Virus record (IMG/VR): IMGVR_UViG_3300024269_004845
Source of the DNA: a virus
Lineage: Duplodnaviria > Caudoviricetes
DNA length: 64,000 bases
Direction: 5' to 3' (one strand)
In this document: positions 1 through 64,000 of the stretch, in pieces
How positions within the stretch are numbered: the stretch's first letter is position 1
Layout: the number at the start of each line of letters is the position of its first letter
Program-made: the position numbers and the translations under genes
The notes under the pieces: generated by a model
The model's input: the letters and a program-made list of their open reading frames with translations, nothing else
What the model was told of the DNA's origin: nothing
The model's database searches: none

Positions 1-12
1 GCTCCTAAGATT

Positions 13-477
13 TTGAGCCGTCTAGAAGATGGTGAATTCTTTGAGGGCAAGATTATCAATATTTTACCTTATGGTGCTTATATTGATATTGATGGTGTAG
101 TTGGTCTTTTAAAGAATACCGATTATGCTGAGGACTATACATCTATTAAGGAAATGCATCACGTTGGTGATACCATTCAAGTTAAGATGAAGGGTCGTTC
201 TTCAAATGAAAAACTTTTATTTGAAGCTGTTACTAAGTATGTTAGTCCTACTGTTATTACCAGAGAAAGCCTTGAACCAGGTCAAATTATTTATGGTGTA
301 GTGAGAAGTGTTCAGCCTTGGGGTGTATTTGTTAATATTCTTCCAAACCTTGATGCTCTCGTGGATTCTGAGTTCGCTGATATTCAGGAAGACCAGAAAG
401 TTGCAATCAGAATTAAGTCTATTAAGCAGGATGATGACAAGTTTAAGGTTCGTGGTAAGATTGTAAGCATTCAGTAA
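13..477 (+). CDS. Tandem S1 RNA-binding domain protein (probably 5'-truncated by window edge)
   Basis: Two S1 repeats: GKIINILPYGAYIDIDGVVGLL and GVVRSVQPWGVFVNILPNLDALV. Confidence 0.75.
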   Translation: MSRLEDGEFFEGKIINILPYGAYIDIDGVVGLLKNTDYAEDYTSIKEMHHVGDTIQVKMKGRSSNEKLLFEAVTKYVSPTVITRESLEPGQIIYGVVRSVQPWGVFVNILPNLDALVDSEFADIQEDQKVAIRIKSIKQDDDKFKVRGKIVSIQ

Positions 478-491
478 AGGAGGTTGTCAAA

Positions 492-1421
492 ATGGGAAAT
501 TACATAACTAATACTTTTGATGGCTATTCTTTTGGTGCTGATTATAAGCAGGTTTTCCAAAATAAACCTGTTACTACCTTAATGCACGAAGAAATCATTC
601 GTATGCGTTTTAATGGTTTGATTACCGACGATGACCTGAAGGTTATTAAATTTATTTTTGATTTTAAATTTGCTACTCCTGGGATTATTGCTGATTATTT
701 AAATACTCAGGAGACAATTGAAAATATAACTAATAGATTGGATAGACTGGTTAAGAATCGCATTCTTAATAAGTTTATGTTGGCAATGATTCCTGAGGAT
801 TCTATTCCTGCAGATGCTCTTTGCATTTATTGCTTAGACCTTGGGGGCAAGACATTATTGTCTCAGTATTCTCATTGCGATATTGCAAACTGGAATACTA
901 CAAAAAATAACTGGAGTTCCGATAATATCGGATATGCTTTAGTAACTGCAAACTTTTATGTTCGATTGTTAAAAACTTGCCCTGGCAAACTTGAATATTT
1001 CAAGTCTTGCCCCGAATACAGAATTAATAAGATGGTAGTAATTCCTTCCTTTGAATTTTGTATTAAAGTAAATGGTATGCGCAAGTATTTTATTGGTGAA
1101 ATTGTTCGTGACTTTGATATTCCTATTGGATTTAGAACTAAGTGTGAAAAGTTGGAGAGTATTCTATGTACAAAGGCATGGATGAAATATTTCCATGATG
1201 CTGATGGGGTTCCTCCTGTTCTTTTCTTAATCGGAGAGAATGATTCTGTTGTTCTTGAAGCTGCTCAAATCATTTCTAATGTATCTGGTATTGGAGCATT
1301 TAGATTAACAACAGATGAACGAACTAAAAAGCTTCTCAACGAAGGCGGAGCATTCTTGAAGTATGATGTTGAAAATAATCTTCTAAAACCTATCAAAGCT
1401 TCTACTTTTGACCCAGAATAA
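492..1421 (+). CDS. Replication-relaxation (Replic_Relax)-like protein, catalytic motif degenerate
   Basis: N-terminal wHTH pattern ITDDDLKVIKFIFDFKFAT..RLDRLV..IYCL. The PD...E region reads IPSFEF...FIGE. GGAGG RBS. Confidence 0.6.
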   Translation: MGNYITNTFDGYSFGADYKQVFQNKPVTTLMHEEIIRMRFNGLITDDDLKVIKFIFDFKFATPGIIADYLNTQETIENITNRLDRLVKNRILNKFMLAMIPEDSIPADALCIYCLDLGGKTLLSQYSHCDIANWNTTKNNWSSDNIGYALVTANFYVRLLKTCPGKLEYFKSCPEYRINKMVVIPSFEFCIKVNGMRKYFIGEIVRDFDIPIGFRTKCEKLESILCTKAWMKYFHDADGVPPVLFLIGENDSVVLEAAQIISNVSGIGAFRLTTDERTKKLLNEGGAFLKYDVENNLLKPIKASTFDPE

Positions 1422-1438
1422 TTAAATATAAAAAAAAC

Positions 1439-1468
1439 GAAACCCCACGATGAGAATCGTGGGGTTTC
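1439..1468. terminator. Bidirectional intrinsic terminator
   Basis: GAAACCCCACGAT-gaga-ATCGTGGGGTTTC between convergent genes. Confidence 0.8.
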
Positions 1469-1486
1469 TTATATTTGTAGCAGATA

Positions 1487-3709
1487 TTACTTCTGCATGA
1501 GCAGCATACGTACCTGCTTAACCAGTTCCTTAGAAATATCCTGAGGAGCGCAAGAGATGAGGTTCTTCTCATACATTTCCTTGTACTCACTCATAGTATT
1601 TCGACGGAAACCTTCGTCGCCAAAGAAAATAGCGATAACCTTGATACCTGCCTTACGAGCATTCTTAACGGCAGTCTTAACGTCGTTGATTGCCTGAGAA
1701 TGACTGCGATAGTCAGAAGGCAAACCGTCGGACAAAACCATCAGAATCTTATTCTGTTCCGAGCGCTTCATCAGTTCAGCAGTTGCAACCTTGATGGAGT
1801 AACCATCTTTGTTGCCGCCGCTGAAGCTGCGGCTGGTGCCGTAAGAATAAGCGTAATTGCGAACAGTATCACGGTCTTCAAACTTCTTAACCTGGAAATG
1901 CTTTACACAGTTTCCTTCAGTTGTGAAGTTAGTAATCTTCATTGGCATGAGGGGCTTCAGAGCCTCTTCGATGATGGCACAAGCCATGGTAGAGCGCTTC
2001 TGCTTTTCGCCGCACATAGAACCAGAACCGTCCCAAACAATGCTTACGCAAGAATCTACGTTAAGAGGGTTGCCCTTCTTTTCGAAAATTCTGAAGTCAT
2101 TAGTACCAACTCTGTGGATGGACTTCTTGTTGAGTCTGCCAGAATGCTGGTCAGCGAGGTCGAAAGCTTCCTGCTCACGGAAGAAAGCTTCAAGCTGCTT
2201 ACGAAGCATGCGACCCTGCTTGCGAATTTCATCAGGAGCAGGGAGGCTCACATTTACGTTTACAGCGTCGTAACCTTCGACATGGGGGTCATCATAACCT
2301 TCGCGGATGCTTTCGATATCAGCGGAGCTGAGGTCTTCAGATGCGGCTTCTTCTGCCTCAATCTTCTTGGACTGAGAGGTGTATTCCTTAGCAGCGGATT
2401 CCATACCTTCTTCGATAGCTCTGTCAATTTCTGCTTTTACGGCTTCGTTGACTTCGTTGATATCAGGAGTGCTTCCATCGGCCTGCTTGTTGCCAGAAGA
2501 AGTGCCCTGTCCGTTGTTGTCAGCGTTCTGGCCAGAAGAATCTTCACCATCTTCGCTGCCACCACGTTCGGCATGGTCGGGAGCTTCGCGCTTCGCTGCG
2601 AACGGGTCCTTGGAATAATCCTTACCTTCTTCACCAGAAGAGGAACCCTTGGACTTGTCTTCGCCCTCCTTACCATCTTTACCGTCCTTGCCTTCTCCAT
2701 CCTTGGATTCGCCGTCTTCGCCGTCCTGGTCTCCGTTACCAGCGCCAGTGCCATCCTGCTTCTTATCGGACTTCTTGCCTGCCTGACCTTTACCATTGCC
2801 CTTTCCAGATTTGCCAGGGACACTGATATGGACAGAGAGAGAATCTCCATCGAGGTCAGAATCGGGGCGCTCAAGAGCATTCTTGTTCTGGAAATCGACG
2901 AATTCTGCCAGAAGCTCCATGATTTCCTGCATTGTGGCAGCATCTTCAATCTCGACTAGCAGAAGCTTTTCGAGATAAGGCTTCAGCTTAAGGATAATTC
3001 TCTGAAGCTTTTTAGTAGCTACCAGAGGGCCAGCAATGTTGATGAATTCTGCCACGTCCTTACGAACCAGGTCGACGTTATCGCGGAGTTCCTGGTCGAG
3101 CTTGTCGTAGTACTGAGGGTCTACACCACTGGTTGCCAGATAGCAAAGACACATCATCAGATTGACAACGTTACTCTTTGCAGGAGTATCTGCCATTTTC
3201 CAAAAAGTACCATTCAGGAACTTCAGGTACTTTGCGGAACCAGGATACTTATTGACCACAAAGTGCTCACAACGACCGTCTTCCAATGCATTGTTTAACT
3301 GAGCGGCGATTCTACGTACAACGAGAGGCAACATCTTCTTGCCAGTAGGAGAAAGCTTGGGCTCAAGGTTACTAAATTCCATGATTGCCCAATCCTGGAA
3401 TTTCTTGAACTGACTGAAAGAGCTGAAAAGCAAATGGCTAGTCTCGTGGATGAGCAACGCCATACCCATCATCCATACTTCCATAAAAGTAAAGTTGATG
3501 CCTGCCTTCTTGGAAGCTTCCTTGTGGCCAGGATGGGATTCTAGAGTGAATTCGGGGATGCCAACCGTCACGCCACGGCCATCGGTAAAACTACCGCCAC
3601 CGTAGGGAACGTTGAGACGCAGGTCATGGCGACCTGTCATCATGCACATCTTTCTGAATCCAATCTGCTTCAGCTGGTTCAAAAGTTTCTTCATTTCCTT
3701 GTCTGTCAT
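1487..3709 (-). CDS. CobT-like protein: N-terminal HExxH metallopeptidase-like domain, acidic/Gly linker, C-terminal vWA domain
   Basis: HETSH...NNALEDGRCE; MIDAS DGSGS and LSDGLP. Start moved to the ATG at 3709, which follows AAGGAGG. Confidence 0.8.
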   Translation of the reverse strand: MTDKEMKKLLNQLKQIGFRKMCMMTGRHDLRLNVPYGGGSFTDGRGVTVGIPEFTLESHPGHKEASKKAGINFTFMEVWMMGMALLIHETSHLLFSSFSQFKKFQDWAIMEFSNLEPKLSPTGKKMLPLVVRRIAAQLNNALEDGRCEHFVVNKYPGSAKYLKFLNGTFWKMADTPAKSNVVNLMMCLCYLATSGVDPQYYDKLDQELRDNVDLVRKDVAEFINIAGPLVATKKLQRIILKLKPYLEKLLLVEIEDAATMQEIMELLAEFVDFQNKNALERPDSDLDGDSLSVHISVPGKSGKGNGKGQAGKKSDKKQDGTGAGNGDQDGEDGESKDGEGKDGKDGKEGEDKSKGSSSGEEGKDYSKDPFAAKREAPDHAERGGSEDGEDSSGQNADNNGQGTSSGNKQADGSTPDINEVNEAVKAEIDRAIEEGMESAAKEYTSQSKKIEAEEAASEDLSSADIESIREGYDDPHVEGYDAVNVNVSLPAPDEIRKQGRMLRKQLEAFFREQEAFDLADQHSGRLNKKSIHRVGTNDFRIFEKKGNPLNVDSCVSIVWDGSGSMCGEKQKRSTMACAIIEEALKPLMPMKITNFTTEGNCVKHFQVKKFEDRDTVRNYAYSYGTSRSFSGGNKDGYSIKVATAELMKRSEQNKILMVLSDGLPSDYRSHSQAINDVKTAVKNARKAGIKVIAIFFGDEGFRRNTMSEYKEMYEKNLISCAPQDISKELVKQVRMLLMQK

Positions 3710-3798
3710 ATTTTTTATCCTCCTTAGTATTCTTACCATTTTTGTTTTGAGCTTAATATATTATATAATTAAGCTTCATGAATTATCTAATATAAATC

Positions 3799-3830
3799 AC
3801 AAAAACCAAGACCGAAGTCTTGGTTTTTGT
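3799..3830 (-). terminator. Intrinsic terminator after AAA+ gene
   Basis: ACAAAAACCAAGAC-cgaa-GTCTTGGTTTTTGT. Confidence 0.7.
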
Positions 3831-3839
3831 TTTCTGTGG

Positions 3840-5651
3840 TTACTTAATCATCAGGTCTACGATGCTCTTAACCGCTTCGCGGTCTTCAACATCACGAATC
3901 TTAGGAACGATGGTGCTCATGATAGCACTCTTGATATCGTTACCCAGAGCGATGTTCTGTGCAGCGTAGATGAATGCACGCTGAGAGAAGCTGCGCTCCT
4001 GAATCTCTACACCACGAACACCCTTCAGCTTCTTGTAAAGCTCGTTAAGAATCTTTACGGCCTTAGCGGGAAGAGTAGGAACTTCCTGCTTCAGGATTTC
4101 TGCGATGTTGTCAGGTGCCTCGAACTCGATTACGTGCCAACGGTCCTCAAAGGCGAGGTTCAGCATGCTGGTACCAGCATATTCTGCACCTTCGTTCATA
4201 GTGGCAGTAAAAATAACGTCGTCATTGACTTCGATATTCTTATAACCATTGATGAGGATGTTACGGCGCTTATCGAGGGCGCTGTGGAGAGAAGATGTCA
4301 CAGTAGGACGAAGAGTGTTTACCTCGTCCAGATTGATGAGAGAAGGCTTCTCGAGGGCCTTAGTAAGGATGGAGGGCTCGAACTCAATCTGTGCGGTCTG
4401 AGAACGCATAGCGTCAAACAGAACAGAATAGTCGATATCGCCACCATTTTCCTTAATGGTCTCAATCTGCTCTTCAACGGAAGCGTTAGCGAACGCTTCC
4501 TTATCAATCTTTGCATTTGCGATAGCATCGATGAAAGATGCAAACGCAGCATTTACTGCATCAGGAGAAGGACACTCCTCGCTTGGCTTCATGGACAGAT
4601 AACCGTACAGGCCTTCCTCATCCACACCTGCGGAACAGGTCTTATCGATGAGGTTCAAATCCATGAGGTTGGCAAAGGTGGTAATGAACATGTTCTTACC
4701 ACTACCAGCGGGGCCAACCAGAAGCAGGTTACCCTTGGCGTAAGAGAAGGCGATAGCATTCTCTACTTCCTTGCCATGCGGGATGTAACAAGGAGCAAAC
4801 TCCACGATGTCCTTATGTCCTTCCATCTTCTTCACGAAGAGAGCGATTGCGTATTCAGCAACGCCGACATTCTTCAGCCAGTCGATGCGCTTCTGAACTT
4901 CGGCAGCATCTGCTTCAGCAAAGGACTTCAGAAGCTTATCGTAGTCCTTAGAAGGAGCAGCGACAGCGGCAACCTCTTCCTTCACTTCAACGGTGATGGT
5001 TACAGGGAATACCAGACCATCTACGAACTTAACCTCTGCGGAAGTGTTCTTAGATACCTTCATCGCAGAAACGATATCAGCAACGTTGTCCAGCTTGATA
5101 CCCTTAGCATTTAGGGTAGTCTTTGCAGTAGAGGAAATCTCTGCGGTAGCCATACCGCAAGGAACCTCGTTGTAGTCAAAGACGATGGACTCGTCGTTTT
5201 CAATCTTGGCCACGACAGGAACGGAGCCATTCTTGCGGGAAGCGGAAGCAACCTGCATACGATTAGGGTAGTTGAGCTTATTGCCAGCCAACAGGGTCCA
5301 GTAAGTCTTGGTTACAGTTCCACTGGTAGGAGCAGCGGCTTCCTTAACAGGAATGCCCACCAGAAGAGGGTCAATAGATGTAACCTTAACCAAGTCACCT
5401 TCGGCAACCATATTGAAGACATCCTTTGCCATAGGATATCCATTTGCCGTAGAAGGACGGGCCGCAACGAAACCCACCTCATTGCCATCGGCGGTTTCGA
5501 GCTTGATTGCATAAGGGTCTTCCTTGTAAGTGTTCAAACGAACAACCAGACTATCGCTGGTAGTCAGTCCCTTTGCCATGCTCTTACTAGCGGGTCCAAC
5601 AACGCGAACCTCCTGAATTTCTACGGTATTGTTTTTCTTAGTTCTAGCCAT
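3840..5651 (-). CDS. MoxR/CbbQ/CobS-type AAA+ ATPase with N-terminal HIRAN-like domain(s)
   Basis: Walker A GPAGSGKN, Walker B INLDEVN, sensor ATMN, Arg finger LAFEDRW. N-terminal DPYAIKLETADGNEVGFVA resembles HIRAN. Confidence 0.85.
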   Translation of the reverse strand: MARTKKNNTVEIQEVRVVGPASKSMAKGLTTSDSLVVRLNTYKEDPYAIKLETADGNEVGFVAARPSTANGYPMAKDVFNMVAEGDLVKVTSIDPLLVGIPVKEAAAPTSGTVTKTYWTLLAGNKLNYPNRMQVASASRKNGSVPVVAKIENDESIVFDYNEVPCGMATAEISSTAKTTLNAKGIKLDNVADIVSAMKVSKNTSAEVKFVDGLVFPVTITVEVKEEVAAVAAPSKDYDKLLKSFAEADAAEVQKRIDWLKNVGVAEYAIALFVKKMEGHKDIVEFAPCYIPHGKEVENAIAFSYAKGNLLLVGPAGSGKNMFITTFANLMDLNLIDKTCSAGVDEEGLYGYLSMKPSEECPSPDAVNAAFASFIDAIANAKIDKEAFANASVEEQIETIKENGGDIDYSVLFDAMRSQTAQIEFEPSILTKALEKPSLINLDEVNTLRPTVTSSLHSALDKRRNILINGYKNIEVNDDVIFTATMNEGAEYAGTSMLNLAFEDRWHVIEFEAPDNIAEILKQEVPTLPAKAVKILNELYKKLKGVRGVEIQERSFSQRAFIYAAQNIALGNDIKSAIMSTIVPKIRDVEDREAVKSIVDLMIK

Positions 5652-5695
5652 GTTTTTTTCCTCCCATTAAAATCTTTTGTTTTTTGGATACTAAA

Positions 5696-6976
5696 TTATA
5701 CTGTGAAAACATACTCCATATAAGCCTTTTTAACTTCTTCATCTGGAGATTTTGCATTCACTTTTGTCAGGAGCTTATTGACTCCTGTGTTGAATTGCTC
5801 GAAAGTTTTCATCCGAAGATATGGCCTGACATCGCCAAATTCGGAGATAAGGTCATCGATACCTTTTGTTTCGTCGGTATAATCCCACAGTGCATATTCA
5901 ACGGAAATTCCGTTTGCTTCGAGTTCCTGGCCGAGTTTAGCAGCCTGAGTAAGAACATTAATATTATAGCACATATCGGAGTCATACGCAACGATTACTC
6001 CCGAAAACTTAGGATACAGGGCCTTAAGACCCTTGATGGTACTCATGATTGGGCGCCAATTCGTAACGCCCTGAATACTGATTGCTGACATGCCATACTG
6101 TTTTCTGATTGCAACAGCCTTGAAAAAGCCTTCGGTAATGAACATTTTCTTGGTAAATTTACCAAGTTCAAAGCCAATTGGGCTACCAGGGCTCAAACCA
6201 TCCTGCAGATATGCGTTGTCAGGGTCATCTTTCAGACAAAAGCTGGAAGAAAACCAAACATACTTGTTGTCAGCCTTTGGGTCTCTTTTTCTGATTTGCA
6301 ATCCAACAATTTTACCCTCAAAGTCTTTACATGGGATAATAATGCCAGACTGATATCCGAATGAGAAAGGCTCTCCTTCTTTTTTGAAAAATCCAGGGAC
6401 TTCAAACAAAACGTCTGTTGTTCCGAACTTTTCGGAGACCTTAGACTCTAATTCCTTACGCAGACTCAAGAGTCTGCGAGGAAACGTTTTGAAGCCATAG
6501 GTCTGAATTTCGTCATCCGTGAACCCTCTTGTCTTCAAAAGGGCTGCATCTTCTTCGCTTAATGTAAGCATATCGAGGAAAATTCGATAAACTTCATCCA
6601 TCACTTGAAGATTTAGGACTTTCTTGACCGAAGGAATGGTCAAGATTTTACGCTCTACATCAGTGGAAATACGACCACTGAAATAGCCGAGGTTGAATTC
6701 CTTGGCTAGGCGCTTAACAGCATCGACAAAGCTTAAGCTGTACAGCTCCATGTAGAACTTTACGGGGCCACCAACGATATCCAACTTCCAATCGTGGAAA
6801 ATATTATTGGGAACGTTGATATTAAAAGACCCCAAACTGCCAGAAGGACGAAGCGGGCTTACAGTTTTAAGATTAGGGCCAACGCCACTAAAAACGCAAC
6901 CTACTCCTTCCAGGACTTCTTTTATCGGAAGTGCATTGCACTGTTCCGATAATTCTTCAAATGACTTCTTAGCCAT
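5696..6976 (-). CDS. Primase-like protein: Cys-less CHC2-like domain plus TOPRIM (DUF3854-like)
   Basis: SPLR..GSFNIN..FHDW..GGPVKF..SFVDAVKRL; TOPRIM motifs FITEGFFKA, AYDSD, KGIDD. Confidence 0.75.
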   Translation of the reverse strand: MAKKSFEELSEQCNALPIKEVLEGVGCVFSGVGPNLKTVSPLRPSGSLGSFNINVPNNIFHDWKLDIVGGPVKFYMELYSLSFVDAVKRLAKEFNLGYFSGRISTDVERKILTIPSVKKVLNLQVMDEVYRIFLDMLTLSEEDAALLKTRGFTDDEIQTYGFKTFPRRLLSLRKELESKVSEKFGTTDVLFEVPGFFKKEGEPFSFGYQSGIIIPCKDFEGKIVGLQIRKRDPKADNKYVWFSSSFCLKDDPDNAYLQDGLSPGSPIGFELGKFTKKMFITEGFFKAVAIRKQYGMSAISIQGVTNWRPIMSTIKGLKALYPKFSGVIVAYDSDMCYNINVLTQAAKLGQELEANGISVEYALWDYTDETKGIDDLISEFGDVRPYLRMKTFEQFNTGVNKLLTKVNAKSPDEEVKKAYMEYVFTV

Positions 6977-6997
6977 CGTTATTCTCCTCCTCCCATA

Positions 6998-7597
6998 CTA
7001 GAACGGGCTTTCGCCTACCTTTCTTGACACATCCTCGCCCTGCTGTGTATTTCGTTTCGCATCTCTGATTTTGCGAACGTCGTTACACCACAGAGCTAGA
7101 ACATTTCTCAGAGAACCTACCTTAGTCAGCTTTAGCTCACCGATGATAGAAATCGTATCGCCCTTCAGAACATTCTGATGCAGATAAATCGCGTCTGCAT
7201 CAAAAGCGATGAAAGGCAAGAAGAGTACGATACCTCCATCAGACTTAGACTGGAAAGGAATGTCCTTCATCTCGGGTACGTACTGAATGGACTTCTCGTA
7301 CCGTTCTCGAGAAATATTTACTGCTACAGTGGGCATTCGCAGATTGCGAAGCTCAACAGGAACGCTAGGAGTGTTATGAACTACCTCTTTAACGCCATTG
7401 ATGACCACGTTGTTCGTGGAGGTGGCACCTCGTACATTATCCTTTACCAGATAAAACGGTGTCACCAGCTTACTGCTTCCCTTGCAAAGGAAAGGGAAAT
7501 CATCGGTGGTGTTGCCTACACACTGAACGATATTTCTATCTCTATCGTCGTGTACGGCAAACAGGTAGTTCAAATCCTTTTTGTTGTTCTTCTCCAT
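6998..7597 (-). CDS. Divergent single-stranded DNA-binding protein (OB fold)
   Basis: FLPFIAFDADAIYLHQNVLKGDTISIIGEL matches the SSB core. C-terminus ends in PF. Confidence 0.55.
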   Translation of the reverse strand: MEKNNKKDLNYLFAVHDDRDRNIVQCVGNTTDDFPFLCKGSSKLVTPFYLVKDNVRGATSTNNVVINGVKEVVHNTPSVPVELRNLRMPTVAVNISRERYEKSIQYVPEMKDIPFQSKSDGGIVLFLPFIAFDADAIYLHQNVLKGDTISIIGELKLTKVGSLRNVLALWCNDVRKIRDAKRNTQQGEDVSRKVGESPF

Positions 7598-7619
7598 GTT
7601 TTTTCCTCCTTGGTGTATT

Positions 7620-7645
7620 TGTGCTTATATTATTATATAAATATT
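7620..7645 (-). promoter_or_regulatory. Conserved upstream motif copy (identical 26-mer to 24118-24143)
   Basis: AATATTTATATAATAATATAAGCACA contains a TATAAT -10 and lies just upstream of the ssb RBS. Confidence 0.7.
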
Positions 7646-7773
7646 AAATCTAAATAATAAGCGCAAGCGAACAAAATAATTTACTTATATTAATGATAAC
7701 ACAAAATATCGAAAAAAGAAATGCACATAACATATAAAATTTGTTACGTGCATTTATATATTTTTGTTATGTT

Positions 7774-9474
7774 TTATTTTTGGTTCCTTTGTTCTTGCCA
7801 GATACTATATGCATCGGGATATTCTTCAAGAACAGACTCATCAATAATGAAATTTCCATACTCGTCATAGTGACCTGTAATCTTAATACCACCTTGTTCT
7901 TCAATTAAGACTTCTGGCCTTACATAATCACCAATCTCGTTTCTAACAAGCAATACGCCGTCGCTATCAACTAATTCGCCTTTGGAATTATAATAATTGC
8001 CGTCTTTATTTTGTACGTATTTCACTACTTTTCCGTTGGAATCTATAATATTGTTGTATCTATCAATAAATTCACCATTTTTATTAATAGCTCTTCCTTT
8101 TTCATCAACTCTCTGTCCATACTTATTGATTCTGTCATTATTTTCATCAACGAGTTCTCCATCGCTATTAATAAAGTAATTTTCTCTATTTACCAAACGG
8201 CCATCGCTGTCGTAGTAATAATCATTAATATAAGGCTTGTTTGCTATAAAAATATCGGAATATTTTCTTTCTTGTCCTGTTGGGTCTTTTTTGATTTCTG
8301 CAAAATCACTAGAGCCAATAGAACCTATTAGAAAATAATCTTCATATGGGTTAAACAAATAAACATCTAGGTTTTTAGACAATACTTTTGTTGGTAGATA
8401 AGGAATACCAATAGTGTATAATTCTGCATAGTCATCATATCTGAAAACTCTTAGTTGGCTAAAGTTTTTATTACTAATGGTAGTTTTAAACAACGCGTAA
8501 ATGTTATTGTTTTTATCTACATACATGTGTAATGGATTTGCATATTGGATTTCAATGGCCTTATTAATATTCATATCTTTATAATCTACATTTAGAATTA
8601 AAGATTTTTCAGAACCATCACCAAAGTCACTAATTGTATAAATATTTTTATTTATACCGTCCATATATGTAGAGGTTACTGGGCGAATACTTCCATAATG
8701 TAAAGTTATTTGGTCATTTTCTATATCGTATTGTCCCATTTGAGTTTCATTAAAGAAGTAAATGTACTGAGTATTTGCAACCCAAGTATTAACATTTCCT
8801 GGAAGTTCGTATGTTGCCTTTGAAATTTTGGGGAAATTTGTAAGTTCTATATCAATTGTTGTCATATATTTATCTAAACCAGTATACCCTAAAAATTCTT
8901 TAGAATAATTCTCCATATAAACGTATGTTGCTTCTTTGCTTGTATTTACTGGGACATTTGTTGCATATGATAATTTTCCATCATCTGAAAGAATTTGTGG
9001 TCTGACATAGGAATAAATATTTGCTTTGGTTTCTGGATTATCTGTTGAATAATAAAATAATCCATTATATCCATAAATATCTTCTATATTACTTTCTTTT
9101 AAAATATAGTCTTTCATTGTTTTTAGTTCGTTTTTATAAACTAAAATCATTGTCATTTTTCTGGAAGTCTTATCTACGGCATATAATATGCGAGGCACAT
9201 TTTCGACTCCTTCTAATTGGCTACTATAAAGATTTCCTTCATCCATTGCATAAATATATTCACTTTCTTCGCCGCCGTTCAAATCTATTTCGGAAACAAC
9301 ATTACTTAGGTCGTCAAACATTGTAACAATTCCGTTTTCCGTTGTTAAAATATAATCTCCATTTCTAACAACTTCTGTAACTACATCTTGTTTCTGAGAA
9401 GTAGATGAACAACCTGTTAATATAGAAAAAATTGTACATATTACTAACAAAAGAGATACTCTTTTCTTTATCAT
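7774..9474 (-). CDS. Lipoprotein with beta-rich body and C-terminal short-period repeats
   Basis: Lipobox ILTGC. (D/N)xxG-x-(V/I) repeats near the C-terminus. Confidence 0.7.
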   Translation of the reverse strand: MIKKRVSLLLVICTIFSILTGCSSTSQKQDVVTEVVRNGDYILTTENGIVTMFDDLSNVVSEIDLNGGEESEYIYAMDEGNLYSSQLEGVENVPRILYAVDKTSRKMTMILVYKNELKTMKDYILKESNIEDIYGYNGLFYYSTDNPETKANIYSYVRPQILSDDGKLSYATNVPVNTSKEATYVYMENYSKEFLGYTGLDKYMTTIDIELTNFPKISKATYELPGNVNTWVANTQYIYFFNETQMGQYDIENDQITLHYGSIRPVTSTYMDGINKNIYTISDFGDGSEKSLILNVDYKDMNINKAIEIQYANPLHMYVDKNNNIYALFKTTISNKNFSQLRVFRYDDYAELYTIGIPYLPTKVLSKNLDVYLFNPYEDYFLIGSIGSSDFAEIKKDPTGQERKYSDIFIANKPYINDYYYDSDGRLVNRENYFINSDGELVDENNDRINKYGQRVDEKGRAINKNGEFIDRYNNIIDSNGKVVKYVQNKDGNYYNSKGELVDSDGVLLVRNEIGDYVRPEVLIEEQGGIKITGHYDEYGNFIIDESVLEEYPDAYSIWQEQRNQK

Positions 9475-9561
9475 TATTAAGCCCTCCGTTTCTCAAATCT
9501 TCTTAAATAATATATTTTACGATATTTTTATATATTATATTAAAAAGGAGTGATTTATAAA

Positions 9562-10239
9562 ATGCGTATTTTAGGTATTGACCAGGGGATAGCCAATATG
9601 GGATATTCTATTCTCGAAGATGATAAACTTATTACATATGGTTGTATAAATACAACTAGCAAAGATTTTTTAGAAGAACGTTTTTTTATTATTTATTCTA
9701 GAATTAAAAAAATTATTGAAGAATATAAACCAGAAGTTATCTGCTGTGAAAAATTGTTTTATACTTCTCCGAAGGAAGGAAATAGAAATAAGTCTGCATC
9801 TATTATATACACAAATATGATTACTGGGGTTTTGGCTGCGTTATGTGGAGAATTCGAAATTGAATTAAGAATGTTTGTTCCAAGCAAGGTCAAAAAAGCA
9901 GTGTGTGATAATGGCAAAGCAGAAAAAGATGAAATGATTACAAAAATTAAATCTTTATACACTGTAGAATCTGACAAAACAAAATATGAACACGTTTGTG
10001 ACTCTATTGCGATTGCTTTCACTTGTTATGTTGAGAACAAAGAAAATCCAGAAATAAGAGCTGAATTTGAAAATAATAAAAACCTTAAAATTAAAAGAGT
10101 AACTGAGGATGAAATTAGAAGATTAAATAAAATCGATAAAGAACGCAAAAAGTTAAAAAGAGAGATTGAGAGAAAAAGAAAAAAGGCTGAAAAGTTAAAA
10201 ATACAACAAGAAAAAGCATTAAAACGGCGTAAAAACTAA
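9562..10239 (+). CDS. ruvC: Holliday junction resolvase RuvC with Lys-rich tail
   Basis: MRILGIDQG, CEKLF, PSKVKKAVCDNGKAEK, DSIAIA. Confidence 0.9.
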   Translation: MRILGIDQGIANMGYSILEDDKLITYGCINTTSKDFLEERFFIIYSRIKKIIEEYKPEVICCEKLFYTSPKEGNRNKSASIIYTNMITGVLAALCGEFEIELRMFVPSKVKKAVCDNGKAEKDEMITKIKSLYTVESDKTKYEHVCDSIAIAFTCYVENKENPEIRAEFENNKNLKIKRVTEDEIRRLNKIDKERKKLKREIERKRKKAEKLKIQQEKALKRRKN

Positions 10240-10329
10240 AAATTTTCTATTGGTAAAAAAGACTAAAATTATATTCAAATGCATTTGTTAATATAATTAC
10301 AATAGATAATTTTTTATCTGAAAGGAGCT

Positions 10330-10830
10330 TTGTTTATTATGACTTTACATGAAGAAAAAGTATTTCACGCATTATATTCTTGTGGAGCTATTACAAAGAA
10401 CACAATCAGAAAATTGGGTGGAGATGAAGATACCATTATTTCTTTAATGGATAAAAAGTTAATTAAAAAAGAAAAAATGGATATAGATAGTAAAAGTATC
10501 GCTGTCTATAAATTTACCAAGCAGGGGGAAAAAGCTTATATAGATAAGTTTGGTAAAAAACATTTTTATCGTTGTTCTAATCTTAGAAAAGCTGCAGAGC
10601 TTGGATATTTTTATGCTTCTTTAACTGACGAAGAAAAAAATAGTTGGAAGAGTAAGGATGAATTATCTCAGGAGATGCGTTGTTCTATGTATCCCGATTC
10701 TATTTTTAACAAGGGTGGAATCCCTTGTGGTGTGTTTGTTGTAAAAAGTGAAGATGTTGACGAGAAATTGCCAGAATATAAGCAATTTGCAAAAGAACAA
10801 AAAATTAAAATTATTTTAAAACGAATTTAA
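10330..10830 (+). CDS. Hypothetical wHTH protein, possible miniature Replic_Relax-like
   Basis: LMDKKLI..VYKFTKQG wHTH pattern; YPDSIF. Confidence 0.45.
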   Translation: MFIMTLHEEKVFHALYSCGAITKNTIRKLGGDEDTIISLMDKKLIKKEKMDIDSKSIAVYKFTKQGEKAYIDKFGKKHFYRCSNLRKAAELGYFYASLTDEEKNSWKSKDELSQEMRCSMYPDSIFNKGGIPCGVFVVKSEDVDEKLPEYKQFAKEQKIKIILKRI

Positions 10831-10843
10831 GGAGGGGAATAAT

Positions 10844-11086
10844 ATGAAAGATACAGGTGTTGTACGCAAGATTGACCCACTTGGCAGATTAGTTATTCCC
10901 AAAGAGTTGAGAAAGGCTTTAGGGCTTGGGACTAACGAACCTGTTCAAATTTACGTAGAAGGAAATCGTATCTGTGTAGAAAAGTACAATAAGGCTTGTC
11001 TTATTTGTGGGAGCACAAAAGATGTATTTCCCATTAAGGATAAAAATATTTGTGCTGAGTGCGCAGAATTGATTAAGGAAATCTAA
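10844..11086 (+). CDS. abrB: AbrB family transition-state regulator
   Basis: MKDTGVVRKIDPLGRLVIPKELR; clostridial-type C-terminal CxxC..CxxC. Confidence 0.9.
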   Translation: MKDTGVVRKIDPLGRLVIPKELRKALGLGTNEPVQIYVEGNRICVEKYNKACLICGSTKDVFPIKDKNICAECAELIKEI

Positions 11087-11087
11087 T

Positions 11088-11798
11088 ATGTTTGTATTGC
11101 TGCGAGATTATTTAAGGAAATTAGAAGGAAAAACAAAAAATGAAAAGAAAGAAGAAATAGTTTCCGAAAAAGAATCATCTATTAAAGATGATATGGAGGA
11201 TAATCTTGTAGATGAATCCGATAAACAAGAGAAAGAGAAAGAACAAGAGCAGGAACAAGTTAGAAAAAAGACCCGAATAGAAATTATAAAAGAACGGAAA
11301 AGAGAAGAAAAATTAAAGAAGAAAGAGAAAAAAAGACGTAAAAAAAAGCCAATTACGGTTTATTCTGTTCTTTTGTTATTAATATTTATTGTCGTTTTTG
11401 TATCTAGAATTTGTTTATTAACATCGTCTGAAACTTACATATTAAATGGACAAATAATTTATAGTTCGAAACTTAATAAATACGTTATTAACTACGATAT
11501 AGAAGAGTTGTGGAATGATAATAAGCTGGCTCTCAATGAGAAAGTTTGCATTCCTCAAGATTATACAAAAGATAGGGCAGCAATTAAAGATTATCCTGGA
11601 GAGTGTGTTCCTGGAGTAATTGTAGAAGCAAGCAATAAGGTTAAAATCAAATATGATTTACCAAAATATATGACGTATGATGAATTAAAATTATTTGTTA
11701 TTAATGGGTCTTTTGGCCAGACGATAAATCGAGTAAAAATTGAAATAAAAAAATGGGGAGATTTATATCAGATAACAAAAATCTATCCCATGAATTAA
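11088..11798 (+). CDS. Hypothetical single-pass membrane protein
   Basis: Charged N-terminus, one hydrophobic segment, third gene of the unit, followed by a terminator hairpin. Confidence 0.55.
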   Translation: MFVLLRDYLRKLEGKTKNEKKEEIVSEKESSIKDDMEDNLVDESDKQEKEKEQEQEQVRKKTRIEIIKERKREEKLKKKEKKRRKKKPITVYSVLLLLIFIVVFVSRICLLTSSETYILNGQIIYSSKLNKYVINYDIEELWNDNKLALNEKVCIPQDYTKDRAAIKDYPGECVPGVIVEASNKVKIKYDLPKYMTYDELKLFVINGSFGQTINRVKIEIKKWGDLYQITKIYPMN

Positions 11799-11836
11799 AA
11801 AAGACGAATCTGAAAGATTCGTCTTTTTTTGTTGTA

Positions 11837-12766
11837 TTAAAATTCCAAACTTCCTAGTGCTGTAATCATTGTAGGGATAGCGATAACGGCCATGTTACAA
11901 AGTAGCATAGGCATCTGAATCATTGTCGCCAATGTTTTTCTACCGCTAATTTTAATTAGGAACTGGTCCTTTTGCATTTGTGCAACTTTATCTGCTTGAG
12001 CAGCGAATGCGTCTTTTGCATCGCCACCTTGTTCCATTGTTAATTTAACAAGAGATACGAATTCTCTAACTTCGAACATATTTACCGTATTAGACATAAC
12101 GTCAAGAGCAGCAGTAGTTCCTTTTGTATTACAGTCAAGAATAAATTGATTAATTACAGGTTTCCAGTCGTCAGAAACATATCTAACACTATTTTCCATG
12201 GCTCTTACCAAGTCCATACCTGCAACAAGGTAACCAGAAATAATTCTTACTAAGTCTGGGAAATACTTAAATAAAGCTTCGTTTTTACCTTTAACTTCTG
12301 CTTTAAACATGTAGTCTAACAAGAAAGAACATCCCGCAAAAACAACAGCTCCTGCAGCAATCATATATCCACCCATGGTAGCTAATAATAGTCCTAATAT
12401 CACACCAATAATTCTTAGAATTAAATTAGTTGCGATATAAGATTCTGCTGTAAAAGTATCATCCCAAGCAATAAATTTAATATCTTTATCTAATTGTTCT
12501 ACATTTTCAATTCTTAAACTAGGTAATAGTTTTTGTAACTTAGGGAATAAGTCACTTCTAATACTTGCAGTTAAATCATTAATAGTGTCAACTGTTGCGG
12601 CTGAGTCTTTTTTAACGCCTTTACTGAATTGTTTTAGACGACTCTTAGTTACTGAGCTGTCTAATGTAGTACCAATTAAATCAATAAATGTTTTTGCTGC
12701 GGACAAAATCAGAATTAACATACCAGCAATAAAGATAATATTGGCAACTGTCATATTTATTTCCAT
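11837..12766 (-). CDS. TadC-like (T2SS F family) pilus platform protein
   Basis: FPDLVRIISGYLVAGMDLVRAM, EVREFVSLVKLTMEQGG; TM segments; follows tadB. Confidence 0.8.
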   Translation of the reverse strand: MEINMTVANIIFIAGMLILILSAAKTFIDLIGTTLDSSVTKSRLKQFSKGVKKDSAATVDTINDLTASIRSDLFPKLQKLLPSLRIENVEQLDKDIKFIAWDDTFTAESYIATNLILRIIGVILGLLLATMGGYMIAAGAVVFAGCSFLLDYMFKAEVKGKNEALFKYFPDLVRIISGYLVAGMDLVRAMENSVRYVSDDWKPVINQFILDCNTKGTTAALDVMSNTVNMFEVREFVSLVKLTMEQGGDAKDAFAAQADKVAQMQKDQFLIKISGRKTLATMIQMPMLLCNMAVIAIPTMITALGSLEF

Positions 12767-12782
12767 ATTGTTAATTCCTCCT

Positions 12783-13727
12783 TTACTTTAGTGGGGCACC
12801 GATTTTATTATTAATAAACCAAATGACGCCCATAATAATTCCAAACAACGCAGCAACCATTATTTGGCCAGTTAGTTGGTTTAATAAGAAATCAGAATAA
12901 CCATCCATTGATATAAATCCAAAACAAGCGAATAGAGGAACAGTTAAAACAAGGATATAAGAGTCCTTAACGGGTTCTGAAATTTCTCTTTTTAGCATCT
13001 GTCTAAGCTGTCTATCTTCTTCGTACTGTAAATATGCTTGGCCCAATAGATTTTCTCTAGCTTCTTGGGTACCAATTGCAGAAGAAATTTTATAGAAGTC
13101 TGAAAAACGTTCCAAAAATTTGTTGTCGCATCTTTCTGCCAAATTATCCAATGCTTTTTCAACAGTTACGTTAGCTTCCATTTCTGCACAGGTGAGTTTT
13201 AATTCGGTATACATTGGTTCCATACCTTTGAACTCATTCTTTGTCATATTCATTGCTTTAGAAAAGTCTTTGGTGCTAAGATATCTTTTAATTACCATCT
13301 GCATCATTGGGCCTATTTGTTTTTCAAGTTCTCCAACTCTTTTATTTCTTAAAAATGTAATTACTTGGGACGGTATCATAGGTCCAACAAGAATCATTTC
13401 TACTGCCAAAAAAGGATTTCCAATTACAACAAATGTAAATATACACAATACAATGGCGCAAATGACCTTTAGTAAAAACAATTCATGATATTTTAGATTT
13501 AAGCCTGCCTGACGGCACATCTTTTCAACGGCATTTCTTTTTGAATATTTTGTTTTTTCTGCAGCAGTCTTTTCTAATTTTTTCATAAAAGACTCGGACT
13601 CGTTGCCCATGTCTCTAGCTTGGCTTTTTCTAAAATTTTCAGAAAAGTCTGTCTTGCTAAAAGTATTAAAAATAGTTAAGGCTATGAATATTAACACATA
13701 TATCATAGGACTTATTGGTTGACTCAT
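12783..13727 (-). CDS. TadB-like (T2SS F family) pilus platform protein
   Basis: VEKALDNLAERC, FLLNQLTGQIM; TM pattern typical of TadB. Confidence 0.8.
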   Translation of the reverse strand: MSQPISPMIYVLIFIALTIFNTFSKTDFSENFRKSQARDMGNESESFMKKLEKTAAEKTKYSKRNAVEKMCRQAGLNLKYHELFLLKVICAIVLCIFTFVVIGNPFLAVEMILVGPMIPSQVITFLRNKRVGELEKQIGPMMQMVIKRYLSTKDFSKAMNMTKNEFKGMEPMYTELKLTCAEMEANVTVEKALDNLAERCDNKFLERFSDFYKISSAIGTQEARENLLGQAYLQYEEDRQLRQMLKREISEPVKDSYILVLTVPLFACFGFISMDGYSDFLLNQLTGQIMVAALFGIIMGVIWFINNKIGAPLK

Positions 13728-13963
13728 TCAATACTCCTCCTCGCTATCAAAACTTAGTATTTATCTCTATTATATTGGAAAGAGAAATAAAATAATGAAT
13801 TATATCGGCTTAGAACAAAAATATAGTAAAGAAAATACTCTTATATATTCTACAAAACATTTTCATTTTTCATAATATAAAAAAGCCTTGTTAAATGGTT
13901 TTTATGTGATGATTAGGGATAAAGAACTATATAATATAATTAGCAAAGAAAGGAGTTGAAATC

Positions 13964-15235
13964 GTGGCTAAAAGAGTTGAAAAAGTAATGAATGAATATA
14001 GCGATAGAGATTTTCAAGCATTGTTGTCTATATATAATTTTAGATGTTTGTCCATGAATCAATTGTTTGATTTACATTATAGATTTTCTGGGAAAAAGGA
14101 AGTGACTTCTGAGTATTTAAGAAAAAAGATTATTAAAATGAAGAAGGATAATCTAATTGAAGAATCTAGGCTTGTAAGTAAGAAGGCTCCTGTTGTCTAT
14201 TTTTTAACAAATGACGGAATCCAAGCCGTTCGCATGTATTTTAATTTGTCTAATAATATATATGATACTAAGAAGAGAATTCATGAAAGAGGATATTATA
14301 CTTATTCTGAAATAAAAGTGGCAGATAGATTTATTCCACATCAATATAACTTGAATCAATTTGCTTTGACTTCTATTGATTACTTAAAAAGTAAAGATAT
14401 TGGATACTCATATGTTGATGAAAGACATGTTTCTCAAACATATGGAATTCGACCAGATGGGATTTTATCGACTTTGGGGTTAGATATATTTTTAGAAATG
14501 GATATGGGAACCGAATCATTGTCTCAGTTGAAAGAAAAATGGAATCATTATAGGAGTTATTTAGGGTCTCAAAGCTATATAGATAATGGGAAAAAGATTA
14601 TTATATTTTTCATTTGTTATAATAAAGGCAATATTACGGAAAGAATTAAAGTCATAAAAAATTCATTAAATGAGCATTTTATAGATTGTTTAAAAGAAGT
14701 TGAAGTGTATGTGGGATTACCAGAAAAATTAATGTCGGTATTAAAAAACATAATTGTTCCTTTTTACACGACTGGCAAAAGTGAAATGTATGAAGAATTA
14801 ATTACCAATATTAAACGACATGAATTTAAAGTTGCTTCTGGTATTCAAATGGCAAAATATTTAGACAATACAAATTATACATTTTATATTAAAAATGAAG
14901 ATGGGAAAGATTTTTTAGTTCATGAATTTTTTGGAGAACCTATCGGTGCTATGAACAGAGTCGTTTTCCATGAAAAAATTAATAATTTATTTGAGAAAAA
15001 ATTTAATAAATCTTTGCCATTACTTTTGATTGGAACAAACGAAGATACAATAATTGAAAATATAGATTTATTTGTTGTTTCTGATATCCCAAATGTATAT
15101 TTTTCTACATTAAAAAGGTTGAATACTATGCCTTTTAATGAAGCATTATTTAAAATAATGCCAGATGGTAGTATTTATTCATTCACTGAAGACTTTCAAA
15201 ATATAAAACAAACGGAGAAAATAAATAAAAAATAA
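13964..15235 (+). CDS. Replication-relaxation family protein (MOB_C-like relaxase candidate)
   Basis: SDRDFQALLSIYNFRCLSMNQL, YFLTNDG, HQ, intact IRPDG...FLEMDMGTESLSQLKEKWNHY. Confidence 0.8.
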   Translation: MAKRVEKVMNEYSDRDFQALLSIYNFRCLSMNQLFDLHYRFSGKKEVTSEYLRKKIIKMKKDNLIEESRLVSKKAPVVYFLTNDGIQAVRMYFNLSNNIYDTKKRIHERGYYTYSEIKVADRFIPHQYNLNQFALTSIDYLKSKDIGYSYVDERHVSQTYGIRPDGILSTLGLDIFLEMDMGTESLSQLKEKWNHYRSYLGSQSYIDNGKKIIIFFICYNKGNITERIKVIKNSLNEHFIDCLKEVEVYVGLPEKLMSVLKNIIVPFYTTGKSEMYEELITNIKRHEFKVASGIQMAKYLDNTNYTFYIKNEDGKDFLVHEFFGEPIGAMNRVVFHEKINNLFEKKFNKSLPLLLIGTNEDTIIENIDLFVVSDIPNVYFSTLKRLNTMPFNEALFKIMPDGSIYSFTEDFQNIKQTEKINKK

Positions 15236-15417
15236 TTTATATTGTCGGGGTTCATCCCGACAATATTTTTTGTTACCAAAAAATCTTTGTAATGCTTGAA
15301 ATTGCTTGACTTTGTATTAATAATGTGATATTTTGTATATGTAACAGTAATGACATTCTTGCTATTATAAGCGGGAATGTTTATTTATTAAGTTAGTGTT
15401 TAGAGAGGAGTTTATTT

Positions 15418-16761
15418 ATGTTTAGTAGTACTAATGTAAAAATGTTAAACAAAAACAAATATAAGACAACCGAAAAAACATTGGCTCAAAAGATATTTTT
15501 TACGTCAATGATTTTAGTAATTCTTCAATTTTTATCTCAAATTCCTATTTGGGGGATAAACCGAGATTTAATTAGTTTTTGGTTAAATAGCGACATGAGT
15601 GGTATTTTTGGAATATTTAATATTTTTTCTGGTATGTCGTTTGAGAATCTTTCATTCTTTGCTTTAGGTATTGCGCCATATATTAGCGCATCAATTATTT
15701 TGCAATTATTGAGAGTTGCAATTACTCCTTTGGACCAGATGTGTAAAGACGCACAAAATGAAAAGAAGTTTGTAGAAAAAATTACTTATGGGTTTGCAAT
15801 TATTATTGGTATTTTACAAGTGATTCCTTTGGTGATGAATTTTTCGACTAGCGGTTTATTGGTTAATAACAGTTTTTCTTGTAAGCTTTTAGTTGGTGCT
15901 TCCATCTTATTCGGTAGTGCGATAATGATTGCTTTAGGCAAGATAATTGAAAATAAGGGGATTGGTAATGGTATTTCATTAATATTGTTAATGAATATCT
16001 TGTCATCTATGCGTGGTGACTTCATAAATATTTATAATACTTTTATTTACAATAACGAAATTACAACTATTATTTTAACTGTTTTGATTGCTGTACTGGT
16101 CCTGACATTTTCTTTTGTTTCCGTTATTTATCTGTGTGAAGGGAAGAAAGATATAAAGGTTACTTTTTCTGGTAAAATGCATGGCGGGAAAATGGTTAAA
16201 TCTGCAGATAATATTATTCCCCTAAAGGTTAATATGTCTGGTGTTATGCCAGTTATTTTCGCATCTACATTAATTCAATTGATTCCTATGATTACTGCCA
16301 TACTAAATGTTTCTGAAACTAGTATCTTGAACGAAATTTCAAAATATTTTAATCAAATATATTGGTTTGATTTTTCGAATATCCAATATACTTTTGGTAT
16401 CTTAATTTATTTTGTATTGATTGTCTTTTTTTCTTATTTTTATAATATGATATCTTTCAGTTCAAAAGATATCGCTGACAATCTTAACAAGCAAGGTGGA
16501 ACAATTGCAGGTATTAGGCCAGGTAAATCAACTAAAGAGTATTTAGATGGGCAAATTAAGTATATGGTATTATTAGGTTCGTTAATGTTAATTATTATTT
16601 CTATTATTCCAATGATTATTGGTGGAGTAATCAACATTAACTTAGCTTTTGGGGGAACATCTATTATTATTGTAGTAAGCGTATTAATTGAAACTTATAA
16701 AACAATTAAATTGGAAAAACAGAGAGAAACTGTTGCTCCTAGAAGATATAGCGTATTTTAA
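15418..16761 (+). CDS. secY: Preprotein translocase subunit SecY
   Basis: FALGIAPYISASIILQLL, GIGNGISL, IPLKVNMSGVMPVIFAS, GIRPGKST, FGGTSIIIVV. Confidence 0.95.
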   Translation: MFSSTNVKMLNKNKYKTTEKTLAQKIFFTSMILVILQFLSQIPIWGINRDLISFWLNSDMSGIFGIFNIFSGMSFENLSFFALGIAPYISASIILQLLRVAITPLDQMCKDAQNEKKFVEKITYGFAIIIGILQVIPLVMNFSTSGLLVNNSFSCKLLVGASILFGSAIMIALGKIIENKGIGNGISLILLMNILSSMRGDFINIYNTFIYNNEITTIILTVLIAVLVLTFSFVSVIYLCEGKKDIKVTFSGKMHGGKMVKSADNIIPLKVNMSGVMPVIFASTLIQLIPMITAILNVSETSILNEISKYFNQIYWFDFSNIQYTFGILIYFVLIVFFSYFYNMISFSSKDIADNLNKQGGTIAGIRPGKSTKEYLDGQIKYMVLLGSLMLIIISIIPMIIGGVININLAFGGTSIIIVVSVLIETYKTIKLEKQRETVAPRRYSVF

Positions 16762-16774
16762 GGGGGAAAACAAT

Positions 16775-16936
16775 ATGTTTAAGAAATTAAAAAATGAAAT
16801 TAACAGAATTAAATGGCCTGACAAATGGTTACTTGCTGAAGATTTAAAAGTTGTCTGTATTGGAGTGATTGGTTTAATACTTGCAATATCTATTATTGAT
16901 TGGCTTTCTAAGTTAACGCTTGGATTAATATTTTAA
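16775..16936 (+). CDS. secE: Preprotein translocase subunit SecE (53 aa)
   Basis: MFKKLKNEINRIKWP..VV..IID is the SecE signature, followed by one TM. ATG after a GGGG RBS. Confidence 0.8.
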   Translation: MFKKLKNEINRIKWPDKWLLAEDLKVVCIGVIGLILAISIIDWLSKLTLGLIF

Positions 16937-17118
16937 AACTAGTGTAATGGCTCGAGATTATTTCTCGAGCCATTATTATTTGTTTTTCTTTAGACATTTT
17001 GTCAAACAATTCTTCTATTTAATTATATCTCATATAACATTATAATGAAATTATGAAATAATTTTTTATATGATTTTTTTACAAAAAATAATAAATAACA
17101 AGGAGATGCAAAAATAAT

Positions 17119-17886
17119 ATGAAAAAGATTCTTTCGACTGTTTTATGCTTGGTTATGATATTAAGTCTAGGCGTTACTGCGTTTGCAGAAACAAATGAAT
17201 TTGTTCTTACTTATAGCAATGAAGCCAGCTATGAGATTTCTATACCTGAAAGTGGGAACATAGATGTTACTAATGGTAAAGGTACTATTACCATTGGAGT
17301 AACAGAAACTAATTTAGCAGATGGAACTGTTGTTAGTGTTACTGCTACTTCTGCCAATTATACTGATGATTCTTGGTATTTAGTTAATACTAAAGATAGT
17401 AGTGACAAGATGGCTTATACTGTTGGTACTACTGATGGTGGTAGTGATGTAGCAAGTGGTGATGAAGTTTTATCTGCTGATAGTGCTACCTCTACTACTC
17501 TTTATGTAACACTAAGTGATACAAGCAAGATTGGTACTTTTACAGATACTATTACTTTTACTAGTGAGATTGAAGCGGCTATGGTTACTGTGATAGTCAA
17601 TGAAATCGATACTAGCTATGCGGAGCTTTATGTAAAAGGTGATGACAATATGTTATACGGGGGCACTTATCAGTTCCCAGTTGGAACAATTTTAGAGTGT
17701 TGGATAAGTGACTGGAGTGATGATAGTGATTATGATGGTATCGTTATAAATGGAAGCTGGATAATGGGTGCTGGACATAATAGTAGCATAACTTATGACT
17801 ATATCCTTACTAAAAATGTAACAATTGATGTGGGGGCTGATGTGCTTGGTTATGAAGAAGGTCGTATTGAGATAACTGAACAATAA
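17119..17886 (+). CDS. Secreted beta-rich acidic protein
   Basis: Signal peptide ending TAFA; SYEISIP...GTFTDTITFT pattern of surface Ig-like subunits. Confidence 0.6.
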   Translation: MKKILSTVLCLVMILSLGVTAFAETNEFVLTYSNEASYEISIPESGNIDVTNGKGTITIGVTETNLADGTVVSVTATSANYTDDSWYLVNTKDSSDKMAYTVGTTDGGSDVASGDEVLSADSATSTTLYVTLSDTSKIGTFTDTITFTSEIEAAMVTVIVNEIDTSYAELYVKGDDNMLYGGTYQFPVGTILECWISDWSDDSDYDGIVINGSWIMGAGHNSSITYDYILTKNVTIDVGADVLGYEEGRIEITEQ

Positions 17887-17959
17887 TATACTTAAATTAT
17901 AATGTCTATATAAATAACCCCTTGTGGATATTCCACAAGGGGTTATTGTTATATATTGA

Positions 17960-18610
17960 TTAGGAATTAGTAGGCTTAAATACCTTGCACTTATCGTTAG
18001 GGAAAAGTTCTCCACTAAACTTATTGTAATACTGATTGAGGTAAGCTTCGTAATGAGTTTTAATTACGATTGCAAGCATCTTGAAAGATTCATTTGTCAT
18101 TGGGATATTGATGTAGTCGGCAGGCTTTCCAGAAGGAGTAATAAGACCTGTTTCACTAGAAACGCCTAGTCCATACTCTGCACGAAGAATCCAAGGCATC
18201 TTCTGTCCTGCCTGAATCTTAAACTGGCGGGAAATACCCTTTCCAGACTGTACCCAAGGATAAGTCTTCTGATAATCACTAAGTTTCTTATTAACCTTAT
18301 CTTCGCTAATGCCGCCCATATCGGTGAAATAGCAAGTATAATCATTTACTTCTCTACCTTCAAAACTATTAGTTTTCTTGGCATGTTCAACAATCTTAGC
18401 AAAATTACCAGTAAGAATGTCGTTACAAAGAACTAACATTCTGTTAATATCAACATAAATATCAAGGCGTTTAGTCATAGCCTTGGTAGTTTCATCATAC
18501 TGACAAAAGTTTAGCTGAACTTTGCCAATATTGAAAGCAGAGTTTAAAACCTCTACGAAACAATTCTTACCATCAAAACGTGCAATCTGTGTAGAATACT
18601 TTTCTCTCAT
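17960..18610 (-). CDS. Hypothetical protein downstream of recA
   Basis: Clean ORF with AAGGAG RBS; no recognised motif. Confidence 0.6.
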   Translation of the reverse strand: MREKYSTQIARFDGKNCFVEVLNSAFNIGKVQLNFCQYDETTKAMTKRLDIYVDINRMLVLCNDILTGNFAKIVEHAKKTNSFEGREVNDYTCYFTDMGGISEDKVNKKLSDYQKTYPWVQSGKGISRQFKIQAGQKMPWILRAEYGLGVSSETGLITPSGKPADYINIPMTNESFKMLAIVIKTHYEAYLNQYYNKFSGELFPNDKCKVFKPTNS

Positions 18611-18664
18611 TTTAAAAATCTCCTTTTAAATTCAAATATTATTTTCAGTTATTTATATTGTCGA

Positions 18665-19717
18665 TTATTCGACGTTGAAGAGGTCTTCTTCATTTCCTGG
18701 TTCATCTTCGTCAACAACAGGGGTACCAGGTTCCACATTGACACAGCGAAGCTGGTCTTCAATTTTCTTAAAGATGTCTGGATTTGTCTTTAAGAAATCA
18801 TATACGGAATTTCTTCCTTGTCCAATTCTTTCTCCATCATAAGAGAACCAGGAACCAGATTTAACTATAAGATTTTTTTCTACTGCAAAATCGATAAGAC
18901 TTAGGATTCTATCAAATCCTTCGCCAAAGCGAACTTCTACAATAGTTTCCTTAAACGGAGGAGCTACCTTATTTTTAACAACTTTGATTTTGGTCTTGGC
19001 TCCAACAACTTCGGAACCTTCTTTGGTTGCTTCAGCTTTTCTAACTTCTACTCTGATAGACGAGTAGAATTTTAATGCGCGTCCACCAGTGGTTACTTCG
19101 GGATTGCCATACATGACTCCAACCTTTTCTCGAAGCTGGTTAATGAAGATTACTGTACAATCCATATTGGAAGCGATTGCTGTTAGCTTACGCATCGCTT
19201 TCGACATTAATCTTGCATGCAGTCCAACAAAGTTGTCTTCCATTTCTCCTTCGATTTCAGCCTTTGGAACAAGAGCTGCTACAGAGTCGATAACGACTAA
19301 ATCAACAGCTCCAGAAGAAATTAAATCACAAGCAATTTCAATTGCCTGTTCTCCATTGTCAGGCTGAGAGATAATCATATCATCAATATTTACTCCCAAC
19401 TTTGCAGAATATACAGGGTCTAAAGCATGTTCTGCATCAATAAATGCAACCATTCCATCATGGTCTCTTTGGATTGCTGCTACGGCCTGTAATGCAAGGG
19501 TTGTTTTACCCGAAGACTCTGGGCCGTAAATTTCAACAATTCTACCTCTTGGCAAGCCTCCGCCAAGAATATTGTCAATGGCAACAAGGCCTGTTGAAAA
19601 TTTCTTGACATCGCTAATACCGCTATCGCTCATAAACATAGCAGCGCCTTTGCCAAACTTCTTGTCAATTTCGTTGAGCTTTTTCTTTAAAAGCTCTCGT
19701 TTTTCCGCACTTGGCAT
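18665..19717 (-). CDS. recA: Recombinase RecA
   Basis: GGLPRGRIVEIYGPESSGKTT, DAEHALDP, FINQLREKVGVMYGNPEVTTGGRALKFY. Confidence 0.98.
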   Translation of the reverse strand: MPSAEKRELLKKKLNEIDKKFGKGAAMFMSDSGISDVKKFSTGLVAIDNILGGGLPRGRIVEIYGPESSGKTTLALQAVAAIQRDHDGMVAFIDAEHALDPVYSAKLGVNIDDMIISQPDNGEQAIEIACDLISSGAVDLVVIDSVAALVPKAEIEGEMEDNFVGLHARLMSKAMRKLTAIASNMDCTVIFINQLREKVGVMYGNPEVTTGGRALKFYSSIRVEVRKAEATKEGSEVVGAKTKIKVVKNKVAPPFKETIVEVRFGEGFDRILSLIDFAVEKNLIVKSGSWFSYDGERIGQGRNSVYDFLKTNPDIFKKIEDQLRCVNVEPGTPVVDEDEPGNEEDLFNVE

Positions 19718-19732
19718 TTTACTAATTCCTCC

Positions 19733-20248
19733 TTATTCAATTGTTCTCCAGTATCTAGAACCATATCCTTTTGAAATTGCATATAGTTTGAAATACACGT
19801 TATTCAAATAAGAGATATACGCTTTTAAATAACTGGAAAAAATTTTTATTTTTTGAATTTTATCATTAACAGCCGTTGTTTTTGTAGTTAATTCCATCAT
19901 TATATCAGCGACTGTAAGTGATTGAATCTTGTATTCTGTCAATAAATTTTTGGGAACGAGTTTGTTATCCTTCATCATTGAAGATAATGAATCATAACAG
20001 TCTCTTACGCAGATAAATCTGTCTAAATAGACTTCGACCATTCCTTGCATGTCGGAAAAATAATCTTTCCACGCAATAGTTTCCTTTATCAATTTATTGC
20101 ATTTATCAATATCAACGTCTGAGAGAGTGTAGAGGGATAATAAATACTCATCAAAATCTCCTACATCAATATTTCTTCTAAAACTACGTTCAAAAATTTC
20201 CGATGTTTCAAAAGCAGCAACATAAAATTTCTTTATTGATTCTGTCAT
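19733..20248 (-). CDS. Hypothetical helical protein in recA operon
   Basis: Start overlaps the upstream stop (TAATG); helical composition. Confidence 0.55.
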   Translation of the reverse strand: MTESIKKFYVAAFETSEIFERSFRRNIDVGDFDEYLLSLYTLSDVDIDKCNKLIKETIAWKDYFSDMQGMVEVYLDRFICVRDCYDSLSSMMKDNKLVPKNLLTEYKIQSLTVADIMMELTTKTTAVNDKIQKIKIFSSYLKAYISYLNNVYFKLYAISKGYGSRYWRTIE

Positions 20249-20715
20249 TATGTATTAGGCTGCTGAGAAATGTTTTTGCACTGATAGAATGCTTTATCGA
20301 GAAAATCTTTCTTTGACATAAGACTGTCATATAAGGCTTTTAAAGCATTTCGCTTATTACGAGCATCAATAACATCCTTGTCTGTGTTTGCCTTTCTATC
20401 ACCTGCCGAAACATTCTTATCAGAAAAACTAATAGATTTTTCGGAATAAACTTGAATTTTAGATGTTTCTGCATCAAGAAAAATATTTTGAATGTAGTTT
20501 GCTGTATCTGAACAATATTCAGACCATGCGTTTAGTTCCTTTGCTAATTCCCAATTCGCATCTTTATCGGTTAAAGAAATGTTCTGGTATTTTTCCACAA
20601 CTTCTTTATATCCTTCAAAGTTAATAGGGATTGCAAGGTATTTTGATGCCTGTTGGCATAGCATATCAAAGTAATCATAAGAGCCATTTATTGGCGTCTT
20701 TGGTGGCATAGGCAT
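20248..20715 (-). CDS. Helical protein, possible UvsY-like recombination mediator
   Basis: DKDV-x31-KNI spacing as recalled for the T4 UvsY C-terminus; first gene of the recA operon. Confidence 0.45.
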   Translation of the reverse strand: MPMPPKTPINGSYDYFDMLCQQASKYLAIPINFEGYKEVVEKYQNISLTDKDANWELAKELNAWSEYCSDTANYIQNIFLDAETSKIQVYSEKSISFSDKNVSAGDRKANTDKDVIDARNKRNALKALYDSLMSKKDFLDKAFYQCKNISQQPNT

Positions 20716-20860
20716 AGTTTATCCCTCCTTTTGGTCACAGTATCATTATAACATATTTTATTCTTCTTTTCAAGTCTTTTATAGAATAATCTAAAAAAAA
20801 TAATGACAGATTTTTTGTGAAATCTGTCATTGACTTTGTATATATTATATGTTATAATTA

Positions 20861-21409
20861 TTATGCTACAGGCAAGAAAAAATGGACTATGAATAGAACA
20901 ATATATCCTGCGTAAAAGAATGGGGCAAGGGGGACCCTGCCAGTTGCTTTAAAAGGTAAATATCCAAATTTACCTAAGCTTTGTATGTGGAATTCTTTAT
21001 TTTCTTTTTTGCCAAACATTACTCTATATACTAAGTTTAACAATGTACCAGCTAACGCGAGAAATAATGCAGGAATAGCACCGCACCAAAGTCCTAAATT
21101 AAAAGCGAATTTAATGTCTCCACCTATTTGGTCTTTTGCCATTGCCGCTGGAATCCAGAAAGCTAGGCACAAAATAAATGCTCCAAATATACAGTCCAGT
21201 ACATATCCTAAAGATATTAAATCTGGGAAGAAAATACCTAAAATAACAAACCAAAGAGTTCTAACAATTAACATTACCAAGTTAAACTTGTTATATATCT
21301 TCATAGTTTTGCAATCGGTATATGTAGCAATAATTAAGAAAATGTTTAAAATAATAATTTCTGGAAGAAATTCAAATAATCTTAAGATTGGGTCAAAAAT
21401 ATATTGCAT
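20861..21409 (-). CDS. A24 family prepilin peptidase (TadV/CpaA-like)
   Basis: ATYTDCKTMKIYN, GGDIKF, VPLAPF; multi-TM. Confidence 0.8.
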   Translation of the reverse strand: MQYIFDPILRLFEFLPEIIILNIFLIIATYTDCKTMKIYNKFNLVMLIVRTLWFVILGIFFPDLISLGYVLDCIFGAFILCLAFWIPAAMAKDQIGGDIKFAFNLGLWCGAIPALFLALAGTLLNLVYRVMFGKKENKEFHIQSLGKFGYLPFKATGRVPLAPFFYAGYIVLFIVHFFLPVA

Positions 21410-21564
21410 CTATTTAATTCCTTTCTGTAATGTTTTATCTAAAAACATTATATCACATAAAAAGGATAAAGACAATAAAAAAGTGATTAACAAATTATTG
21501 TTGATAATTGTTTTTTATATAATATAAATAAGACCTACAAAAATATTAAATGGGAGGAAAATAA

Positions 21565-22950
21565 ATGGCTATTTGGATTAAGAAAGGATATTCCACGTTG
21601 GCTAGATACAATAGTCTTTCTTATATTTTCAACAATCCATCAGATGTAAATATCGATGAAGATGAAAATTTGGGGCTTTGGACTACGAAGTACGTTGGCA
21701 ACGAGTTATTCCTTTACAAATTGGATTTTACACGAAATGAAAAGGTTATCTTCTTCAAAGAAGTTGAACCTCGACTAATCGCAAGTTTTAACGATGATGG
21801 TGAATATACCACTGGCGATGGGCTCACCTTCATGCATGCAGTCTACAATAATATTGTAGATATTAACCCTATTGTGAATTTCCTGCGAGATTCCATGATT
21901 AAGAACGAATGTCTGTATAAACTCTTTTTCTTTGATGAGAACTTTGCTGATAGAGTCAATAGAAGTCGTAGAAATGCGGAATACAACGTGTCCATGAATG
22001 TTTTTGAGAATATCTTAAACAATGGGCTTATTTCTCTGGAAAAAGTGTTCACTGGTTGTTCGCTAGCTTTTTTTGTAGATAATATCTGCAAGGGAGATAT
22101 GGGTCTTCAGAATGACAAAAAGAAGTTGAGACAGGTGTTAGGATTGCCTTCGGCAGTCATCGATTTCCTGAAAGACAGTTCTTATTCTTCTCTTTATGGC
22201 AAATTTAAGGAACTTGCAGAAACAAAGGATGTCAATGATACCGTGTTCTTGGTCGAATATATGGCCTTGTTACGCCAAGTTGAGGTGCAGACCAGTCTAA
22301 TCAGTAATGGTGCTAGAAATTCTTTCGTTGAGAGCGTCATTGATATCGCACTTATGGTTAAGTCCAGTATGAAGGTAATTATCAATTATTTGCATACTCA
22401 GCAGTTTTATTACAACGAAATTGGTATGGGCATTATGATGCCTTATTCTGAAGCTATTGCGATGAGAGATTATCTTGCCATTGCCAAAAAGCATGGGCTT
22501 GAGGTTGACCCTCTACCGTCGAATCTTCGTGCAGCACACTTTTACATTCAGAATAACGTTTGCTATGCAGATGACGAAGCAAAGAATGAAGAGTTTAAGA
22601 AAGCTGTTGCGAAATATAGGAATTTGGAATATAAGGGAAAAACTTATTCAGTCGTTGTTCCTGATTCGATTGGCGCGATGATTGATGAGGGTATGCAAAT
22701 GCACCATTGTATCGCAAATTATGTTGACCTTGTTTGTACTGGTACAATCGTTCTGTTCTTGAGAAAAACCGAAAATCTTAAGGAATCTTTTGTGTCTTTT
22801 GAGGTTTCTGAGGATGGAGAATTCGTTCAGATTAAGGGAAAATATGATGCTGATATCGTTGAAACAGAAGAGGAGTCTGAGAACAACGAAGTTCTTAAGT
22901 TCCTAACAAAATGGAGGGAAAAGAAATATGAAGAAGTATATGGCAGCTGA
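21565..22950 (+). CDS. PcfJ-domain protein, copy 1
   Basis: RDYL..P.NL.AAH..EGMQMHHCIANY..VLFLRK..SFVSFEV..VQIKG. Confidence 0.85.
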   Translation: MAIWIKKGYSTLARYNSLSYIFNNPSDVNIDEDENLGLWTTKYVGNELFLYKLDFTRNEKVIFFKEVEPRLIASFNDDGEYTTGDGLTFMHAVYNNIVDINPIVNFLRDSMIKNECLYKLFFFDENFADRVNRSRRNAEYNVSMNVFENILNNGLISLEKVFTGCSLAFFVDNICKGDMGLQNDKKKLRQVLGLPSAVIDFLKDSSYSSLYGKFKELAETKDVNDTVFLVEYMALLRQVEVQTSLISNGARNSFVESVIDIALMVKSSMKVIINYLHTQQFYYNEIGMGIMMPYSEAIAMRDYLAIAKKHGLEVDPLPSNLRAAHFYIQNNVCYADDEAKNEEFKKAVAKYRNLEYKGKTYSVVVPDSIGAMIDEGMQMHHCIANYVDLVCTGTIVLFLRKTENLKESFVSFEVSEDGEFVQIKGKYDADIVETEEESENNEVLKFLTKWREKKYEEVYGS

Positions 22951-24073
22951 GGGTATTGAACTTCTTAAGGAGTTTAATATTTCTCATATTGAAACTACGA
23001 TTAATTATCGTTGCGACCGTATTATTTGTGCCGATTGCAATACAGTTTCGGATGCAGAAAATCCTTGTTCGTGTAAGAGAGAAGACAAAAAAAAGCGAGT
23101 TTACCATTCAATGGAAACTGGCGAAAATATCTTGGTTAAAGATTCTGGTCGTCTCTTCATCAGAGAGGAAGACGGCGCAAAGATTTTGTTCTATTACGAG
23201 CTCATTGGTTCCATCATCAAAGAGACTGGCGCTATAAAATTTTTTAAGAGACCAATCGAATTTATGTCAGTAAAAGACAACTCATTTACTTTTACTATGA
23301 CATATGGGGTTAACGAAATCGCTATTTCGGATGTGCTTAACATTTTGGAAGCCAATAATGTTCAGTGTGACAGGCTTATGAAGATATTAAAGCTTTGTAA
23401 AGTTTGTAACTATCATAACTGGGCCTCCTTAAATAAGTATGTTTCGATGATTGATGTTCGGGGGCACAAGCTCTTCGAAGATGAGAAATTTGTAGAATCT
23501 CATACTGCATTGATTAGACATGTAATCAATCGTAGTTATGGTAATGGTAAAATCGATTCTGTAAACGGTATTTGTGAATACTTTGAAATTCCTGAATGTT
23601 TAGTCGATTACACCAAAGACCCGTATTTCTCGAAGATTGATGGGTATTCGGATATTAGACTTTTGGATTCACATCCCATAGAAATTCAGGGGTGCTTCGC
23701 ATATTACATTGGTTCTGGCAAATTCACAAGAAGAACTATCAAGACTTACCTGGATACTTTTGATGTTTCGTTCTGGGATTCTAGAAACAAAATCAATTAT
23801 TTCCTGACGTATGTCAAGAAGAACTTGTGGATGGGTGACGCAGTTTTTGGAAAGGCTGTACAAACTTTTAAATATGTTGAGGAAAAGAAGTTTCCCACAA
23901 ATGAAGATACTATCAACTCTAAGTTCTGTTTCGGGATGAAGAATGTTGATATGTTTGCAGAGCGGTTTGGAACGGCTGAAGCAGATGAATTCCATCAGAT
24001 TCGAGAATCTCAAGGAATCGTTCCTGCGTTGAAGCAGTTACTCGTTTGGACAAACAAAAATGAAGGCGTATAA
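22928..24073 (+). CDS. PcfJ partner protein 1 (N-terminal Cys cluster)
   Basis: CADC..PCSC; overlaps the PcfJ-1 stop. Confidence 0.65.
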   Translation: MKKYMAAEGIELLKEFNISHIETTINYRCDRIICADCNTVSDAENPCSCKREDKKKRVYHSMETGENILVKDSGRLFIREEDGAKILFYYELIGSIIKETGAIKFFKRPIEFMSVKDNSFTFTMTYGVNEIAISDVLNILEANNVQCDRLMKILKLCKVCNYHNWASLNKYVSMIDVRGHKLFEDEKFVESHTALIRHVINRSYGNGKIDSVNGICEYFEIPECLVDYTKDPYFSKIDGYSDIRLLDSHPIEIQGCFAYYIGSGKFTRRTIKTYLDTFDVSFWDSRNKINYFLTYVKKNLWMGDAVFGKAVQTFKYVEEKKFPTNEDTINSKFCFGMKNVDMFAERFGTAEADEFHQIRESQGIVPALKQLLVWTNKNEGV

Positions 24074-24090
24074 ACGCCTTCATTTTTGTT
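24055..24090 (+). terminator. Intrinsic terminator closing PcfJ module 1
   Basis: AAAATGAAGGCGT-ataa-ACGCCTTCATTTT followed by T-rich sequence. Confidence 0.75.
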
Positions 24091-24117
24091 TTCTATTTCT
24101 TCTTATTTTTCATTCTA

Positions 24118-24143
24118 AATATTTATATAATAATATAAGCACA
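24118..24143 (+). promoter_or_regulatory. Conserved upstream motif copy
   Basis: AATATTTATATAATAATATAAGCACA, identical to 7620-7645(-). Confidence 0.7.
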
Positions 24144-24175
24144 TATAAACAAATTAACAAGGGAGGAAAATTAAA

Positions 24176-25609
24176 ATGGCTATTGTATTTACGTGCAAAA
24201 ATGGTAGACGATTTTACCAGTTGGTGAACATGAACGGGTATGGTTACGACCCTTATGGTTATCACACGAAAGAAATTAAGGAGGTCGATAATCCTCTTCC
24301 TTACGAGGAAGACATTTTGGCCTTCAATGGTACTGGTTATGGTGCCGAACTGGCGCTCGGTAAGTTCCGAATCGAAGAAGAAAAGTCTCCTTTTATGGAG
24401 AATCCTTACATCAAGATGTATGAAGACTTCCTGTCTTGTAAGAAAATTAGCTACGATGTAGCTTCCGACACTATCACTATCGACCCTGAGGTCGCAGAGA
24501 AAGTGTTTGCTTACGAGACCTTCCGCAACAATCCTGCTTGGTTTGAAAGGGCAACCAATTTCGTGTATTACATTGTAATGCATCGAAATCCTTACGTTTA
24601 TTGTCTTTTCTCTGAATTTACTCAGAAGAGTAAGAGATTTGCCAATAATTGTTCCAGCACGGAAAAGTTTTATACTGTTATCAATCTTTGGAAGAACATT
24701 GATGCGCTGAACAACTTTGAAAAGATTGTTAAGAGTATTGGTGAAGATTTCGTCTTTGATAACATCGGAAGAGCGGACTTTACCCTGAATAACGCCAAGA
24801 AGCTTCACCAGGTTGTGGAGATGCCTATGGTTGTTGCGCAGGGAATTCAGAAGCTCGGTGTGGAGGAAACTTTCTCCGATATCAAGACTATCACTGCTAT
24901 CGACAAGAACTATGCCGTAACGCTCATTGATTTCATCTTTGATTTCAAGAAGGCATTTCCTGGTAAGGATTTCTGTTGTAAGGCAGACGTCAGCGTATTC
25001 ATTAAGAACATCGCCAATCTGATGAGTACTGGAATTTACAACGAGAACTTCAATGATTTGCTTGGTTTCTTGGTCAATGAAAGTCTGAATTTCTCCAGAT
25101 TTAAGCTTCCCGTAAGCGAGTCTGGCGAACTGTTTGACTATCTCAAGATTGCTCAGCAGATGAAGGAAGCCAATGATGGCGTTAAGTTCGACCGATTCCC
25201 GAAAAACATCCAGAAGGCACACAATATTGTGATGCAGAACAGTACTATCATTTCTAAGCCTAGACCCGAAGAGTTTGCTGCTGCTGTTGCAAAACAGGCA
25301 TTCCTGAACGACGAGAAGGATGATGAATATGTATTCATGGTTCCTCGCAGTGAAATGGACCTCATGAACGAGGGTAATGCTCTGCACCACTGCGTAGCAA
25401 GCTATCGAGACCGAATTATTGATATGGGTACTAAGGTTGTATTCATGCGTAAGAAAGACGATGTGGAGACTCCTTTCGTTACCATCGAATATGAGGACGG
25501 GCTCGCCGTACAGATTAGAGAAATGTACAATGTGGATGTCACCGACACTGCAGTACTTGCCGCCGTTGATAGATGGCTGGCTCGTGCAGAACGTAGAGAG
25601 AAGAAATAA
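24176..25609 (+). CDS. PcfJ-domain protein, copy 2
   Basis: DYL..PKNIQKAH..EGNALHHCVASY..VVFMRK..PFVTIEY. Confidence 0.85.
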   Translation: MAIVFTCKNGRRFYQLVNMNGYGYDPYGYHTKEIKEVDNPLPYEEDILAFNGTGYGAELALGKFRIEEEKSPFMENPYIKMYEDFLSCKKISYDVASDTITIDPEVAEKVFAYETFRNNPAWFERATNFVYYIVMHRNPYVYCLFSEFTQKSKRFANNCSSTEKFYTVINLWKNIDALNNFEKIVKSIGEDFVFDNIGRADFTLNNAKKLHQVVEMPMVVAQGIQKLGVEETFSDIKTITAIDKNYAVTLIDFIFDFKKAFPGKDFCCKADVSVFIKNIANLMSTGIYNENFNDLLGFLVNESLNFSRFKLPVSESGELFDYLKIAQQMKEANDGVKFDRFPKNIQKAHNIVMQNSTIISKPRPEEFAAAVAKQAFLNDEKDDEYVFMVPRSEMDLMNEGNALHHCVASYRDRIIDMGTKVVFMRKKDDVETPFVTIEYEDGLAVQIREMYNVDVTDTAVLAAVDRWLARAERREKK

Positions 25610-25623
25610 GGAGGATAAAAAAT

Positions 25624-26793
25624 ATGGCAATCAGAAAGTATACGAAATGGATTGATAAGTGTGGTGCGAATCCTAAGGGAATTCGTATTACGCCTAACGC
25701 AAGCGCTTTTGTACGAACCGTTTGTTCCTGTGGGTTTGCTGATGCGGCGCAGGTTTACGAGTGCCCCAATTGTGGCAATACGGAATTCGTAGTTTGCGAT
25801 TCTTATGAAACCACCTATAAGAAGTTCCCTATCGAGGTGGTTGTTTCCAAGGGGGATGTATCCGTAATCCAGCGAGTTCAGAACATTTGGCTTCGTCAGG
25901 AAATCGAGATTGAAGAATCTCCTCAGAAGCTATTTACCTATGATGGGAAGAATGTTAACTTCCCTAGATGGAATAATCACGATGAGGTTTTTACTGCTCT
26001 GAGAGAAAACAAGAGTAAGCTTCCTGCTGAAATTGTTGAGGCTCTGGACACAATGGAAGATTTGGGCCACGGCAACAACTATCGGACTTTTGGCAAGTTG
26101 CTGGAAGAGCATCCCAAGACTGATATGTTTATCAGGATGGAAAAGGATGCCCATCCTGCCTTTACCAAGGCTCTAATCGACATGGTCTTCGGCTCTTATT
26201 CTAACTATCCTGATATGGATTTCGTATCTATGGAAGGATTTTTTAGAGAATATGCCGTTCCTGAAGAGTTTAAGGAGTTCGCTGATAAGTGTCCTTCCGA
26301 AATTCTTGACCGAACCATCAATGTTCGTCACAGAAGCTGGAGAGCATCTCCTAATGCAAAGTTTGAGAAACCTACTAATTGGGGCCTTGTTCCCGAAGAA
26401 ATCAAAGGTGTTTGTAAGTATTATGTCGAGAATGGCGTAATTTCTTTCCGCACTTATGCGTCTCTGGGGACCATTGAGCCTCAAATGCTCAAGAAAAAGG
26501 CGATTCTCAACTTGTATTTTAAGAAATATATGATGCAGTTTAAGGACCGTATCGTAAGTGCAGTAAATGCAACCTATCAGTATTTGACTGAAAACAATAT
26601 CCCTATCACCGAAACAACTTTCGATGAGAAGTGGTGTCGTCAGAAGCAGAATATTGATATGCTTTATTCGAATCTGGCTCGCTCTCAGTCAGACATCGAT
26701 GCATTCATCAACTACTGCGATACCGATGCAGTGAACGCCATTAAGAATCTCGCTAATGCGAAGAGGACTAAGAAGGCAAAAGCTGCTGAATAA
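25624..26793 (+). CDS. PcfJ partner protein 2 (zinc ribbon)
   Basis: VCSCG..CPNCGN. Confidence 0.65.
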   Translation: MAIRKYTKWIDKCGANPKGIRITPNASAFVRTVCSCGFADAAQVYECPNCGNTEFVVCDSYETTYKKFPIEVVVSKGDVSVIQRVQNIWLRQEIEIEESPQKLFTYDGKNVNFPRWNNHDEVFTALRENKSKLPAEIVEALDTMEDLGHGNNYRTFGKLLEEHPKTDMFIRMEKDAHPAFTKALIDMVFGSYSNYPDMDFVSMEGFFREYAVPEEFKEFADKCPSEILDRTINVRHRSWRASPNAKFEKPTNWGLVPEEIKGVCKYYVENGVISFRTYASLGTIEPQMLKKKAILNLYFKKYMMQFKDRIVSAVNATYQYLTENNIPITETTFDEKWCRQKQNIDMLYSNLARSQSDIDAFINYCDTDAVNAIKNLANAKRTKKAKAAE

Positions 26794-26833
26794 ACTAAAA
26801 GACCCCTATCGAAAGATAGGGGTCTTTTAGTTT
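26792..26833 (+). terminator. Intrinsic terminator closing PcfJ module 2
   Basis: AAACTAAAAGACCCCTATC-gaaa-GATAGGGGTCTTTTAGTTT. Confidence 0.8.
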
Positions 26834-26911
26834 TTGCTTTTATTTTTCTGAGTTCAACTTTGTATAATAATATTAGCACAACAAAAGAAAATCAAATGGG
26901 AGGAAAAATTT

Positions 26912-28261
26912 ATGAACATTGTTATCAGAAAAGGGGAAAAGCAGTATTCGCTTATTCCTGGGAAAGCTGCTAGTAGCAGAAGTACCTTCAACATGGGTGA
27001 CGAAAAAGAAATTATCTGTGAGTCAGCAGAATACATGGTAGAAGAAACGTCCGATGCCATTAAGCTACTGTCTCGGGATGTTAAATGCGTATTCGAAGAG
27101 GAATATGGCATGGAATATCCTGTGTTCTCTTACGGTACTACCAATCTGGTATTGGCTTTTGATAAGTCCAGCCAGCATATCGATGGAGAATACGAAAGCA
27201 TCATCGAACAGCTTTGTTATGTAGAAGAATTCGGTGAGTTTCTGAATCGTGTGGCCTACCACATTAATAAGTACATGTATGTAATCTACTGTACCGAAAT
27301 GAAGTGCCATTCTTATTATGGCTGGTCGATGAATCGACACACTGCTTTAAATACCATTAAGTTTATCAACGATGGTGTTTTTGGGCAGCTTGAAAGTCTC
27401 ATTAAGAATTTGGGTTTGGAGTTCTTTACGAGCAACATTTCTCGTGAAGATTTCACACTGAACAACGCAAAGAAGCTTCATCGTGTCGTCGAACTGCCTA
27501 AGCAGGCCATTGATTTCTTGAAGGATAAGGAATTTGCAGACCTCCTGTCTCAGTTCCGAATTCTTGCCGCTGATGACCCCAATGAGGTTATCACGCTTGT
27601 TGATTGGTACAACAAGTACAAGAAGTATCAGAATCTTAAGAAAGGTCTTCAGGAATTCAAGAGTTATGTTAATCTTTTGGTAGATATCAAGAAGAAGGAT
27701 GATAGGATTACTCTTAATCGTTTGATTCCTTATCTTGCTGCTCAGAGATTCTACTATTGTTGGCCTGTAGAAGACAAATTCGAACTTCCTTACTCTGAAG
27801 CACGTCTATATCGTGACTATCAGAATCTTGGCGGTGGAGAAACTTATCCTTCCTGCCTTGAAGCCGCTCACAACATCCTTGAGCGAAACAAGAGCATTAC
27901 TAACAACAAAGAGCTTTGCGATAAGTTTGCTGAGGTTGTAAAGCCTCTCAAGGCGCTGGAATGGGTACATGATGGTTATACCATTGTCGCTCCCGTTAAG
28001 GCTCAGGACTTTGTAGATGAGGGTGAAGCACTTCATCACTGTCTTGCAACTTACGTAGAGTTGGTTGCGAACGGCTCCGAAAAAGTAATGTTCCTCAGAG
28101 ACGAAAAGACGCCAGAACAGTCTTTGGTAACCTTTGCTTTTGACGATAATTTCAATATTGTTGAGGCTAAGGAAGCTTATAACGTCGATGTTGAGGAACC
28201 TAAGATTCTGAAGGTTCTTCAGGATTGGAAGAAAAAGCAGCGTGCTGCAATGTCTAAATAA
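26912..28261 (+). CDS. PcfJ-domain protein, copy 3
   Basis: RDY..PSCLEAAH..EGEALHHCLATY..VMFLR..SLVTF. Confidence 0.85.
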   Translation: MNIVIRKGEKQYSLIPGKAASSRSTFNMGDEKEIICESAEYMVEETSDAIKLLSRDVKCVFEEEYGMEYPVFSYGTTNLVLAFDKSSQHIDGEYESIIEQLCYVEEFGEFLNRVAYHINKYMYVIYCTEMKCHSYYGWSMNRHTALNTIKFINDGVFGQLESLIKNLGLEFFTSNISREDFTLNNAKKLHRVVELPKQAIDFLKDKEFADLLSQFRILAADDPNEVITLVDWYNKYKKYQNLKKGLQEFKSYVNLLVDIKKKDDRITLNRLIPYLAAQRFYYCWPVEDKFELPYSEARLYRDYQNLGGGETYPSCLEAAHNILERNKSITNNKELCDKFAEVVKPLKALEWVHDGYTIVAPVKAQDFVDEGEALHHCLATYVELVANGSEKVMFLRDEKTPEQSLVTFAFDDNFNIVEAKEAYNVDVEEPKILKVLQDWKKKQRAAMSK

Positions 28262-28281
28262 CAAAATGGAGGAGAAAAAAC

Positions 28282-29505
28282 ATGGCTGTAAGAATTTTTA
28301 ATTCGTGTACCAATACCCATTATCTCACTGAAATGGGTATCGAAGGTATTACTATCAATGTAAATGACGGGAAGGATACTCGTCATGTTTGTGCTTGTGG
28401 ATGGGTTGATAAGGGAGATATTGATACCTGTCCTAAGTGCGGTAACAAGCATTGGGTTTTTGTTTCTGCTAATAATTGGAGTAGAAGCTCTGTGCCCGTT
28501 TATATCAAGTCTAAGGAACCTGTGATTCGTCCTATCGGTTCTGGTTTTGAAATCATCGAAACCGCTTTGAAGGTTTTCGAAACTTCCGCTAAGCAGTTGA
28601 ATCTTGCTTATGAGGATTTTTCTACTCTCGAAGTCGACCTATGGAAGCTCGATTACAAGAATCGTCCTCGTGTGAGTATCAATAATGATATCGACATCAC
28701 TAAATACCTCATCGAGCATATTGGTGAGATTACTGATGAAGCTATTAGAGATACCATTTTGGACGCCGTAAGAGTATCTTCTGGTATTTGGGGCGGGAAC
28801 AATTATCTTGCCATGGCTTATAAATTGATTGGATATCCTTGTGTTATGCATCTTCTAACCGATGAGAATATCGCCAAGTATGCAAGATTTTTTAAGGAAT
28901 CCTTCAATCGTAATGAGTGGAATCGCAGTGACCCGTTTCCTGGGAACACTTGTCTAACTATGAAAGAGTTCTGGGCTCTTATGGGGCTTCCTGAAGACTA
29001 CGCCGCATACTACGCTTCTGACAGTTTTAGCTATTCGTACTACTATTACAGAAGTTCTGAAGATAAGATTGAACCCGCTAAGCTGCATGCTCTTCCTATC
29101 GAATTGCAGCGCACAATGAAGAGTTGTTTGGAGCACAAGACCATCACTCTTCAGACGATTCGGAGTATTTTGAGCTGGTCCGATGGTCAGAGCGAAAAAA
29201 CTCTGGTTCTTCTTGCTAAGTTTATGAAACGTCATGGAATGCAGTATCAAGGAAGAGTCTTTGACCGATTCAAAGAATATCTTTCTTTGGCTCATGATAT
29301 GGGCTATGATGAGGAAAGCATTCTGCAGCCTCGTAGATTTTCCATGCTCGAAGCCATGACACTTCTAAAGCGTAGAGGGTATCCTGATTCTCGTGTTAGC
29401 GCTTTTTGTGATATATTTGACCTTAACCCTTCCGTTGGTCTGGGACTACTTGGTTCTAAGGCTCAGCTTAAGAAGGATGAGGCAGATAAGATTTACAATC
29501 GGTAA
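28282..29505 (+). CDS. PcfJ partner protein 3 (zinc ribbon)
   Basis: VCACG..CPKCGN. Confidence 0.65.
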   Translation: MAVRIFNSCTNTHYLTEMGIEGITINVNDGKDTRHVCACGWVDKGDIDTCPKCGNKHWVFVSANNWSRSSVPVYIKSKEPVIRPIGSGFEIIETALKVFETSAKQLNLAYEDFSTLEVDLWKLDYKNRPRVSINNDIDITKYLIEHIGEITDEAIRDTILDAVRVSSGIWGGNNYLAMAYKLIGYPCVMHLLTDENIAKYARFFKESFNRNEWNRSDPFPGNTCLTMKEFWALMGLPEDYAAYYASDSFSYSYYYYRSSEDKIEPAKLHALPIELQRTMKSCLEHKTITLQTIRSILSWSDGQSEKTLVLLAKFMKRHGMQYQGRVFDRFKEYLSLAHDMGYDEESILQPRRFSMLEAMTLLKRRGYPDSRVSAFCDIFDLNPSVGLGLLGSKAQLKKDEADKIYNR

Positions 29506-29511
29506 CATATT

Positions 29512-29581
29512 GAGACTCGCACGAATGCGAGTCTCTTTTTTTTGAAAAAAATAAAACCACCGTTTTTTAACGGTGGTTTTT
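29512..29581. terminator. Back-to-back terminators between convergent units
   Basis: GAGACTCGCA/TGCGAGTCTC plus T tract; AAAACCACCGTT/AACGGTGGTTTT. Confidence 0.75.
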
Positions 29582-29595
29582 ACATTATTAAATAA

Positions 29596-29880
29596 TTAAT
29601 CTTCTACGGAATCAGCTTCGACAGAACCCTTCTTATTTAATTTCATATGTCTATACATATATGTATCGATAGCTCTATTAATGTCTCCAGTAGTAGTTAA
29701 ATTCATTCTTTCAAGCTGGTATTCTAAGCTATCACCAGAGAACTTATCGCAAAGTTCCTCACAAATTGCATTACACAATACTGAGCGGTTATATTCACCT
29801 GTCTTTTCAATGGCATTTGCGATAATCTTTTTTGTACCTCTAGTTAATACTTCTGGATTCTTATTAATCTTTTTTCCCAT
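29596..29880 (-). CDS. Small hypothetical protein
   Basis: Start placed at ATG 29880 after AAGGAG. Confidence 0.6.
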   Translation of the reverse strand: MGKKINKNPEVLTRGTKKIIANAIEKTGEYNRSVLCNAICEELCDKFSGDSLEYQLERMNLTTTGDINRAIDTYMYRHMKLNKKGSVEADSVED

Positions 29881-30057
29881 TTTAATCACGCTCCTTATTT
29901 TTGGTTGGATGAGTGCGATATTATATGTCAAATGTTTGTTTAAAACTCTTATATCACTGCTCATTAAATTATATTATTTGCTTATTTACATTATAATATA
30001 TATTATTGAAAAAATCAAGTCTTTTTGAGAAAAAAATAAAAAAAATATAAAAAAGGG

Positions 30058-30240
30058 GTGATTGCGTTGATTAATAGAATGAAATACGCCATTACAGGAG
30101 AAAACGGCGGGCCAACCGTTGAATTAATAGTTGCTATTTCTGTCGCATTAACGTTTGTAATTGCTCTTGGGAGTTTGGCAGCTACCGTTATTTCGTGGAT
30201 TGCTGGCGCCACTGGTGCAGTTTCATCCCTTCATGAATAA
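30058..30240 (+). CDS. Flp-type pilin
   Basis: Leader GENG|GPTVE with Glu+5, then a hydrophobic helix; about 60 aa. Confidence 0.7.
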   Translation: MIALINRMKYAITGENGGPTVELIVAISVALTFVIALGSLAATVISWIAGATGAVSSLHE

Positions 30241-30254
30241 TGGGGGTGGTGCAA

Positions 30255-30863
30255 ATGTTTAAAAAACTCAAGAATAATAACAACGGTAATATAGAAATAA
30301 CACGTGTAATTTGTTATTTTTACTTAATAATTTGCATCGCATTTGTACTTGATATAATTTTCGTAATCGGTCAAAATGTTGTAACTTCTTATGAGGCTGC
30401 ATATTACGCGGAAAAGATATCTATCCAGGGTGGGTTAGTCGGAGATAAAGCGTTTTATCCATCAATAGCTGAAGTAAAGAAAATGAATGGGGCTAATGCT
30501 TGTTATACTTACCAAAAGCCATGTGAAAATAGTTGCTTACCAAATGGAACGATAACTGAAAGAATATCGACAACACTTGGATATTTCGGAGTTGCGCCAA
30601 ATGAATGGGCTGGCTATTTACAAGGAGGGGGAGAAACCACAGTATTCCATTCCAAAATGAATCAGGCTACAGGTGGAGATAAAAGAAAGGTTTATGATTA
30701 TATGTCTACCGCAACCTTTATTATTAGTTCCGACTGGCAACCCATATTCGCTAAATATTTATGGGCTGAAGATTTTTACACAATTGAAAAGTATGTGCCG
30801 ATTGTTATTGAATATATTCCTCAAGTAAATCCAAATGATGATGCCTGCAAGAATCTTTATTGA
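30255..30863 (+). CDS. TadE-like minor pilin
   Basis: Basic leader KKLKNNNNG| then hydrophobic helix, AAYYA..IS..GG. Confidence 0.6.
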   Translation: MFKKLKNNNNGNIEITRVICYFYLIICIAFVLDIIFVIGQNVVTSYEAAYYAEKISIQGGLVGDKAFYPSIAEVKKMNGANACYTYQKPCENSCLPNGTITERISTTLGYFGVAPNEWAGYLQGGGETTVFHSKMNQATGGDKRKVYDYMSTATFIISSDWQPIFAKYLWAEDFYTIEKYVPIVIEYIPQVNPNDDACKNLY

Positions 30864-30878
30864 GGAGGTTGATATCAT

Positions 30879-31460
30879 ATGAATTTTTTCAATAAAATAA
30901 AAAACAATAAAGGTAGTGCTGAAAGTGCTATGTTTGTTTTTGGTCTTGCGATATTTGCGACTATAGTAGTGTTTTCAATGGATATATTTGGACTTACTTG
31001 GCAGCGTTATTTATCAACTAGAGAGCTTTCGAATATGTCGCGTTTATACGCTATTAGAGCAACGGACTTGTATATTGATGATTCCCAATCAGGTGTTCTG
31101 GACAGTATGATAACCACTCCAGACAAATCAGACTTGGGGAAAGAAATGGCAGATATCATGAAAATGATTGTCGCTCACGGGAAAATAGATAATGCAGTTT
31201 TGACCATAACAAAGGGTCCTGGGGGAGTTCAGTTATTAAGAATCACAGCTGATAGAAATTCCACTGATATAGTTGCAGCAGGATACGAACAAATAAAAGT
31301 TTTAGATTATGGTGATGATTTAATTGCTGAATTAAAAATAGAATATAATAATTCTACTTTTAAGGGCGTTGGAGCTCAAGAAAAATCAAAAAACTCATAT
31401 GTGATTCAAAACAAATTTGCATTTGAAGACTTTGCTCATGATGGAAACAATGTTGGATAA
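30879..31460 (+). CDS. TadE/F-like minor pilin
   Basis: KIKNNKG|SAE then hydrophobic helix, SRLYA. Confidence 0.6.
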   Translation: MNFFNKIKNNKGSAESAMFVFGLAIFATIVVFSMDIFGLTWQRYLSTRELSNMSRLYAIRATDLYIDDSQSGVLDSMITTPDKSDLGKEMADIMKMIVAHGKIDNAVLTITKGPGGVQLLRITADRNSTDIVAAGYEQIKVLDYGDDLIAELKIEYNNSTFKGVGAQEKSKNSYVIQNKFAFEDFAHDGNNVG

Positions 31461-31472
31461 GGAGGTATTGCT

Positions 31473-32030
31473 ATGATAAAAAAGTTAAAAAATAATAATC
31501 GTGGTGGTGCCGACCTCCAATTTGCAATTGCAACATTCTTATATATGTTTGTTGTCTGTGTTGGGTTATTGCTAGACTTTTGGTACGTTTCTTCTGCAAA
31601 AGTACATGTTTTAAAGACTGTAGAAGCTGCAGAATTATATTGTCTAGTTACTAATGCTCCTGAAAGTCATCACGATGCATCTGCAAAATACGAAAGTCTT
31701 TGGGAAATGAATTTAGCTGCTAACCAACAAGCTGCTTTGAATTGTGCTAAACCAGAGTTAGAAGCTCGTTTGGGTAATTTACCATATCTTAAACCTGGCG
31801 ATGAGGGTCTTGATATTCAGCATGTCTTTGGGTTAGGTAACACAATAGGACAAATGGGGATAAGTACTGAGATGAGATATCAAGTAAAAACAATGATTAG
31901 AAGTCCTCAACAATTATTTAACTTCATGAGACCTGACAACCTAGAATTAACGGCTGCAAGATGGGTTCCATTAAAGGTAACTTCTAAACTAGTACCTATG
32001 TTGGAAGACCAACATATTGCTGATTCTTAA
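31473..32030 (+). CDS. TadG-like minor pilin
   Basis: KKLKNNNRG|G then hydrophobic helix, GLLLD..K..L...EAA. Confidence 0.6.
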   Translation: MIKKLKNNNRGGADLQFAIATFLYMFVVCVGLLLDFWYVSSAKVHVLKTVEAAELYCLVTNAPESHHDASAKYESLWEMNLAANQQAALNCAKPELEARLGNLPYLKPGDEGLDIQHVFGLGNTIGQMGISTEMRYQVKTMIRSPQQLFNFMRPDNLELTAARWVPLKVTSKLVPMLEDQHIADS

Positions 32031-32071
32031 AAAAAATAATGGCTAGTCGATATTCGACTAGCCATTTTCTA

Positions 32072-32698
32072 TTATTCAATAATTAAAACTGACTTATTAT
32101 CAGGGATATAAACATACTTATATCCACAGCTCTTGTATATTAATCTGTCGGTTGTTTTATATCTTTTACCATTAATTAAATATTCAATATCTCCATTATA
32201 AACTCTTTCTGTGGCCTTACAACCAATAGCATTCACAACTTTAACTATTTCTTTTCTAAAAATTTTCTGGAGTTTTGAGATAAGAACATTTACATCTTTG
32301 TCTAAGTCAATCATGATGCTTTTTTCTTGAGTATAAACAGAATACCCAGAAATAATAGAAAGATAATTATAGTGTGGCATTTCTAAAACAACTAAATTGT
32401 TTTCAATGGTCTTTGCCTGTAAGAAATCAGTACTGTTTAAAATTTCTTCTTTTGTTTTTGTAGTCTTCATTCCATTTTTATACGTGATAGCATAATAGGA
32501 TAAGTCTTCTCCAATATATACAATTTCTTTAATATTATTATCAGATACTAAAATATTAGCAACATATTCACCCATGTCTACATTTCTCATAAAATATTGC
32601 TTTTTGTAATGTTTTGATATCTGTTCTATAAAATCAAAATTTCTAATAACGTATTTGGTAGATTTATACTTAAAATTTATCTTCACAAAAGGGTCCAT
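32072..32698 (-). CDS. Hypothetical protein
   Basis: ORF with an upstream TTGATT..TATTAT promoter-like site and a downstream hairpin. Confidence 0.5.
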   Translation of the reverse strand: MDPFVKINFKYKSTKYVIRNFDFIEQISKHYKKQYFMRNVDMGEYVANILVSDNNIKEIVYIGEDLSYYAITYKNGMKTTKTKEEILNSTDFLQAKTIENNLVVLEMPHYNYLSIISGYSVYTQEKSIMIDLDKDVNVLISKLQKIFRKEIVKVVNAIGCKATERVYNGDIEYLINGKRYKTTDRLIYKSCGYKYVYIPDNKSVLIIE

Positions 32699-32839
32699 CC
32701 TTTCTTGGGTATTTCAACTACTATATATAGTGCATTATATTCTATTAATTGTATAATACCACATTTTTTCTAAAAAATCAAGGGGGTAGAGAAATTTTTT
32801 CGTTAAAACAGGGAGATTCTTTAAGAATCTCCCTTATGT

Positions 32840-34762
32840 TTATATTTTTTCGGTATATTTCTTCTGTTTGAAGTAACTGTTCTTTGTATCATAAACAGGG
32901 TTTCTGTTGTGGGCGATAATAAGAACCTTTTCTTCATCCATTCTACGAACTTCGTCTGGGGTAATTAACTCTCTTCGAGTACCAGATTTTTGTACGCTTT
33001 GGCCAGCAAAAATACTTGTAGCAATATCTTGGCCTGCTTGATTTTGTGTTGAGTAACTTTTTGTTTCAATTGTTGTTACACCTGCAAGGTCACTAACATA
33101 CTGCGCAGAGCTTCCAGTAAGACCAGAATAAATCATCTTGGTTTTTAAGTTATTCATAATATCATTTGCGTTTTCTTCGCCATAATTTCTCTTAAGCTGT
33201 TCTACGCCCTGAATACCAACGCTGATACCTATCTTACGGCTACGAGCAGTAGCAGTAACCGTAGCAATAGAAGGAATAACTCCAATGTTTGCAAATTCGT
33301 CGAGCATATATAGGATAGGCTGTCCTTCTTTATGTTCCATTGTCATTTCTAATAATTGAGTAAAGAAAACGGACATTAAAGGCATCATCATTGTGGCTTT
33401 AGATTCGGGAACACATACAAATAACGCAGTAGGTTTTTTTCTTAAAATTACTGGGTCAAATAATCTTTCAGTGTCTGGTACTTTTTCACCATCTTCGTTA
33501 TAAACGAGAGGTGGGGTAACAAATTTTGCAACTTTGGGGTCAGTAAATAACTGAACATTAGTTGTTAATACTGATTTAATAGAAGAAATAGTTTTTTCAC
33601 TTTCGCCAGCAGACTTAAAGATTAAGAATAACTTATAGGCATCTGGACACTGTTTAAACATAGCATCCATACTCTTTAACGTACCATTAAGAATGATATC
33701 AATAGCTTCAGGTATGCTTTGTGTTTTGCCATGATGTTTTACATATACGAAAGCAGCAGCTAGCAAAGGAATAGACATGTTAATCCATTCTGCACCACTA
33801 CTTGAACTGCCAGTAGAAAGTTCAACCGCTTTGTTACCGTTGGTAAGAATCAACTGTGCAATATTTCTTAGTTCTGTTGCATCATCAATAACTGCTAATG
33901 GGTTATAGAAAAATTCATTTCTTTCGGGTCTTAAAGGTTCAAGCTTTACAATATTATATCCTAAACTTTCAAGATATGGGCTGGTTAAATCATGCATTTC
34001 TCCTTTCGGGTCAGTTACAACTACAGAGTGCTTTCCATCTATGTCCAATAAATTAGGGATAAAGAAACTGGAAGATTTACCAGCACCAGTAGGACCTAAT
34101 ACCATTACGTGTTCGTATGATTTAGCTGCGCTTAATCTTACATTTTTAGAAATTGTAAAACCATCATCTCCCGTTAAGCCATTTAAATCTCTTACGGTAC
34201 CTTCTTTTGCTGTACCTTGGTCACCATATTTGGTTTTGCTTCTTTTAAATTTAGAACCTCTACCAGAGCCTCCACCAGAACCTATGCCTGCGAATACGCC
34301 GCCCAATGAGCTTCCAATATCTCCAAGCATATCATTCTTTGCAAGAATAACGACTGGTATAATCAATAGCATTATAAATATTAATCCTTGGAAAGCGGCT
34401 AAACCAGGGGTAAACTTAGATTCTCCCTCTGTATAATACAGCTCAACTCTTGCCATATTACCATTAACATCTTTTACGAGACCTCTAACTGCGCCATCTA
34501 CTTTTTTATGCGACACGATAGGTCTGTCTCCAACGCCTGTTGAAACATATATTTTATCTCCAATATCTACTTTCTTATCTGCCTGGGATATATCAATATC
34601 TTTATTAATAATTGCTGCGGTTTGCCCAGAAGATAAAACCATCTCTACATTTCCCTTACCTAAAGAAAGGATGTTTGGCAAGGCAAAAGTTATTAAAAGA
34701 GCTAATATTATATATCCAACAATCATTGCGAGCGTGCCATATTTTTTGAAATTATCACCCAT
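32840..34762 (-). CDS. virD4: VirD4/TraG type IV coupling protein
   Basis: Two N-terminal TMs, HVMVLGPTGAGKS..IPNLL, VTDPKGE, LDEFANIG, RELITPDEVRRM. Confidence 0.92.
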   Translation of the reverse strand: MGDNFKKYGTLAMIVGYIILALLITFALPNILSLGKGNVEMVLSSGQTAAIINKDIDISQADKKVDIGDKIYVSTGVGDRPIVSHKKVDGAVRGLVKDVNGNMARVELYYTEGESKFTPGLAAFQGLIFIMLLIIPVVILAKNDMLGDIGSSLGGVFAGIGSGGGSGRGSKFKRSKTKYGDQGTAKEGTVRDLNGLTGDDGFTISKNVRLSAAKSYEHVMVLGPTGAGKSSSFFIPNLLDIDGKHSVVVTDPKGEMHDLTSPYLESLGYNIVKLEPLRPERNEFFYNPLAVIDDATELRNIAQLILTNGNKAVELSTGSSSSGAEWINMSIPLLAAAFVYVKHHGKTQSIPEAIDIILNGTLKSMDAMFKQCPDAYKLFLIFKSAGESEKTISSIKSVLTTNVQLFTDPKVAKFVTPPLVYNEDGEKVPDTERLFDPVILRKKPTALFVCVPESKATMMMPLMSVFFTQLLEMTMEHKEGQPILYMLDEFANIGVIPSIATVTATARSRKIGISVGIQGVEQLKRNYGEENANDIMNNLKTKMIYSGLTGSSAQYVSDLAGVTTIETKSYSTQNQAGQDIATSIFAGQSVQKSGTRRELITPDEVRRMDEEKVLIIAHNRNPVYDTKNSYFKQKKYTEKI

Positions 34763-34934
34763 AGATATCCTCCTTTTTTGTCAATTTTAAATAAAAAATA
34801 AATCAAATAGTAGATATAATATCATATATAATTATCTCTCAAATTATTATAAATAAAAGATTTAAGATAAAAACAAAGCTCTTGTTTATTTAAGACAAGA
34901 ACTTTTATGTGTAAAAAAATATATTATAAAAAAA

Positions 34935-35172
34935 CAAAAAAAGAGGTTGCAAGCGTTAACCTGCAACCAAAATTGATTTCTGTCTCCAAATTACGATTTA
35001 CGATATATATTTACACGGGTTAATACACTTCCTTATTGTCCCATGGAAGCGGAGCTGGCCAACCCTATTAGGCTTCAGCTCGAAATTAACAGGATGCTCC
35101 AGTCGGTAATCCTGATTATCTTTGGAGTGAAATGGTAAGAAACGGAAAATCAAAATCCTAGCCATTTCTTGT
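34935..35172 (-). ncRNA. Candidate structured non-coding RNA (~235 nt), family not recognised
   Basis: No ORF in the track here; five stems, G-U pairs valid only on the minus strand, ends in a hairpin plus U tract. Confidence 0.55.
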
Positions 35173-35280
35173 ATAGATAATATATATTATGTTTTTTATA
35201 TTCGGAATATTCCATTTTAGACAAAAATTTTTATTAAAAATAAAAAAACATGGTCGAACAAAAGTCCAACCATGTTTCTG

Positions 35281-37071
35281 TTAGCTTTTATAATATTTAT
35301 TGCCAAGTACTCCAGACTTTTTGACAATTACATTATCATCTGCTAGCTTTTCTAATTCTATAATTAGCTCTGAAGGCTTATAAATATGGCCTAACATCGC
35401 TCGTACTTTATCAACTACTTCATCTATCTTTACTTCATCAACTGGCAAAGTTCTAATTAAAGCCTTTTGCAAAGAGGTTAATTCAATAACTGATAGTTCG
35501 TCAAATGGGTTTGATTTTGCTTTGACATCTGTTACATTATATCTAATTAACACACTTAGAGTTTTCCCATAGATACTACTAGAAATGAATGATTCACCAG
35601 AATTGATATATGGCAAGCGTTCGATTTCTTCCTGTGATAAGTCAGTTTCTTTTTGAATAGACAACAAATCTTCTTTTATGCTAAGTTTAAAAATAAACTT
35701 CGTTGACATTTGAGCAACCACTGTTTCGTCTAGTAATGATGGACGTTGAGTTGCCATAATCTCAAATACCCCATATTTTCTACCTTCTTGAGCAATTGTT
35801 CTTAGTATAGTTTTTATTGGGGATTTGCTTTCATTTTTTGGACAGAAGATATGTGCTTCATCCATGGCAATGACAAACGGCAAAAAAGGTTCTCTCATTA
35901 TTCCAGAATCTTTTGAATCTATATAGTCTTTTCTTAAAAGATATAGTTTAGAAATTAAATAAGAGCCAACAATGTTAAGAGATTTCATTTCTCCTCTTAA
36001 AACACATGTTTGCTTTCTCGATAAAGCATTTTTTAAATCGGTTATATCTTTATTAAAAATCCCAGTTGAATTAATAGCATTAATTCTCCAAGAAATACCA
36101 ATTAAAGTTGTAGATGTTGGGATTATATTTTTATACTTATCCCAAAGGTCTTTTTCTGTGGGGGACATTGATTTGTCATCTAATGTTCCTTGTTCTAGTT
36201 GGCTTTTAAAATCAATCAGTGTTTTTATATTATTTGTTAAATTAACATATGTAGTTCCTTTTCTATGTAACTCTCGTAACAAATTTTCCATTGGTCCAGA
36301 AAGTTCACCCGAAAATCCCATAATTTTAATTAGTTCATCAGTGGTTAGCTCTGAAAAATCTATACCAACATTGTTACCAATTGTAAAAATTTGGAACTTT
36401 TTAGAATAATCTTTTTGGAGCTCTTTGGGGATATCGGTACGAGGAGTTGAAAAATTCATCTCCATATGTGGGTCGAATAAGATTGTTGGGATATTTTTGT
36501 TCATCATTTCCTCTGCAATAACTTTTAGTGCAAAAGTTTTGCCCGAGCCAGAACCTCCAAATAACCCAATATGAGGAGCTTCGCTCATTTTTTTATAATC
36601 AAATAATAATGGTACAGACGTTTGATTTAGCATTTGGTTGTTTTTTCTAACCATGAAAAGATTTTTATGGTTGTCTGGTACCGTATTCATAAATATATCT
36701 GTGCCATTGATTTCTCCTAATACAAAGCTATCTTCGATATTTTGTTTTACTAGGAATGGCTTTATTTTTTCAAACGTGGGTAATTTAACTAACGACCCAG
36801 ATTTGACTGGTTTTTTTATATAGTTTTCTACTTTTGCAGTTGCTATATAGATATTTTTTTCGTCTTTGAAGAAAAATTCTATATCTGGATATAAATCTCT
36901 CTCGGTCGCTTTTACGGTATCTATAGATAAATTTTCACTCTTAATAATTCTACAAACAGGGTTGTTATTGTCTGCATCCTCTATTTCGTAAAAATTATCT
37001 ATTTGAAATGGTTCATCCGTAGTTGCAAGTGTTACTATAAATGGGTTTGTTTTACCAACTATTCTTATCAA
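35281..37071 (-). CDS. HerA family ATPase/DNA translocase
   Basis: HAS-barrel-like N-terminus, HIGLFGGSGSGKT, MDEAH, QEGRKYG, ATQRP. Confidence 0.9.
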   Translation of the reverse strand: MIRIVGKTNPFIVTLATTDEPFQIDNFYEIEDADNNNPVCRIIKSENLSIDTVKATERDLYPDIEFFFKDEKNIYIATAKVENYIKKPVKSGSLVKLPTFEKIKPFLVKQNIEDSFVLGEINGTDIFMNTVPDNHKNLFMVRKNNQMLNQTSVPLLFDYKKMSEAPHIGLFGGSGSGKTFALKVIAEEMMNKNIPTILFDPHMEMNFSTPRTDIPKELQKDYSKKFQIFTIGNNVGIDFSELTTDELIKIMGFSGELSGPMENLLRELHRKGTTYVNLTNNIKTLIDFKSQLEQGTLDDKSMSPTEKDLWDKYKNIIPTSTTLIGISWRINAINSTGIFNKDITDLKNALSRKQTCVLRGEMKSLNIVGSYLISKLYLLRKDYIDSKDSGIMREPFLPFVIAMDEAHIFCPKNESKSPIKTILRTIAQEGRKYGVFEIMATQRPSLLDETVVAQMSTKFIFKLSIKEDLLSIQKETDLSQEEIERLPYINSGESFISSSIYGKTLSVLIRYNVTDVKAKSNPFDELSVIELTSLQKALIRTLPVDEVKIDEVVDKVRAMLGHIYKPSELIIELEKLADDNVIVKKSGVLGNKYYKS

Positions 37072-37712
37072 TCTTGAACTACCTCCTCTACTACGGATTT
37101 TCCTGAATCGTCTAATGCAACATTAAATACTGCATCTGCAGAATATTGCGTTTCTTTTGCGTGTGTGACCATAATAATTTGCTTATCATATTCTTCTGAA
37201 ATATCTTTGATAAACTTTGCTACAGCACTTGCATATCCTGCAGAAACAAATTTTGTTGGCTCATCAAGAAATAATGGAGCCGTATTTTTATTTCCGTATA
37301 AAATATTCATACAAATGAACGCAGAAAGAGAAATAATATCTGCTACACCACCACCATCAGAATCTGTTGGGTTAGTAAATGTTTCGTATCCATCATATTT
37401 AGTTCTGACCATAAAGTTTGCAGTGGGAACTGAATTTTTTTCGCTTGCAACAATTTCAACAGAAATATCTTTTCCAAATATTTGTTGCAATCCCATTGTG
37501 GCAATTGTTGCGAATCTATCATAAGACGTTTTTCTGGCCGTGTCACAAGCTTCTTGAAGGAGAAATTTCTTCTTTAAATTGGTGTTGTAAGTTTCTTCAT
37601 ATTTGGTATTCTCGTTTCTTCTACGAGTTATAAAATCTGTTTTTTCTTTTATTTGGCCATTCTTTTCTGATATAGCTAAATTGGTTTCGTTAAGTAATGA
37701 TTCTATACTCAA
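37068..37712 (-). CDS. Stand-alone C-terminal half of Rad50/SbcC ABC-ATPase
   Basis: Coiled coil, signature DGGG, Walker B/D-loop LFLDEPTKFVS, H-loop MVTH; no Walker A. Confidence 0.8.
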   Translation of the reverse strand: MSIESLLNETNLAISEKNGQIKEKTDFITRRRNENTKYEETYNTNLKKKFLLQEACDTARKTSYDRFATIATMGLQQIFGKDISVEIVASEKNSVPTANFMVRTKYDGYETFTNPTDSDGGGVADIISLSAFICMNILYGNKNTAPLFLDEPTKFVSAGYASAVAKFIKDISEEYDKQIIMVTHAKETQYSADAVFNVALDDSGKSVVEEVVQD

Positions 37713-38095
37713 AGCAGAACACCTCCTAAAATAGATAATATATTATAGACTAACATTTCAATCGTGAAATACAGTAAGAATTTGGTTGCACCCTCGTCTA
37801 CGATTTTAAATTTCATGCTTTTTTTTCGTCTTAAAAATTCTAAAATTGTACCGATAACGACAAATTCGATAATAGATTTTGTGGAATAAATCATATCATA
37901 GATTTCTTCGTTTGGGGTATCTGCAACCTCAGTCAATACTTCGGATAACTCAGGATTTATTGTTAGCCCAACAATAATAATAGGAGTGAACACTACAAAA
38001 AATAATGCAGCTAAGAGAAGAGTATACATTGTTATATTCCACTCCACACTTCTATTGTCATTTATTAATTTTTTGAACACGTGCTCACCCCCCAT
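37709..38095 (-). CDS. Small multi-pass membrane protein
   Basis: Three hydrophobic segments; embedded in the operon. Confidence 0.55.
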   Translation of the reverse strand: MGGEHVFKKLINDNRSVEWNITMYTLLLAALFFVVFTPIIIVGLTINPELSEVLTEVADTPNEEIYDMIYSTKSIIEFVVIGTILEFLRRKKSMKFKIVDEGATKFLLYFTIEMLVYNILSILGGVLL

Positions 38096-38099
38096 AAAG

Positions 38100-38366
38100 T
38101 TAAATTCTTTTTAATTCTCGAAGGATATCCATTGGGATACTATCTCCCAATTCATTTAAGAGTTTTTCAATATCTGCATCGATTTTTGCCAACTCGGATT
38201 CAGCTGTTTCAGGAGTTACCCCATGCTTTTGAAGGATTTCTAAGCTGGCGTCAAGCTTTGTTTGGCTAGCAGTTTTTGCGACAATTGCGTCATCTCTAGT
38301 CTTTTTCGTGATTTCAATCAATCTTTCGTATTCTTCTATCTTTTTAGTTACTTCTTCTCTATTCAT
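38100..38366 (-). CDS. Small coiled-coil protein
   Basis: Heptad-like 88 aa; overlaps the upstream stop; AGGAGG RBS. Confidence 0.65.
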   Translation of the reverse strand: MNREEVTKKIEEYERLIEITKKTRDDAIVAKTASQTKLDASLEILQKHGVTPETAESELAKIDADIEKLLNELGDSIPMDILRELKRI

Positions 38367-40788
38367 GAGAGCATCCTCCTAAAATATTATTGGTAACGCT
38401 ATCTGTTATAAGTTGGGAACAGATAGGACATATTTTTGCATCTTTTAAAACTTTAGCTTTTTCTTTCAAATATTCGGCTTCTTGTTTTGCTAAAGAATCT
38501 ATTTTTTTATTACTAGCTGTTACTTCTGCCTTATACTTTTCGCAATTTTTAATTTCTAAAGATATAGCTGATTTAGACTCTAATAATTTGTTCAATTGGG
38601 AAATTGTTTTATCGGCCGTTAATACTCCATTAGAAGCAGCAATTAATCTGTCAGCTGCTTGCATTGTTCTGCAATGCTTTCTGTATGCGATAGTAGAGTC
38701 TTTAATGGAAGACCCTTTATCTAGTAAAACCCTTATTTCTGGGATTAATTTTTCTTTACAGCCACTTAGTCCCACTAACATCTTTGAAATTTGTCTTTGA
38801 CGCTTTGTTTCTCTTGTGTATATGCTTAGATTATCTTCTATCAAAATGTGCTTTTCTAAGAGATTGCGAATGCTATTTACCTTCATAGCATTTCTAATAA
38901 CATCATCACAAGATTTTATTTTGCTTGTTGCGTTTAAAATATTTTTTCTTTCTGTTGAAGCTTTTTGTGTTTCCGCAGAAATTATATCCATTTTTTCTTT
39001 TAGTTGTTTTATTTTAATAAGATAGTTGTCTTGAAGTATTTTATTATAAATATCAACTAAATAATCTGCTTGTTTAGCTTTGGATTCGTGTTCTGTCTTA
39101 AGGGTTAAATAGGTGGTTATTTTTTCTTTTAATAACATTTTTTCTAGCAATTCTCTAACTTTTTCCATATGCTCTCTTTCGGCTGTTAATTTTGCAACAT
39201 CTTCAAGAGTTTTGTCAATTTGTGATAAGTTGCTTTTTATGCTAGATGTTATTTGAGAGTTTTCCTTATCTAAATCCTTAACTATCGAGTCTGCAGACTG
39301 TGTATTTTGTAAAGAACCTAATATTCTGGCTCTTTCTGTAGAACTTATATTATCATCAATTAAATACCATCCTTGTCCTTGGCGTAGAAAATTGATTGGC
39401 ATTGAAAGGTTATTAGTAATTTGCATATCGTTAAATCCACAAATGGATTGTACTAATCCTACCATATGCGTATTGCCTTCTTGTACAGTTCCGTCTGGAA
39501 AAATTACTTTATACCCATTTTCTTTTTTACTAATAAAACGAGTTATATAAGTGCCATTTACCAATTTTATTGTTACTGAGCATTTATCGGTTCCATGTCT
39601 AACCATTGAAGTACCCGCAGGTTTATTTTCAAGTACCCATCTAAACGCTCTTAGAAGAGATGTTTTTCCTTGACGACTTTCGCCCAACAAAACATTAAAT
39701 CCATCGGATAGATTAACTGTAGTGTTTTCATGTGATTGGAAGTTTTCTAAAGTTATGGATTCAAAACAAACATCTGTTGGAACCTTTAAAAATGAATTAT
39801 TTTGAAGTTCTTTTTCTGCTATGCGTTTTCTCAAATCATCCATTACAACTTCTGGGACTTCTTCTTTTTTGAAAACATCTTCGAGGATTTCAGAAAAGCG
39901 AGAATTTTGAGTTATTTCTAGACTTTTGATTTCTGATTTCATTTTTTCCGCAGCAGCTTCTTTTAGCTTTTTCTGTTCCACAACTTCTCTGCTCAACACG
40001 ATAGATGCATCGAGTGCAGATTTGAGAGGAACTTCCTCTAAAGAAATTCCAGAATCATCTATTGTTAAAATGATAACTTTTACTACCCTCGACAATTCTT
40101 TTACATCGTTCTTAAGACGAACAATTGCTCCTGGATTTACAAAATATTTATTATTGTAAATAACTGTATCGAATCCAATATGGTCATGGCCACAGAATGT
40201 AACATCTGCTTTAGTATCCTTAATTGCGTCAATTGTTGTATGACGAATAATTTTGCCAAGATTTTTGGGGGATAACATACCGTGCACAATATGAATATGG
40301 TAATCTCCCAATTTGTTGTCGATAATATAATCATCAACATATTCTGGCTTGTCCATATTTATGTGATAGTTTGACCCCGTTATAGCAACTGTTTTTCCAT
40401 TTTCTAGAGTGAAAATAACAGGGTTATCTTTCGTTACTAACTTTTGATACCCAAGAGCTGCAGTTAAACCAAGTGTGGTATTTGGCAGAGAACGAATATT
40501 TCCGCCAATCAAATCATGATTGCCAGCGATTCCAATCATTGGGATTGATTCTTTTGGGTTAAGTGGGTCTGTCCAACGTTTAATAATTTCTGGGATGAAA
40601 TCGTTTCTAATCTTATAATCACTGTCTGTCCAAAAATCTCCAGCTTGAATAATTGCAGATACATTATATTTTTTAGCTATTGATAAAATTTCTTCATCTT
40701 TTGCTTTTTGAGTTTCGTAAAAATCATCTATTCTACTTTGAGGTTTTTGCTCTGAATTGTGTCGGTCACCCATTAATAAAAATTTCAA
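38359..40788 (-). CDS. Mre11/SbcD nuclease fused to N-terminal half of Rad50/SbcC
   Basis: DRH, GDFW, GNHD, VHG, GHDH; then LENFQSH, Walker A GESRQGKTS, Q-loop, coiled coil, CPIC hook at the C-terminus. Confidence 0.88.
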   Translation of the reverse strand: MKFLLMGDRHNSEQKPQSRIDDFYETQKAKDEEILSIAKKYNVSAIIQAGDFWTDSDYKIRNDFIPEIIKRWTDPLNPKESIPMIGIAGNHDLIGGNIRSLPNTTLGLTAALGYQKLVTKDNPVIFTLENGKTVAITGSNYHINMDKPEYVDDYIIDNKLGDYHIHIVHGMLSPKNLGKIIRHTTIDAIKDTKADVTFCGHDHIGFDTVIYNNKYFVNPGAIVRLKNDVKELSRVVKVIILTIDDSGISLEEVPLKSALDASIVLSREVVEQKKLKEAAAEKMKSEIKSLEITQNSRFSEILEDVFKKEEVPEVVMDDLRKRIAEKELQNNSFLKVPTDVCFESITLENFQSHENTTVNLSDGFNVLLGESRQGKTSLLRAFRWVLENKPAGTSMVRHGTDKCSVTIKLVNGTYITRFISKKENGYKVIFPDGTVQEGNTHMVGLVQSICGFNDMQITNNLSMPINFLRQGQGWYLIDDNISSTERARILGSLQNTQSADSIVKDLDKENSQITSSIKSNLSQIDKTLEDVAKLTAEREHMEKVRELLEKMLLKEKITTYLTLKTEHESKAKQADYLVDIYNKILQDNYLIKIKQLKEKMDIISAETQKASTERKNILNATSKIKSCDDVIRNAMKVNSIRNLLEKHILIEDNLSIYTRETKRQRQISKMLVGLSGCKEKLIPEIRVLLDKGSSIKDSTIAYRKHCRTMQAADRLIAASNGVLTADKTISQLNKLLESKSAISLEIKNCEKYKAEVTASNKKIDSLAKQEAEYLKEKAKVLKDAKICPICSQLITDSVTNNILGGCSHE

Positions 40789-40909
40789 GATGGCGCACCT
40801 CCTTTACTATACATTATAGCATAAAATGTTTGAAAAATCAAGAGTTATAAAAAAAAGACTATCCGTCTGAGACGGATAGTCTAATTAGCATTTTAATATC
40901 TGCTATTAA

Positions 40910-41095
40910 TTACTTCAAGTTACCAACCTGCATGCTGTTAACAGAGGACTGAGCAGAACCAATCCAGCCAACAATCATACGGCCGAAAGCGATAAGGGCA
41001 ACACCCATGATAAGAGCAACAGCGATACCGATGATAGTTTCAACGGAAGGACCTCCGCACTCACCCATAATAGCAGTCTTCATATTCTTAAACAT
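40910..41095 (-). CDS. Flp-type pilin, probable major pilin
   Basis: GECG|GPSVE plus hydrophobic helix; strong AAAGGAGGT RBS; biased codon usage; own terminator. Confidence 0.75.
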   Translation of the reverse strand: MFKNMKTAIMGECGGPSVETIIGIAVALIMGVALIAFGRMIVGWIGSAQSSVNSMQVGNLK

Positions 41096-41615
41096 TTCGA
41101 ATAACCTCCTTTTAAAAATTTTTGATATTGTTTTTATATTGTAATATCTGTCAAATTGAGATATTACATAATTTGGTTTTATAGGAGATTATCCGAAAAA
41201 CTTAAAATCTCCAAAAATCAAATTATATAATATGATATTAATCATTTTTTAATTTTATAACTAAAATGTGCTTACTAGAACATTATTGTTATATTTTTTT
41301 TAGAATCAATTTCAATCATCATTTTCATATTTAATTTCATTTGGTTTGAAACAAATATTACAATTGACAATTTCTCATTGTCTTATATATCATATTTTAA
41401 TCTTTCTTTAATTTATTATCAAAAAGTGTTTTACAGAATAAAAAATGTTTTTACATTTTTTTCTAACGTCTGAAATCTTTTATTGGTGTCCTTTTCCTTA
41501 TATTTATATAAATAAAAACATATTATTTAATATGTTTTGTAAGTTCCAATTATCGCTTATATCACAGGATACACGTCCTAAAAGAAAAGGAGGTGTCCCG
41601 TTAACGGGAACTAAT

Positions 41616-43688
41616 ATGCAAATTAACGAAATTAGAGAAAAAATTATTGATACTCTTTATACATCGCAGCCTACTGCGATGAAATCTTTGGCTAGAAAAA
41701 TTGAGCTTACTAAAGAAGATTATAAACCATTTCGTATTGTTCTAAATAATTTGGAGAAAACAAATTTGGTGGATAACACTAACGGTAAATATGCTTTTCC
41801 TTCAAATTTTAACATTGGATACTTACAAACATTTAAGAAAAGCGAAAATTATATCTTCTTTAAGAATAAAAAATATCAAGTGGTTGAAGATGTTACTAAT
41901 AGTGCCATTCATGGCGATAAAGTGATTTTTGAAGTTGTTGATAGATATTTACAGACTGTAAGAATTATATCTACAATAAAAAGAAAAAGCACAAAGGTTG
42001 CTGGAATCTATGTTGAATATAATGGTATCGGCTTCGTAGTTCCTGACAATGATAGGTTGAATGTTGATATATATGTGCAAAGAAATAATATTAAGCCAAA
42101 TCTTTATGATAGGGTATTGGTTAAAATCGATGAATATAAAGTTTTCGGCAAGCCTGAAGGGGTTATCGAAAAAAAACTATTTGAAGATTTAAATAAAGAA
42201 GAATCGGCTCTTGAACGTGTTTTATCAAAATATGATATTCCAGCAGAATTTCCAAATGATGTTGTGAAAAAAGCAATCTTGTTAAATGTTCCAGTTAAGA
42301 ATAACATGATAACAGAAAGAGTTGATTTAAGAGATGAAAACATCTTTACTATTGATGGTAAAGACGCTCGTGACTTTGACGATGCTATTTCTATAAAAAA
42401 GACAGAATTCGGATATGAACTTGGTGTTTATATTGCTGATGTATCTTATTATGTACAAGAAAATAGTGTTATAGATAAGTGTGCATTTGAAAGAGGCACT
42501 AGTTATTATTTAGATGATTATGTCGTCCCAATGCTCCCAGTTGCACTATCTAATGGCGTGTGCAGTTTAAATGAGGGAGAAGATAAATTAGTAATTGGTT
42601 TAAAAATAATTTTTGACAATTATGGAAAGATTTTGAATCATGAATTGTTTGAAGCGGTTATATGTTCTAAAAAACGCTTTACATATGAAGAAATAAATGA
42701 CTATCTTAATGGCAAAAATCCAAGATTTAAAGATGATAATCGCTTATTATTCGACGATTTAATGGCTGGTTTTGAATTGGCAGAATTATTAAATAAAAAG
42801 CGTAGTAATAATGGATGTATTGATTTTGAATTTGGTGAGCTTACTTTTAAAAGAAATGATGACAAAAAAATCATTGATTTTGGGACATATGAAAGGGGTC
42901 CAGCAAATGATTTAATTGAAGAGTTTATGATAGTTGCTAATGAAACTATTGCTGAAATATTTGCTGGGTTGGGGCATCCATTTATATATAGAACTCATGG
43001 GGTTCCGTTCAGCGAAAAACTGCAAAATTTTGTTGATATTTGCAAAGAAAACAATATTGATTGCTCAATGCTCGATATAAATAATCCTACTTCTAAACAA
43101 TTGAAAGAACTAATATCCAACATTGAAGATTCTAATCTAAAAAAGAGTATTAATATGAACTTAATTACTACTATGAAACAAGCTCGTTATACAAATGAGT
43201 TTGATGGGCATTTTGGGTTAGCATCTCAATATTACTGTCACTTCACGTCTCCCATTCGTAGATATCCTGACTTATTTATTCATAGGCTAGTTAAAAAATA
43301 CATCCGTAAAAAACTTAACAATGATGTTACTAAAGAGCTTTATGAAAAAATGAGTGAAAAGGTCGCTAAACATTGTTGTTATACCGAGCGTAATGCAGAT
43401 AGAGCAGAAGAGGAATTGAATAGAATTCAGGCTATGCAATATATGGCTGATAATCCTGAAAGAGAATATGAAGCTTTAATATATGGGATTAACAGAAATG
43501 GGTTATTGATTCTCGTCAATGATGTTGTTTCTGGATTTATTCGTGCTAAAAATGATAATGAAGATGGATTAGCATCATCCATCATTATAAATGATATCAC
43601 TTATAAGATTGGCGATAAAATTAATGTTTCTTTTAAAGAGTATGATGTTAAAAACTCGAAATTAATTTTTGACCCATTGGAGGGATAA
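41616..43688 (+). CDS. rnr: Ribonuclease R
   Basis: FTIDGKDARDFDDAIS, LIEEFMIVANE, HFTSPIRRYPDL. Start moved to ATG 41616. Confidence 0.92.
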   Translation: MQINEIREKIIDTLYTSQPTAMKSLARKIELTKEDYKPFRIVLNNLEKTNLVDNTNGKYAFPSNFNIGYLQTFKKSENYIFFKNKKYQVVEDVTNSAIHGDKVIFEVVDRYLQTVRIISTIKRKSTKVAGIYVEYNGIGFVVPDNDRLNVDIYVQRNNIKPNLYDRVLVKIDEYKVFGKPEGVIEKKLFEDLNKEESALERVLSKYDIPAEFPNDVVKKAILLNVPVKNNMITERVDLRDENIFTIDGKDARDFDDAISIKKTEFGYELGVYIADVSYYVQENSVIDKCAFERGTSYYLDDYVVPMLPVALSNGVCSLNEGEDKLVIGLKIIFDNYGKILNHELFEAVICSKKRFTYEEINDYLNGKNPRFKDDNRLLFDDLMAGFELAELLNKKRSNNGCIDFEFGELTFKRNDDKKIIDFGTYERGPANDLIEEFMIVANETIAEIFAGLGHPFIYRTHGVPFSEKLQNFVDICKENNIDCSMLDINNPTSKQLKELISNIEDSNLKKSINMNLITTMKQARYTNEFDGHFGLASQYYCHFTSPIRRYPDLFIHRLVKKYIRKKLNNDVTKELYEKMSEKVAKHCCYTERNADRAEEELNRIQAMQYMADNPEREYEALIYGINRNGLLILVNDVVSGFIRAKNDNEDGLASSIIINDITYKIGDKINVSFKEYDVKNSKLIFDPLEG

Positions 43689-43691
43689 ATA

Positions 43692-43838
43692 ATGAAACTA
43701 AAAACAATTACCATTTGTATGTGCTTAATAATTCTAATGTTTGGGATAATGTTCAAATATGCTACTTGGAGAGACACTGAATTTTTAACTCAAGAAGAAG
43801 TTGTTGAAAGAACTAAAACATTTGAAGAAATAAAATAA
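43692..43838 (+). CDS. 48-aa membrane peptide (not in ORF track)
   Basis: MKLKTITICMCLIILMFGIMFKYATWRDTEF...; GGAGGG RBS within the rnr 3' end. Confidence 0.5.
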   Translation: MKLKTITICMCLIILMFGIMFKYATWRDTEFLTQEEVVERTKTFEEIK

Positions 43839-43864
43839 TAAAAAGTGAGCTAATGGATTTTTCA

Positions 43865-44491
43865 TTAGCTCACTTTTTTTGTATCCCACCAATCCAAAGA
43901 TTCTAAATATTTTTGAGATAGTGGAAAATCTTCTTTTTTGTAATTAAACCAAAAATCGTTAAACTGTAACATATAAACATCCGCAAAAAACTCGCTAGAA
44001 TCTTTTTGAGCATATTCTCTAATTTTTGATTTTTCTTTTTTATAAATATTTTCGAATATTTCTGACTCGTCTGGGTCGCCATTTATTTTGCTTAGCGCAT
44101 GAGCTACTTCATGTAGTAAATTTGCGCCAACCTGGTCGGTAACGGGATAAAGATATATTCGTTTATCAGCGTAAACTGTAAGTCCTGCAAAAAATCTATA
44201 ATATTCCTTGCTATAAGAAATAATTTTTTCTTTATTAATTTCTATTTTATAGCCTGCGTCTCTCAATATCTCTAGGTGGTTTCTTGGTATAGATAATAAG
44301 TTTTTCATAGACATAATATTGGCAAAAGAATAGTGTTTGTCTTGGACAAGAAGTTCATCTGCTAAATTATAATTGGGATGGTATTTCATTCCGTTTATAT
44401 AACTACAAATAAAAAATATTATAAAAATAATAAGCATAACAAATGTTACTAATACCATTTTTGAAATTTTGAGAATACAATTTTTAAGCAT
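43865..44491 (-). CDS. Membrane-anchored zincin, anthrax lethal factor (ATLF)-like catalytic motif
   Basis: LLHEVAHAL..F..IYKKE..YA..SEFFAD..FP...Y. Confidence 0.7.
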   Translation of the reverse strand: MLKNCILKISKMVLVTFVMLIIFIIFFICSYINGMKYHPNYNLADELLVQDKHYSFANIMSMKNLLSIPRNHLEILRDAGYKIEINKEKIISYSKEYYRFFAGLTVYADKRIYLYPVTDQVGANLLHEVAHALSKINGDPDESEIFENIYKKEKSKIREYAQKDSSEFFADVYMLQFNDFWFNYKKEDFPLSQKYLESLDWWDTKKVS

Positions 44492-45386
44492 GATATTTTT
44501 CTCCTAATATATATCTAACGATATTAAAATCATACGGGAAACCTGCAGCCATTTCATGTCCTCCACCACCATATTTTTCAGCAATTTTAGAAACGTTGAT
44601 GGTTCCAAAACTTCTTAATGAAATCGAATTTGGCATACTAATAAACATAAATAGCTTTATTTCGGGGTATGAGGTGTGTATATCTGTTAAAATTTTACTT
44701 ATATATAATGATTCTTCTAAAAAGAAAACCCCTGTTTTATAGCCTTCAAAATCAACGAAAAACAATTCTTTTTGTTTTTGTTTTGAATACATATCTATTT
44801 TATTTTTCATATTTGTCGTGACATCTATATCTGAATAAGAAAGTATATATCCTTTTTTTAAATTAGGAAGAATGTGTCTCCAATAATTTCTAAAATAAAT
44901 AAAAAATAAAATGCTTAGTTCATTGGGGCAATATTTAGAATTATATTTATTTCTCATATATTCTCCCGTATCAAAAAGCCTGACGGTTTCTACATAGTCA
45001 GATATTATATCAACTTTATCTATTTCGCCATTATCTGATAAGTAATTATAAAATAATTGTGTTGCGCAGGTAGGTTTTCCTTTATATGTAGTCTTAATGC
45101 GTGCCCAAGAATATTTATTCAAAAATTCACCTGTTTCGTGATGGTCGATAAGTATGAAATTATCAATGTTGTTGTTAATATATTCTGCTACTTCAGCTGA
45201 TGGATATACATCACACAAAAAGATTTTTTTATACTTATGCATATCTGGGCTATTGAAAAAGTTCATTAATTCTTGGTCTACTAATTTGTTGTTTATATTT
45301 TTTATATCTACTTTTAAATTATAATAACGAGCTACTACGTTAATAGAATATCCATCTAAATCATTATGAGAGAATATTTTATACAT
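44484..45386 (-). CDS. DHH/DHHA1 phosphoesterase (NrnB-like)
   Basis: SHNDLDG, IDHH, SLRS, GGGHEMAAG. Confidence 0.88.
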   Translation of the reverse strand: MYKIFSHNDLDGYSINVVARYYNLKVDIKNINNKLVDQELMNFFNSPDMHKYKKIFLCDVYPSAEVAEYINNNIDNFILIDHHETGEFLNKYSWARIKTTYKGKPTCATQLFYNYLSDNGEIDKVDIISDYVETVRLFDTGEYMRNKYNSKYCPNELSILFFIYFRNYWRHILPNLKKGYILSYSDIDVTTNMKNKIDMYSKQKQKELFFVDFEGYKTGVFFLEESLYISKILTDIHTSYPEIKLFMFISMPNSISLRSFGTINVSKIAEKYGGGGHEMAAGFPYDFNIVRYILGEKYHA

Positions 45387-45491
45387 AACGTGGCACTTCC
45401 TTTCTTGTACGTAATGCGGTTGTTTATTATATTTCGCGTTTTATATTATATCATATTATTAGTGAAATAACAATGATGGAGGTGTTTTATT

Positions 45492-46481
45492 TTGAAGATT
45501 TTAGTTACTGGAGGAACTGGATATATAGGTTCTCATACGGTTGTTGAATTAATTGATAGGGGTTACGAAGTAGTAATCGTTGATAATTTGTCTAATTCTG
45601 AGCTGAATATTTTAAATAAAATTAAAGAAATTACAGGAGTAAGTCCTGAATTTTATTCTTACGATTTAAGAGATAAAGAAAGACTTGAATGGGTTTTTAA
45701 AAAGCATTCATTTAATGCTGTGATACATTTTGCAGGTTTGAAATCCGTTGGGGAATCAATGATTAATCCACTGGAATATTACAATAACAATTTAATATCA
45801 ACAATTTATTTATTGGAGTTAATGAATAAATACAATGTTAATAATATAGTATTTTCTTCTTCTGCTACGGTTTATGGGTTGGCAAATTATGAAATGTTGG
45901 TAGAAGAAAATATTTCTAGTCCCGTTAATACATATGCTGCAACCAAGGCAAATATCGAAAATTTATTATATTTTACTTCTCTTGCAAATAAGAATCTTAC
46001 AGTATCGATTTTGAGATATTTTAATCCTATTGGAGCTCATAAAAGTGGGTTGATTGGTGATGCCCCTACTGGATTTCCTAATAATTTATTACCGTATATT
46101 GGTGATGTCGCCACTAAGAAAAGAGAAAAATTATATGTTTATGGGAATGATTATGATACTCCTGATGGGACTGGAGTAAGAGATTATATACATGTTGTAG
46201 ATTTGGCATTGGCACACATTAAAGCAATTGAAGCTAATATAATGGGATATAATGTTTTTAATATTGGTACGGGGTCTGGGACTAGTGTCCTAGAAATTAT
46301 TACTGCTTTCGAAAAAGCTACTGGTATAAAAATTCCATATGAAATAACTGATAGGAGACCTGGAGATGTTCCAGTTTATATAGCAGACCCTAAAAAGGCA
46401 AATAAAGTTTTGGATTGGCATGCGCAATATACAATTGAAGATATGTGCGCAGATTATTGGAATTATAAAAAGAATAATTAA
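45492..46481 (+). CDS. galE: UDP-glucose 4-epimerase
   Basis: TGGTGYIGSH, FSSSATVYG, YAATK, LRYFNPIGAH, DGTGVRDYIHV. Confidence 0.96.
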   Translation: MKILVTGGTGYIGSHTVVELIDRGYEVVIVDNLSNSELNILNKIKEITGVSPEFYSYDLRDKERLEWVFKKHSFNAVIHFAGLKSVGESMINPLEYYNNNLISTIYLLELMNKYNVNNIVFSSSATVYGLANYEMLVEENISSPVNTYAATKANIENLLYFTSLANKNLTVSILRYFNPIGAHKSGLIGDAPTGFPNNLLPYIGDVATKKREKLYVYGNDYDTPDGTGVRDYIHVVDLALAHIKAIEANIMGYNVFNIGTGSGTSVLEIITAFEKATGIKIPYEITDRRPGDVPVYIADPKKANKVLDWHAQYTIEDMCADYWNYKKNN

Positions 46482-46494
46482 GGAGTTTTTAGAT

Positions 46495-46947
46495 GTGTTA
46501 ATAAAAATATTAACAGTGCTATTAATAGCAATGACCCCTGTTATGGAATTGCGAGCGGCTATTCCTGTTGGGGTTGCCAGCGGTTTAGATTTGAAATTGT
46601 CTATTTTGATTTCTATCATTGGGAATATAATTCCTGTTCCATTTATTGTCCTATTTATTGAAAAGATTTTTCAATGGATGAAGAGATATGATTTTTTTAA
46701 AAGAATAGTTGAAAAAATGGAAAATAAAGTAGATAAAAAAAGAGATGTTGTAGATAAATATGGTTATTGGGGGCTGTTTTTGTTCGTAGCTATTCCATTA
46801 CCTGGAACAGGTGCTTGGACGGGAAGTTTGGTTGCTGCTTTACTCAAAATGAAGATAAAAAAATCATTTATATTTATTGGGTTGGGGGTAATAAGCGCAG
46901 CAATAATAGTGTCCTTAATTACATATGGAGCAACAATAATTATATAA
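46495..46947 (+). CDS. Small multi-drug export (COG2426-like) membrane protein
   Basis: PVMELRAAIPVG, LFVAIPLPGTGAWTG. Start moved to the GTG after AAGGAG. Confidence 0.85.
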   Translation: MLIKILTVLLIAMTPVMELRAAIPVGVASGLDLKLSILISIIGNIIPVPFIVLFIEKIFQWMKRYDFFKRIVEKMENKVDKKRDVVDKYGYWGLFLFVAIPLPGTGAWTGSLVAALLKMKIKKSFIFIGLGVISAAIIVSLITYGATIII

Positions 46948-46987
46948 AAAAGAAAAGAGCTCGTAAGAGCTCTTTTTTGCTATGTAA

Positions 46988-47191
46988 TCAGTTCCAATCG
47001 TCATCCCAGTCATCGGTTCGACGATTTTTCTTTCCGCTCTTCTTGCCGCCATTTCGATGGGCTTCCTGCTTGGATTCCCAGCGGGCCTTGCGACGATTTT
47101 TTTCGTCATCGTGCGCGGCAAACAGTGCTTCTAGCTTGGCCTCCTCGACGGAATCGACATCATAGTTGGCCTGAACGAACTTCTTAGACAT
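46988..47191 (-). CDS. Small highly charged protein
   Basis: AAGGGG RBS, upstream motif copy, downstream hairpin, GC-richer codons. Confidence 0.55.
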   Translation of the reverse strand: MSKKFVQANYDVDSVEEAKLEALFAAHDDEKNRRKARWESKQEAHRNGGKKSGKKNRRTDDWDDDWN

Positions 47192-47240
47192 AATTTTTAC
47201 CCCTTTTATTTTTTTTGTGATAATATATTATAGATTTTTG

Positions 47241-49796
47241 TTATTCGATATATTCTATAAGTTTATCTTTTAATCCAGTATTTCTGTATATGCTTTTTTG
47301 GTTTTGGATACATTTATTTAATGTATATGTATCAGTCAGTGTTGCAATAAATTCCTTTGCGCGAGTATATCCAGTATATAAAAGGTTTCTGTCAAGCATC
47401 ATTGTATTTGCTTGTGTCATTAATAATAAAACTGCTTTCCACTCAGAACCCTGAGATTTATGGATGGTTAACGCATATGAGTGTTCAATATCTGAAAAAT
47501 CATTTTCATAAATAATATATTTATCTTCATACTGGACGATGATTTGTTGGTTATATTCATTGTAATCAGTTTTTGTTTCTATTAATTTAACAATTGTTCC
47601 TACTTCACCGTTTGTGATTCCTGCATTTTCACCATCTAATACTAACATACCATTTTGATTTTTATACCAGGGGATAGTGTAATTATTTCTCATATTTATA
47701 ACCCTATCTCCTCTTTTAAAGTACAAGTCAAAATATAGATTTTTACCATCGATATTAATTCCAATTGTTTTATTAAGGAATCTTATATCATTGTTTTCTG
47801 GGTTGAGTTTTTCTTGTAATAAAAAATTTAAATAATTAGTTCCACATACGCCTGTTTTTTGAGGGCATAGAACTTGTATTTCTCCCAGTTCGTATTTTTG
47901 TAATAAAGAATTAAACAACTTGAAAAGTTTTTCATGCGCTTTGTCATATGTATCACAAGCATATATAAGTGCGTCCATATTTTCTTTTTGGGATGTTATC
48001 ATGTTTCCATCTATAATATTTCGAGCGTTTTTAATTATTCCTGAATCCACTCCCTGACGTTTTACAACATTTAGGGTTACATTGTGAATTTTCCCACATT
48101 CTATTAAGTCTCTTAAAACATTTCCTGCTCCGATAGATGGCAACTGTTTTGTGTCTCCCATAATAATGACTTTTGTATATGGGGCTACTGCTGAGAACAA
48201 TCTATAAGATAATTCAGTATCCAACATAGAAGCTTCGTCTATTACTATACAGTCATATGGTAACATGTTGTTTGCATTAAATTCATATCCTAAATGTGGA
48301 TGGTATTTTAACGCTCTATGTACTGTAAAAGCAGGAATTCCAGTAGCTTTTTGTGCGACTTTAGATGCTTTACCAGTAGGGGCTATTATTATTTTTTCAA
48401 AATAACCTGATTTGTAGGCATATATTTTTTCTATTATTGCTAGCGCGATTTTCATGGTAAATGTTTTACCGCAACCTGCACTACCATTTATGACGATTAC
48501 CCCACCTTGTTCGCTGGCAATTGTTTTTACAGCTTCTCTTTGCTTTTCTTCTAAAGAAATGCCTGTTTGTTCTAAATACATATCAATCATTTTGTCAATA
48601 TCTATATCGTTATTAGGTTTTGCTGATTTGATAATTTGGCTTAAGCTATTTGCTATTTGTTGTTCTTGTCTATAAACTTCGTGTTTATAGACTTTATTTT
48701 CGTCTATTATTAGTCGTTCTTCTAGAATCAGTATATTGATTGCTTCTAATAATTTTTCTTGAGATATTTCAAAAACTAATAACTTGGCATCATCTTTTTC
48801 TTTTTGATATCTTGCATTTGAATATCTTTCCATTGCGTCAAATAACTTTTGTTGAGGTATTTCAAAAGAAATTTGGCCATATTTATAAATAACAGGGCCG
48901 TTACCTTTTATTGACTTATATAGTCTTTTCATCTCTAAAATGCCAATTCTTATGCTAAGTTCTTTTTGCATGTAGTTACAAAAATAATTATAATCAAAGT
49001 AGGTGTCTCCATTTACATTTAGGGAATTCATTTTATACATAATTCCTTCACAAAGTCTCTGGGTATTTTCTGGATGGATGCCTATTTTTTGTGCCATTTC
49101 ATCACATTTTAAAAAACTATAACCTTTTGCATCTCTCGCTAAGAAATATGGGTTTTCGCTTAACTTAATAAAAATTGTATCTCCATATACATCATATAGT
49201 TCTTTTGCTTGATATGACTTAAGTCCTAGATTCATTAAACGAATCATATAATCATAGTCATCTTTTAATTCTTCTATTTGTCGTTTCCAATCGAGTACTT
49301 TTTCTTCATATAATGTAGGAGAAAGCTTAATTAATTCTAGTGGATTATTTTTAATTACGTTTAAAGACTCTTCTCCATATTCTTCATATATGACATCTGC
49401 TAAAAAACCAATACCATTTAGAGATTTTAAAAAGGAAATAATACCTCTTTGATTATGTGGCATTACTTTTTTAATGTCATTTACTTTAAATTGTTTTGTG
49501 CCTCTATAAGTAGATATTATACCATTGGATTCATAGGTTTGGCCTAGGTCAAGATTTCGGACAAAAACGCCTGTTATATTAAATGTTTCTACATGTTCGC
49601 CTTCTACTTGTTCTAATTCACATAAATATGCACCAAAACCATTGCTTTGTTTATATGATATTTCTTTAATGGGAACGAAACGAATAGTTATTTCTTCTCC
49701 ATCTACATATTTTTCCATTGCTAAACCTTCAACGCTGGAATCTCTAATCTTTTCTAAAAACATTCCTTCTTGGAAAATATCGCTCAAATAGGCCAC
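47241..49796 (-). CDS. recD2: RecD2-like SF1B helicase
   Basis: ENPY, GSAGCGKT, VIDEASM, GDTKQLPSIG, YALTIHKSQGSE, YTGYTRAK. Confidence 0.92.
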   Translation of the reverse strand: MAYLSDIFQEGMFLEKIRDSSVEGLAMEKYVDGEEITIRFVPIKEISYKQSNGFGAYLCELEQVEGEHVETFNITGVFVRNLDLGQTYESNGIISTYRGTKQFKVNDIKKVMPHNQRGIISFLKSLNGIGFLADVIYEEYGEESLNVIKNNPLELIKLSPTLYEEKVLDWKRQIEELKDDYDYMIRLMNLGLKSYQAKELYDVYGDTIFIKLSENPYFLARDAKGYSFLKCDEMAQKIGIHPENTQRLCEGIMYKMNSLNVNGDTYFDYNYFCNYMQKELSIRIGILEMKRLYKSIKGNGPVIYKYGQISFEIPQQKLFDAMERYSNARYQKEKDDAKLLVFEISQEKLLEAINILILEERLIIDENKVYKHEVYRQEQQIANSLSQIIKSAKPNNDIDIDKMIDMYLEQTGISLEEKQREAVKTIASEQGGVIVINGSAGCGKTFTMKIALAIIEKIYAYKSGYFEKIIIAPTGKASKVAQKATGIPAFTVHRALKYHPHLGYEFNANNMLPYDCIVIDEASMLDTELSYRLFSAVAPYTKVIIMGDTKQLPSIGAGNVLRDLIECGKIHNVTLNVVKRQGVDSGIIKNARNIIDGNMITSQKENMDALIYACDTYDKAHEKLFKLFNSLLQKYELGEIQVLCPQKTGVCGTNYLNFLLQEKLNPENNDIRFLNKTIGINIDGKNLYFDLYFKRGDRVINMRNNYTIPWYKNQNGMLVLDGENAGITNGEVGTIVKLIETKTDYNEYNQQIIVQYEDKYIIYENDFSDIEHSYALTIHKSQGSEWKAVLLLMTQANTMMLDRNLLYTGYTRAKEFIATLTDTYTLNKCIQNQKSIYRNTGLKDKLIEYIE

Positions 49797-49898
49797 CTCC
49801 TTTTCTGTTTTTATATTCTATTATAATTTTACATTAATAACCACTCAAAAGTATATGAAAAGAAGCTTTGATAAAATCAAAGCTTCTTATAATTATTA

Positions 49899-50948
49899 TT
49901 AATTTTCTGTATCTATTGTGCTATTTGCATTAGTTAGTGTCCCAGTCGCTTCTGTTTTTACTTCGTCTCCTACCTTATTGTTTTCGTGTTTTGTCAGAGC
50001 TGAAAAATCTACTACAGATAAGGCTTCAAACGTATCTTCTGGGCTAATCGAAGAATCTAGATTTTTTAAATATTCGGAAAAACTGATTTTTAGGTTGTAA
50101 TCTGATATACCATCATTATATATAACATCAAAATCATAAATAATAGTTTCGACCATTTCGCTATTTGCAACAATTCCTACTGTTAAATCTTTAATTGAAG
50201 AATTTGTTCTAATATTATAAAGCAAATCTATCATGCTTTTTGTATTATTTTCTCTTCCTAATTTCTTTTGAATGTCGTCGTCAGATTTAAAAAATTCTAA
50301 AAACTCTTTAGAGTTCCAAATACTATCATAAACATCGTTAAATATATCAGTCGACATTGATTCATCAAATTTCAAAGTGTAATGCAATTTTACCTTTTCT
50401 GAAAAGCTTTCACCCGAAAAATTAACTTTTATTTTTTTATCTTCATAATTATTTGAATCGAAAAAAATATTGGCATTTTTAATTGAATATTTTAAAAGCA
50501 TATCTGTTAAATTAGATTTGTTTGTGGGATAACTATGAGAGTAATTTTCATTATAATTTTCAAACTTTATATATCTTGTATCATAAGGAGTTTTGATAAA
50601 TGCCGTATCAAATTTAAAAAATCTATCCCAATCAAAAATATTTTCTCCAGAGTTCAGAGAGACATGCTGCAAAGATTCGCTCATGTCGGTATTAAGCGTT
50701 TCGTTAATAACTACTTGCAATTCAGAAAATGACGGGGTAACGCTTTGGTCAGTAATTGAAAATATGTAGTCTCTGCTATATGCTGGAGACATATTACCTT
50801 TATTTATTATATATAAAGTATTATGTGGGTTTATGTTGAAAAAATTTAAAGAATAAAATACTATTGCTATAAAAACGAAAGATAAAATAGTTAATATTAT
50901 AAATCGACGGTCTTTTTTCTTTTCATAATATATATTTTCATTATCCAT
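49899..50948 (-). CDS. Hypothetical membrane-anchored exported protein
   Basis: N-terminal TM; AGGAGG RBS. Confidence 0.55.
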   Translation of the reverse strand: MDNENIYYEKKKDRRFIILTILSFVFIAIVFYSLNFFNINPHNTLYIINKGNMSPAYSRDYIFSITDQSVTPSFSELQVVINETLNTDMSESLQHVSLNSGENIFDWDRFFKFDTAFIKTPYDTRYIKFENYNENYSHSYPTNKSNLTDMLLKYSIKNANIFFDSNNYEDKKIKVNFSGESFSEKVKLHYTLKFDESMSTDIFNDVYDSIWNSKEFLEFFKSDDDIQKKLGRENNTKSMIDLLYNIRTNSSIKDLTVGIVANSEMVETIIYDFDVIYNDGISDYNLKISFSEYLKNLDSSISPEDTFEALSVVDFSALTKHENNKVGDEVKTEATGTLTNANSTIDTEN

Positions 50949-51151
50949 AAAGGGTTCCTCCTAAATTATACTTGCTTATAATATACCATTCAACCTGTTT
51001 AAAGTAAAGAGTAAAAATGTATTAGTAAAAAATATCTGTATGTGATAATGAAAAGGTTTTAAATATATAATAATAGTAACCACAATAAAAAGGAATAAGA
51101 ACATTCCTGGTAAAGAAAATATGGCTAAAAGCCAACAAGGAGGAAAATAAT

Positions 51152-52141
51152 ATGGAAAACAAGACTAATCTCAAGGCATGTGTGTTCGTGGGTGTTTCTA
51201 CTCGTGGTGGCACTCGAGTAATTTCTCTGGCGAATCGTGGCGTTCGTCACAACAACTCTGTGGTCATCTACAAGGATGCTACCGTATATGAGAGCAAGAA
51301 AAATCTGGAAGATGCTCTCTACAAGCTGTCTCGTCAGGCAACTCAGGGTTGTCCTTTTCCTGGCGTTTACGCCATCCCCGAAGAAAGCATTCCGCTGCTT
51401 ACCAAGATGATTGACAATGCAGAGGCTGCTTTCGATGCAGGTATGAAGGAAATTGAGGACAACTATGATGCTCTTAAGAAGGCTAACTGGACAGAAGTTG
51501 AAAGTGCAATTTCCAAGATGGGCAAGACTGAACAGGCTGAAGTCACGAAGATGTTTAATTCTCACTATCCCGATGTGAATGAGATTAAGCGTACTCGCAA
51601 GATGCATGTGACCATTCTCACCAGTCCTTTCGGTATGCCTTCGAACATTGACCTGCTTTCTGAGCGTATCGCTGATACTGCGCAGGAACTGTTCAAGAAG
51701 GCCGTATTCGCAGAGCTCGTACCCGTTTACTCCGCTCTTGCAACATACTATACCAAATTGAGCAACGGACAGGAAGTCGGTATGAAGTCTCAGAATCACT
51801 TCCGCGATAAGGTTGTTCCTGAGCTTTCCGAAACGAATACTATTCGTCGTGATGGGTTCACCGACAAGGTTATTCAGGCCGTCAAGTACAATCTGGATAG
51901 CGTTTTCGAAGACCCTATGATTTGCTACAATATCCTTCTGAATATCTATGAGGAGGCCAAACAGAACGGTATGGAAGATGAACTTCCCGACCTGGCCGCT
52001 CTCGAAGTTCAGAAGCTCAAGGGCGTTACTACTCCTGCATATCTTCTGACTCTCGAAATGATTGAGGAAGATGTACCTAATCGCACTCCCATTGATGACA
52101 TGGTGGGTCGTGTAGATGTATCTGCATTGGAGGTGATGTAA
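51152..52141 (+). CDS. DUF3150-like protein
   Basis: FPGVYAIPEE..L..IDN..F...IEDNYD..W..YP pattern recalled for DUF3150; GC-richer codons. Confidence 0.5.
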   Translation: MENKTNLKACVFVGVSTRGGTRVISLANRGVRHNNSVVIYKDATVYESKKNLEDALYKLSRQATQGCPFPGVYAIPEESIPLLTKMIDNAEAAFDAGMKEIEDNYDALKKANWTEVESAISKMGKTEQAEVTKMFNSHYPDVNEIKRTRKMHVTILTSPFGMPSNIDLLSERIADTAQELFKKAVFAELVPVYSALATYYTKLSNGQEVGMKSQNHFRDKVVPELSETNTIRRDGFTDKVIQAVKYNLDSVFEDPMICYNILLNIYEEAKQNGMEDELPDLAALEVQKLKGVTTPAYLLTLEMIEEDVPNRTPIDDMVGRVDVSALEVM

Positions 52142-52779
52142 TGGATATTTTCGGATTCGTAGGACCATCAGGCAGTGGTAAAACATTGCTGACAAGAGCA
52201 ATCGAAGCGTTTTTCAAAACGAAGGCGATGGGTATGATTCCTAATGGTTATGAACCTATTATCATTGAGGCCGTAAAAGCCAACATGCATAAAGAGGTTA
52301 AGCCTATCGGGGATAAAGTCGTTACAAAGGAAGTAATCAGCCATACTACAAGAAATCCTCGTAAAGGGGAAATCAATGGCATTCATTATCACTTTGTAAG
52401 TGTAGAAGAGTTTAAGGCTCTCGAGAAATACGAGGAAACCATTTATAACGGTGACCATTATGGCTTGACTGTAAATGCTGTAAATGAGGTTTTGCGTTTC
52501 GCAGAATTTGCTATTGCAGTTGTTGACCAGAAGGGTATCGAAAATATTCGTCGTATAACTCCTGATATCCGTGCTATCTTCATCAAGACTACGTTGGAGG
52601 TCATGGAGGAACATATGAGAGCTCGAGGCGATTCTGAAGAAAACATCGCTAAGAGGCTGAACAATGCGGTTGCGAACAATGAGTTGGAATTTCCTGGTGC
52701 CGATTATGTAATCGATAATACTGGGGAACTTTCTAAAACTCTTGGAGAGGCAATCGATATTATCGAATCTTTCCGATAA
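52141..52779 (+). CDS. Guanylate kinase-like protein
   Basis: GPSGSGKT, SHTTRNPRKGEINGIHYHFVS, RGDSEENIAKRL. Confidence 0.85.
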   Translation: MDIFGFVGPSGSGKTLLTRAIEAFFKTKAMGMIPNGYEPIIIEAVKANMHKEVKPIGDKVVTKEVISHTTRNPRKGEINGIHYHFVSVEEFKALEKYEETIYNGDHYGLTVNAVNEVLRFAEFAIAVVDQKGIENIRRITPDIRAIFIKTTLEVMEEHMRARGDSEENIAKRLNNAVANNELEFPGADYVIDNTGELSKTLGEAIDIIESFR

Positions 52780-52819
52780 AAATAAAACCAGGAACCGTAA
52801 GGCTCCTGGTTTTATTTTT

Positions 52820-53905
52820 TTATAATAAATCTTTGTCAGAAACATCAAACTCTATTTCAATATCCTCAAAAGAATCCGTTTTCTTTTTTTCGTCTTTTTT
52901 ATCTTTTTGCTGATTTTTAGGGTCTTGTTTTTGACCTGAATTATCAGTTTTGGTTTCGACAACTTCTGGTAATTGATATATGGATGTATTCTTTTTAGGA
53001 ATTGGGTTATCTCCATCTTCTACTAAAGTTGAAGGTTTTGTTTCAATAATCAAATCTTCTTTTGCGGGTTGTTTTTTGGGCTCATTTTTCTTGTTTTGAG
53101 CCTTTTCTACGACGTTTTTAACGGGCTGAATAGGTGTTTGTTTTACAACTGGTTTTTGTGAATCGCCCATTTTAAGAGTATTTACATTATTTTGCGGCTC
53201 ATTAAAATAACTGTTACCTAATTTTGTATGAAATTTTTTATCAATTATTCTGTCTAGGTCCCTAATTTTATTGATTAGGTCTTTCATTTTCTTTTCGTCG
53301 GCTGCAATATCTACGTTTATATAGAATTTATAGTCAATAGAAAAGCTTTGAGTTTTTTTATTATAATAGACTAAAGAATATCCATGGTCTATATCTTCTG
53401 GCATTTTCATCTCTCCATAAATTTCTTTAAGTACTTGGTTTAATCTTAAAACTGCAAATTTTTCAACAAAGCCTCGTCTTTTCATGAGTGGTATAATTTC
53501 TGTTTGATTTACGCCAAAAGATGACATTATGTAATTTCTGTTCAAATCAAATTGATGAATTATTATTATTTTATTAATATCTAATGAATTTTTTGTATTC
53601 ATAGATGTAGTAAAACCGATATCAATCATGTACTCATTTATTTTTTTTCTCACTAAATCAAACTCATAATTTAGCTCGCTTGTATTTTTTGTAAATTCTT
53701 TTCTTTTTGAAAGCATTATTTCAAAGTCTTCATCTGAAATATTTTCATTCAATATATTTCTAAAGATTTTTTCATCAATTTTCTTTTCATTATATAATAT
53801 ATTGACAGCTTCTTTTAGTGATTCGTCTATAGAATCCGAATAATGTTTCTTAAATTCGGAGCGATATTCTAAAAGTGTTCTGCCTGATTTATTCAATCTT
53901 TCCAT
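52820..53905 (-). CDS. Hypothetical protein with disordered C-terminus
   Basis: Long ORF downstream of lepB; AAGGAG RBS. Confidence 0.55.
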   Translation of the reverse strand: MERLNKSGRTLLEYRSEFKKHYSDSIDESLKEAVNILYNEKKIDEKIFRNILNENISDEDFEIMLSKRKEFTKNTSELNYEFDLVRKKINEYMIDIGFTTSMNTKNSLDINKIIIIHQFDLNRNYIMSSFGVNQTEIIPLMKRRGFVEKFAVLRLNQVLKEIYGEMKMPEDIDHGYSLVYYNKKTQSFSIDYKFYINVDIAADEKKMKDLINKIRDLDRIIDKKFHTKLGNSYFNEPQNNVNTLKMGDSQKPVVKQTPIQPVKNVVEKAQNKKNEPKKQPAKEDLIIETKPSTLVEDGDNPIPKKNTSIYQLPEVVETKTDNSGQKQDPKNQQKDKKDEKKKTDSFEDIEIEFDVSDKDLL

Positions 53906-53921
53906 TACTCGAACTCCTTTC

Positions 53922-54434
53922 TTATTTTATTATTTGTGGCTTTGGGAATACCTCCAAAATAACTTTTCCCATTATTTGTTCATGGGGGACTAAACCTACC
54001 AACTCGAATCGGCTATCTAGACTATTTTGTCGATTGTCACCCATTAAAAAGTAGTTCCCATCAGTTACTCTTACTTCTAGGTTTTCTAGTGGTGGGTTAT
54101 TGATATATGGCTCATCTATTTTTTCGCCATTTACAAAAACTTCACCGTTTTCGATTTTTATTGTGTCTCCAGGGATAGCGATAACTCTTTTAATTAATGC
54201 CTTGCCAAGGGTGGGAGAATCAAAAACAACTACATCTCCATGACTATATTCTTCTGTGAAATAGTATCTAGAAGCAAATAAAAAATTTCCGTGTGTAAAT
54301 GTTGGGTTCATTGAACTACCATCTACTTTTACTGAAAAAACAAAAATAGACATAAATAAATATATAAATATAGCGAATATGATTGTCATCGTCCAATCCT
54401 TCAATTCTTTTTTTTGCTTGTCTGTAAAAAACAT
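53922..54434 (-). CDS. lepB: Signal peptidase I
   Basis: GSSMNPT (Ser), LIKRVIA (Lys), GDNRQNSLDSR. Confidence 0.93.
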   Translation of the reverse strand: MFFTDKQKKELKDWTMTIIFAIFIYLFMSIFVFSVKVDGSSMNPTFTHGNFLFASRYYFTEEYSHGDVVVFDSPTLGKALIKRVIAIPGDTIKIENGEVFVNGEKIDEPYINNPPLENLEVRVTDGNYFLMGDNRQNSLDSRFELVGLVPHEQIMGKVILEVFPKPQIIK

Positions 54435-54602
54435 TATAGCACCTCTCATCATTTTCTTATTTTACATTATATATTATTTTAAAATAAAAAACAATATTTA
54501 AATGTTTTTAGCTATGGGATTTTCTGGCTTTCTATTTATTTTTTATCTGTAAATATGTTATAATATAGATATAGGATAAAACAAAAGAAAAGAGGGCGGA
54601 AT

Positions 54603-55250
54603 ATGAAGAATTATTTACAGTTCGAAAATTTTCTGAATCATCCCAAGGTTGCAGAAAAGAACTCAAAAGTTTTGGAAGCTGCTATGAAAAAACATCGTTT
54701 GCGCTTTCCTCAAGAAAGGGATACTGAGGTCGAAAACCATCGTTTCACACCATTCGTATATACATTCTACGATATGGTTGAGAAAAGTGGATGGGTACCA
54801 TTCCAAGATTCTTTCGCTAATGAGTACATAAAGCAACATAGCGAAGAATTTGGAGACCTGTATAACAGAAAGAAAAGTGCTATTGATGCTCGTCTGCGTA
54901 GATGTCATCCTTCCTATGCCAGAGACCTTCATTTTGCAATGAAATGTAAGGAATCAGGGTTGTTTGATGATGTGATTTACAACGTAGACCTCGACGTGAA
55001 ACAGGGTATCGACTTACTTATTCTTAAAAACGCTCATTTTTATGGTATTCATTGCTTTACCAGAACTTCTCGTGGGCAGTTTTTCAGAGATAGGAAAGAT
55101 AATCGTCATGAAGATAAAAACAACTTCGTTACGGAATTGGATTTTACCGTTTATAAAGAAGATGGTTATTCTTGTGGTGATTATTTTCTCTTTGGAGATA
55201 AACAGGTCAAGGCGTTAGCAGAACTTATCCAAAACGCAAGCATTTCATAA
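54603..55250 (+). CDS. Possible restriction-endonuclease-like (PD-(D/E)xK, TaqI-like) protein
   Basis: ARLRR..SYARDLH..DLDVKQGIDLLI; the second acidic/Lys motif is not canonical. Confidence 0.4.
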   Translation: MKNYLQFENFLNHPKVAEKNSKVLEAAMKKHRLRFPQERDTEVENHRFTPFVYTFYDMVEKSGWVPFQDSFANEYIKQHSEEFGDLYNRKKSAIDARLRRCHPSYARDLHFAMKCKESGLFDDVIYNVDLDVKQGIDLLILKNAHFYGIHCFTRTSRGQFFRDRKDNRHEDKNNFVTELDFTVYKEDGYSCGDYFLFGDKQVKALAELIQNASIS

Positions 55251-55288
55251 CAAAAAGCCGAATCTTTCGATTCGGCTTTTCTTTTTTT

Positions 55289-57649
55289 TTATTTTTTGGT
55301 TTCAAAAATAAAATCTAATTTCGAAAAATCATCAGAATACTTCAGTTTCGCGTACCAAGGCTTTCCATTTTTAAAGAACTTTTTGGTGGCAGTAGTCTTT
55401 CCTGATAGTAAATCTTTTACATCTTTGTCTGTTAGATTCGAATTACAGATTGTTTTACTTAGGAAAAAGCTACATTCCTCGTTATCACATTTGCAAATTT
55501 TGCCTTTATCAATGATTTCGCCACCGCATTTAGGGCATTTTGCAACTGCTTTTTCTTGTGCAAAAGAATACTTAACAGTTTTAGTTTCGTCATCAATAAT
55601 TAAGCTAGCTTCAAATGTTTTTCCTGTGGTTTTACTTTTGAATTTCATGACTTTAGTTGCATTTCCGTTAAGAAGTTTTTTGATTTCTCCATCTGGGATA
55701 TCTTTTCCACCGATGTTTCTTGCAATAACGAAATCACAAGGGTCAACTTCTCCCTTATAATTTCTACAAATAGCATATTTGTTTCCGAGAACAACATCTT
55801 TTCCGCACTTTGGGCACTTGCCAATAGCTTCCTTGGTTGCATTTCCACCAAAATTGGTGTTTATTGTATTAATAAAATCTTTTGTTTCTTTTTCTGTGTA
55901 TGCTCGCATTTCCTTCATAAAATTATCCATACTTAAATCGGATTCTTCCATTTTGCGAAGTTTTTCTTCCCATTGAGCAGTCATATCAGGAAGAATTACG
56001 TCCTTACCAGTTAAAACTTCAATCACAGATTTCCCTAGGTCTGTCGCTCTAATGGTTTTACCTTTTCTGGTAAGAAGATTTTTCTCAATCAATCTCTCAA
56101 TTATACCAGCTCTTGTGGCAGCTGTGCCAAGGCCCTTGGTTTCAACTAGGATTTCTTTTAGTGATTCATCCTCAAGGAATTTACCAGCTTGCTGCATGGC
56201 TGCGAGGAGAGAGCTGTCTGTATAAGGCTTAGGAGGCTGTGTCTGTTTTGCGTTTAATTTATAATCTTTTACGTCGTATTCCTCTCCTTGCTTTACAGGT
56301 GGCAGTTCAACATCTTCACTTGGTTTCTTATAAATCTCTTTATATCCTAACTGAATGACTACACTGCCTGTGGTTTTAAATTTTTCGCCGTTTGTATCTG
56401 TAATAATTACAGTTTTATTTGTAATACATGGGTCCATAAATATAGATATGGTCTTTTTGATTACTAGCATATATAACTTTTTCTCTTTATCAGTTAATGC
56501 TGAAAGATTCGGCTTTTGTTTTGTGAAAATAATGGCATGGTGGTCCGTAACTTTTTTGTTGTCTACATATTTTTTGTTTGCCATTGTTCTTGAAATTCTA
56601 GTAGGGTCAGCGAGAATTGCTTTAACATGTTTTTCTACTTCGGGAACATCTTTAATTGCTTCCAGATGCTTAACAATTTCTTTTGAAAGATTTGTAGATA
56701 ATGCTCTGGATTCAGTTCTTGGATATGATAAAATCTTGTGTTTTTCGTATAAGGCTTGTGCAATATCCAATGTTTCATTTGCCGTAAATCCATAAACTCT
56801 GTTAGCTTCTTTCTGAAGCTCAGCCAAAGAAAACAGAGCAGGAGCAAATTCTGTAACTTTGTTTTCTTCAACCGATTCAATTTTCCCTTTTTTACCAAGT
56901 CTTGAAATTAGCTTTTTTGCATCTTCTTCTGTTTTAAAAGAATTTTCGTTAGTGTCGGGATTAAACCAAAGACCTTTGTACTTTCCAAAATCAGCTTCAA
57001 TTTCATAGTAATTTTCAGGCTTAAAGTTTTCGATTGCTAAATCACGTTGAACAACAATATTTAAGGTTGGAGTCTGCACTCTGCCAACAGGGATTAATTT
57101 ATTTGTCTTTAATGTTGCGGCTCGGCTAAGGTTCATACCAATTAACCAGTCAGAATACATTCTACAGAGAGAAGAATCTCTTAAAGCATTCAAATACTTA
57201 TCAGAACTATATTCTAGCAAGTTATCTAATGCTAGAGAAAGAGTTTCTGTGGTTGTATCCGATGCCCATAAGCGTTTAACAGGCAACTTACAACCTGTCT
57301 TCATATAAAATGTCCAAAAGATTGCTTCGCCTTCTCGACCCGCGTCGCATGCATTTACTACGAAGTCATAAACTCCGCTATTTAATGCGTCTTTGATGTT
57401 TTTATATTCTTTTGAACAATCGCTTTTTACGTTGAAAGTAAATTTTTCGGGTATCATTGGGAGGACGTCTAAGTTCCATGGTTTACCCCATTTAGATTCA
57501 TAATCATCTGGCTGACTTAATTCCATGAAATGCCCTCTAAACGACATAAAATCTGCATCATAACTTCTTGATGCAGTACCAAAAGAACTTTTTATATCTC
57601 TCATCAATGATGGTTTTTCTGCAAGAATTAGTGCTCTCAAATTAAACAA
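55289..57649 (-). CDS. topB: DNA topoisomerase III with C-terminal zinc-ribbon repeats
   Basis: LAEKPS, DAGREGE, GRVQTPTL, SYPRT (catalytic Tyr), GLGTAATRA, two CPKCG. Confidence 0.93.
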   Translation of the reverse strand: MFNLRALILAEKPSLMRDIKSSFGTASRSYDADFMSFRGHFMELSQPDDYESKWGKPWNLDVLPMIPEKFTFNVKSDCSKEYKNIKDALNSGVYDFVVNACDAGREGEAIFWTFYMKTGCKLPVKRLWASDTTTETLSLALDNLLEYSSDKYLNALRDSSLCRMYSDWLIGMNLSRAATLKTNKLIPVGRVQTPTLNIVVQRDLAIENFKPENYYEIEADFGKYKGLWFNPDTNENSFKTEEDAKKLISRLGKKGKIESVEENKVTEFAPALFSLAELQKEANRVYGFTANETLDIAQALYEKHKILSYPRTESRALSTNLSKEIVKHLEAIKDVPEVEKHVKAILADPTRISRTMANKKYVDNKKVTDHHAIIFTKQKPNLSALTDKEKKLYMLVIKKTISIFMDPCITNKTVIITDTNGEKFKTTGSVVIQLGYKEIYKKPSEDVELPPVKQGEEYDVKDYKLNAKQTQPPKPYTDSSLLAAMQQAGKFLEDESLKEILVETKGLGTAATRAGIIERLIEKNLLTRKGKTIRATDLGKSVIEVLTGKDVILPDMTAQWEEKLRKMEESDLSMDNFMKEMRAYTEKETKDFINTINTNFGGNATKEAIGKCPKCGKDVVLGNKYAICRNYKGEVDPCDFVIARNIGGKDIPDGEIKKLLNGNATKVMKFKSKTTGKTFEASLIIDDETKTVKYSFAQEKAVAKCPKCGGEIIDKGKICKCDNEECSFFLSKTICNSNLTDKDVKDLLSGKTTATKKFFKNGKPWYAKLKYSDDFSKLDFIFETKK

Positions 57650-57843
57650 ACCTCATTTCTTTTTGGATTTTATAAAATAATTATAACGCATTTTTCAAAA
57701 AAAATCAATAGGGAAGGGATGGAATTGAAGGAATTTTTAAAAATCTTTATCGTTCAATATATTAATATTTTGTAGTTATATATATTGCATTCTTTATTAT
57801 ATCTTTATTATTCAATTAATTTCATTTGTCTGTTAGTTATCTA

Positions 57844-57874
57844 GTTGAATAAAATTAGTCTAATTTTATTCAAC
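57844..57874. repeat. Perfect 15-bp inverted repeat, 1-nt spacer
   Basis: GTTGAATAAAATTAG-t-CTAATTTTATTCAAC. Confidence 0.85.
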
Positions 57875-58099
57875 GTTATGATTATTATTTGTAATTGTAT
57901 TTTTCTACTACGTAATAAAATTAAGAAAGAAAAAAGAGTTTAAGAAATATATAATATTGAATGGGAGAATATATTGTTATGTGATTTAACGTCTTTGTTT
58001 TTATATTTAAGAAAAAACTTAAGTATAATTATAAAAACGATTAGATATTACTTGGATTTTTCTTTTTGTCCGTGAAATATACTAGATGGGGGTGTCAAC

Positions 58100-59167
58100 A
58101 TGTTTAAAAATCTAAGAAAAGAACGAATCATTTGTATATTACTTATGATTGTTTCGATTTTTGCTTTTGTTACATTTTTAAATACTGAATCTGTTTTTGC
58201 TGATAGAACAAGTGCTCTTAATGACGGTGCTCAATTGTGGGGTGCTGGCACTACTTGTTCTTGTGCTCCAACTTATGCAGTAATCGAAAGGAGTAATGAA
58301 GCAGATGGTAGTGTAAAGGGCACTACAGTAAATTATGCTAATCCTACTGTTGAAACTAAAAATTCGGCAAAAGTTTGTAGATACACTAGAGATGATGGTG
58401 GTACTATTAAAACATTAGATGTACAATGTAATAAACCAAACGGTAGTGTCTATATGCAAAAATACATAGATGCTGGCATATTTGAAGATGATAATGACGC
58501 CAATAAATTTTATAATGATGCATATGCTTATGCGGGATATGTTCAGCAAGGATTATCTACAAAAACCCAAAGTGGTGTAACTATTGGTATTTCTAATATT
58601 CAAACTGATATTACTGGTAGTGGATGGTCTGATATGGGTAATGGACAATTTCAGAGAGCAATGTTTGAATTTAATAATAATGCACATTATGTATATTCTT
58701 TCTTGATTGGATTTGCTTTTGTTACAGCAATGTTAGTATTTATACTCATTTTTATGAAAATAACTTGGTTGCCTGACCACCCTATTAAGAGAAGAGAAGC
58801 TATGGAAGACATCGTAACCAGCGGCGTTTCTGTTATTCTTACTGGTGGTATTTGGGTTGTTATTAGTTTATTCCAATCTATATTCGACCGTTTTTGGTCC
58901 TCTTATGCAGTTTATTCGAAAGATTGGAGAAGCGTTGCAAATATGTTCTTATATGAATATAAGGGATTAGTTATTGGGATACTTGGTGTTGCTGCTTTAA
59001 CTGCTCTTTTAATGTTAATTAAAAATTTCGTCGGTTTGTCCTTTAGTGGGGACAACCCAGGAGCAAGAAAACAAAAAATCATTTCAATTCTATTCTGTGG
59101 AATCGCAACTGCTGGTCTAGGTGGATTAGCAATTGTTATGGGATTCTTCTGGAACATGCTTGGATAA
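58100..59167 (+). CDS. Exported/membrane protein with two tandem VirB2/TrbC-pilin-like helical hairpins
   Basis: Signal peptide (SVFA); TM-PDHPIKRREA-TM and TM-GDNPGARKQK-TM repeats. Confidence 0.55.
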   Translation: MFKNLRKERIICILLMIVSIFAFVTFLNTESVFADRTSALNDGAQLWGAGTTCSCAPTYAVIERSNEADGSVKGTTVNYANPTVETKNSAKVCRYTRDDGGTIKTLDVQCNKPNGSVYMQKYIDAGIFEDDNDANKFYNDAYAYAGYVQQGLSTKTQSGVTIGISNIQTDITGSGWSDMGNGQFQRAMFEFNNNAHYVYSFLIGFAFVTAMLVFILIFMKITWLPDHPIKRREAMEDIVTSGVSVILTGGIWVVISLFQSIFDRFWSSYAVYSKDWRSVANMFLYEYKGLVIGILGVAALTALLMLIKNFVGLSFSGDNPGARKQKIISILFCGIATAGLGGLAIVMGFFWNMLG

Positions 59168-59213
59168 ATATACAAAAATTAAAAGAAGCTGCTTTCAAGC
59201 AGCTTCTTTTTTA

Positions 59214-59717
59214 TTAATATATTGGTTTGTCATTTTCGAATTTACCTGCGTAATTAAATAACACTTCTCCAGTTTGTTTATCTTGTATTTTTATAAATCC
59301 TGTGCCATCAAGTTTATTGTCTATAAAAAATCCAGATTTTGTTATTATTTTGTCTTCCGTAATGATGGTTATATCTCCTTCTTGTAGGTTGAAATTGTTA
59401 AAAGAGCCTTCAAGATAATATTCAACATTTTTATTTATTAAAGATATATTTCCTTCTTTAAAAACGCCATCCTTAAAAGTTCCTGTCAATTTAAAATCGT
59501 TATTTTCACTTTCTATAACTGTATATCCATTTAATTTATCATCGAGTAATTCACCTGATATCTTTAAAGTTGGATAAAATGTGCTATTAATATCATATGT
59601 TGTATCATCAGAAGATGGTTTCAGTAATGAAGTACAAATAATAATGGCTGTAATTATTGATACAATTAACAATCCAATAATTATATAAACTTTATTTTTT
59701 TGTATAAATTCCATCAA
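59214..59717 (-). CDS. Membrane-anchored protein with MORN-like beta repeats
   Basis: GTFKDG, GSFNN, GFFIDNKLDG, GKFEND. Confidence 0.55.
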   Translation of the reverse strand: MMEFIQKNKVYIIIGLLIVSIITAIIICTSLLKPSSDDTTYDINSTFYPTLKISGELLDDKLNGYTVIESENNDFKLTGTFKDGVFKEGNISLINKNVEYYLEGSFNNFNLQEGDITIITEDKIITKSGFFIDNKLDGTGFIKIQDKQTGEVLFNYAGKFENDKPIY

Positions 59718-59823
59718 TGCAACCTCCTTTTAGACTTTTTTAAAATTATATTCAGGGGGTTTTTAAAATATAGTTAATAAAAGAATTACAAGAATGAAAA
59801 TATATTTGTGGAGGCAAAAAATA

Positions 59824-60897
59824 ATGAAAAAAATACAGGAGTATTTTAAAGAATCTCCAGAGGTTCTAAATTTTATTCTATTTGTCGTTGGGGCCGTTTG
59901 TTTAGTATTCTTTACAAACCATTTAAGTGGTATATTTGCGCCCTTTTTAATTGCTTATATCGTCACAATGATAACTAGACCATTAATGGATAAACTAACA
60001 AATAAATTGCGAGTCCCTAGGTTATTGGCAACTATTATTTGTATGTTATTGATAGTTGTTGTCGGAGGGGTTGTGATTTGGTTCTTTATCCATAATATCG
60101 TAGATGGTATAACTTATGTAATTAATCTAATTAGTGACAAATTTACAACACAGAATATTCTTTCTTATGTGAATTTAATAGAAGAAAAATTAGATGCGTT
60201 TAATAAATTTGGGGAATTTGAAATAGATATAGTAACAATAACTAATGAATTTTACAGCTTAATTAAGGGATTAATTAGTTCTTTGTCTGCTATGAGTATT
60301 AACATTGCTATGGGAATTCCTGCTTTTCTTGTGGCTTTCATTATTGGCTGTATTGCATCTTTTTATATGCTATATGATTATCCTAGGATTTCTGGGTTTT
60401 TATCAAAGCAGTTTTCCGACAAAACGGCGAAAATAGTAAACGTATTTAATACGAATGTATTATTTTCTTTGATGAAAATGATATTTTCATATGCAATACT
60501 TTCAGTAGTTTGTTTCTGCGAACTAGCTATTGGTTTTTTTGTACTTGGTATAAAAGATGCTTGGTTTGTTGCGTTTATAATTGCCATTATTGATGTTTTC
60601 CCTATTCTAGGAAGTGGCGGTATATTAGTTCCTTGGTCAATTCTTAGTTTCTTAACTGGGAAGCCGATAATTGGTATTGGGCTGATTGTGTTGTGGGGAG
60701 TCATTATTGTTGTAAGACAGATATTAGAACCCAAAGTAGTAGGCGCACAAATAGGATTACATCCTTTACTGACTATCATGACCTTATTTATAGGGCTGAA
60801 AACTATGGGCGGATTAGGGTTGTTAATGGGACCACTATATGTCATAGTTTGTAAAAAGCTTACCGAATCTGGTATAATTAGCTTGTATAAAGAATAA
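59824..60897 (+). CDS. ytvI: YtvI-like AI-2E family membrane protein
   Basis: DVFPILGSGGILVPW, VRQILEPKVVGAQIGLHPL. Confidence 0.85.
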   Translation: MKKIQEYFKESPEVLNFILFVVGAVCLVFFTNHLSGIFAPFLIAYIVTMITRPLMDKLTNKLRVPRLLATIICMLLIVVVGGVVIWFFIHNIVDGITYVINLISDKFTTQNILSYVNLIEEKLDAFNKFGEFEIDIVTITNEFYSLIKGLISSLSAMSINIAMGIPAFLVAFIIGCIASFYMLYDYPRISGFLSKQFSDKTAKIVNVFNTNVLFSLMKMIFSYAILSVVCFCELAIGFFVLGIKDAWFVAFIIAIIDVFPILGSGGILVPWSILSFLTGKPIIGIGLIVLWGVIIVVRQILEPKVVGAQIGLHPLLTIMTLFIGLKTMGGLGLLMGPLYVIVCKKLTESGIISLYKE

Positions 60898-60998
60898 TAA
60901 CGCAGTATATAAGCATAATTATTAATTATTTATTATAATATAAAAGATGAAGAGTCGTTTATTATGACTATTTGAAATAATTGAAAGGAGTTGTTTTC

Positions 60999-61277
60999 AT
61001 GAACAAGGCACAACTTATTAAGGCTATTAGCGAGGAGAGTGGTCTTTCTCAGAAGGACACTGCACTTTTCTTAGATTCTTTCGTTAATGTCGTTACCGAA
61101 GCAGTAGTTAATGATGATAAAGTCAAAATTGTTGATTTCGGTACTTTCTATTCTAAGGAAAGAGCTCCTAAGTTAGGAGTTAATCCTAAGAATCCTAGCG
61201 AAAAGATTCAAATTCCTGCTAAAGTCGTTCCTACATTTAGTGCTGGAAAGGGATTTAAGAATAAATTCGAAAAGTAA
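60999..61277 (+). CDS. hup: HU family DNA-binding protein
   Basis: MNKAQLI, FGTF, GVNP..IQIPAKVVPTFSAGK. Confidence 0.93.
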   Translation: MNKAQLIKAISEESGLSQKDTALFLDSFVNVVTEAVVNDDKVKIVDFGTFYSKERAPKLGVNPKNPSEKIQIPAKVVPTFSAGKGFKNKFEK

Positions 61278-61314
61278 TTAATTTTAGTTTTTTGAAAGAG
61301 GTGGCGAATTAAAA

Positions 61315-61692
61315 ATGTATATAGTGTATAGTATAGGTATCATGTTTATTATGTTTTGTATTGTCGATTTGGTATACATGGGGTATAAAAAATATTTGGA
61401 ATTCGTTTCAAAAAAAAGTGGACAAAAGAGAGATGAAAATGTATCATTACTATATCCATCCGTATTTTTAGTTGGTTGCCTAATAAGAATTCTATTCTAC
61501 GAAAAAAACGTCGCTTTTTTAATATTGTTTAAAGAGACCTTTTTATGGGGACTTTTAGCACTATTAATAATTTTTAATATTATCGTCATAAAAAACCGTA
61601 TCAGTTCTGCGAAGAAAGATATTTCGATATTTAAGAATATAGAAAAAAGCGATGGCGAAAAATTGTTTAAAAAGAGAAATAATAAGAAATGA
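61315..61692 (+). CDS. Small membrane protein
   Basis: Three hydrophobic segments; GAGGTG RBS. Confidence 0.5.
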   Translation: MYIVYSIGIMFIMFCIVDLVYMGYKKYLEFVSKKSGQKRDENVSLLYPSVFLVGCLIRILFYEKNVAFLILFKETFLWGLLALLIIFNIIVIKNRISSAKKDISIFKNIEKSDGEKLFKKRNNKK

Positions 61693-61747
61693 TTTACATA
61701 ATAATAGGGTTGGCAAAAGCCAACCCTATTATTGTTTTTATATTTTG

Positions 61748-62635
61748 TTAAAGCGGGAATTTGCTTATTATTTCTACTTTTTTGTTGTATTCATTTATTT
61801 TTTGTTGCGCGGTTTCTTCCATTTCTAGTATCATAGAATTTGCCATTTGTTTTTTGGATTGCCAATTCTCTCCTGTGATTTTGTATTTAAGGATTGCTTC
61901 TTTTATTACCCCAACTGTTGCAAGTTCTGTTTCTGCAGACTCTCTTTTTGCGTTCAGGTCTGCAAGCAACTTCTCCTTTGTGGAGTTAAAAGAAATATCT
62001 TTTTCGAAAAATTCATCACATGTCTTTATTATGGAAGTTCTTAACTCTGATGGGTTTTTAGAGATTAAATCTTCTTTATTTTCTACATAATTAGATAAAA
62101 TTTCATCTATTGAAGAAAGAAATTTTGACTTGTTTTCTTCCATGTTGTCTTTTGTTCTATATTTATTTTCTGTAAAAAAACGAATTTTTTCCTTTAAAGA
62201 AAACTTATCTATTAATGCCTCTGATAAAAATAAATTTTGATTGATTGCTAGAAAATTGTTCGTTAGGTCGTTCTTATATTGAACATTATTCATTATACTT
62301 AAAATGGTATTAACATCTAATGTTGACTCCATAATAAGATTGTTAATGTTCCCTGCATGTCCTAAATATTCTAATAAACATTCATTGCTAACATCTGAAC
62401 TTTTAGTTAGGTCAAATGGAATAGAAATGATTTCATATGGCTCAAATACCGTGCCATTATTTTTGATTGCTAGCTGTCTAGAAGGCTTTGAGTCTGCCTT
62501 TTGTTGCATCTTTGTTAATTTTTTACTATAAACTGCTTCAATTTCTTCAATTACAAATACTGCTCCATCTTTGGCATATAGCATTCCTATTGGAGTTGTT
62601 GATACTTTATTTTTTGAAAAAGAATCTAAAAACAT
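61748..62635 (-). CDS. Hypothetical protein, helical C-terminus
   Basis: GGAGGT RBS; no motif recognised. Confidence 0.55.
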   Translation of the reverse strand: MFLDSFSKNKVSTTPIGMLYAKDGAVFVIEEIEAVYSKKLTKMQQKADSKPSRQLAIKNNGTVFEPYEIISIPFDLTKSSDVSNECLLEYLGHAGNINNLIMESTLDVNTILSIMNNVQYKNDLTNNFLAINQNLFLSEALIDKFSLKEKIRFFTENKYRTKDNMEENKSKFLSSIDEILSNYVENKEDLISKNPSELRTSIIKTCDEFFEKDISFNSTKEKLLADLNAKRESAETELATVGVIKEAILKYKITGENWQSKKQMANSMILEMEETAQQKINEYNKKVEIISKFPL

Positions 62636-62809
62636 AATAGAACCTCCCGATAAAACTTTTAAAATAAATTATTTAGACTATATTATTATATAATAATATT
62701 GTATAAATAATTGCTGTAATCGTTTTGACAAAAGATTTTGGGTTTTACTCTTGATTTTTTTGTTTGGATGTGTTATGATAAATACAAAATATTTTTGGAG
62801 GGTTGAGAG

Positions 62810-63217
62810 ATGAAAAAAATAGTAACTTTGATTTTAGTCATCTGTATGGCTGTTGGGGTTATGTCTTTAACTGGCTGTTCTAAAAATGAATCCAATTCTG
62901 ATATTAGAATAGCCGTTTATAATACTAGATACAATGGTGATTTGCAGAATGACTACCCAGATTATATTCTTACAAGTGATAAAGTGTTAGAAATGATTGA
63001 TTCTGGTACTGGTGATGGTCCTCTTGAAGAGTATAGTGAGGTTAGAGTACTTCATAAATTGGTTTATTATAATGAATCAGGAGAAGAGATAACTGTTATC
63101 ATTCAGAATATTGGTAAGGTTACATATATGCGTATCGGGCTTCCTCAAGCCGTGCATTATTTGACAGACGCTGAACTTCATGAATTGTTGCTAGAAATAA
63201 CTGGGGCTAATAAGTAA
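62810..63217 (+). CDS. Small lipoprotein
   Basis: Lipobox LTGC; upstream TTGATT..TG.TATGAT promoter. Confidence 0.7.
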   Translation: MKKIVTLILVICMAVGVMSLTGCSKNESNSDIRIAVYNTRYNGDLQNDYPDYILTSDKVLEMIDSGTGDGPLEEYSEVRVLHKLVYYNESGEEITVIIQNIGKVTYMRIGLPQAVHYLTDAELHELLLEITGANK

Positions 63218-63261
63218 GTAAAAGGGCCCAAATAATGGGCCCTTTTATAATTATTATCATT

Positions 63262-63915
63262 TTATGCGTGTTTCTTCTCTCTGGGCTTTCTAGAATAATT
63301 GGGGTCAATGGAAATTTTAATATTCTCGAGATTGTAGCCCAATTCAACCAGTGCCTTTTTTAAGAAATACATATTGTTAATTGCAAGCTTTGCGACATCC
63401 ACATAAACAGCGTTGCGACCAGAGCCAATCATTGCGGGGTCAGACATATCCTGGTTTGTTTTTGCAAAATAAAGATGTCGGTCTCCATTAACATTGGGGT
63501 TATCACAGAGTGTCATGAATTTGGAAGCATCTTTATTGTATGCCATTCTGCAGGCCGTTTCGGTTAGAGAACGGAAACTATTTACGAGTTCAGTTTTTCC
63601 GTCCATTTCGATGGATACAGGTCTTTTGTTGGTTAAGTTTTCCGTAATGGCAACAGTGGTAGTTTCCACATCTGTAATGGGGTTGCTTTGAGAATTGTTT
63701 TCGTTTTTTGAACTATTTTTATTTTTCTTCTTGGGCTTAGGTTCATTTGCGTAGGAATCATTTAAGATGGAATCTACATTGTTAATCATTTGAATTTCTT
63801 TGGAAAGTTCTTCGATTTTCTTTGTGTCTGCATTTACTGCGGCAGAAAAAAGTTCTTTAGAAGCGATGTCCTTTTCGATGTTGATAATTTCTTTGATTTT
63901 GTTAATGTGAGTCAT
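63262..63915 (-). CDS. Protein with C-terminal SeqA-C-like DNA-binding domain
   Basis: TNKRP..RHLYFAK..P..I..VYVD..LKKAL.ELGY pattern resembles SeqA-C-like domains. Confidence 0.4.
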   Translation of the reverse strand: MTHINKIKEIINIEKDIASKELFSAAVNADTKKIEELSKEIQMINNVDSILNDSYANEPKPKKKNKNSSKNENNSQSNPITDVETTTVAITENLTNKRPVSIEMDGKTELVNSFRSLTETACRMAYNKDASKFMTLCDNPNVNGDRHLYFAKTNQDMSDPAMIGSGRNAVYVDVAKLAINNMYFLKKALVELGYNLENIKISIDPNYSRKPREKKHA

Positions 63916-64000
63916 TTTAAAAGCTCCTTTTTAAAAATTTGAGGTTTCTAATTTGATTATTACCTAATTTAATCATTTTATTCATGGAGGAGGTTTGTTT

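Follow-up and report, generated by a model that had tools for sequence, protein, structure and literature searches.

The spacer between a HerA-like gene and a gene for a VirD4/TraG-type coupling protein in the window (the whole stretch of 64,000 nucleotides that was analysed) raises the question whether a folded element lies there and, if so, whether it acts as an RNA, as single-stranded DNA or as a control region of virD4. The first-pass annotation had described a multi-stem structure at this site. We find a structured RNA of ~230 nt on the minus strand, from 35172 to 34935, between the two genes. Its surroundings are as follows.

35281-37071, minus strand: HerA-like gene (HerA/DUF87 assignment), upstream of the RNA
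35279-35244, minus strand: intrinsic terminator of herA, a 16-pair stem with a T-run
34935-35172, minus strand: type-1 structured RNA, extending from its conserved 5′ start through the U-run (282 bits with a covariance model)
32840-34762, minus strand: gene for the VirD4/TraG-type coupling protein, downstream of the RNA (Pfam T4SS-DNA_transf 5e-65, TraG-D_C, TrwB_AAD_bind)
32038-32066, both strands: bidirectional terminator that closes the virD4 unit, with a perfectly palindromic hairpin of 13 bp and a T-run on either strand

The G+C content of the RNA region is 0.36-0.45 against 0.17-0.18 in the flanks, which agrees with the earlier description of a GC island in AT-rich surroundings, and the terminator of herA from which that description had measured its position was found at 35279-35244. 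The virD4 unit consists of only two genes, virD4 and a gene for a protein of 208 aa, and ends at 32066-32038. The terminator at this point separates the unit from three convergent genes of ~190 aa with unknown function. Around the end of the unit, four conserved genes of ~185-208 aa (30240-32698) keep their positions in all related loci; they gave no Pfam, NCBIfam or PHROG match, and among the small proteins near the RNA none of these databases returned a family hinting at an RNA-binding partner. A perfect 10-bp palindrome, GGAATATTCC, is present on the minus strand at 35204-35213, ~35-45 nt before the RNA begins. Two related loci (L001 and L003) have it half-conserved, and it could be an operator.

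The best reading of the carrier is a large conjugative, plasmid-like element (megaplasmid-like) of uncultivated gut Firmicutes. The clade of RNA-carrying elements also encodes Replic_Relax, RecA, RecD2, topoisomerase III, an RNase R-like enzyme and SecY. In the window the RNase R/RNase II-type exoribonuclease is full-length (41445-43688, plus strand; RNB domain 3e-101, plus cold-shock and OB domains) and is encoded 6 kb from the RNA, an unusual cargo.

Gut metagenome assemblies contain many relatives of the VirD4 protein; the VirD4 cluster of P0010 alone occurs on at least 33 contigs. Where VirD4 is 71-95% identical, herA is followed by a spacer of ~400-520 nt and then by virD4. Clear homologues of the RNA were found in the spacers of L001 (VirD4 95% identical) and L003-L006 (76%), where the rest of the spacer is barely alignable; these loci come from pig-gut and other assemblies. 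A covariance model made from these type-1 homologues recovers them at 238-282 bits (L001 2594-2829; L003 2662-2900). With filters off, the model detected a single copy in the window, and all weaker matches were gene-end terminators.

No known RNA class could be recognized in the element, as had been stated at first reading. At the gathering score Rfam 15 (4227 families) gave no match in the whole window, a search at E up to 10 gave inside the element one 11.8-bit chance match only, and six related loci gave no match at the RNA position. ARAGORN detected no tRNA or tmRNA genes in the window, and Fremin and Bhatt (2021) make no mention of conjugation-linked motifs. The region does contain a 55-aa open reading frame in the window, but a small-protein reading was rejected because indels shorten the frame to 4 codons in L001 and 14 in L003; it has no Pfam match, and no reading frame on either strand is common to these two loci and the window. 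The element is non-coding. A type I or type III toxin-antitoxin RNA was also rejected, as there is no conserved small reading frame and no repeat unit in the sequence or the fold.

Unguided minimum-energy folding of the minus strand as RNA gave -65.6 kcal/mol (z -2.8), a value equalled by 1 of 200 shuffled sequences, whereas the fold of the plus strand was weaker (z -1.7). The predicted structure begins with a 5′ hairpin, continues with three hairpins enclosed by a closing stem, and finishes in a 10-bp terminator hairpin followed by a U-run. This is the architecture of the first-pass annotation, and each of the helices listed there was present at its given position. Several G-U pairs are possible on the minus strand only, in agreement with the earlier remark on wobble pairs. 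The parts of the RNA are listed below together with the changes observed in its homologues.

35129-35168, minus strand: 5′ region, in which 35168-35162 can pair with 35135-35129
35133-35129 with 34980-34976, minus strand: P2a, the outer part of the closing helix
35127-35121 with 34990-34984, minus strand: P2b of the closing helix, with one double change in L003 and three in L001, all pairs kept
35114-35090, minus strand: hairpin P3, a 6-bp stem with an invariant 13-nt loop (35108-35096) and three double compensatory changes
35081-35052, minus strand: hairpin P4, an outer 6-bp and an inner 3-4-bp stem; L003 has four double changes, L001 a single disruptive one
35051-35026, minus strand: hairpin P5, a 7-bp stem with an invariant 12-nt loop (35044-35033) and two double compensatory changes
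35001-35019, minus strand: conserved single-stranded stretch comprising a possible pseudoknot partner (35019-35015) and the AUAUAUAUCG motif (35010-35001)
34968-34945, with the U-run to 34935, minus strand: terminator of the RNA, a 10-bp stem with a 4-nt loop, showing one double and one one-sided compensatory change in L003

The type-1 comparison comprises three distinct sequences, those of the window, L001 and L003. For counting double changes the helices were aligned by hand, because both MAFFT and the covariance model shift two strands by one or two columns. After this registration all helices pair fully in the window and L003, and L001 loses the innermost pair of P4. Across P2b, P3, P4, P5 and the terminator these three sequences show 14 double compensatory changes and one disruptive change (L001, P4), besides one-sided G-U changes; between the window and L003, all 11 changed pairs are still standard pairs. 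The uncorrected, partly misregistered alignment gave 6 pairs changed on both sides versus 0-2 when the partners were slid, and a covariation score of 0.199 versus at most 0.085 in the slid controls. The invariant loops of P3 and P5 and several junction strands are identical in the three sequences.

Since the homologues keep every helix through compensatory changes, the fold is more than chance; collecting homologues and examining covariation, as the first-pass annotation had proposed, supported the structure. The RNA structure is real and under selection: a closing helix of 12 bp in two parts encloses ~130 nt, which form a junction with three hairpins. The G+C content, which is like that of coding DNA, and the 55-aa reading frame of the window would be in keeping with a fold arisen by chance or with a protein gene that has decayed. 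The compensatory changes in every helix, and a reading frame that is broken by indels in relatives and matches no Pfam family, make this explanation extremely improbable.

A second type of the RNA occupies the same position in L007-L009, L214 and L310 (VirD4 71-73% identical), represented by three distinct sequences. Its central domain is different from that of type 1. The two types share the 5′ start AAAAUGGCAGGA, the two-part closing helix, an AAAUCA segment and the terminator with its U-run, and in both a single-stranded ...GUGU...AUAUCG stretch precedes the 3′ closing strand. The AUAUAUAUCG motif is common to type 2 and the other variants as well. The type-1 model detects type 2 weakly (E about 1e-4). 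In the type-2 consensus 94.7% of the cells are paired, with 5 double changes versus 0-1 in slid controls. In L310, a 243-aa reading frame without a Pfam family (327-1058) is inserted between herA and the type-2 RNA, and the RNA still adjoins virD4.

Two details of the first description are weaker than the rest. The 5′ strand is conserved in sequence in all variants, but the 5′ hairpin itself is not: the version formed with 35144-35136 exists only in the window and L001, whereas the partner that had been named as competing, 35135-35129, is conserved. This 5′ pairing and P2a are mutually exclusive because both use 35133-35129. The pseudoknot proposed between 35044-35040 and 35019-35015 can be drawn in all three type-1 sequences, without covariation within the type; one one-sided C to U change in L003 keeps the pairing as G-U. 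At the equivalent place of type 2, the loop and downstream segments could pair with G and C swapped, which would be suggestive support only: the loop geometry there is unlike that of type 1, and a nested helix that competes with the pseudoknot has a compensatory change of its own. A type-1 pseudoknot is possible.

Further diverged versions of the RNA were found in L002, L309 and L011. The L002 variant (1-320; VirD4 80% identical) is expanded and much more GC-rich, with a fold of -107 kcal/mol (z -3.5). It retains the 3′ module and the terminator, and its 5′ end is lost at the contig end. The L309 variant is cut by the contig end. In L011 a closing stem surrounds three hairpins (z -3.6). Contigs ending within or just downstream of the RNA locus (L002 1-486, L308 1-97, L309 1-268 and L311 1-122) account for 4 of ~14 independent metagenome contigs with this virD4. 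Such ends fit assembly breaks caused by strain-level divergence of the RNA between conserved flanking genes; alternatively, they may mark a repeat or a site of rearrangement.

Beyond these loci the RNA was not detected. Where VirD4 is 54-68% identical, the spacer upstream of virD4 is ~120-170 nt and holds no such RNA. In one relative with VirD4 51% identical (the P0062 locus) the gap between herA and virD4 is ~1070 nt, which leaves room for a larger RNA or an extra small gene. A strict pattern of the two invariant loops gave no matches in JGI metagenomes, GTDB species genomes or IMG/VR. Patterns of a single loop of 14-15 nt gave at least 120 and 80 matches in IMG/VR; these were not accepted as homologues, because the second loop was absent from every fetched locus, and we therefore read them as chance. 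Covariance models R1 and R2 run over 54 loci found no further members, VirD4-guided retrieval of loci from JGI metagenomes and IMG/VR added the RNA in L214 only, and the region had no blastn match among 72,556 plasmids or 50,697 phages. A search of the window with the 5′ motif was swamped by matches resembling ribosome binding sites. The absence of the RNA at distant VirD4 loci and the lack of matches to the two-loop pattern therefore point to a narrow family, belonging to one clade of uncultivated, very large plasmid-like elements. The family is modular: its members keep the 5′ start, the closing helices, the single-stranded 3′ motif and the terminator, and the central domain is remodelled between close relatives. 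A kept scaffold with a remodelled centre suggests that the RNA may serve element-specific recognition.

The ends of the RNA and the region up to virD4 are marked by three further features.

35179-35191, minus strand: promoter-like -10 region with CATAAT (35191-35186) and TATATT (35184-35179)
34869-34902, minus strand: second hairpin with a T-run after the RNA, non-homologous between loci, giving a tandem terminator-like arrangement
34814-34850, minus strand: promoter-like block before virD4, AT-rich, with TTGAGA, a 17-nt distance and a -10-like hexamer with TG upstream

The CATAAT lies where it had first been noted, and this -10 region would place the 5′ end of the RNA near 35172-35179. A -10-like hexamer is found 12-13 nt before a conserved AUGG in all seven variants. 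The promoter has no good -35 element, is weak by consensus and was missed by a sigma-70 scan. At the other side, the RNA ends in the hairpin at 34968-34945 followed by the U-run, as had been described. Such a hairpin and U-run end the variants; most have a G+C-rich hairpin followed by 7-9 T/U, and in L011 the U-run is short. From this terminator to the start codon of virD4 the distance is 100-180 nt.

Whether the conserved structure acts as RNA or as single-stranded DNA is not decided by folding energy, since with ssDNA parameters both strands fold into similar architectures (z -2.5 and -2.1). Weinberg et al. (2017) also state that sequence analysis cannot reliably separate ssDNA from RNA motifs (PMC5737381). 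The ssDNA explanation is that the element is a folded part of the transferred or lagging strand, namely a single-strand origin, a priming site or part of oriT. Conjugative and rolling-circle elements carry strand-specific folded ssDNA signals of this kind, the architecture is predicted with DNA parameters too (z -2.5), and the element has genes for both a Replic_Relax protein and a coupling protein. Plasmid motifs of similar size are listed by Weinberg et al. (PMC5737381), among them the orphans ARRPOF, GEBRO and PAGEV, which are 220-350 nt long, supported by covariation and of unknown function. Like the element described here they are conserved structures on plasmid-type DNA for which the choice between RNA and ssDNA is unsettled. 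They differ from it in sequence and structure (the Rfam scan matched none of them), are associated with replication regions rather than with a coupling protein gene, and are without the modular two-type architecture.

Several observations favour RNA. The terminal hairpin with its U-run has the orientation of a terminator and shows compensatory changes, with 7-9 T after a G+C-rich hairpin in most variants, the -10-like hexamer keeps its distance to AUGG in all variants, and the stems covary freely; G-U pairs on one strand only argue for RNA rather than duplex DNA. Single-strand origins of the ssoA/ssoT type, known from rolling-circle plasmids and integrative and conjugative elements (ICEs), are strand-specific folded elements of ~150-300 nt with long imperfect hairpins and conserved RS-B/CS-6 sequences that act as ssDNA promoters. 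In the RNA described here, by contrast, the stems covary freely, the loops are conserved and the end is a terminator with a U-run. Freely covarying stems cannot encode the conserved -35 and -10 hexamers of an ssDNA promoter. An ssoA-type origin was rejected because the plus-strand near-match to CS-6 in the terminator loop changes in L003 and the stems covary. Furthermore, the Replic_Relax gene is 20 kb away from the RNA, and as ssDNA both strands fold about equally well. We consider a function as single-stranded DNA unlikely.

The first-pass annotation had offered either a new non-coding RNA or an attenuator of virD4. The former part stands, the element being an uncatalogued, covarying, non-coding RNA; attenuator control of virD4 was not borne out. 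A riboswitch or attenuator of the classical kind would refold in response to a ligand or factor and thereby choose between terminator and antiterminator. The complex junction with its invariant unpaired nucleotides does resemble an aptamer, the element lies upstream of virD4 in the same orientation, and the 5′ and 3′ segments compete for 35133-35129. However, no conserved sequence pairs with either arm of the terminator, and the only 4-bp candidate in the window is lost in L003. The terminator is 100-180 nt away from the start codon, and a second hairpin with a T-run follows the RNA in four loci (window, L001, L003 and L309). The promoter-like block before virD4 is conserved in the window, L001, L003, L007, L214, L308, L310 and L311, thus in type-1 and type-2 loci (as TTGAnn), and is the only other piece of the spacer that can be aligned across both RNA types. 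None of the Rfam riboswitches matched. The lack of an alternative pairing, the second hairpin with its T-run and the virD4 promoter-like block therefore make a classical attenuator very unlikely, and the RNA is probably not a switch for virD4.

The evidence for RNA over DNA and that against an attenuator lead to the reading we prefer, a stand-alone, terminator-ended gene for a structured small RNA that acts in trans, independently of virD4 transcription. We consider this reading about evenly balanced between being right and being wrong. The terminator and the lack of coding potential agree with it, and as a promoter there is the conserved -10-like hexamer only. Against it count the small number of distinct sequences (three per type), the weak promoter and the searches that found no target or partner. 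The position of the RNA, adjoining virD4 and co-oriented with it, also counts against it, as this is expected of a cis-acting element too. The RNA is always found directly upstream of virD4 in this orientation, even in L310 with its extra reading frame after herA.

The main rival reading is a cis-acting RNA that works by processive antitermination. Processive antiterminators of the conAn, canT, EAR and put kinds act in cis and let transcription pass terminators further downstream, heterologous ones included. In such a mechanism the nascent leader RNA, alone or with a protein of the element, would make RNA polymerase resistant to terminators, read-through would express virD4 and the gene for the 208-aa protein, and unmodified polymerase would make the short RNA only. 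Two precedents exist in Gram-positive conjugative elements, conAn2 of pLS20 (PMC8191782) and canT of Tn916 (PMC11658703), both complex structured RNAs upstream of terminators and conjugation genes. conAn2 is the RNA of the bipartite conAn processive antitermination system; it comes immediately after conAn1 (PF17362), where an operon of >30 kb begins, is not terminator-ended, has a 20-bp long-range inverted repeat around 238 nt with a GC-rich core, and is followed by the internal promoter P29 (PMC8191782). Both conAn2 and the RNA described here are structured RNAs of a few hundred nt located upstream of conjugation genes on a conjugative element of Gram-positive type, and both have a long-range closing helix, a GC-richer core with stem-loops and an internal promoter (a promoter-like block in the window) afterwards. 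The resemblance in the closing helix (20 bp around 238 nt versus 12 bp in two parts around ~130 nt) is a resemblance only. The two RNAs have no sequence similarity, and the RNA of the window follows a HerA-like gene, ends in a strong terminator and precedes a two-gene unit.

The complex RNA canT acts in cis and is orientation-specific. It lies between a promoter and a terminator, and the conjugation genes, including the gene for the coupling protein, follow this terminator; it needs 341-452 nt, has no consensus structure that has been defined, and in the excised ICE acts across the junction of the circle (PMC11658703). The element shares with canT a complex RNA before a terminator, upstream of a coupling protein gene. 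There is no detectable homology to canT, and antitermination by the RNA of the window is hypothetical.

Antitermination would further agree with terminators that have no alternative-pairing switch, as expected if the bypass works via the polymerase, and with the constant position and orientation of the RNA before virD4. On the other hand, known systems serve long operons with many internal terminators, whereas the unit downstream of the RNA has two genes and ends at 32066-32038. No ConAn1-type protein (PF17362) was found among the 18 window proteins scanned, the upstream gene is HerA-like, the RNA has no sequence similarity to any plasmid record, and virD4 has its own conserved promoter-like block. 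Taken with the precedents, these points make cis-acting antitermination a possible but doubtful explanation.

For the stand-alone small RNA we infer the ends of the transcript, the action in trans and the existence of a partner. Transcription would start ~6-13 nt upstream of the conserved AUGG from the AT-rich -10-like promoter and would stop at an unconditional intrinsic terminator, releasing a free RNA of ~230 nt. The invariant loops and junction strands may be contact surfaces for a protein or another RNA, displayed on the covarying stems. If they are, the RNA would be a trans-acting regulator or a ribonucleoprotein component whose action does not depend on transcription of virD4. Exact and near complements of the two invariant loops occurred in the window at chance level, and duplexes formed with 63 translation-start regions or with the virD4 leader had energies not above those of shuffled controls.

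A bolder idea is that the RNA is a modular specificity factor in which the conserved scaffold presents a swappable central domain as a lineage-specific recognition code. We regard this as quite unlikely. Variants of the idea are that the RNA may be a new ribozyme or may represent a new class of polymerase-modifying RNA.

With this RNA, the poorly known, very large conjugative plasmid-like elements of animal guts gain a well-supported orphan RNA family that Rfam lacks. Because of its fixed position before the coupling protein gene, the RNA offers a concrete case in which to test how common RNA-based control of conjugation genes is; such control was recently found in pLS20 and Tn916. For a bacterial small RNA it is unusual to evolve by remodelling of the core within a conserved scaffold, and the variants provide natural material for structure-function work. 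If the RNA were a modular specificity factor, it might, for example, license the element's own coupling protein or DNA-processing machinery, or separate self from related co-resident elements, and would be an RNA-level determinant of self and non-self in conjugation.
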